A stretch of 32,000 nt of DNA from Gemmata obscuriglobus (GTDB lineage Bacteria > Planctomycetota > Planctomycetia > Gemmatales > Gemmataceae): NCBI RefSeq assembly GCF_008065095.1, contig NZ_CP042911.1, positions 570,001 through 602,000 on the forward strand, in the 5' to 3' direction. A program made the position numbers and the translations under genes. Below the pieces are notes generated by a model. That model did no database searches. It was not told the origin of the DNA and saw nothing but the letters and a program-made list of their open reading frames with translations. This document shows positions 1 to 32,000 of the stretch, piece by piece. Position 1 is the stretch's first letter, and every line of letters begins with the position of its first letter.

Positions 1-103
1 CACCGCCACGCGCGAGCTGCTGCCGGAACTGGACAAGAAGGTCGCGGCCCTGGCGGCGGACCCGACCATCACCGTCCACCGGCTCGCCCTCGCGGCCCTG
101 GCG

Positions 104-1174
104 GTGGCGGGCACGAACCCGATGCGCTTGCGGTACGGCGCGCACCCGGCCAGCCCGCTCGACGCGACCGCGGCGGCCCCGCCGGCCGCCGGGGGGGGGC
201 TCCTCGCGAAGGTCGCGACCAAGTTCCGCGGCGCGATGGTCGCGGGGCTCGGCGCGCTGAAGCCGCTCCCGCCCACGTCGGCGGTCCACATCGCGCGGGC
301 CGCGTCCTACGACGAGCCGCTCGCGGAGGTGCTCGCGGCGCAGTTCGCGCACTTCCGCCCGCACCTGCCGCTCGCGGGCAAGCGGGTGGTGCTGAAGCCG
401 AACCTGGTCGAGTACCGGGCCGACCGGGTCATCAACACGGACCCGCGGGTCGTGGACGCCGTCATCACCCTGTGCAAGCAGGAGGGCGCGGCCGAGATCA
501 TCGTCGCGGAAGGCCCCGGGCACTGGCGCAACGTCGAGTTCCTCGTGCGCGAGAGCGGCCTGGGTGCCGTCCTCGACAGGCACGGCGTGCGGTTCCTGGA
601 CATCAACCACGACGAGCCCGTCAAGGTCCTCAACCTCGGCCGGCTCACGAAGCTCGACCACCTGTACATGTCGCGCACCGTGCTGGGGGCGGACGTGCTC
701 GTCTCGCTGCCGAAGCTGAAGATGCACCACTGGGCGGGGGTGACGCTGTCGCTCAAGAACCTGTTCGGCACGCTGCCGGGGATCTGCTACGGGTGGCCGA
801 AGAACGAGCTGCACTGGCGCGGCATCCCGCAGAGCATCGTGGACATCAGTTGCACCCACCCGGCGCACCTGTCGATCATCGACGGGATCGTCGGAATGGA
901 AGGCGACGGGCCGCTGCACGGCACCGCGAAGCACGCCGGCGTGCTGGTGATGGGGCTGGACCCGGTGGCGGTGGACGCCACCGGCGCGCGGATCATGGGC
1001 CTGCCGCCGGAGCGGGTGCCCACCCTCGTGTACGCCGCGGCGAAGCGCGTCGGGCGGATCGCGGAGGCCGAGATCCCGCAGTTCGGGGAGCCGATCGCGG
1101 CCGTCGCGCAGACGTTCGCGCTGCCGCCGAAGATCGACCGCGAACTGCTCCCGCCGCCGAAGCAGACGGCGTGA
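104..1174 (+). CDS. DUF362 domain-containing protein (start uncertain)
   Basis: Long ORF with motifs I associate with DUF362: AASYDEPL, VVLKPNLVEY, LPKLKMHHWAGVTLSLKNLFG, MEGDGP. The frame has no stop back to base 2. The true start could therefore be upstream of the window, at GTG 104 or at ATG 235. Confidence 0.7.
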   Translation: MAGTNPMRLRYGAHPASPLDATAAAPPAAGGGLLAKVATKFRGAMVAGLGALKPLPPTSAVHIARAASYDEPLAEVLAAQFAHFRPHLPLAGKRVVLKPNLVEYRADRVINTDPRVVDAVITLCKQEGAAEIIVAEGPGHWRNVEFLVRESGLGAVLDRHGVRFLDINHDEPVKVLNLGRLTKLDHLYMSRTVLGADVLVSLPKLKMHHWAGVTLSLKNLFGTLPGICYGWPKNELHWRGIPQSIVDISCTHPAHLSIIDGIVGMEGDGPLHGTAKHAGVLVMGLDPVAVDATGARIMGLPPERVPTLVYAAAKRVGRIAEAEIPQFGEPIAAVAQTFALPPKIDRELLPPPKQTA

Positions 1175-1247
1175 CGCTGGTGCGCGCACGCACGCGGGGT
1201 TAGACTAACGCCTCCCGGGGCGCCCGCCCCACTCCGAGGAGGCTCCC

Positions 1248-2147
1248 GTGTCACGAACGCTTCTCGCCTTCGCCTGTTGGCTCACCTTCGCCCCGGCGGT
1301 CCTGGGGCAACCCGCGGCGGGCGGCCCGCGCAAGCTGCTGTACCCGGCCGCGCCGGCCGACGTGCCGGCGGTGCTGCGCCCGCACGTCGAAAAGCTCCTC
1401 GCGACCGATCAGAAGCCGCTCGACCCGGGCGCCGCGAAGGCCGACGGCGTGTACCTCCGGGTGCTGTCGCGGCAGTACGCGGTGGACGCGGACCTGAAGC
1501 CGGCCGGCTGGCTCGGCACCCGGCCCGTCGTGTTCCTGACCGTGCCCGAGACCGCCTACGGCCGCGACCTGCTCGGCGTGCTGTCGGCCATCGGCTACGA
1601 CCCCGAGGACATCATCGACGCCGAGACCGGCGTGGAGAAGGTGGCGGTGGTGTTCGCGTACCCCGACACGGTCCGCGAGGCCGACCCGAAGGCCGACGCG
1701 GTCCCGGACGACTGGGACCGGCGCGTGTTCCCGTCCACGTGGGACAACCTGTTCGCGCTGGCCGACCGGAGCACGTCCGATAAGGAGCGATTCGCAGTAC
1801 GGCCGGAGGGCGACAGGTTCCAGCCGACCAAGTTCCAGTTCCGCTCGGAAAAGGAGGCGGCGTTCATCGCGAGCTTCCCGGACGCGGGCAAGAAGCGCGT
1901 GCGCGCGATCGAGTACGCCGCGCTCCGGGACGCGGGCGGGGCGGACTGGGTGTACCGGCAGTCGGTGGAGCGGTTGTTCGGCGCGTCCGAGCACTACACC
2001 GGCGACGGGCGGACCAAGCTGACGCTGGCCGGCAAGAAGAAGCCGCGGGCCGGGTTCCCGGAGTTCCTCGCGCCGAACGCGGAGCTGAAAGGCTTACCGG
2101 CCGTTGCGGTGGTCAGCCTCGGGGCGCTGCGGGTGAGCGACAAGTGA
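1248..2147 (+). CDS. secreted hypothetical protein
   Basis: 299-aa ORF with GGAGG 5 nt upstream of GTG 1248. The N-terminus MSRTLLAFACWLTFAPAVLGQ looks like a signal peptide. Codon bias is high-GC like the neighbours. No domain recognised. Confidence 0.6.
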   Translation: MSRTLLAFACWLTFAPAVLGQPAAGGPRKLLYPAAPADVPAVLRPHVEKLLATDQKPLDPGAAKADGVYLRVLSRQYAVDADLKPAGWLGTRPVVFLTVPETAYGRDLLGVLSAIGYDPEDIIDAETGVEKVAVVFAYPDTVREADPKADAVPDDWDRRVFPSTWDNLFALADRSTSDKERFAVRPEGDRFQPTKFQFRSEKEAAFIASFPDAGKKRVRAIEYAALRDAGGADWVYRQSVERLFGASEHYTGDGRTKLTLAGKKKPRAGFPEFLAPNAELKGLPAVAVVSLGALRVSDK

Positions 2148-2485
2148 GCCCGAAATAATATGCGACTCGGAGTATTCGGGTCTGTAATTTCTTTTAAGTC
2201 TAGGTGCCGGAGGCGGAGAAATGGGCTGTCGTGTTACTCGACGTTAAAGCATTTCGGGAACGGGTGATCGCCCACCTACCTTATGAGGTTGGTGATTGTG
2301 TCGGCTAACCGCATCATGGCCGCTGGTTCAGCGCCACCTTGTGCTTTATCGGCGCTGACAAAATCTAGGAATGTAACAAGCGGCGTGTCTCGGGCGGGCG
2401 GGCATTTCCCGCTAGTGGCCTGCTACTCGTCGGAGCCAGTTGAGGCTGGTAGAATCGAATTATCTTCCCTCGCTACGGTTGCCCG

Positions 2486-3133
2486 ATGCCGTCCGGATCG
2501 CCTCTGGAACTCAATTCCGTCGAAGTGAACCATCCACAGGCGTCGCTCTTGTACCGTTTCGCGATCCCGACGATCGTCCGGTTGAGCCTTGACCCAACCC
2601 CGCTTCTCTCTGGTACTATGACGAGAAGTGTTACGGTCGAGTGGGTGTGTCAACCCGGTGGCAGACCGCCCGAGGTGTTCACGCGGGACATCGAATGGGC
2701 TCAGGTTCCACGGTACCTGACCAACCAGTGCGCTAAATGGTCGAATACCTGTAACGAAGAGGACATTAGTGAAGATGCGGCCATCGGCGTGATGGCGTTG
2801 TTGCTTCATGAATTGGTCGGAGCTGTCATACGCACAGTTCTCCAGATCGGCAGCGGGGGCGACTACCTGATCGAGATCCAGGGGTTGCCTCCGTTGCAGG
2901 CCGAGAGCAGTGGGGTCCGCGACGACCCGAACGGGTACGAATCGACGGCCCGACTGAAACAAAAGTGTGCCCAAGTGCTAACCAAAAGCGAGACCGGGTT
3001 TGCTTCCGTTGTGGCTTTTCGCCACCCACCCGATCAAGGGGTCCGTTGCCAACTTCATTACGTGTCCCGGACCGGCCCTGGTAGCAACTACCCGAAGGTA
3101 AAGAAACGCGGCCAGAAGAAGAAGCGACCATGA
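2486..3133 (+). CDS. hypothetical small protein, first gene of the low-GC insert (alternative start ATG 2618, 171 aa)
   Basis: ORF in about 50% GC DNA, where random ORFs of this length are unlikely. Its stop overlaps the next start as ATGA at 3130-3133. Contains ISEDAAIGVMALLLHEL, GSGGDYLIEIQG and LQAESSG. The C-terminal tail is basic: KVKKRGQKKKRP. Confidence 0.5.
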   Translation: MPSGSPLELNSVEVNHPQASLLYRFAIPTIVRLSLDPTPLLSGTMTRSVTVEWVCQPGGRPPEVFTRDIEWAQVPRYLTNQCAKWSNTCNEEDISEDAAIGVMALLLHELVGAVIRTVLQIGSGGDYLIEIQGLPPLQAESSGVRDDPNGYESTARLKQKCAQVLTKSETGFASVVAFRHPPDQGVRCQLHYVSRTGPGSNYPKVKKRGQKKKRP

Positions 3134-4599
3134 ACGCGTTGCTGATCGATCGAGACGGCATGGCGTCGCGCTTGGCGGCGGAAGGGAAGCTCGCGCTCGG
3201 AAGCGGGGACACGGAGCTTGCACACGCTCAATACTCAGCAGCCGCGAAACTGTTCGAGGCGCGAGCCAATTCGGCCTTGAAATCTGGCGACAAGCACCTT
3301 CTGCTATTTCTCGCCGCCAGCCATCACTTCTATGGCGGTGGATACGCGCGGGCACTACGAGTCGCACGGCGAGTTGAGCGCCGGTTGCTGCGAGCCGAGG
3401 TGCGACCTTTGTTCGAGCCGTTTATGCGCGACGTCGAAGCGCGTGCGGCTCCGGATTACATAGAGAAGGTTCGGAAGCGAATTTTTGAAGCAAGTAAATC
3501 GGGGCGGCATGTCGATGCCCTTGAAATCCTAAAAGGCCACCCGTTCATCTTTGACCGAACAGGGCTGGCGTTCATGCGGGCCTTTATTTGCGAGGAATTG
3601 AAGCGTTACCACGCCGCGACGTTGTTTTACCTTTCAGCGATGCAGTTCCGCCCCGAAGATCCCTCTCTCGACTTCTTGGCCGCGGCACTGCCATTGTCAC
3701 TGCCTGCGATGGGGCGGTTAGATGAGGCGTGGGAGTACGTCCAGTACCAACTGAAAGAGATCGACCACGCCATTACACATGTAAGTGCATCACTTGTGTG
3801 TCACCGGAGGGCTTCTCAGACCGAAGAAGGTCTCCAGCAAGAACTGCTGGGCGAACAAATAAAACACTTTGAAAATGGCTGGAAACGCTACCAAGAGATG
3901 CCGAAGGCGTTCCAGCAAGATCCAGACCTGTGCCTTTACATGAGCCTTTGTTTTGAAGCCGCGGCTTTTGCCCATTGGAAGCTAAATGCGAACGCACGCG
4001 CGCGGGACGTTTGCAACGAGGGGATTCAGTTTAACCCCAAATATCCGGGTCTCTGGACAATGCGAGGTTTGGTAACCCAGCCGGCCGTGCAAGCGTTCGA
4101 TGACTTCGAACGCGCCATCGAGTTGGGAGAAAAAGCTCATTACCCCTTCCTATACCTAGCACAGCGGGCGATGGAGGCTCAGGACTTCGCGCGCGCGAAA
4201 GTGATGACCGAGGAAGCGCTTCGCCGGAAGCCAGGCCGAACGATTCGCGGGCTACTTTTGAATTGGATGGCAGTTATTCGAGGACAAGAGGGGACGACGA
4301 TCGAAGAAATCGAAAGTCTGTTTCAGCAGGCAAAACAACTTGCTCCGGAGATTCCAGAGGTCGCAGAAAATCACGAATCGTTCCGTCAATTCGTTCGCGA
4401 CGCTCGTGAGCAGTCGACCGAGAAGGTGAAGCCCACTCCCGCTGCACCTCGGTCGAGAATTCAGGATGATTTCGATTTAGACTTGTTCCCAGTGGGGGAA
4501 TCTGACTCACGATGGAATCGACTTCAAGCCCAGTTCCGAGAACTTGAAGGTGCGGGCAGATATGCGGCCCACGAACAGATAATTAACATTAAAATATAA
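3130..4599 (+). CDS. helical-repeat (TPR-like) protein, second gene of the low-GC insert
   Basis: 489-aa ORF in about 50% GC DNA. The sequence looks all-helical, with repeated Ala/Leu/Tyr-spaced segments typical of TPR-like repeats, e.g. WKLNANARARDVCNEGIQFNPKYPGLW and YLAQRAMEAQDFARAKVMTEEALRRKP. No specific family recognised. Confidence 0.65.
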   Translation: MNALLIDRDGMASRLAAEGKLALGSGDTELAHAQYSAAAKLFEARANSALKSGDKHLLLFLAASHHFYGGGYARALRVARRVERRLLRAEVRPLFEPFMRDVEARAAPDYIEKVRKRIFEASKSGRHVDALEILKGHPFIFDRTGLAFMRAFICEELKRYHAATLFYLSAMQFRPEDPSLDFLAAALPLSLPAMGRLDEAWEYVQYQLKEIDHAITHVSASLVCHRRASQTEEGLQQELLGEQIKHFENGWKRYQEMPKAFQQDPDLCLYMSLCFEAAAFAHWKLNANARARDVCNEGIQFNPKYPGLWTMRGLVTQPAVQAFDDFERAIELGEKAHYPFLYLAQRAMEAQDFARAKVMTEEALRRKPGRTIRGLLLNWMAVIRGQEGTTIEEIESLFQQAKQLAPEIPEVAENHESFRQFVRDAREQSTEKVKPTPAAPRSRIQDDFDLDLFPVGESDSRWNRLQAQFRELEGAGRYAAHEQIINIKI

Positions 4600-4923
4600 T
4601 TTAAAATAATAGATACATTGGGGCGAATTGCCTCGCTGATCTAATTAAAAATTATGAATTAACTTGTGATTAATCTGATTAGCTAGAATACTCAATCAAC
4701 GTCCGGGGGCATTGCAAGTTCAAGCCTTGTCGGCTGGATCACTTTCGTACCACGCTCACCAGCACGATGCCATGCTGCACTTGTTTAGCCCCGTCTGGCT
4801 CGTGGTGCATTTGAGCCCTGCAGATCCGAACGCTGAGGTTACACCCGCCTGCGTCGGCAGGCGGATAGCGTTCACAACCAGCGAACCTGGAATTACTGAA
4901 ACCGCAATGACGGCCAACCACGG

Positions 4924-4943
4924 GGCGCCCACGTTCGGGCGCC
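4924..4943 (-). terminator. hairpin downstream of the PD40 gene
   Basis: ggcgccc / gggcgcc 7-bp stem with a 6-nt loop, 17 nt beyond the stop at 4960 on the minus strand. No clear U-tail. Confidence 0.35.
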
Positions 4944-4959
4944 GCCGTTCTCCGGCACC

Positions 4960-5988
4960 TCACTTCGGCGGGGTGAAGTCGGCGATGTAGAGCTGGGCCG
5001 CCCGCCCGCCCTCGCGGGACGAGGTCCACATCACCTTCGTGCCGTCGGGGTTGAACACCGGCAGCACGTCCTGGCCCGGGGCGAACGTGATGCGCGTCTT
5101 CTTGCCGGTCTCGGTGTCCATCCAGTGCAGGTCGTAGTTCGGCGGCGCGATGGGGTTCGAGTGGTCCGCGCCGGTGTAGATGATGTGCCGGTTGTCCTTG
5201 TACCAGTACGGCGCCCAGTACACCCACTTGTCGTCGCTCGTGAGCGCCTTCTCCCCGGTGCCGTCGGCGTTGATCACGTAGAGCTGGAGCCGGTCCTTCT
5301 CCTTGCGGTCGGCGCGGAACACCACCCTCGTGCCGTCGGGGCTGAAGAACGGGCCGCCGTTGTAGCAGTTCGCCACGTCGGTGATGCGCTTCACGTTGGT
5401 GCCGTCGGCGTTCATGGTGAAGAGCTGCACGTTCCCGGCGTTGCCGGCGCTGTACACGATCTTCTTGCCGTCCGCCGAGTAGCTCCCCTCGGCGGTGTAC
5501 ACCTTCGCGTCCGGGGTGAGGCACTTCAGCCCGGTGCCGTCGAGGCCGGCCTCGTAGATCTTCATGTGCGGGTCGAAGTCCCACGAGTACCGGCGGCGCA
5601 CGCCCTTCTTCTTGTCCTCCTCGCGCTGCTTGACCTCGGCCTCCTGGTGCTTCTTGGCGTCCGGGTCGGAGTGGCTGGAGGCGAACAGCACCCTCTTGCC
5701 GTCGGGGTGGAAGTAGCCGCAGGTGGTGCGCCCGACGCCCGGGCTGATGCGGGTCGCTTTGCCCGTCCGCAGGTCCATGATGAAGATCTGGTAGAACGGG
5801 TTGCCCGTGTCCTTCTCTTCGGCCTGGAAGATGACCCGGGTGCCGTCCGGCGAGAAGTACCCTTCGCCGGCCCGCACGTAGTCCGTTGTGAGCTGACGGA
5901 TGTTCTTCAGGTACGCCGCTTCGGCCCCCTTCCAGTCTTCGGGATCGGCGGCGGGCGCGAATGCGAGTGTGAGCAGAAGCGCGTTCAT
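4960..5988 (-). CDS. PD40 / TolB-like beta-propeller repeat protein, secreted
   Basis: Repeated PD40-type motifs: YFSPDGTRVIF, FHPDGKRVLF, YSADGKKIVY, FFSPDGTRVVF, FNPDGTKVMW. Short hydrophobic N-terminus MNALLLTLAFAPAA. Confidence 0.85.
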   Translation of the reverse strand: MNALLLTLAFAPAADPEDWKGAEAAYLKNIRQLTTDYVRAGEGYFSPDGTRVIFQAEEKDTGNPFYQIFIMDLRTGKATRISPGVGRTTCGYFHPDGKRVLFASSHSDPDAKKHQEAEVKQREEDKKKGVRRRYSWDFDPHMKIYEAGLDGTGLKCLTPDAKVYTAEGSYSADGKKIVYSAGNAGNVQLFTMNADGTNVKRITDVANCYNGGPFFSPDGTRVVFRADRKEKDRLQLYVINADGTGEKALTSDDKWVYWAPYWYKDNRHIIYTGADHSNPIAPPNYDLHWMDTETGKKTRITFAPGQDVLPVFNPDGTKVMWTSSREGGRAAQLYIADFTPPK

Positions 5989-6098
5989 GGAGCGTGACGT
6001 CCTCGTGCGTGAGGGAGCGGGCGCGAACCTTTGGTCCCCCAGTGTATCATTCCGGGGAAGCGGTCCGCCAGCACTCCTGACGTTGAGGGCGCGTTCCG

Positions 6099-6398
6099 AT
6101 GGACGAGCCGAAGCCGACGCCCTGCGGCCTGTGCGGTCGCGGGTTCCCGCCGCGCGACCTGACGCAACACCACTGCCTGCCGAAGGAAAAGGGCGGGACC
6201 GCGGGCGACGTGGCGATGATCTGTTCGCAGTGCCACGGGATGGTCCACGCGACCTACACGAACGCGACGCTGGCGGCCGTGTACCCGACCATCGAGCAAC
6301 TGCGGAAGGCCCCCGAACTGGTCGGGTTCATCAAGTGGGCGCGCAAACAGCCGGTCACGCGCAAGAAGAAGAACAAGCCGCGGAAGCGAAAACTGTAG
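6099..6398 (+). CDS. small HNH-type nuclease domain protein (YajD-like size)
   Basis: 99-aa ORF with CGLCG ... QHHCLPKEKGG ... ICSQCHGMVH, i.e. CxxC...HH...CxxCH zinc/HNH spacing. Basic tail TRKKKNKPRKRKL. Confidence 0.65.
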   Translation: MDEPKPTPCGLCGRGFPPRDLTQHHCLPKEKGGTAGDVAMICSQCHGMVHATYTNATLAAVYPTIEQLRKAPELVGFIKWARKQPVTRKKKNKPRKRKL

Positions 6399-6568
6399 GC
6401 GCGCAAAGCGCCCCGCATTCGCTCCCCCCGGCAACAAAGACGCCACAAGCGGCCGAATTGCGGTCGCGCGGAAGGGCGAGTCTGCGGTATTCTGAGCGCC
6501 CGACGCCACATTTCACACAACGGACATCTTCGCGAACCAATTGCAGGGTAAGATGCGTCCGTTAAGTG

Positions 6569-6671
6569 TGCGGTTCGGACACAATTCGAACCGCATCCGG
6601 CACGGAAATCGTGTGCCGCACCCCGAAACGTGATCTAGGTTCGATCACAGGACAAACGTCCCTCGAACCGC
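6569..6671 (+). promoter_or_regulatory. three consecutive hairpins plus a duplicated cgaaccgc segment (candidate leader/ncRNA)
   Basis: Hairpin 1: 6569-6577 tgcggttcg pairs with 6587-6595 cgaaccgca. Hairpin 2: 6598-6603 cggcac pairs with 6613-6618 gtgccg. Hairpin 3: 6630-6635 gtgatc pairs with 6643-6648 gatcac. A second cgaaccgc at 6664-6671 could pair with 6570-6577 instead. Confidence 0.3.
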
Positions 6672-6844
6672 GCGGAGTAGCAGCCGTGGACCGGACCGAC
6701 AGCGTGATGGCGTCGTTCATTCAGGAACTGGTGCGCCGGGCCGCCGAGAGCGCCCGCACCGCCCCCGGCGCCCGGGGCCAGGGCGACCCCGCCCACACCG
6801 AAGCCGCCGCACCCGTCGCACAAGCCAGCCGGTAACACCTCCAA

Positions 6845-6887
6845 CCGCCCCGCGGGCGCCGCGCAAAACGCGGCGCCCGCGGGGCGG
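6845..6887 (+). terminator. 19-bp perfect GC-rich hairpin upstream of the OPT gene
   Basis: ccgccccgcgggcgccgcg (6845-6863), loop caaaa, cgcggcgcccgcggggcgg (6869-6887). It lies 90 nt before the OPT start. No U-tail. Confidence 0.5.
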
Positions 6888-6976
6888 TCCCACGCACCTC
6901 CTTCACTTCGCGCGCGCCGGCCCGTAAGCTGTGGCTCAACTCTCCGCCACAGTACCGCACTCGCACGGGCCAAAAT

Positions 6977-9643
6977 ATGTCGTCCGAAGTGAAACCGGAC
7001 CCCGGGTTCCAGCCGTTCGTTCCGGCCTCCGAAGCGCCGCGGGAGTTCACCCTCTCGGCGGTCGCCGCGGGGACCGGGCTCGGGCTCATCTTCGCCGCGT
7101 CGTCGCTGTACCTCGTCCTCAAAGTCGGGATGACGGTGTCCGCGTCCATCCCGGTCGCGGTGCTGGCGATTACCGTGTTCCGGGCGCTGTCGAAGGCGTT
7201 CAAAATTCGCCAAGCGACGGTCCTCGAAAACAACATCGTTCAGACGGCCGGGTCCGCCGGCGAGAGCATCGCGTTCGGGGTCGGCGTGTCGATGCCGGCG
7301 CTGCTGCTGCTCGGGTTCGGGATGGACCTGGGGCGGGTGATGGTCGTTTCGATCCTCGGCGGGCTGCTGGGCATCCTGGTGATGATCCCGCTGCGCCGGG
7401 CGTTCATCGTGAAAATGCACTTCCAGCCCGGGAAGAAGGACCAGGGCGAAACGCTCCTGTACCCCGAGGGCACCGCGTGCGCGCAGGTGCTCATCAGCGG
7501 CGAGAAGGGCGGCACCACCGGCAAAACGGTGTTCATCGGGTTCGGGCTCGCGTTCCTCCACAAGTTCCTGACGGAGGGGATGAACCTGTTCGTCGCCACC
7601 GCCAAGGTGCCGGTGGCCTTCATCAACAAGGCCGCCGTGTTCTCGACGGAGATGGCGTCCGAGCTGCTCGGGGTGGGCTACATCATCGGGCTCCGCACCG
7701 CCGCGATGATGATGGGCGGCGCGGTCCTCGGCTACCTCGTGATCCTGCCCATCATCTACTTCGTGGGCGAGAACAACCCGAACGCGATCCCGCCCGGGGT
7801 GAAGCCCATCAAGGACATGAGCCTGTCGCAGATCCGCAACGCGTACCTGCTCTACATCGGCGCCGGGTGTGTGGCGTCCGCCGGCATCATCAGCATGTTA
7901 AAAACGCTGCCGCTGATCGTGCGCAGCTTTCGCTCCAGCCTGTCGAGCGTCAGCGTCGGGGCGGGCGGCGACGTGCCCCGCACCGACCGCGACATGCCGA
8001 TGAGCTGGGTGCTCGGGGGGACCGTCGTCCTCGTCGCGCTTCTCGCGCTGTTCCTGGCGAGCGAGGTGTCCGTTGTGACCGCCCTGCTCGGCGCGCTTTT
8101 GGTCGTTCTGTTCGGGTTTCTCTTCGTGACGGTGTCGGCCCGGCTCACGGGCGAAATCGGCTCGTCGTCGAACCCGATCTCCGGCATGACCACCGCGACG
8201 CTGATGATCACCTGCCTCATTTTCCTGGCGCTGGGCATGACCAGCCCGATCGACCGCGTGCTGGCCCTGTCGGTCGCGGCCGTGGTGTGCATCGCCTCTT
8301 CAAACGGCGGGACGGTCGCGCAGTCGCTCAAGACCGGCTACCTCGTCGGCGGGACGCCGCGGTACATGCAGTACGCGATCATGGCCGGTGCGTTCGTCTC
8401 GGCTCTGGTCATCGGCGGCACGCTCATCTTCCTGCTGAACAAGCCCGGCACCGTGTACAGCTCGAAGCCGGAGAACGTTCCGCCCCTCACACTCGCCCCG
8501 GCGGAACTGGCTCGTCTGAGCCAGACCGAGATGTATGAGGGCAAGACGTACAAGATCATGGACGCCCGGAACGGCGAGCTGATCAAAGCGGCCGACGGGT
8601 ACAAGCCGCGTGAGGAGGTGCTGAAGTACAAGCCCGGGCGCTACCTCGTGGAGCCGGACACCGGAACGGTGGCGATCCTCAAGGACGACACCATCATGGG
8701 GCAGTTGAAGACGCGGGACGACGGCACGCCGGTCGAGCGGAAGTTCGACGCCCCCAAGACGCGGGTGCTCGGGATCGTCATCAACGGCGTTCTGAGTAAG
8801 GACCTGAACTGGACGATGGTGGCCATCGGGGCGATGATCGCCGTCATGCTGGAGCTGTGCGGCGTGTCGGCGCTCGCGTTCGCGGTCGGGCTGTACGTGC
8901 CGATCCAGTTCTCGGTGACCATCTTCATCGGCGGTGTCGTCCGCTGGGCGGTGGACAAGAAGTACGCCGCCGAGGCGGCGCGCGACATCGCCGCGGCCGG
9001 CGACGACCCGGCGAAAAAGGCCCAGGCCGAGGTGGAGGCGATCCGGAAGGCCGAAACCAGCCCCGGGGTGCTGCTCGCGAGCGGGTACATCGCCGGCGGG
9101 TCGATCGCGGGCGTGCTGATCGCGTTCCTGGCGTTCAGCGACACGCTCCCGCGCGACCTGTCCGCGTTCCAGTACCGGTCCGCGCCGATCGGGGCGGAGC
9201 TGCCGCTCGAGGACGCGGCCGCGGCGGTCGCGGGGCGCGAGCTGCCCGACGGGTCGGAGGAGGCGCGTAAGAAGCTCGCGGGCGAGATCGTCGCGCTGAA
9301 CGAGGACGACCTGCCGCCCCAGTGGGTGAAGGTGCCGGCGGGGACGAAGCTGAAGATCGCGCCCGGGGAGAAGGGGGAGGAGTACACGGCCCCGAGCGAC
9401 ACCACCCTCGGCGCGGTCGCGAAGGAGAAGCTGGGGCGGACCTGGAAGGCCGCGCAGCTTCTGGAGCTGAACAAGGGCGCGCTGAAGGTGCCGGAAAAGC
9501 TGCCGGCGCAGGCGGAGGTGTTCGTGCCGCAGCCGCAGTGGGCCACGCTGATCCCGTTCGGGCTGCTGGTGGCGCTGCTGGCGGCGGTCGGGCTCGGGCT
9601 CCTGCTGAGGTCGGCCCCGGAGCAGGCGGAGCAGGCGGCGTAA
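6977..9643 (+). CDS. OPT-family oligopeptide transporter with extra loop domains
   Basis: N-terminal REFTLSAVAAGTGLGLIFAASSLYLVLKVGMTVSASIPVAV and NIVQTAGSAGESIA are typical OPT superfamily motifs. There are many hydrophobic helices throughout the 888 aa. Confidence 0.85.
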   Translation: MSSEVKPDPGFQPFVPASEAPREFTLSAVAAGTGLGLIFAASSLYLVLKVGMTVSASIPVAVLAITVFRALSKAFKIRQATVLENNIVQTAGSAGESIAFGVGVSMPALLLLGFGMDLGRVMVVSILGGLLGILVMIPLRRAFIVKMHFQPGKKDQGETLLYPEGTACAQVLISGEKGGTTGKTVFIGFGLAFLHKFLTEGMNLFVATAKVPVAFINKAAVFSTEMASELLGVGYIIGLRTAAMMMGGAVLGYLVILPIIYFVGENNPNAIPPGVKPIKDMSLSQIRNAYLLYIGAGCVASAGIISMLKTLPLIVRSFRSSLSSVSVGAGGDVPRTDRDMPMSWVLGGTVVLVALLALFLASEVSVVTALLGALLVVLFGFLFVTVSARLTGEIGSSSNPISGMTTATLMITCLIFLALGMTSPIDRVLALSVAAVVCIASSNGGTVAQSLKTGYLVGGTPRYMQYAIMAGAFVSALVIGGTLIFLLNKPGTVYSSKPENVPPLTLAPAELARLSQTEMYEGKTYKIMDARNGELIKAADGYKPREEVLKYKPGRYLVEPDTGTVAILKDDTIMGQLKTRDDGTPVERKFDAPKTRVLGIVINGVLSKDLNWTMVAIGAMIAVMLELCGVSALAFAVGLYVPIQFSVTIFIGGVVRWAVDKKYAAEAARDIAAAGDDPAKKAQAEVEAIRKAETSPGVLLASGYIAGGSIAGVLIAFLAFSDTLPRDLSAFQYRSAPIGAELPLEDAAAAVAGRELPDGSEEARKKLAGEIVALNEDDLPPQWVKVPAGTKLKIAPGEKGEEYTAPSDTTLGAVAKEKLGRTWKAAQLLELNKGALKVPEKLPAQAEVFVPQPQWATLIPFGLLVALLAAVGLGLLLRSAPEQAEQAA

Positions 9644-9666
9644 CCCCGAGTGGCGTTGGCTCGGGG
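9644..9666 (+). terminator. hairpin directly after the OPT stop codon
   Basis: ccccgag (9644-9650), 9-nt loop, ctcgggg (9660-9666), followed by tgtgat. Confidence 0.45.
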
Positions 9667-9843
9667 TGTGATACGCGAGCGGAGGCGAAGCCGTTCGGGT
9701 CCGTTGCGAGGAGCTGATCTGGTGCGCGAAGCCCCGCTCGCGGAGCGCGCGGGCCACACTTCATGCACACCCGGTAATACGGCCGCGTTCTTGACGAGCC
9801 GCGACCGCGGCATCCCAAGTAGGTTCATGGATCAGAAAGCCAC

Positions 9844-9887
9844 AAACGGCGCCGCCCGCGAGCAGATGCTCGCGGGCGGCGCCGTTT
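9844..9887 (-). terminator. long palindromic hairpin downstream of the coiled-coil gene (possibly bidirectional)
   Basis: aaacggcgccgcccgcgagca (9844-9864) and tgctcgcgggcggcgccgttt (9867-9887) are perfect reverse complements. The element lies 14 nt beyond the minus-strand stop at 9901. A/T runs flank both sides. Confidence 0.65.
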
Positions 9888-9900
9888 ATCGGGCGGGCTG

Positions 9901-10953
9901 TCAGCGGCGGCCGTTCGGCGGCGGGCCGCCGCCGGGCTTGGTCATGACCTCTTGGGCGCGGCGCTGGAACTTGGTCATCTGCTCCCGCAGCCCGGCGTCG
10001 CCGCGCTGGAGCAGGTCCAGTTCGTGCTGGATCTCGGCCGACAGGCGCCGCAGCTCGGTCTCCTGCCGGGCGATCATGGCCCGCTCGCGGGCCATCGACA
10101 CTTCCATCTGCCGCATCTGCTGCTCGAGCGCGTCTTCGTCCTCGCGCAACTGCCGGCGGTCGTCTTCGAGCTTCCGCTTCTCTTGCGTGATCTTCGCGCT
10201 CTCGCGCTCCAGCTCGTCGCCCCACTCCTCGAGCTCGTTGCGGGTCTTCGGGACGGGCGGGGGCGGGGCCAGTTGGCCGGTGGCGATCTGCTCCTCGATC
10301 GCGCCCAGTTGCGCGTTCAGCTCCGCGAGCTGCGTGTCCTTCTCCGCGACCGCCGCCTCGAACTCCTTCTCGCGAACGAGGAACTGCTGCTCGGTGTTGC
10401 TCGCCTCCTGGAGCAGGTGCTTCATCTCGTCGAGCAGCGTGCGCAGCTCCTTGTTCTCGGCCTTCAGCCGCTGGTTCTCGCCGACCGGCGACTCGTCGAA
10501 CCGGTTACCGCCCGGGGACAGTTCCGCGAGGTGGTTCAGGGCGCCGGCGATGGCGCTGCCCGGGTCCGATGCAAAGGAGCGGCCGCCCCCGGGCGCCGGC
10601 CCGCGCCGCCCGATCACGCTCCGCGGCGCTTCGGGCGTCCCGGCGAACGACGACGGCGGGGCCGCGTACGAGGGCGGCGGCGCGGCGGTGCGGGCCGGCG
10701 GCACCGGGACCGATCCGGACTTGCCCGGCATGCGCAGGCGCGCCAACAGGTCGCTGGTGCCCCCGCCCCAGGCCACCGGGGCGACCGGCGGCGGTGAGAG
10801 CGGCGCCGGAGGTTCTTGTTCTTCAACAAGTTCGACGAGCGGGTCGGGCGTGGACGCGGTCGCGGCGATGGGCGGCGGGGTCGATGCCAGAAGCCGGCGG
10901 CGCAGCTCGGCGGCCGTAAGCGATTGCTCGGAGGGCGGGTTCGGGTTCGCCAT
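9901..10953 (-). CDS. Pro-rich N-terminus plus long coiled-coil protein, hypothetical
   Basis: The ORF extends to 11136, but ATG 10953 (MANPNPPSEQ) is the first start after the compositionally atypical upstream stretch. The C-terminal two thirds are heptad-like and charged, e.g. ENQRLKAENKELRTLLDEMKHLLQE and KITQEKRKLEDDRRQLREDEDALEQQMRQME. Confidence 0.6.
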   Translation of the reverse strand: MANPNPPSEQSLTAAELRRRLLASTPPPIAATASTPDPLVELVEEQEPPAPLSPPPVAPVAWGGGTSDLLARLRMPGKSGSVPVPPARTAAPPPSYAAPPSSFAGTPEAPRSVIGRRGPAPGGGRSFASDPGSAIAGALNHLAELSPGGNRFDESPVGENQRLKAENKELRTLLDEMKHLLQEASNTEQQFLVREKEFEAAVAEKDTQLAELNAQLGAIEEQIATGQLAPPPPVPKTRNELEEWGDELERESAKITQEKRKLEDDRRQLREDEDALEQQMRQMEVSMARERAMIARQETELRRLSAEIQHELDLLQRGDAGLREQMTKFQRRAQEVMTKPGGGPPPNGRR

Positions 10954-11280
10954 AGTGTTAAGTTCCAACTCCCGGTCTCCACGTTCCAAGTTCTGACAGC
11001 GCAACGGCTTGCCGCGACGGCCTGCTGCTCCGTGATGGGGACTTGGCGCCGGGTACTTGGAACTGAGAGTTTCGACGGTCCTGGCGGAATTATCCTCTTG
11101 CCTAGCCTGAATGAGCCTAGGCCGCAGAACCATCAAGTCAAATCAAAATCCCGCGGCCGGTCGCACCGCTTGTGCGGACGGCGCGGCCGATAACTTGCGA
11201 CCCGCCAACCCGAATCGGCGAACTCGCCAACGCCGTCCCGGGAGCGCCGTTAAACCGGCTAGACTGTCCCAATCGGCGGC

Positions 11281-11294
11281 GCGCTCGCGAGCGC
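11281..11294. promoter_or_regulatory. 14-bp perfect palindrome in a divergent intergenic region
   Basis: gcgctcgcgagcgc is its own reverse complement. It sits between the divergently transcribed coiled-coil gene and giant VWA gene. Confidence 0.25.
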
Positions 11295-11499
11295 TAGCCC
11301 CATCATAGGGACACGGCCTCGGGCCGCGCAAAACTTCGGGCCACTGCCCCGCCGGTCGGACCGGGACCGGGGCGGGTGTTGCCCGCGCGGTTTCGCGTAG
11401 CGGGCTGCCCGCGGCGTGCCGTAAAATCAAGGTTTGGTTCGTACTTGTTCGGGCCGTCCGACCCTCGCCGGACGACCTACCTGGAGGAGCGACGGGCAG

Positions 11500-14400
11500 A
11501 TGAACCTTCTGAAACGGCTGCGGGTGCTACCGGTGCTGTTGGGGGTGGGCGCCACCCTCGCGGCTCTGGGTACCACCCTGTTCGGCGACATGCGCACGGC
11601 CCCGCCCGGCGCCCCCACACTCGAACCCGCCCGCCCCGACGGCGGGCGGTTCGTCGAGGACCTCGTCGCCACCAAGTTCAGTAACACCCCCGCGCTGACG
11701 TACCAGCCGCGGGACGGCGAGCTGATCTTCGCGTGGCAGATCCAGCCGCCCCTGGCCCCCCAGGCGGCCCGCCCGCGGGACGTGCTGGTGGTGGTGGACA
11801 CCACCGCCAGCCAGGCCGGCCGGCCGCTCCAGCAGGCCCGGAACATCATTACCGGGCTGGCCGCCGGGCTGACCGCCGAGGACCGGGTGAGCGTGTGGTC
11901 GCTCAGCACCCCGAAGGCGACCCGGGCCCTCACGCGCGACTTCCAGCCGGCCACCTCCGAGAACCTGGCCGAGGCCGCTCGGGCCCTCACCGAGGTGGAG
12001 TACGGCTCCGGCGCCGCCGACCTCGCGGGCGGGCTGGACAAGGCCCTCACCACCATGGCGCCCAACCGCAGCCGGCACCAGGTGGTGCTGTACCTGGGCG
12101 ACGGCGAGAGCGCGTTCCAGCCGGTGAGCGAAGGGGCCCGCATCGCTCTGGGTAACCGGATGGACCGCGGCGACGTGTACTTCTTCGCCGTGCCGCTCGG
12201 GCTGAAGCTCGAACCGCAGAACCTGCACGGGCTGGCCGCCCTCACCGGCGGCGCCGTGGTCCGCCTGCAAGAGGACGTCGCCGCCGCGCCGGGCCGGAAG
12301 GCCTTCGTGGACCGGCTCAAGGCCGCCCTCGACGTGCCCGTCGCGAAGCCCGAGAAGTGGACGTTCGGCGGCGAGGTGGGCGAGCTGTACCCGACCAAGC
12401 TGCCGCCGCTCCGCGCGGACCAGGGGACGCTGGTGATGGGCCGGCTCGCGAAGCCCGCCGCGGCCGCCGTCAGCGTCGCGGTCAGCGCGACGGTGAACGG
12501 CCGCCCGGTGGAGCTGAAGCTGTCGCAGCCGCTCCCGGCCCCGGCCGTCGACAACTTCTTCATGAACCGCATGGTCGACCAGTGGAAAGCCGCGCCGCAC
12601 AAGGACGCGCCGGCCATGCTGCGGTCCGACCGCGCCCTGGCGCTGGCCAGCACGCAGGTGAAGCTGTACCGCGACGAGTTCCTCACCCAGGCGGTGTGGG
12701 CCATCAGCGCCGACCGGTTCGACGAGGCCGAGAAGCTGTACGCCGCCGCCGCCAAGGTGGACCCGACCGACAAGGAGGCCGCGAAGGGCGCCGCCCTGGC
12801 CGCCCAGATGAAGGCCGGCAAGGTCACCAAGGCCGCCCTCGCCGAAGAGGTGAACAAGAAGGTTAACGCGCAGAAGATCTCGCCGAACGAGGCGATCCGC
12901 ACCGTCCTCCAGGACCCGAAGGTGAACGAGCCGGTGCCGCCGGCCCCGGCCGCCCCCGGCGCCGCGGCGGACCTGCTGAAGGAGGCCGCCGCCCGCCGCC
13001 AGATCGAGGAGCAGCGGTACCGCGTGCTGGCCGACGCGACCGTCCGCCGGGCCCGCCAGTTGCTCCGCGCCGACCCCGAGGGCGCGTACCAGGACCTGAA
13101 GCGGCAGCGGGACGACATCCTGGCCTACGACGGGATCGGCGACGACGCCCGGCGCCAGCTCGTCGCGGACCTCGAGGCGGTCATGCGCGAGGTGTTCGTG
13201 AAGGGGGCCGAGATCAAGCGCCAGGCCGACGCCGACCGCCAGAGCGTGGCCCGCACCAAGCAGCGGCTCAGCGAGTTCGACCGGCAGGCCGACGAGCAGG
13301 CCCGCGACAAGGACCGGATCGAGCAGTTCCGCCAGCTCATGAAGGAGGCCCGGTACGACATCGCGTACCAGGAGGCCCAGCTCATGGTGCAGGAGAAGAC
13401 CAACCGCGGCCTCCCGGTGCCGGTGGCCAACACCGCCAGCTACATCATCGGCCAGCACGCCACCCAGTTGCGCGAGTGGCGCGAGCTGACCCGGATCCGC
13501 GAGGACCGGTTCCTGCTCGCCATGATGCAGACCGAGAAGTCCCACGTCCCGTACCCCGACGAGCCGCCGGTCCACTTCCCGCCGGCCTCGGTGTGGCGCC
13601 AGCTCACCGGGCTGCGCCGCGAGGCGTACATGAACTCGAACCTCGGGCCCAACGCCAGCGAGAGCCAGCGGCGCCTCAAGAGCGCGATCGAGGACACCGA
13701 GGTCGACCTGGAGAACAAGAACCTCGTCGACACCCCGCTGTTCGAGCTGCTCGGGTTCCTGGCCAAGAAGTACAACGTGTCGTTCGTGGTGATGGAGGAG
13801 TACTTCAAGGCCGACGGCGTGCCGAACATCCGCGAGGAGAAGCCGAAGCTGGCCGCGACCCAGCTCCGCGGGCTCAAGCTGGGCAACTTCCTGGACCTGG
13901 TCCTCGTGTCGATGAACGCCACGTTCATCGTCCGCCCGGACTACATCGAGATCACCACGTTCCAGCGCAAGCTGGAGGAGAAGGTGACCCGGGTGTTCCC
14001 GGTGGCCGACCTGGCGATCCCGATCCCCAGCTCGGTGAACCTGCAGACGCTGCAGCTGAACCAGAACGTGCAGAACCAGACGCTGGCCATCTTCGGGGCG
14101 GCCAGCGGCGCGGCCAACTTCCTCGGCGGCCAGTTCGGCGCCCAGGGCGGCATCAACGGGCTGGGGAACAACAACAACCCGCTGGGCGGCGCGAACGGGA
14201 ACCCCGGGCCGTTCGGCAACCAGGGCGGCAACCTGGGCCAGAACCCGAACGGGCCGGGCGGCGGGTTCGCCGGCGTCGGCGGCGGCCAGATCGGCCAGTT
14301 CGGTAACCTCGGCGGCCAGTTCGGCATCCAGGGCGGCGACCAGAGCCGGCTCCTGATGTCGCTGATCTTCGAAACCGTTGCCAAGGGCGAGTGGGCCCAA

Positions 14401-16035
14401 ATGCAAGGGGTGTCCCCGCAGCCCGGGGACGGCGAGTCCGACGCGCCGCTGCTGACCGCGGCCCAACTGAACTCGTTGGGGTACTACCCGCCGGCCCGGG
14501 CGCTCATCATCCGCGGCACCAGCCGGTACCACTCGGCCGCCAGCGTCAAGCTGCGGAAGCAGGACGGCATGGTCGGGCTGCCCGCCAAGCCGCCGGGCGG
14601 CGCGTTCGCGATCGGGCCGGGCAACGGCAACATGGGGCTGCCGGGCAACGGCAACATGGGCGTCGGGGCGGCGGTCGCGGCCGAGAAGCCCGCGCTCGTG
14701 AACCCGAAGGTGGACGTGGTGGCGATGCGCAAGGCGATCGGCGGCGACCCGCGGACCATGTGGAGCAAGGCGATCGACCAGACCGTGACCGACCCGGGGC
14801 TGATCGTCGCGTGCGCCGAGTTCCTGATGGAGTTCGACGAGTTCGGGCACGCGGCCGAGGTGCTGAAGGGGAACCTGCGGAAGGGGCTGGCGACCGAGGC
14901 GTGGGCGCACGAGGCCCTGGCCGTGGCGCTGCAGGCCGGCAACGGCCCGCCGGTGGAAGTCGAGCGGGCGGCGGTGTCCGCGATCGACCTCGACCCGGCC
15001 GACGCCAAGGCGTACCTGAAGGCCGCGCGGGCCGAGGACGGGCTGAAGAACCACGCCCAGGCGGTCGCGTTCTGCAAGCGGGCCGCCGAGTGCAGCCCGA
15101 ACGACCCGACCCCGTACGCCAACGCGATGGCCTACGCCGAACGGTCCACCGACGTGCGGAGCGACGCCGTGCTGTGGGCGGCCAACAACCTGCTCAAGCG
15201 GGACTGGAACACCTCCGACGGCGTGGACTACCACAAGCAGGTGAACGACCGGCTGCCGAAGCTGGCGGCCAAGCTGCAGGCGGCCGGCCAGAAGGCGGAC
15301 GCGCTCGCCAAGGTGGCCGCCGAGCAGACCCGGCGCGACCTGGTGATCGAGCTGCAGTGGCAGGGCAGCGCGGACCTGGACCTGGTGGTCACGGAGCCGA
15401 CCGGGTCGGTGTGCTCGCCCGTTCACAAGCGCACCACCGGCGGCGGCGTCCTCAAGGCCGACCTGCTGGACCAGCAGAACGACCGGTCCGAGGTGTACAC
15501 CGCGGCCAGCGCGTTCAGCGGGGTGTACACGGTCACCGCGAAGCAGGCGTTCGGCCGCCCCATCGGGGGCCGCGCCCAGGTCAAGGTGACCCGGTTCAAG
15601 GGCACCCCGCAGGAGAGCACCGACCTGCTCGACGTTCCGCTGACCGGGACGCCGGTTGAGGTCAAGCTGGTCGGCGGCTCGCGGACCGAGCTGGCGGCCG
15701 TTCAGGACGAAATGAACGGGGACTCGGACCTGCGGTCCGAGACGACCGGCTCGGCGGTGACCGGCGGCTCGTCGGGCATTGGCGCCGGGTTCGGCCGCAC
15801 GGGCTCGGCGCTCACCTCGCCGATCACCTCGTCGAACGGCCCCACGATGCCGGTGGTGGCGACCGAAACCGAGGCCCGCAAGCCGGGCATGGACGGCGCC
15901 GGGGACGTCCGGGCGACGTACAAGCTGAACCCGGACCGCAAGACCTACAGCGTCACGGTCAGCCCCGTGTTCGCCGGGGTGAAGGGCGAGCTGGCACTGC
16001 CCAAGGTGCCGCTGCTGCCGGGTTCCGAGAAGTAA
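11500..16035 (+). CDS. giant secreted multidomain protein: VWA domain, coiled coil, split secretin-N-like module with low-complexity linker, TPR-like region, DUF2135-like C-terminal region
   Basis: GGAGGAG lies 10 nt upstream of ATG 11500. Signal/anchor MNLLKRLRVLPVLLGVGATLAALG. VWA with a MIDAS-like VVVDTTASQ ... YLGDGES. The C-terminal WQGSADLDLVVTEPTGSVC ... GGGVLKADL resembles DUF2135, as seen at the end of bacterial VIT/VWA proteins (from memory). Confidence 0.8.
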   Translation: MNLLKRLRVLPVLLGVGATLAALGTTLFGDMRTAPPGAPTLEPARPDGGRFVEDLVATKFSNTPALTYQPRDGELIFAWQIQPPLAPQAARPRDVLVVVDTTASQAGRPLQQARNIITGLAAGLTAEDRVSVWSLSTPKATRALTRDFQPATSENLAEAARALTEVEYGSGAADLAGGLDKALTTMAPNRSRHQVVLYLGDGESAFQPVSEGARIALGNRMDRGDVYFFAVPLGLKLEPQNLHGLAALTGGAVVRLQEDVAAAPGRKAFVDRLKAALDVPVAKPEKWTFGGEVGELYPTKLPPLRADQGTLVMGRLAKPAAAAVSVAVSATVNGRPVELKLSQPLPAPAVDNFFMNRMVDQWKAAPHKDAPAMLRSDRALALASTQVKLYRDEFLTQAVWAISADRFDEAEKLYAAAAKVDPTDKEAAKGAALAAQMKAGKVTKAALAEEVNKKVNAQKISPNEAIRTVLQDPKVNEPVPPAPAAPGAAADLLKEAAARRQIEEQRYRVLADATVRRARQLLRADPEGAYQDLKRQRDDILAYDGIGDDARRQLVADLEAVMREVFVKGAEIKRQADADRQSVARTKQRLSEFDRQADEQARDKDRIEQFRQLMKEARYDIAYQEAQLMVQEKTNRGLPVPVANTASYIIGQHATQLREWRELTRIREDRFLLAMMQTEKSHVPYPDEPPVHFPPASVWRQLTGLRREAYMNSNLGPNASESQRRLKSAIEDTEVDLENKNLVDTPLFELLGFLAKKYNVSFVVMEEYFKADGVPNIREEKPKLAATQLRGLKLGNFLDLVLVSMNATFIVRPDYIEITTFQRKLEEKVTRVFPVADLAIPIPSSVNLQTLQLNQNVQNQTLAIFGAASGAANFLGGQFGAQGGINGLGNNNNPLGGANGNPGPFGNQGGNLGQNPNGPGGGFAGVGGGQIGQFGNLGGQFGIQGGDQSRLLMSLIFETVAKGEWAQMQGVSPQPGDGESDAPLLTAAQLNSLGYYPPARALIIRGTSRYHSAASVKLRKQDGMVGLPAKPPGGAFAIGPGNGNMGLPGNGNMGVGAAVAAEKPALVNPKVDVVAMRKAIGGDPRTMWSKAIDQTVTDPGLIVACAEFLMEFDEFGHAAEVLKGNLRKGLATEAWAHEALAVALQAGNGPPVEVERAAVSAIDLDPADAKAYLKAARAEDGLKNHAQAVAFCKRAAECSPNDPTPYANAMAYAERSTDVRSDAVLWAANNLLKRDWNTSDGVDYHKQVNDRLPKLAAKLQAAGQKADALAKVAAEQTRRDLVIELQWQGSADLDLVVTEPTGSVCSPVHKRTTGGGVLKADLLDQQNDRSEVYTAASAFSGVYTVTAKQAFGRPIGGRAQVKVTRFKGTPQESTDLLDVPLTGTPVEVKLVGGSRTELAAVQDEMNGDSDLRSETTGSAVTGGSSGIGAGFGRTGSALTSPITSSNGPTMPVVATETEARKPGMDGAGDVRATYKLNPDRKTYSVTVSPVFAGVKGELALPKVPLLPGSEK
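14083..14346 (+). repeat. Gly/Asn/Gln/Phe low-complexity segment (FG-containing) inside the giant protein
   Basis: Translation: IFGAASGAANFLGGQFGAQGGINGLGNNNNPLGGANGNPGPFGNQGGNLGQNPNGPGGGFAGVGGGQIGQFGNLGGQFGIQGG. Confidence 0.8.
14617..14660 (+). repeat. in-frame 24-nt tandem duplication (PGNGNMGL/PGNGNMGV)
   Basis: ccgggcaacggcaacatggg occurs at 14617-14636 and again at 14641-14660. Confidence 0.85.
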
Positions 16036-16069
16036 CTGACGCGACCGCCAAAACCTGAGCGGTTGCGAA

Positions 16070-16119
16070 CCCGCGGCCCGACCGGGATGTCTAATCCCGG
16101 TCGGGCCGCGGGCGTTTCT
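16070..16119 (+). terminator. intrinsic terminator after the giant VWA gene
   Basis: cccgcggcccgaccgggat (16070-16088), loop gtcta, atcccggtcgggccgcggg (16094-16112). This 19-bp perfect stem is followed by cgtttct. Confidence 0.7.
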
Positions 16120-16187
16120 GGGACGTTTCACGTCGCCCGGTAACGAGTCGTAAAGTCTCGCTCGGTAAGGCCATGCGGGTTTAGGAC

Positions 16188-17624
16188 TTGCGGCCGGGCA
16201 ACTTGAGGCTTCACGGCGTGCCGTGCGGCCGCTTACAATGTGTGCGGCGCGATCCCGCGCCGGAGGACGTGATCATCAGCAAAGCATTCGACACGCAGCG
16301 GGAAGAGTTCTCGGTCGCGAGCGAGCGGGCGGTCCTGGTCAGCGTGGCGCTGCCCGAGCGCCCGTGGCCCAACGAGGCCGACCCGTGCGACGAGATCCGC
16401 GGGCTGGCGGAGACCGCCGGGGCCACCGCCGTGGCCGAACTCACGCAGCGGCGCCACGACATCCAGCTCGCCACCTACCTGGGCACCGGCAAGGTCGGGG
16501 AGCTGCACGACCTGGTCGAGTCGGCCGACGCGGACGTGGTCATCTTCGACAACGACCTGCTGCCGAACCAGGCGCGGAACCTGGAGCAGGCGCTGGGCGT
16601 GAAGGTGCTCGACCGCAGCGAGCTGATCCTGGACATCTTCGCCAGCCGCGCCCGCACGGCCGAGTCGAAGCTCCAGGTGGAGCTCGCGCAGCTCGAGTAC
16701 TCGCTCCCGCGGCTGAAGCAGATGTGGAGCCACCTGTCGCGCCAGAAGGGCGGCGGGATCGGGCTCCGCGGCCCGGGCGAGACCCAGCTCGAAACCGACC
16801 GCCGGCTGGTGCAACACCGCATCCGCGACCTGAAGCGCAAGCTGGACGAGGTGCTGGCCCGCAAGGAGCGCGAGGTGAAGAGCCGTGCGGAGGAGCACAC
16901 GGTCTCGCTCGTGGGCTACACCAACGCGGGCAAGTCGCAGCTGATGCACACGCTGACGAAGGCCGACGTGTACGTCAAGAACCAGCTCTTCTCGACGCTC
17001 GACACGCGGACCCGGCAGTGGCACATCCGCGACTGGGGCCGGGTGCTGCTGTCGGACACCGTCGGGTTCATCCGCGACCTGCCCCACCACCTCGTCGCGT
17101 CGTTCAAGGCCACGCTGTCGGAGGCCCGGCACGCGAAGCTCCTGCTCCACGTCGTGGACGCGAGCAGCCCGCAGGCCGAGGTCCACATCAACGCCGTGAA
17201 CACCGTGCTGAAGGAACTGGACTGCGGCGACCGGCCGACGCTCCTCGTGCTGAACAAGGTCGACCGGCTCCAGGACCGCTCGCTGCTCACGCTGCTGGAG
17301 GCGCACCACCCGCGGGCGGTGGCGGTGAGCGGGCTGACGGGCGAGGGCCTGGACCAGCTCGAAGACGCGGTGATGGAGGCGCTCGCGGAGGACTTCGCGG
17401 AGGCCGAGATCGTCACGGACTCGGGCAACGGGCGGGTGCTGGCGTTCCTGAACGCGCACGCCGAAATCTACCGCCAGGAGTTCCGCGACGACGAAAACGA
17501 GGTGGTGATCCGGTGCCATCTGCCGAAGCACCTGCTGCACCACATCGCCGGCCCGACGGTGAAGGTGCGGTTCGTGGAGCGCACGGGCCGACCGGAAGCG
17601 GCGGGGCGGCGCGAGGTCGGGTGA
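16188..17624 (+). CDS. hflX: GTPase HflX
   Basis: HflX-type N-terminal domain (ERAVLVSV ... LDRSELILDIFASRARTAESKLQVELAQLEY). G motifs GYTNAGKS, DTVGF and NKVD. The start is uncertain: TTG 16188, GTG 16218 or GTG 16269. Confidence 0.9.
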   Translation: MRPGNLRLHGVPCGRLQCVRRDPAPEDVIISKAFDTQREEFSVASERAVLVSVALPERPWPNEADPCDEIRGLAETAGATAVAELTQRRHDIQLATYLGTGKVGELHDLVESADADVVIFDNDLLPNQARNLEQALGVKVLDRSELILDIFASRARTAESKLQVELAQLEYSLPRLKQMWSHLSRQKGGGIGLRGPGETQLETDRRLVQHRIRDLKRKLDEVLARKEREVKSRAEEHTVSLVGYTNAGKSQLMHTLTKADVYVKNQLFSTLDTRTRQWHIRDWGRVLLSDTVGFIRDLPHHLVASFKATLSEARHAKLLLHVVDASSPQAEVHINAVNTVLKELDCGDRPTLLVLNKVDRLQDRSLLTLLEAHHPRAVAVSGLTGEGLDQLEDAVMEALAEDFAEAEIVTDSGNGRVLAFLNAHAEIYRQEFRDDENEVVIRCHLPKHLLHHIAGPTVKVRFVERTGRPEAAGRREVG

Positions 17625-17653
17625 GGTTCGGTGCGCGGCGCGGGCCGCCCGCG

Positions 17654-18325
17654 CTACACGCAGACTTCAACGGTCAGGAAGTTGTCGGGCTCGGCCTTGT
17701 ACAGGGCCGACGCCACCCGCAGGGTCCGGATGCGGTCGTCGTGCCACGGGCTTTCCAGCCGCGGCATGGTGTCGGGGTGCGGGAAGTTCTCTAGCACGTC
17801 GCACCGCACTAACATCGCCCGCACCTTGCGGATGCGTTCTTCTCCCAGGTGCTCGCAGGTCAGGAACAGGGCGTACCTCACGCTCGCGACCGGGAGCCCG
17901 GCGTCGAGCCGGATGTGCCCCTCAACGAAGTGCCCGGCGACCGCGTTGAGTACAAAGTTGAGCAGGAACCAGCGGTCCGCTTTCGGGATCGGCAGCACGG
18001 GGTTCGCGGGCGTCGTGGCGCGGGCCGCCGCCCACACCTTTTGGATCGCGAGCCGGTTCAGGAAGATCTCGTCGATGGACCGTTCCATCACGGTGCGGAT
18101 CTTGAGCGTGCCGTCGGCGAAGATGTTCAGGCTGATCGTGAGCCGGTCCAGGAACTCTTTCGCCTTCCACTGCCGCTTGGCCTGCCGCCGCGCCCACCAC
18201 CAGGTGAACACGAAGGTGGTGCCCGATGTGGTCGCCGCGACGAGGATGGTCACGATGACGCGCTTGGTGTACTCGGCCGACACTTCGGCCTCGTTCAGCC
18301 CGAACAGGAACATGCCGCCCCTCAA
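17654..18325 (-). CDS. membrane-anchored hypothetical protein
   Basis: 223-aa ORF with one N-terminal hydrophobic helix (VIVTILVAATTSGTTFVFTWWW) followed by a soluble region. No domain recognised. It is convergent with hflX, with only 29 nt between the stop codons. Confidence 0.55.
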   Translation of the reverse strand: MRGGMFLFGLNEAEVSAEYTKRVIVTILVAATTSGTTFVFTWWWARRQAKRQWKAKEFLDRLTISLNIFADGTLKIRTVMERSIDEIFLNRLAIQKVWAAARATTPANPVLPIPKADRWFLLNFVLNAVAGHFVEGHIRLDAGLPVASVRYALFLTCEHLGEERIRKVRAMLVRCDVLENFPHPDTMPRLESPWHDDRIRTLRVASALYKAEPDNFLTVEVCV

Positions 18326-18677
18326 GGTCTGGCGCCCCGAATCCCGACCGGCCGCGTTGAGCCGTGTATTTTATGAGGCGCCGAACCCGGGCGGTTCACT
18401 CGTTGACACACGCCGCGGCCCGCCGCTGTAACGGGGGTTACAGTACCGATCGGTAGCAGCAGGTGGGGCACGGGCTGGACATTCGCTGCCGTCCGACTGG
18501 CCACGGACTACCACTTCGCTGGGCGACTGCTACCCACAAATCCCACGCAATTTTTGCCGCTCACGGGGTTCCGGTCCCGCTGCCATCGGAATGATAGGTG
18601 AGGCCGAATCCGGTTGAAAAGTGACGGCGGTCTGGAAACAGGCATCGGTGAGGCGGTGCTGTCGCACCCGCACACCA

Positions 18678-18810
18678 CCGGCCTCACACAACAGATTTCA
18701 GTCCGGGGCACGTAGCAGCGCCATTGTTCATGAAATCCGTGACATCTGGATTGCTCTGGTGACAGTCCGGATTTGCCATTTCAGGATTCAAATCTGTTGT
18801 GTGAGGCCGG
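18678..18810. repeat. 21-bp perfect inverted repeat enclosing a 91-nt structured spacer
   Basis: ccggcctcacacaacagattt (18678-18698) versus aaatctgttgtgtgaggccgg (18790-18810). Inside the spacer is an inner 7-bp inverted repeat, aaatccg ... cggattt. Confidence 0.85.
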
Positions 18811-18844
18811 CTACATGAAGGAGGTTACTTTGATCAGCCGCCGC

Positions 18845-19930
18845 TCACTTCTTGGCCGGAAGCTCTTTTGCGAACACGTTCATGACCTCCAACCCGGTGA
18901 CCGGCTTGAACGCCACCGGCGAACCGCCGGCCTTCGGGGTGAGGAGCACCTGCGTGCGCTGCCACGCGCCCGGCTTCTCGGCCTTGACCGTCACGGGCGT
19001 GCCGGCGAGTTCGAGGGTGAGGTCCGCCGCGGACTTGGCCGGCACCTTCCAGTCGAACAGGAGCGCGCCGCCGTTCGGCAACGTCCCTTCATGTACCAAG
19101 TCGCTCGTGCCCGCGGCGCGGACGATACCGCCGCCGGCCTTCCACCCACCCTTTTCGGCCTTCCAGCCGTCCAGGTTCAGCCCGTTGAAGAGTGACACAT
19201 GCCCCTCTGCGACCTTCGCGCACTCGGCCGGCGTCGGGTTCGTGCTCGGCAACTCCTTGATCTTGATGTTCTTGAAGTGGCACTCCACGCCCTCGCTCTC
19301 GAGCGCGAGGTAGCCCTTGCGCGGGTTGCTCTTGCTCACGCCAGAAACTTCCTTGCCGTTGACGTGCAGCTTGATGGCGCCGTCGTTGGCGATCACCTTG
19401 TAGTGGTTCCACTCGCCGCCGCCCTTCACGCGGTTCTCGCTCGGGAGGCACCGTTCAATGCCCTTGAAGTGCGGCCGGTCCGGGGTGCATTTCGCGCCCC
19501 AGATGCTGAAGATGTCGCCGTGGCTGGTGGCCCACCCGTCCTTCGGGGCGTAGTTGATGAGCACCTGAACCTCAATGCCGCGGGTGTAGCCGGTGCCGAC
19601 CGCGGGGAGCGGGTCGCCCCATACGAACAGCCCGCTGTTCGCCATCTTCTCCTTTTCGACGTGCATCCAGTCGAAGTCGAGCTCGAAGTTCTCGTACTGC
19701 CGGTCCGTGCGGAGGAACCCCGTCGGGTTGCCCGTGGTGACGATCTCGTCGCCCTTCGCGTAGAACGTGCCGGGGGCACAGTTCACGTTCACCCACCCGT
19801 CCAGGTTCTTGCCGTTGAACAGCGCCTTCACCTCGCCCCCGGCCGGCGCGGGCGCCTTGTCCTCGGCGGGCAGGCAGGCGGCGGTCAGGCCGGCGAAGAG
19901 GCAGGTCGAAAGCAGTCGGCGCACGAGCAT
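18845..19930 (-). CDS. secreted tandem DUF1080 (3-keto-disaccharide hydrolase-like) domain protein
   Basis: Signal peptide MLVRRLLSTCLFAGLTAACLPA. LFNGKNLDGW ... YENFELDFDW ... NSGLFVWG, then a second SLFNGLNLDGWK module. Confidence 0.8.
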   Translation of the reverse strand: MLVRRLLSTCLFAGLTAACLPAEDKAPAPAGGEVKALFNGKNLDGWVNVNCAPGTFYAKGDEIVTTGNPTGFLRTDRQYENFELDFDWMHVEKEKMANSGLFVWGDPLPAVGTGYTRGIEVQVLINYAPKDGWATSHGDIFSIWGAKCTPDRPHFKGIERCLPSENRVKGGGEWNHYKVIANDGAIKLHVNGKEVSGVSKSNPRKGYLALESEGVECHFKNIKIKELPSTNPTPAECAKVAEGHVSLFNGLNLDGWKAEKGGWKAGGGIVRAAGTSDLVHEGTLPNGGALLFDWKVPAKSAADLTLELAGTPVTVKAEKPGAWQRTQVLLTPKAGGSPVAFKPVTGLEVMNVFAKELPAKK

Positions 19931-19969
19931 GAATAGTCCCTTGGCGTTAACGTCGGTCCGGCGGGCGAT

Positions 19970-22792
19970 TTACTCTTTTGTCACCGTTTCATCCAGGTTC
20001 AGCAAGACGCGCGCCACGACGGCGAACGCCCCCCAGTCGCTGAACGCGAGTCCTTCAACCTGCTTGGCGTCCTTGGAACCGGTCGCCACTTCCGCGGCGT
20101 TGGCGCCGCCCTCCTCGAAACGCTTGCGGGACTTGTCGAGCAGCGCCGACAGCACCGCCAGTTCGTCGGCGGTGGGCTTGCGCGCCACGCACAACCGGAA
20201 CGCATAGGTGAGGCGGTCCGCGTCGGTCTTCCCACCTTCAAGAACCGCGCGCTTGCCGAGCGCCCGGGCGGCCTCCACGAACAGTGTTTCGTTCAGCCCC
20301 GTCAGCGCCTGGAGGGGCGTGTTGGTGCGCGTCCGCTTCACGCACGACGCCTCACCGACCGGCACGTCGAACACGGTCAGCGCCGGGTACGGCGTTGACC
20401 GGCGGCGGAAGGTGTAGAGCGCGCGGCGGTAGCGGTCCCCGTCCCGCGCTTCGGTCCACTCGAACGGGCCGTAACTGGCCGGCGGCTTGAACAGGAAGTC
20501 CGGCGCCGGCGTGAACACGCTCGGCCCGCCGACCTTCGGGTTCAGCAGCCCGCTCGCAGCAAGGGCCGTGTCGCGCACGATCTCCCCCTCGGCGCGGAAC
20601 CGGGGGCCGCGTGCGAGCAGTTTGTTATCGGGGTCGGCCTTCAGCAACTCGGGCGACACCTTCGACGACTGGCGGTAGGTGGCGGACATCACGACGAGTT
20701 TGTGGAACTTCTTGACGCTCCAGCCGCCGTCCTGGAACTCGCGGGCCAGCCAGTCCAGTAGCTCGGGGTGGGTCGGCCGCGCGCCCTCGGTTCCGAACTC
20801 CTCCGGCGTGCTCACCAGCCCGGCGCCGAAGTACGCTTGCCAGACGCGGTTCACGACCGCCCGCGCCGTGGTCGGCGCGTTCGCGTCCACCAGCCACTTC
20901 GCCAGCGTGAGCCGGCTCGCGTCGGCGCCCGGGGGCAGCGGGTGCAGAAACGCGGGCGTCCCGGCGCTCACCTTCGCGGCGGGGCGCAAGAAGTCGCCGC
21001 GCTTGAGGATCGCGGTCGGGCGTAGCTCGTCACGCGGCTCGACGACCAGACTCGTCGAGCCCTCGGGCCACTGCTTCCAGAGCGCCTCAATTGCGGCGTT
21101 CGCGTCCTTGAACGTGGGCACGGTGGTGCGCCAGAAACCGAACACGGTCTGTGCCTGGGCGGTTGTGCGTTTGTGAGCGGGAACCGCGAGCGCGGCGCGT
21201 ACAAGCGGTGGGAGCGGGGCGCGGTCGGGAGCTGTGTCGTCGGTCACGCTGAGCCGGAAACGGCCCAGGTTGTTGTTCATGTTGTCGTCGCTGTTCCACC
21301 CGCCGTGCATCTGCCGTAGCGTGAAGTGGAGCGTGCCCCCTTCGGGGAGTTCGATCGGCTTTTCGGGCACGAACACCGCCACCCGCGGCGCGTTCCGCCG
21401 GCCCGGGCCGGCGTCGATGCCCCATGCGGTCTCGTCCTTGCCGTCGATCGCGAACGACACCGGCCCCGTCACCCGCGGCTTGTTACTTTTGTCGTCGAAG
21501 TTGCTCTCCAGCGGGCGCTCCGGGTTCGCGTAATCCGCGAGCGCCTTCACGAGCTTCACTTTCGTTCGCTTGCCCTGAGCTTCCGTCTCGACCTGGAACT
21601 CGGTCAGCGCGCTGGTACCCATGAACGAGCGGCCCGGGCCGTTGCAGGGCAAGTTCGGGTCGTTGAGCAGTTCGATTCGGAACGCCGTCACCGTCTTGAC
21701 GGGCGCCGGCCCGCGCATCAGGGTGTTGAACTTCGTCGGGGCGTACCCCTGCGCCAGAACGGAGCCGTCCGGCTGTGCGATGTAGCGCTGGGAGTTGTCG
21801 CTGGCGTTCTCCACGGCCACCGTTTTCCACGCGGGCTCGTTCCGAACGTTCTCCTCCCACTTCGCGAGCCGCTCTTGCCAGTCCGGGTGCGTCTCCTTCA
21901 GCCCGGCTTCGATCTCGGTGACCTTGGAGCGGATGCGGTTGACCTCCATCCGCTCCTTCGGCGTGTACACGACGCGCTGGGCCTCGTGGTCGTTGTTGAG
22001 GAACGCGAACAGCTTGTAGTACTCTTCCTGTGTGAGCGGGTCGGACTTGTGGTCGTGGCACTGCGCGCACGCCACGCTCAGCCCCAGGAACGCCTTGCCG
22101 AGGGCGTCCACGCGGTCGAACATGGCGTCCATCCGGAACTGCTCGGGATCGACCCCGCCCTCCTCGTTCAGCATCGACATCCGCAGGAACCCGGTCGCCA
22201 CGATCTGGTCCTGCGTCGCGTTCGGGAGCAGGTCGCCGGCGACCTGCTCGACCGTGAAGCGGTCGAACGGTAGGTCGGCGTTGAACGCGTTAATAACGTA
22301 GTCGCGGTACGCCCACACCTGACGGGACTTGTCCTTTTCGTACCCGTCGCTGTCGGCGTACCGGGCCGCGTCGAGCCACCACCGCGCCCACCGCTCGCCG
22401 TAGTGCGGCGACGCCAGCAGCTTGTCAACGAGCCGTTCGTAAGCGTCGGCGCGCGTGTCGGCGACGAACGCGTCCACGTCTTTCGGCGCGGGCGGCAGCC
22501 CGGTGAGGTCGAGGTACAGTCGGCGGCACAGCGTGACGCGGTCCGCTTCCGGCGCGGGCGTCAGCTTCTCCTTTTCGAGCCGCGAGCGGACGAACGCGTC
22601 GATCGGGTTGCGAACCGGGTGCGCGGTTTTCGGCGGCGCGGGGCGAACGGGCGCCTGAAACGCCCAATGCTTCGCGTCGGCGCCCCGGGCGGCCGTGAGG
22701 GGTACGCCCCCGGAACCGAGCGGCACCAGAACCAGCGCCGCCGTCAGCGCACCCGGCAGAGCGAACGGGAGAGTGGTCGCAGGTCGGAGCAT
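19970..22792 (-). CDS. DUF1549/DUF1553 (PSD1-type) domain protein
   Basis: ACAQCHDHKSDPLTQEEYYKLFAFLNN is the hallmark CxxCHDHK.DP motif. LYLDLTGLPP is also typical. Size is about 940 aa. ATG 22792 precedes a signal-like MLRPATTLPFALPGALTAALVLVPL. Confidence 0.85.
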   Translation of the reverse strand: MLRPATTLPFALPGALTAALVLVPLGSGGVPLTAARGADAKHWAFQAPVRPAPPKTAHPVRNPIDAFVRSRLEKEKLTPAPEADRVTLCRRLYLDLTGLPPAPKDVDAFVADTRADAYERLVDKLLASPHYGERWARWWLDAARYADSDGYEKDKSRQVWAYRDYVINAFNADLPFDRFTVEQVAGDLLPNATQDQIVATGFLRMSMLNEEGGVDPEQFRMDAMFDRVDALGKAFLGLSVACAQCHDHKSDPLTQEEYYKLFAFLNNDHEAQRVVYTPKERMEVNRIRSKVTEIEAGLKETHPDWQERLAKWEENVRNEPAWKTVAVENASDNSQRYIAQPDGSVLAQGYAPTKFNTLMRGPAPVKTVTAFRIELLNDPNLPCNGPGRSFMGTSALTEFQVETEAQGKRTKVKLVKALADYANPERPLESNFDDKSNKPRVTGPVSFAIDGKDETAWGIDAGPGRRNAPRVAVFVPEKPIELPEGGTLHFTLRQMHGGWNSDDNMNNNLGRFRLSVTDDTAPDRAPLPPLVRAALAVPAHKRTTAQAQTVFGFWRTTVPTFKDANAAIEALWKQWPEGSTSLVVEPRDELRPTAILKRGDFLRPAAKVSAGTPAFLHPLPPGADASRLTLAKWLVDANAPTTARAVVNRVWQAYFGAGLVSTPEEFGTEGARPTHPELLDWLAREFQDGGWSVKKFHKLVVMSATYRQSSKVSPELLKADPDNKLLARGPRFRAEGEIVRDTALAASGLLNPKVGGPSVFTPAPDFLFKPPASYGPFEWTEARDGDRYRRALYTFRRRSTPYPALTVFDVPVGEASCVKRTRTNTPLQALTGLNETLFVEAARALGKRAVLEGGKTDADRLTYAFRLCVARKPTADELAVLSALLDKSRKRFEEGGANAAEVATGSKDAKQVEGLAFSDWGAFAVVARVLLNLDETVTKE

Positions 22793-22890
22793 GGGATCGC
22801 GGGTTGTCTGGACGGGCGCGGGAGCGCACAATGGCGGGACTCGCGGCATTGTACCGGAACACCGCGGGCGGTTTCACGCGGGAAATTCGG

Positions 22891-24372
22891 ATGCGGCCTC
22901 TCCTCGCACTCGCCCTCGGTGTCGCGATCGCCTCCGGAGGCTCACACCCGCCCCGCGCCGCCGGCGCCGAGAAGCCGAACGTCCTGTTCATCGCGATCGA
23001 CGACCTGAACGACTGGGTCGGCCCGCTCGGCGGTCACCCGCAGGTCAAAACGTCCAACATCGACAAGCTCGCGGCCCGCGGCACCACGTTCACGAACGCG
23101 CACTGCCAGGCCCCGCTGTGCAACCCGTCGCGCACGAGCGTACTCACCGGGCTGCGCCCCTCCACGACCGGCGTTTACGCGCTCAGCCCGTGGTTCCGCA
23201 CCTCCGAGAAGCTGAAGGACCACGCTACCCTCTTCCAGTGGTTCAAGCGGAGCGGGTACGCGACCACCAGCACCGGAAAGATCTTCCACGGTGGCTACCC
23301 GCCCAAAGAGGCGCGGGCCGCAGAGGTCGATACCTTCGGCCCGCCGGGCGCGCTGCAACCGCGACCAAAAGCGAAGTTCGTGGACACGCCGGACCCGCAC
23401 CCGCTCGTTGATTGGGGCGCGTTCCCGGAGAAGGACGAGGACTGTTTCGACCACGATGTCGCGACGTGGGCGGTGAAGCACCTCAAGGACCGGCCGAAAG
23501 GGCCGTGGTTTCTCGCGGTCGGTTTCCAGCACCCGCACGTCCCCTGTTATGCGCCGCAAAAGTGGTTCGACCTGTACCCCGCGGATCAGCTCGTTTTGCC
23601 GAACGTGAAGGACGACGACCGCGACGACCTGCCGCGGTTCGCCTCGTACCTGCACTGGAAGCTCCCCGAGCCGCGGCTGAAGTGGCTCCGGGACGCGAAG
23701 CAGTGGGGGCCGCTCGTGCGGGCGTACCTCGCGAGCGTCAGCTTCGTTGACGCCCAGGTGGGCCGCGTGCTCGACGCCCTGCGCGAGGGCGGGCTGGAAC
23801 AGAACACGGTTGTGGTGCTGTGGAGCGACCACGGCTGGCACCTGGGCGAGAAGGGCATCACCGGGAAGAACACGCTCTGGGAGCGCTCCACCCGCGTGCC
23901 CCTCATCTTCGCCGGGCCGAAGGTCGCCGCAAACGCCCGGTGCGACCGTCCGGCCGAACTGCTCGACCTGTACCCGACGCTGGCGGACCTCTGCGGCCTC
24001 CCTGCGAACCCGGCGAACGAAGGGCTCAGCCTCGCCCCGCAGTTGAAGGACGCAAAGGCGGCGCGGGAGCGCCCGGCCGTCACGACCCACAACCCGGGCA
24101 ACCATTCCGTCCGCACCGAGAAGTGGCGGCACATCGTGTACGCCGACGGCAGCGAAGAACTGTACGACCGCGGCGCCGACCCGCACGAGTGGAGCAACCT
24201 CGCGAAGGATGCCAAGTTCGCCGCGGTGAAAAAAGAACTCGCGAAGTGGGTGCCGGCCACGAGCGCGGCCCCGCTGCCGAAAAGCACCGGCCGGCTCCTC
24301 ACGTTCGACAACGGCGTGCCTGTCTGGGAAGGCAAGCCGATCGGCCCGAACGACCCGTTCCCCGAGAGGTAA
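22891..24372 (+). CDS. Cys-type (formylglycine) sulfatase
   Basis: PNVLFIAIDDLNDW, CNPSRTSVLTGLRP (C-x-P-x-R sulfatase signature) and WSDHGWHLGEKG. Signal peptide from ATG 22891 (MRPLLALALGVAIASGG). Confidence 0.85.
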   Translation: MRPLLALALGVAIASGGSHPPRAAGAEKPNVLFIAIDDLNDWVGPLGGHPQVKTSNIDKLAARGTTFTNAHCQAPLCNPSRTSVLTGLRPSTTGVYALSPWFRTSEKLKDHATLFQWFKRSGYATTSTGKIFHGGYPPKEARAAEVDTFGPPGALQPRPKAKFVDTPDPHPLVDWGAFPEKDEDCFDHDVATWAVKHLKDRPKGPWFLAVGFQHPHVPCYAPQKWFDLYPADQLVLPNVKDDDRDDLPRFASYLHWKLPEPRLKWLRDAKQWGPLVRAYLASVSFVDAQVGRVLDALREGGLEQNTVVVLWSDHGWHLGEKGITGKNTLWERSTRVPLIFAGPKVAANARCDRPAELLDLYPTLADLCGLPANPANEGLSLAPQLKDAKAARERPAVTTHNPGNHSVRTEKWRHIVYADGSEELYDRGADPHEWSNLAKDAKFAAVKKELAKWVPATSAAPLPKSTGRLLTFDNGVPVWEGKPIGPNDPFPER

Positions 24373-24392
24373 CGGGGCCGTGGCCCCGTTAC
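24369..24392 (+). terminator. hairpin spanning the sulfatase stop codon
   Basis: gtaacggggcc (24369-24379) and ggccccgttac (24382-24392) are reverse complements. The hairpin lies 23 nt before the next start, so it may be an intra-operon attenuator or processing site rather than a full terminator. Confidence 0.3.
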
Positions 24393-24414
24393 CCACACCC
24401 CGCTGAGGTGCCTC

Positions 24415-25311
24415 ATGATTCGTGGTCTCGCACTCGCACTCGCACTACCCGCCGCGCTCGCACTGTCTGCCGCACGGGCGGCCGAACCGGTGACACACAA
24501 GCTGTGGCCGGGCAAGGCGCCGGGTGAGACGAAAGACATCGGCGCGGAGAAGCTCACCGAGCCCAAGAAGGGGCAAGCCGATGTGAAGCGCCTGGGTAAC
24601 GTCAGCGAGCCGACCATTACCGTCTACGCGCCGCCGAAAGAGAAGGCGAACGGCGCCGCGGTGGTGGTCGCGCCGGGCGGCGGGTACTCGATCCTGGCCA
24701 TCGAGCACGAGGGCACCGACGTGTGCAAGTGGCTCAACGACCTCGGCGTCACCGCGGTGCTGCTGAAGTACCGGGTGCCGAAGCGCGAGGCGCAGAGCCC
24801 CGACAACCTCGCGATGGTGCAGGACGCGCAGCGCGCGGTCACGCTCGTCCGCGGCATGAGTAAGGAACTCGGCGTTGACCCGAACCGGGTCGGGATGCTC
24901 GGGTTCTCGGCCGGCGGGCACCTGACCGTTTGCACCGCGCTCACCCAGAAGCGGCTGTACGAGAAGGTCGATCAGGCGGACGAGGCGGTCGGCCACCGGC
25001 CGAACTTCTGCGTGCTGGTCTACCCGGCGTACCTGACCGACAAGGGCGGCGCGCTCAAGCCGGAGTTCGCCGTCACCAAGGATTCGCCGCCGATGTTCTT
25101 CGCGCACTCGTCGGACGACCCGGTCACGAGCGAGGGGAGCGTGGCGCTGTACCTCGCGCTGACGAAGAACAAGGTGCCGGCAGAACTGCACCTGTACGCG
25201 ACCGGCGGGCACGGGTACGGGATGCGCAAAACACCGCACCCGTGCGCGAGCTGGCCCGACCGCGCCGGCGACTGGCTGAAGTCGCGCGGCCTGCTCGATA
25301 AGGCGAAATGA
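24415..25311 (+). CDS. secreted alpha/beta hydrolase (esterase/lipase-like)
   Basis: Signal peptide MIRGLALALALPAALALSAARA. VVVAPGGGY, the nucleophile elbow GFSAGGH, then HSSDDPV and GGHGY, consistent with a Ser-Asp-His triad. Confidence 0.75.
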   Translation: MIRGLALALALPAALALSAARAAEPVTHKLWPGKAPGETKDIGAEKLTEPKKGQADVKRLGNVSEPTITVYAPPKEKANGAAVVVAPGGGYSILAIEHEGTDVCKWLNDLGVTAVLLKYRVPKREAQSPDNLAMVQDAQRAVTLVRGMSKELGVDPNRVGMLGFSAGGHLTVCTALTQKRLYEKVDQADEAVGHRPNFCVLVYPAYLTDKGGALKPEFAVTKDSPPMFFAHSSDDPVTSEGSVALYLALTKNKVPAELHLYATGGHGYGMRKTPHPCASWPDRAGDWLKSRGLLDKAK

Positions 25312-25460
25312 GAACGTCCGGTAACGACCACCTTGGCTGCCATCCCCGGCATGCCATCTCCTCCGGCGGGACGATCATGCGTTCCGCGGAGAAGATGGCA
25401 AAGTATGCTCTCGGGCGGAATCTCGGTTCAGTCGCGGCGATCGAGTTCTTGTCTTTCAAA

Positions 25461-25500
25461 TCCTGTCTATCCTGTTGATCCTGTCAAAAATGCTTCCTGT
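25461..25500 (-). repeat. four copies of ACAGGA (TCCTGT on the plus strand) within 40 nt
   Basis: The plus strand has tcctgt at 25461, 25470, 25479 and 25495. On the minus strand this reads TAG ACAGGAagcatttttgACAGGAtcaACAGGAtagACAGGAttt, immediately after the stop of the 139-aa gene. Confidence 0.8.
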
Positions 25501-25920
25501 CTACTCGGCCTGCTTCTGTGGCTCCACCCGCTTCCAGAACAGTTCGCGGCCGGCGGCGTAGACCTCGCTGGACCGGAAGTCGAACACCTGGGCGGTTTCG
25601 CCCGCTTCGAGCCCGATCGAATCGAAGGTGACGTAGAACAGCCCGTTGTGGTAGCCGATGCGGGCGTCGGTGATCTTGAGCTTGGGCTGCTGCGGGCGCA
25701 TCTGGAACCGGAACTCGTCGGCGCCGCTCACGCGGATGATGAGGCTGACGTGTTTCGGCTCCGCGCCCAGGTCCGTGATCGACTCGCGGACGCGCACGCG
25801 GAACTCGACCGCGACCTCCCGGCCCCGCCCGTGAACGATCCGCACCGCACGGAGCTGACCGCCGACGAACCGGTGACTGCGTAGGAACTTCGTGACCTCG
25901 TGCGGCTGTAGGCGGTTCAT
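25501..25920 (-). CDS. hypothetical protein (139 aa)
   Basis: ORF with balanced amino-acid composition, lying 62 nt downstream of and co-directional with the Dabb gene. No domain recognised. Confidence 0.5.
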   Translation of the reverse strand: MNRLQPHEVTKFLRSHRFVGGQLRAVRIVHGRGREVAVEFRVRVRESITDLGAEPKHVSLIIRVSGADEFRFQMRPQQPKLKITDARIGYHNGLFYVTFDSIGLEAGETAQVFDFRSSEVYAAGRELFWKRVEPQKQAE

Positions 25921-25982
25921 GAGCGTCTCTTATGGGGCGAGCGGCTCCCGCCGCCGCCGTTCACTCGGCACAGCGGGCGGAG

Positions 25983-26297
25983 TCACACATACGAGTCGAA
26001 CACGCGGACCCCGGCCCAGGTCGGTTTGTTCTCGTCGATGAACTTCTTGTGCGTCGGGTCGTCCTGGTAGGCGTCGTGGGCCGCTTTATCGACGAACACG
26101 AGGTGCAGCCCCACGTGCCAGTCGCGGTCGTTCACCTCGCGGTCCAGTTCGGCACACAGCGGCCCGGCGGCGAAGAACACGATCCCGGGCTGCACGTTCA
26201 GGTACTTCTTGCACGCGTCAACCAGTTCCTGCACCTTCGCGGGCGTCGCGTCCTTCAGCTTGAAGAACACGTTGTGGGCCAGACGGTCCTTGGACAT
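25983..26297 (-). CDS. Dabb (stress-responsive alpha/beta barrel) family protein
   Basis: 104 aa from ATG 26297, with GGAGAC upstream. MSKDRLAHNVFFKLKD ... HVGLHLVFVDKAAHDAYQDDPTHKKFI fits the Dabb pattern. The remainder of the 617-aa ORF upstream looks like a high-GC artefact. Confidence 0.75.
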   Translation of the reverse strand: MSKDRLAHNVFFKLKDATPAKVQELVDACKKYLNVQPGIVFFAAGPLCAELDREVNDRDWHVGLHLVFVDKAAHDAYQDDPTHKKFIDENKPTWAGVRVFDSYV

Positions 26298-26369
26298 CGG
26301 GAGAGTCTCCGCGGTTCGCGTACAACAACGGTGTTGAGATACGCGCCCCCTCCCTCGTGTCAACGCCCG

Positions 26370-27083
26370 ATGAAGCTGCTCGATTATACGCACCCGGCCC
26401 CTGCGACGAACCTCGCCCTCGACGAATCGCTGCTGCTCGTAGCCGAAGAAGGCACCGGCGGGGAGGTGCTGCGCCTCTGGGAACTCCCCTCCTACGCCGT
26501 GGTCGTCGGGTCGGGCGGATCGGTCCCGATCGACGTGAACCGCGAGGCCTGCGCCGCCGACGGGGTGCCCGTGTTGCGCCGGGCCAGCGGCGGCGGAACG
26601 GTGCTCCTCGGGCCGGGGTGCCTGTGTTTCTCCGTGGTGCTGGGCTACACCCACGCGCCCGGGCTGGGTGACATTCCGGCCTCGAACCGGTACGTCCTGG
26701 GGCGTGTGTTGAACGCGCTCAAGTCGGTGGCACCGGCCGCGGTGGAAGGTTCCAGCGATCTGACCGTTGGCGGCGTGAAGTTCTCCGGCAACGCCCAGCA
26801 GCGGAAGCGCAACTTCTTCTTGCACCACGGCACGCTGCTTTGCGGCTTCGATCTGGGGCTGGTGCCGAAGTACCTGAACCCGCCGGAGCGCCAGCCGGAG
26901 TACCGGCGCGACCGCCCGCACGCGGAGTTCGTCCGGAACCTGCCCGCCGGTGTTGCCGAGGTCAAACGGTTGCTCGTGGAAGCGTGGGCACCGGACGGGG
27001 AATACGCTCCGGTGCCGCTGGCCCGGGCGGAAGAACTTGTCGCGGATAAGTACGCCCGCGACGAGTGGACGCTGCGGCGGTGA
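26370..27083 (+). CDS. biotin/lipoate A/B protein ligase family protein (LplA/LipM-like catalytic domain only)
   Basis: From ATG 26370: NLALDESLL, LRLWELPSYAVVVG, VLRRASGGGTVLLGPG, and VKFSGNAQQRKRNFFLHHGTLL containing the conserved Lys. Confidence 0.75.
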   Translation: MKLLDYTHPAPATNLALDESLLLVAEEGTGGEVLRLWELPSYAVVVGSGGSVPIDVNREACAADGVPVLRRASGGGTVLLGPGCLCFSVVLGYTHAPGLGDIPASNRYVLGRVLNALKSVAPAAVEGSSDLTVGGVKFSGNAQQRKRNFFLHHGTLLCGFDLGLVPKYLNPPERQPEYRRDRPHAEFVRNLPAGVAEVKRLLVEAWAPDGEYAPVPLARAEELVADKYARDEWTLRR

Positions 27084-27669
27084 AGGGGCCCCGGCGTGAC
27101 GCGCCCGCTCGGGCTCCCGCGTCCTCCCGTTCGTTGGCGTCGTCGCCCGGATGTTCCGCACATCAGGCATTGTTCCCCCGTCTTTTCGCCATGCCGCACT
27201 TTCTGAAGTCCAAATCGCGCCCTGTGCGGCGACCAATACCGGGAAGTTCGCTCGCGCGGGCCAAACACGTGCATAGGGCGAATCAGTCGCAAGTGCAACT
27301 GTGTCAATCTGTTGCGACGTAGTGACCGCGCAGCGACGGCATTTCTCTTTACCTGTCCGGCCGCGGAGTGTGGGGCTTGAGCCGGCTTTTCGTGGGTAGC
27401 GACTACCCAGCGAATCGCCAACTCGTGACCAGTAGTTAGGTAGCGAATGTCCCGTCGGCGCCCCAACGGGGCACCCAGGTGCGGTACGGGAGCCCCATTG
27501 CGGCGCCGGACCAGCAAGGAACGACGAGACCGTCCGGGCGGTGCCCGGAAACGGCCCGCGGAGGAGGGCGACGATCGGCGGGTCAATCTCGTGCATCAAA
27601 CGGCAGATGGCACCGCACGCGCCGCGCAACCCCGAGCCGGTGCCGGGGCGCGATGGCCTCACTCCTACC

Positions 27670-30600
27670 TCAACGATCGCCGGCGGAACGGGCGAGCCGG
27701 TCCCGTGCCGCCCGGGCGTCTCGGGTGAGCCGGGCTTGCGGGGCGCCGCGGGCGAGTGACTCCAACACCGTAACGGCCTCCGGTGTGCCGATCCGCTCCA
27801 GCACCTCGACCGCCCGCACGCCCCGTAATCGGTCACCGGACAGGACGGCGAGTTTCGTCAGCAACTCGTCGCACCGCCGGGCCGCTTCGGGCGACGCCCC
27901 CTTGCGGGCGCTCTTCACCGCCGCTTCGACCGACTCGCCCAGACGCCCCAGCTCTTGCGACGCCTTCTCCCGGGCGGCGAACTCCTCCGAGTTGAGATCC
28001 CGCACGAGTTGCGCGAGGAGCCGCACATCCGGTTCTGGGGCCGGTCGCACGCGCTCCCGCACGGCCGGGACCGTGACCGCCGGCGCGGCCGTGAGGCGCG
28101 CCAGCGCGGCGTGCGCCTTGCCGGCGTCAGTGGCGGCAAGGTCCGCCCACAGTGCGTCCCACTCCGACGGCCCGAGGCGCAGCGCGGGGCGGGGGCGGCG
28201 GGTGAGGTCGAGCACGTCCCAGAAGAGCACCGTCGAGTCGTTGCCCGCGGAGATCAGCCTGCGCCCGTCCGGGGTGAAGACCAGCGCGTTCACCTGGCCC
28301 CGGTGCCCCTTTAACCGCTTCAGTTCTGTGGCCGTTTCGACGTTCCACACCCGGATGGTGTGGTCCCAGCCGGCCGAGGCCAGCGTCCGCCCGTCGGCCG
28401 AGAAGGCGACGGCAGACGTCGGGCCGTCGTGCCCCCTGAGCAAACAGCGCTCGCGCCCCGTGGCCATCTCCCACACGGGGATGCCTTCCTCCGAGCGGTT
28501 CATTGCCAGCAACCGCCCGTCCGGTGAGAAGGCGACGCGCGGTTCCGGGATCTGGCCAATGAATCGTCTTTTCGTCTTCCCGAGTGATCGGTTAATCATC
28601 TGTTGTAAACGGCTCTGATCCTGGGCACCGGACATGTCCAGCACGCAGACCGCGCCGTCTCGCTCGAGAACAGCCCCCGACGTTACAAGCAGCGTTCCGT
28701 CCGGCGAGAAGGCAACGCTCCCGGGCATGTCATATATTTCGTCCTTGTAGCAGTGTTCTCGTATCTGCCTTCCGGTCGCCGTTTCCCACAAGCGGACGAC
28801 GGGGTACCGATCCGACCCGTTGAGCTCGCGGCCGGCCGTCTCGTTGAGCTCGCGGCCGGCCGTTGCAATCACTTTTCCGTCTGGCGAGAACGCAACGCAG
28901 TCGAACGCAACCCACTTAAGGTTCTCCTTTTGTGGATCAACCTTTACTTGGCTCAGGAGCCGCCGGCCGGTTACGTCCCACACGTTCAGCCCGTTCATGT
29001 CATTACCGCCGGCGAGAGTCTTGCCGTCCGGCGCGAAGGTAAACGACCAGTGGTGCCCCGGCAACGTCCCGATTTCCCGTTCCGCTGTCAGATCCCAGAG
29101 GGTGATGTCACGGGCGGAGAACGCGAGCGTCTTGCCGTCGGGTGAGACGGCCATGTGCCTGACCGGCCCGGGCAGGCCCGTCGGGGACTTCTCCGCGCCG
29201 GTGGCCGGGTCCCACAGCCGGATGACGCCGTGGCTGCCCCCGCAAATCAAGGTTTTGCCGTCGGCGGTGAAGGCGAGGCTCTCGGCCATCCCCACGGCCC
29301 CGTTCATCTGCATCTGCCGGAGTTCCTTCCCCGTCGCCGGGTCCCACAGCCGAACGGCAACCACCTGCGTTTCGTCATCGAGATCGCCTGTGGCGAGGGA
29401 TTTCCCGTCGGGCGACCACGCCAGTGATCGCACGTACTTGTTCGGGCTGTGCAGCTCCCGAATCGGCTTGCCGGTGGTCACGTCCCAGAGCGAGGCGGCG
29501 CCTTCCTGAGCACCAACGGCCAGCGTCTTGCCGTCCGGTGAGAAGGCAAACTCGCGCGCGAACACCGCGCAGCGAATTTGCTGGCGCTCCTTTCCTGTCG
29601 CCACGTCGAACAACCGGATCAACGTGTCGATTGTGTCTCCGGTGGCCAGCGTTTTGCCGTCGGGGCTGAAAACCAGATTGGAAACCTGGTTCTGCTCGGC
29701 CTGGAGTTGGCTCTGCACTTTGCCGCCGGCCAGATCCCAGAGAAGGACCGTGTTGCACCCGTGTCCGGAGGCCAGCACTTTTCCGTCGGGCGAAAACGCC
29801 AGTCCGTCGGTGCCACCGATCGAACTCGACAAATTTCGCACCTCCTTGCCAGAAGTCAGGTCGTAAAAGCGGATCACCTTGTCCTGCCCTAGCGCCAGGG
29901 TTTTGCCGTCGGGCGAGAGGGCAACGGCTCGGTTCTCCTTGTAGTGACCGGGGAACTGGTGGAGCAACCGACCCGTCGCGAGTTCCCAAACGAGTACGGA
30001 AGCATCGCCGTAGTAGTTCTTCGACACGAGCATCTTGCCGTCGGGGGTGGGTAGTACGCGGTTGACGCTCCCCCCGCCGTGGCGGAACCGCTGGGTGCCG
30101 ATGCGGGCCACGGCCCCTTCCGGGAGCGGGTCGCCGTGACGGTCGGTGCGCTCCGGGTTCCGAACCGGCTCCTCGGGCGCGAGCGCCGCGACGGGCGACC
30201 GCACCGGCGAATCGCCCGCGGGCGGTTGGTCGGCGGTCGTCGCCGCTCCGACCACCAGACCGGCGGCGAGGAGCGTCAGGACCAGCGCGCCCGTCACCAG
30301 ACCGGGCCGGTTGACGCCGCCGCGGCCGATCAGCGTCAGGACGCGGTGCGACACCCCCGCGCTCGCGCCTCGTGCCAACATCCCCGCGGCCCGAACCGTG
30401 GACCGCGCCAGGGCCGCCGGCACGCCGCCGCGCCCCGTCCCCTGTGTGACCGCCACCGCGGTGAGAAGTGCGGAGAGCGTGATGCCCCGGCGGGCCAGCC
30501 GCCGGCGGAGGAGGTTGCGAGCTTCCGCCAGCCGGCTCGAAACGGTCCCCTCTTTTTCCCCCAGTTGGCGCGCGACCTCGGCCCGGCTCTCGCCTTCCAG

Positions 30601-31077
30601 GCAACACGGTACGAACACGGCGCGGTACTTCTCCGGGAGGCGTTGAACCTCTTCGTCGAGAGCCGACTGCACCTCGCGCCAGGCGAACTCTTCGCCGGGT
30701 GCGGTTACGGGCGCGAGGCGGGCACGCTCCTCGTGCGCGCGGCGCCGGGCCGCGGCCCGCCGGGCGCTGGCGGCCGTGCGGCAGGCGACGCCGTGGAGCC
30801 AGCTTGCCAGGGCCTCGCCCTTCCGGACCGCGGCCGCGCGGCGAGCCAGCGTCAGGAACGTCGCCTGGAAGGCGTCTTCCGCGTCCTGTTCGTGGCGCAG
30901 CACCCGGCGGCACACGCGGAGCACCATCGGCCCGTGGCGCTGGACCAGGGTCGTGAAGGCCGCCTCGTCGCAGTGGGCGGCGAAACCGCTCAGGAGTTCG
31001 GCGTCGGTGGCGGATGCGCCGCGGGCGGAATCCAGCCCGCGGACGTGTCCCAGGAGGGAGCTGAGGGGGGCGCTCAT
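27670..31077 (-). CDS. ECF sigma-70 factor fused to a TM helix, a large WD40 array and a helical C-terminal domain
   Basis: From ATG 31077. Region 2: LVQRHGPMVLRVCRRVL ... DAEDAFQATFLTLARRA. Region 4: LEGESRAEVARQLGEKEGTVSSRLAEARNLLRRRL. TM helix LVTGALVLTLLAAGLVVGAATTA. Many SPDGKTLA...WD-type repeats follow. Confidence 0.85.
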   Translation of the reverse strand: MSAPLSSLLGHVRGLDSARGASATDAELLSGFAAHCDEAAFTTLVQRHGPMVLRVCRRVLRHEQDAEDAFQATFLTLARRAAAVRKGEALASWLHGVACRTAASARRAAARRRAHEERARLAPVTAPGEEFAWREVQSALDEEVQRLPEKYRAVFVPCCLEGESRAEVARQLGEKEGTVSSRLAEARNLLRRRLARRGITLSALLTAVAVTQGTGRGGVPAALARSTVRAAGMLARGASAGVSHRVLTLIGRGGVNRPGLVTGALVLTLLAAGLVVGAATTADQPPAGDSPVRSPVAALAPEEPVRNPERTDRHGDPLPEGAVARIGTQRFRHGGGSVNRVLPTPDGKMLVSKNYYGDASVLVWELATGRLLHQFPGHYKENRAVALSPDGKTLALGQDKVIRFYDLTSGKEVRNLSSSIGGTDGLAFSPDGKVLASGHGCNTVLLWDLAGGKVQSQLQAEQNQVSNLVFSPDGKTLATGDTIDTLIRLFDVATGKERQQIRCAVFAREFAFSPDGKTLAVGAQEGAASLWDVTTGKPIRELHSPNKYVRSLAWSPDGKSLATGDLDDETQVVAVRLWDPATGKELRQMQMNGAVGMAESLAFTADGKTLICGGSHGVIRLWDPATGAEKSPTGLPGPVRHMAVSPDGKTLAFSARDITLWDLTAEREIGTLPGHHWSFTFAPDGKTLAGGNDMNGLNVWDVTGRRLLSQVKVDPQKENLKWVAFDCVAFSPDGKVIATAGRELNETAGRELNGSDRYPVVRLWETATGRQIREHCYKDEIYDMPGSVAFSPDGTLLVTSGAVLERDGAVCVLDMSGAQDQSRLQQMINRSLGKTKRRFIGQIPEPRVAFSPDGRLLAMNRSEEGIPVWEMATGRERCLLRGHDGPTSAVAFSADGRTLASAGWDHTIRVWNVETATELKRLKGHRGQVNALVFTPDGRRLISAGNDSTVLFWDVLDLTRRPRPALRLGPSEWDALWADLAATDAGKAHAALARLTAAPAVTVPAVRERVRPAPEPDVRLLAQLVRDLNSEEFAAREKASQELGRLGESVEAAVKSARKGASPEAARRCDELLTKLAVLSGDRLRGVRAVEVLERIGTPEAVTVLESLARGAPQARLTRDARAARDRLARSAGDR
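28819..28863 (-). repeat. in-frame 24-nt tandem duplication inside the WD40 region (TAGRELNE/TAGRELNG)
   Basis: gttgagctcgcggccggccgt occurs at 28819-28839 and again at 28843-28863. Confidence 0.85.
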
Positions 31078-31154
31078 CGGTCGGCCTGCCGGGGTGAGTG
31101 GGCAACTCAGTGTAGTTGCCGGCCGGCCCGTTTCCGTCGGTCGATTTAGCGGGA

Positions 31155-31188
31155 CGACCTCGCGTCCGTTTCGGCGGGCGCGAGGTCG
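31155..31188 (-). terminator. hairpin downstream of the flotillin gene
   Basis: cgacctcgcg (31155-31164) and cgcgaggtcg (31179-31188) form a 10-bp stem with a 14-nt loop, 20 nt beyond the stop at 31209. No clear U-tail. Confidence 0.4.
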
Positions 31189-31208
31189 CGGCTCGGAGCC
31201 GGGGGGCG

Positions 31209-32000
31209 TTACACGGCGTGCGTGCCGTTCGCGCTCGGTTTCGGCTCGGTCGAGGTGTCGCCCGTGAGCCGGGCGAAGTACTCGGGCAACTCCACCCCGC
31301 CGATGTCCTTCATCACCTGCATCATCGGCGGCATCATCTTGGCCATGTCTTTGAGGAACCCGGCGGTGTTCGAGGTGCCGGTGCCGTTCCCGCCGCCCTC
31401 CCACACCACCACCTTGTCGAACTTCACGTTCGAGATGGCCTTCGCGCTGGCCTCCGCGAGCGCGTCCATGTGCTCCAGCATGAGCAACTGGAATGCCGCC
31501 TGCGGGCTGCCGCACGCCTCAATGATCTTCTTGAGCCCCTCGCCCTTCTTCGCCAGGATCTCGAACTGCCCGCGGGCCTCGGCTTCGAGCTTGGCGTAGA
31601 TCGTCGCGGCCTGCGCCTCGGCCTCGAGCTTCACCCGCTCCGCGGCGGCCTCGGCGTCCACGATCATCTTCGCCTTTTGGGCCTTCGCGGGGGCCTCGAG
31701 CGCGGCCCGCTGCTCCGCCTCCACCTTCTCGGCCTGCGCCAGCGCGGCCCGCGCCAGCGCCCGGTTCTGCGCTTCGAGGACCGCGGCCTCGGCCTCGCGC
31801 TTTTTGGTCTCGGCGAGCTGGTACGCCTCCGCGTTGCGGACCGCGAGCGTGGCCTGCGCCCCGGCCACGTCCGCCTGCGCGACGGCCTCGCCGGTCACCG
31901 CCTTCGCGTTGGCCTCGGCCAGCCGCACCCGCTTGTCGCGCTCGGCCTCGGCGATCCGGGCCTCCCGCTCGAACACCGCCTGCTGCTCGCCGACCCGCTG
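31209..32000 (-). CDS. flotillin / SPFH-family protein, C-terminal part (5' end outside the window)
   Basis: Ala/Glu-rich flotillin-type coiled region (AEAERDKRVRLAEANAKA ... KAQKAKMIVDAEAAAERVKLEAEAQA). The conserved tail is ILAKKGEGLKKIIEACG ... LMLEHMDALAEASAKAISNVKFDKVVVW. The frame remains open to base 32000. Confidence 0.8.
   Translation of the reverse strand, partial: QRVGEQQAVFEREARIAEAERDKRVRLAEANAKAVTGEAVAQADVAGAQATLAVRNAEAYQLAETKKREAEAAVLEAQNRALARAALAQAEKVEAEQRAALEAPAKAQKAKMIVDAEAAAERVKLEAEAQAATIYAKLEAEARGQFEILAKKGEGLKKIIEACGSPQAAFQLLMLEHMDALAEASAKAISNVKFDKVVVWEGGGNGTGTSNTAGFLKDMAKMMPPMMQVMKDIGGVELPEYFARLTGDTSTEPKPSANGTHAV

Follow-up and report, generated by a model that had tools for sequence, protein, structure and literature searches.

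A two-gene module of Planctomycetota pairing a candidate PD-(D/E)xK-type nuclease with a TPR-repeat partner

Two adjacent genes of Gemmata obscuriglobus, both annotated as hypothetical proteins, stand by themselves on a stretch of DNA whose composition differs from its surroundings. Do they encode a single system, what are the two proteins, and what could the pair be for? We addressed these questions computationally, starting from a window of 32,000 nucleotides (positions 570,001 to 602,000 of contig NZ_CP042911.1) and following both genes, here called A and B, through other genomes and metagenomes.

Two coupled genes on a low-GC islet

Gene A encodes 215 aa (WP_148087582.1) and gene B 489 aa (WP_010043671.1, GobsT_05130). 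A first-pass annotation of the window had described them as two ORFs in which the stop of the first and the start of the second share the bases ATGA, and both ORFs and the overlap are present as it claimed (Table 1). The peptides it quoted from the smaller protein, ISEDAAIGVMALLLHEL, GSGGDYLIEIQG, LQAESSG and the tail KVKKRGQKKKRP, are likewise all found in A. The foreign-composition islet that it placed around the pair is real: GC content is 0.54-0.58 over about 2100-4900, compared to 0.72 for 1-2147 and 0.67 for 4960-9643, with the borders near 2100 and 4900 placed by a 100-nt GC scan. Immediately 3' of B, over 4600-4699, GC drops to 0.28. Promoter and terminator scans around the islet stayed at chance level, and the sole promoter-like match, found at 4583-4610 as a pair of sigma-70-like hexamers, does not exceed chance expectation. 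A repeat search for mobile-element ends revealed no convincing direct or inverted repeats flanking the islet. Scans of the window for tRNA and Rfam families found no RNA gene, and there is therefore no tRNA-linked integration site.

Table 1. Features of the A-B locus, in window coordinates
Feature	Position	Strand	Basis
Low-GC islet holding only genes A and B and intergenic flanks	2100..4900		GC scan
Gene A, founder of an undescribed nuclease-like family	2486..3133	+	ORF, homologues, AlphaFold, dN/dS
A residues 1-90, predicted N-terminal alpha/beta domain	2486..2755	+	secondary structure, conservation
A residues 91-195, predicted restriction-endonuclease-like core with candidate catalytic residues	2756..3070	+	predicted fold, conservation
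A residues 196-215, disordered Lys/Arg-rich tail	3071..3130	+	pLDDT, charge
ATGA stop/start overlap, translational coupling	3130..3133	+	sequence; junction kept in other loci
Gene B, TPR-type helical-repeat partner	3130..4599	+	ORF, model, Foldseek, homologue TPR profiles
Block common with Gemmata algarum (A and first 28 codons of B)	2477..3214	+	blastn
B residues 432-488, disordered linker, then C-terminal helix with tail motif	4423..4596	+	pLDDT, alignment
Very AT-rich spacer right after B	4600..4710		GC scan

Word-indexed searches with B drowned in unspecific TPR proteins, with just four true orthologues among the matches; B orthologues were collected instead from the DNA downstream of A. 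In genomes and metagenomes alike, every locus that extends far enough past A carries B behind it. All-against-all clustering of the ORFs from 17 loci showed that only A and B are shared. A third conserved gene was dismissed: one antisense cluster shadows A, and ECF sigma genes are confined to 4 loci.

Nine diverged loci (L002, L007, L008, L009, L010, L013, L014, L020 and L021) retain the ATGA junction although synonymous sites are saturated; in a tenth locus, L012, the genes overlap by 1 nt, TAATG. At least nine diverged representatives are single polypeptides made up of A, a basic linker and B, and the linker that joins the two parts in these fusion proteins is the basic tail of A. Three contigs, each from a different sample, carry one of the fusions, P0072, without any sequence difference. 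In the window itself the B frame is open upstream of the B ATG; we considered A-B fusion by programmed frameshifting and found no X XXY YYZ slippery heptamer in the run of Lys codons. The pairing of A and B is far beyond chance, and the suggestion of one operon encoding two linked proteins holds, given the conserved pairing and overlap and the existence of natural fusions. Together A and B probably form one regulated nuclease complex, and the model of the A+B concatenation (pTM 0.69) is uninformative on the A-B interface.

Predicted structures of A and B

One search yielded 48 homologues of A, and another yielded 292 cluster representatives; A founds a previously undescribed family that comprises about 300 diverged clusters. 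All named genomes with the family belong to Planctomycetota, and scanning 185,579 species genomes by a single peptide pattern gave 14 loci. Confinement to Planctomycetota is also compatible with a lineage-specific cellular role. A evolves at a dN/dS of 0.08-0.11, indicating a real gene under purifying selection. Conservation runs from residue 1, so the shorter database annotations of 171 and 152 aa start too late.

Pfam, NCBIfam, PADLOC and PHROG scans of A and 22 A homologues produced no match for A, and a sequence-profile search of the PDB returned only a chance match to HisI (E 1.1). With A drawing nothing from the libraries and B only a sub-threshold TPR match, the earlier view that both proteins fall outside the named families is upheld.

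The AlphaFold model of A (pLDDT 89, pTM 0.86) is predicted to begin with a domain of three helices (residues 11-15, 21-35 and 76-88) and two strands (46-55 and 63-70). Conserved positions within residues 1-90 are H16 (127/138), P17, R32 (137/142), D36, P37, R47 and W71 (155/167), with counts here and below taken across 191 sequences whose overall identity is only about 30%. DSSP assignments from two independent models, of A alone and of the A+B concatenation, define the core that follows: a helix at 91-111, strands at 113/114-118/119, 126/127-130/131 and 137-144/146, a helix at 151-167, and strands at 170-180 and 185-194. This predicted alpha-beta-beta-beta-alpha-beta topology is that of the PD-(D/E)xK superfamily, whose second core strand begins with a conserved Asp and whose third carries an acid, with a Glu on the first helix in many members (PMC3424549).

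In the models of A, acids occupy each of these places, with E96 (158 of 172 sequences) on the first helix, D126 (161/164) where the second strand begins, and E140 (160/161) on the third strand. Y127 (155/164) and Q163 (153/157) are conserved as well. The position of the canonical (D/E)xK lysine is taken by Ser142 (157/162). The first-pass annotation had found the expected Lys not evident; a near-invariant lysine does exist, K160 (155/158), which the models place in the helix that follows the third strand, the second of the core. A lysine relocated to this helix is known from the documented "PD-EXX-K" variant, as in Pa4535 (PDB 1y0k) (PMC3424549). The candidate catalytic codons lie at 2771-2773 (E96), 2861-2863 (D126), 2903-2905 (E140) and 2963-2965 (K160).

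Structure searches with A gave best Foldseek matches at E 7.7e-3 with a TM of about 0.3 in the PDB and at 4.1e-3 in BFVD, with none at E<1e-3. The weak top matches in the two libraries are mostly PD-(D/E)xK proteins, among them CidB/CinB, AdnAB, Cas4, DdmD, Rai1, UL24 and phage exonucleases. No sequence profile in Pfam, NCBIfam or the PDB links A to any nuclease family. The nuclease likeness proposed in the first pass survives in part: the predicted fold is PD-(D/E)xK-like, with conserved acids at the expected positions, but the DUF4365 Pfam profile has no match at E<=1 in the window A or in any of 22 family members. A also has weak Foldseek matches to TSEN/EndA (E about 0.02). We rejected an active site of the tRNA-splicing-endonuclease type (Tyr-His-Lys) because, with Y127 and K160 conserved, the sole candidate histidine, H108, is not (114/171).

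The core of A is followed by a tail with a net charge of +8 over residues 196-215 and, in the A+B model, a pLDDT <50 at residues 199-219; among 98 unfused A homologues, the last 22 residues have a mean net charge of +5.6. Based on the modelled fold and its conserved residues, A would be a metal-dependent phosphodiesterase of PD-(D/E)xK fold with a variant active site. It could alternatively be a binding domain derived from a nuclease fold that forms with B a purely structural or regulatory complex, as might be read from the serine at the canonical lysine position, the weakness of every structural match and the presence among the best of them of non-catalytic fold members (CidB ND1-ND2 and TSEN15). 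Yet the near-invariant E96, D126, Y127, E140, S142, G143, K160 and Q163 resemble an active or ligand-binding site and the PD-EXX-K arrangement has precedent (PMC3424549), and we think a non-enzymatic A quite improbable.

For B, the concatenated model contains about 25 helices with pLDDT mostly >90. Foldseek returned 197 PDB matches at E<1e-3, led by the TPR superhelices of OGT, SPY, APC/C and Ski3 (E about 1e-7). The window B scores 16.1 bits against Pfam TPR, below the cut-off of 23.5, and homologues exceed the TPR cut-offs (P0092, TPR_2, 39.9 vs 27; P0051, TPR_14, 24.4 vs 23.5). On the strength of the model, B is a predicted TPR superhelix, and the superhelix matches and homologue scores support the first-pass reading of the partner as a TPR-like helical repeat protein. 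Conservation is 0.43 over residues 1-170 and 0.32 over residues 171-430. Past the repeats, pLDDT falls to 49-58 at concatenation residues 647-672, corresponding to B linker 432-457, and a C-terminal helix follows at 674-703. The family-wide tail motif R-x5-7-[VL]-L-x-[AG]-[GA]-A, seen in both the alignment and the fusions, takes the form FRELEGAG in the window B, which runs 13 residues past it. We found no match to a P-loop/STAND NTPase domain in A, B or the fusions, in which B is all-helical TPR and the linkers are disordered, and no HTH, RHH or AbrB-type match in B.

Mosaic evolution and genomic context

Comparison with Gemmata algarum by blastn revealed 86% nucleotide identity across a single block (Table 1), and the rest, upstream or downstream, is unmatched. 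Synonymous divergence between the two species is 0.59 for A, 0.21 for B codons 1-28 and about 3.2, saturated, for B codons 35-420, and sliding identity falls from 0.90 to 0.39-0.5. From these sequence comparisons, the window copy is evidently recombinant relative to G. algarum, with the breakpoint at the 3' end of the common block. The body of B has evidently been replaced by recombination, and A and the first 28 codons of B have stayed together.

In 10 of 11 hosts the A-B module is richer in AT than the DNA on either side, and its genomic contexts are unrelated, with flanks not shared even with G. algarum. Decay recurs. In L006 and L007, two independent assemblies, A is intact and B is shortened to its conserved N-terminal 192 residues, and in L018 a 3.3-kb insertion splits A. 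Sequencing errors may account for some of the 'broken' copies, namely those from long-read MAGs. Searches of IMG/VR, PLSDB plasmids and GenBank phages for A-B homologues on mobile DNA found none.

Most neighbours of A-B are housekeeping genes, that is, ordinary metabolic or regulatory genes. PADLOC families gave no match at E<=1 for A or B. Among 127 flanking ORFs from 16 loci we saw no clear enrichment of defence genes, with Dnd/Pbe-type matches coming from at most two ORFs and the defence genes of Planctomycetota being poorly catalogued. L001 is the only locus that sits between HipBA and Dnd genes, and SocA/Panacea genes adjoin A-B in L028.

These toxin-antitoxin neighbours in two loci would suit a module in which A is a nuclease toxin neutralised by the conserved N-terminal part of B, with no sensing involved. 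The tight coupling of the two genes, their low GC, variable context and frequent decay would also suit such an addiction-type pair, and the retention of A with B 1-192 in L006 and L007 would be tolerable if B 1-192 alone neutralised A. Against this, type II antitoxins are typically small and DNA-binding, whereas B consists of 489 aa of TPR repeats in the window, 440-490 aa in general, and has no DNA-binding domain of their kind. The effector gene comes first, stable fusion in nine lineages is unusual for toxin-antitoxin pairs, which need differential stability, and the large, variable TPR array is left unexplained. We give this reading little credence.

A second alternative is a lineage-specific cellular factor for nucleic-acid processing or repair in Gemmataceae and related Planctomycetota, with B as a scaffold or targeting subunit. 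The taxonomic range of the named genomes, strong purifying selection on A, the mostly ordinary neighbours, the lack of any link found to mobile elements, phages or plasmids, and the many housekeeping roles filled by PD-(D/E)xK enzymes (PMC3424549) are all in keeping with it. A cellular factor would sit less easily with a genomic context that changes even between two Gemmata species, a GC content below that of the host in nearly all genomes compared, a B body replaced by recombination, copies disrupted or truncated in several genomes, and the rarity of loci in the single-pattern scan. We consider it unlikely.

Low GC, unrelated contexts, recombination of the B body and repeated gene decay indirectly fit an accessory conflict module. 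A-B has the behaviour of a module that its hosts can do without and exchange horizontally, so conflict would be its most likely role, and a conflict or defence function is plausible.

Proposed mechanism and known systems

We tentatively favour the view that A-B is an accessory two-subunit TPR-regulated nuclease with a role in conflict, an effector-plus-sensor unit for defence or abortive infection that dispenses with an NTPase. Genes A and B would encode two subunits of one complex. The active site of A would consist of Glu96, Asp126 and Glu140, with the lysine relocated to Lys160 on the second core helix, and a flexible Lys/Arg-rich tail would follow the core. B, a predicted superhelix of about 12 TPR repeats, would be synthesised in step with A via the ATGA overlap. 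We infer that the subunits bind physically, with the better-conserved N-terminal third of B holding A; the more variable, exchangeable remainder may bind a protein or peptide ligand, and ligand binding would gate the nuclease activity of A.

A more ambitious proposal, which we regard as doubtful, is that A-B represents an undescribed class of minimal, NTPase-less immune module of Planctomycetota in which a PD-EXX-K nuclease is gated directly by an exchangeable TPR sensor. Recombination at the start of B, in its conserved first ~30 codons, would then swap the sensor body between lineages like a specificity cassette, and one architecture would come in two forms, a coupled gene pair and a fused protein.

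Planctomycetota combine large genomes with complex cells, and to our knowledge very little of their defence and conflict repertoire has been charted. A-B provides a new family with a testable active-site hypothesis (E96, D126, E140 and K160), and the partnership of its proteins is unusually well supported by the conserved overlap and natural fusions. Should A-B prove to be an immune or toxin module, it would show that a TPR sensor and a nuclease effector can do without an NTPase switch, the defining part of Avs/NLR-type systems, and the locus would exemplify the exchange of sensor cassettes by recombination. If A is a cellular nuclease instead, A-B would be of interest as a factor for nucleic-acid processing particular to its lineage. 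In both cases two 'hypothetical proteins' turn into concrete targets for experiments.

Avs/AVAST and other STAND (NLR-like) anti-phage proteins combine an N-terminal effector, often of the PD-(D/E)xK type, with an NTPase and a C-terminal TPR sensor. Like them, A-B pairs a nuclease-type effector with a long, fast-evolving TPR array, as a single polypeptide in some lineages; unlike them, it has no NTPase or STAND module and no PADLOC match, and it is usually encoded by two genes. A second comparison is offered by BcTir/BcTpr, a two-gene anti-phage operon of Bacillus cereus whose proteins act as a complex, with NADase activity in the N-terminus of BcTpr and a TIR protein as the small partner (bioRxiv 10.1101/2023.05.26.542521). 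A-B is similarly an operon of a small protein and a TPR-containing partner, but its candidate enzyme is the small, nuclease-like A, B has no catalytic domain, and the two systems have no homology.

A PD-(D/E)xK nuclease is reported to be controlled by a co-encoded protein in Hachiman, HamA/HamB (PMC11914072), and in KELShedu (bioRxiv 10.1101/2025.09.13.674623). A resembles these nucleases as a PD-(D/E)xK-type candidate encoded with a second protein; the Hachiman and KELShedu partners are reported to be a helicase or a dsDNA-binding protein, in contrast to the TPR array of B, and PADLOC gave no sequence match of A or B to either system. Within the PD-(D/E)xK superfamily, A differs in its extra conserved 90-residue N-terminal domain and basic tail, and in having only weak structural matches and no sequence-profile link to any family. 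With the PD-EXX-K protein Pa4535 (PDB 1y0k), judged from its published description, the predicted A shares the core topology, the placement of the acids and the lysine on the second helix.

The locus and the gene A family

The two overlapping genes, A and B, share the ATGA junction described in the first-pass annotation, and all of the peptides quoted there were located in the two ORFs (table). The islet of foreign composition it reported was likewise recovered, with GC content falling from 0.72 (positions 1-2147) to 0.54-0.58 (approximately 2100-4900) and returning to 0.67 downstream. The AT-rich spacer directly 3' of B has a GC content of 0.28 over 4600-4699, compared to 0.68 for the window. 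The region's only sigma-70-like hexamer pair is at 4583-4610, a number that does not exceed chance expectation. We found no tRNA genes or Rfam matches in the window, and no repeats flanking the islet that would point to a mobile-element end. Two milder GC dips (0.63-0.64 versus ~0.69) occur at 18000-19500 and 28500-30000. Neighbors of the pair encode a DUF362 protein, a 299-aa hypothetical protein, a PD40/Tricorn-like protein, a small ORF with a weak Pfam HNH match, and an OPT transporter. The small ORF, 1.5 kb 3' of B where GC content is normal, contains Cys/His motifs and, as in gene A, a Lys/Arg-rich C-terminal tail (RKKKNKPRKRKL).

Exact protein matches assign the window to Gemmata obscuriglobus. 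Gene A is identical to WP_148087582.1, a 215-aa hypothetical protein in RefSeq; other annotations use later starts (GobsT_05120, 171 aa; C1280_30630, 152 aa). Because family-wide N-terminal conservation begins at residue 1 and includes H16, P17, R32, D36 and P37, all lost from both shorter versions, the 215-aa start is the correct one and the shorter public annotations begin too late. At metagenome locus L022, the homologue is absent altogether from the gene calls. A word-indexed search returned 48 homologues, all lacking Pfam domains, and an exhaustive profile search returned 292 cluster representatives at E<=1e-3, including 102 at E<=1e-30. Searches of A and 22 relatives against Pfam, NCBIfam, PADLOC and PHROGs gave no match, leaving the suggested DUF4365 kinship without support; among PDB sequences the profile search gave a chance match only, and we found no description of the family in the literature. 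Values of dN/dS (0.11 versus G. algarum, 0.08 versus metagenome locus L029) show strong purifying selection on gene A, the founder of a real, unnamed and previously undescribed family. The phyletic range is narrow: in a one-genome-per-species scan all 14 loci with A were in Planctomycetota (Gemmata, Fimbriiglobus, Frigoriglobus, Urbifossiella, other Gemmataceae and Isosphaeraceae). Searches of IMG/VR viral contigs, PLSDB plasmids and GenBank phages gave no homologue.

Conserved pairing, which the first-pass annotation had proposed to look for, was evident. With tblastn, B was placed directly 3' of A wherever a locus had room for it (genome loci and 10 metagenome loci), and for one contig without DNA the called genes give the same A-B pair. 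Nine loci that are otherwise saturated at synonymous sites keep the identical ATGA junction, and one more has a 1-nt overlap. When the ORFs of 17 loci were clustered all against all, only A (17/17) and B (15/17) emerged as common, with no third conserved gene; the two loci lacking B have either no downstream DNA or an insertion. Most tellingly, A, a basic stretch and the conserved N-terminus of B form one polypeptide in at least nine representatives (491-702 aa) that are diverged from each other, and we saw no A domain fused to any other partner. As the representative P0072 occurs with identical sequence on 3 contigs from 3 samples, and P0092 on 2 contigs, these fusions are real genes. Fusion of two genes is a long-established indicator that their products interact physically or functionally, and from these natural fusions we infer such an interaction between A and B. 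At four loci an ECF-type sigma-70 gene is located upstream of A-B, directly divergent from it in L002 and L009, which may reflect synteny among relatives or chance, ECF factors being common in these genomes.

Features of the A-B pair and related loci (L001 and following, loci with gene A homologues in other genomes or metagenomes)
Feature	Sequence	Coordinates or location	Strand	Size or conservation
ORF A	window	2486..3133	+	215 aa
ORF B	window	3130..4599	+	489 aa
ATGA, stop of A / start of B	window	3130-3133	+	
B C-terminal motif region	window	4423-4596		
Hexamer pair	window	4583-4610		
AT-rich spacer	window	4600-4710		
Weak-HNH ORF	window	6099-6398	+	99 aa
HTH/HipA (HipBA) set	L001	6290-7816		
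DndE / AAA_23 cluster	L001	10112-16359		
ECF sigma-70 gene	L002	7107-7760		
ECF sigma-70 gene	L009	2821-3612		
ECF sigma-70 gene	L017	1585-2388		
ECF sigma-70 gene	L021	2242-2835		
Truncated B	L006	8624-9202		192 aa
Truncated B	L007	6290-6868		192 aa
Insertion in A	L018	6444-9797		~3.3 kb
ORF in insertion	L018	7234..9519		761 aa
SocA/Panacea-domain gene	L028	7916-8527		203 aa
E96	A	first core helix		158/172
D126	A	start of second strand		161/164
Y127	A	second strand		155/164
E140	A	third strand		160/161
S142	A	third strand		157/162
G143	A	third strand		160/162
K160	A	second core helix		155/158
Q163	A	second core helix		153/157

Predicted folds and a candidate active site

A confident AlphaFold2 model of A built on the family alignment (pLDDT 89, pTM 0.86) and a second model from a deeper alignment recovered the same fold. 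Residues 91-195 are modeled as a helix (91-111), three strands (114-119, 126-130, 137-146), a helix (151-167) and two strands (170-180, 185-194). This is the alpha-beta-beta-beta-alpha-beta core by which the restriction-endonuclease-like fold is defined (PMC3424549). It is preceded by a separate alpha/beta domain, also conserved (residues 1-90), and followed by a disordered tail of net charge +8 (residues 196-215); basic tails are typical of the family (in 98 unfused members the final 22 residues average +5.6).

Counting conservation over 191 family sequences (table), we found that the acidic residues of A occupy the positions expected by the canonical PD-(D/E)xK motif, in line with the nuclease-like layout noted earlier. 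The expected lysine, previously reported as not evident, has a plausible counterpart: its canonical position is a serine, and a near-invariant lysine, K160, lies on the next helix, the same migration recorded for Pa4535 (PDB 1y0k, motif PD-EXX-K) in the superfamily review (PMC3424549). Foldseek searches with the A model against PDB and BFVD gave no match at E<1e-3. The best weak matches are mostly of this fold, including the CidB and CinB nuclease domains, AdnAB, DdmD, Cas4 SSO0001, ACE1, Rai1, tRNA-splicing endonuclease subunits, phage exonucleases, UL24 and a Holliday junction resolvase. H108 is kept in just 114/171 sequences, which makes a Tyr-His-Lys site of the tRNA-endonuclease type unlikely. 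On this evidence we regard A as a probable, not proven, PD-(D/E)xK-type nuclease. A non-catalytic protein of nuclease fold would accommodate the serine at the lysine position; set beside the conserved acidic residues and K160, we consider this reading improbable.

Gene B (WP_010043671.1 / GobsT_05130, exact match) is modeled as ~25 helices at high confidence, followed by a disordered stretch (residues 432-457) and a C-terminal helix. Foldseek matched it to TPR superhelices (OGT, SPINDLY, APC/C subunits, Ski3, BBS4, TTC7) at E ~1e-7, with 197 matches at E<1e-3. TPR profile matches of the window's B are sub-threshold, but homologues exceed Pfam cut-offs. The earlier prediction of a TPR-like helical-repeat partner is supported. 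B evolves faster than A (mean pairwise identity 32% versus 39%, 120 pairs), and its residues 1-170 are more conserved than residues 171-430 (0.43 versus 0.32). After the disordered linker, B ends in a short conserved motif, R-x5-7-[VL]-L-x-[AG]-[GA]-A, which is shared by fused and separate copies and could dock into a TPR groove. In the window, B continues 13 residues past this motif into AT-rich sequence, the pattern expected had an original stop been lost.

Exchange, decay and the question of defense

The A-B module exceeds both of its flanks in AT content in 10 of 11 hosts, and its neighbors vary between genomes. The only DNA common to the window and G. algarum is 2477-3214 (86% identity), comprising gene A and the first 28 codons of B; the sequence on either side is dissimilar. 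At synonymous sites divergence is 0.59 in A, 0.21 in codons 1-28 of B and ~3.2 (saturated) in the rest of B, and amino acid identity is 87% for A and 42% for B. These values mark a recombination breakpoint ~30 codons into B and not merely faster protein evolution. Because G. algarum and L029 agree with one another (A 80%, B 59%), it is the body of the window's B that was imported.

Damaged copies were also found. In L006 and L007, a stop codon cuts B to its conserved N-terminal 192 residues and A is intact, identically in two independent assemblies (JGI, ENA). B is fragmented in L005/L015 and L017, and in L018, a Gemmataceae MAG, an insertion carrying a large ORF splits A after residue 147, with the remainder of A and the start of B beyond it; some fragmented copies are from long-read MAGs and could reflect sequencing errors. 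Taken together, low GC, differing neighbors, recombined B and damaged copies mark A-B as a module that is dispensable and subject to exchange, unlike a core gene pair. A lineage-specific cellular nuclease would fit the narrow phyletic range; weighed with this record of exchange and decay, we regard it as unlikely.

A PADLOC search of the pair gave no match. Among 127 ORFs flanking 16 loci, unremarkable Pfam families predominated (response regulators, GDSL lipases, ECF sigma factors, PALP, Thy1, RecD2), and at most 2 had PADLOC Dnd/Pbe matches, consistent with L001 (uncultured Planctomycetota). There, a HipBA toxin-antitoxin set flanks A-B on one side and a DndE / AAA_23 (DndD-like) cluster on the other, the only clear defense-island context among the loci. 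Proximity to known defense genes, which the first-pass annotation had suggested surveying, is at about chance level, a comparison limited by the poor cataloguing of defense genes in this phylum. A SocA/Panacea-domain gene lies ~0.8 kb 3' of the fusion gene P0092. From this mixed evidence we tentatively infer that the most likely role of the pair is conflict-related (defense or abortive infection). A toxin-antitoxin-like pair would share the two-gene layout and fit the loci with intact A and truncated B; considered alongside the A-B fusions, it seems improbable.

Proposed mechanism and comparison with known systems

The two-gene observation is confirmed and considerably strengthened, and the nuclease and TPR readings are supported. 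We propose that A and B probably form a two-subunit nuclease-like/TPR complex, in which A would be a metal-dependent nuclease of a PD-EXX-K variant and B its TPR regulatory or specificity subunit. The conserved N-terminal third of B probably holds A, since the first ~30 codons of B move with A in recombination, the truncated B of L006/L007 retains exactly that part, and in fusions the N-terminus of B comes directly after the tail of A. TPR grooves usually bind ligands, and the variable remainder of the superhelix may bind a ligand and gate A.

At the fold level the PD-(D/E)xK superfamily is nearest, as A shares its topology and acidic residues, although the canonical lysine is absent, with a documented alternative, and structural matches to members are weak, none at E<1e-3. 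The architecture recalls Avs/STAND proteins, which combine a nuclease effector with a TPR sensor, but A-B lacks their defining NTPase and is not a member. It also recalls the two-gene BcTir/BcTpr system (bioRxiv 10.1101/2023.05.26.542521) and the nuclease-plus-partner systems Hachiman (PMC11914072) and KELShedu (bioRxiv 10.1101/2025.09.13.674623), but is not homologous to any of these and differs from them in the type of partner. A-B is an undescribed family on the known theme of a nuclease effector with a repeat-protein partner, and the hypotheses on its partnership and active site are clearly framed and can be tested.
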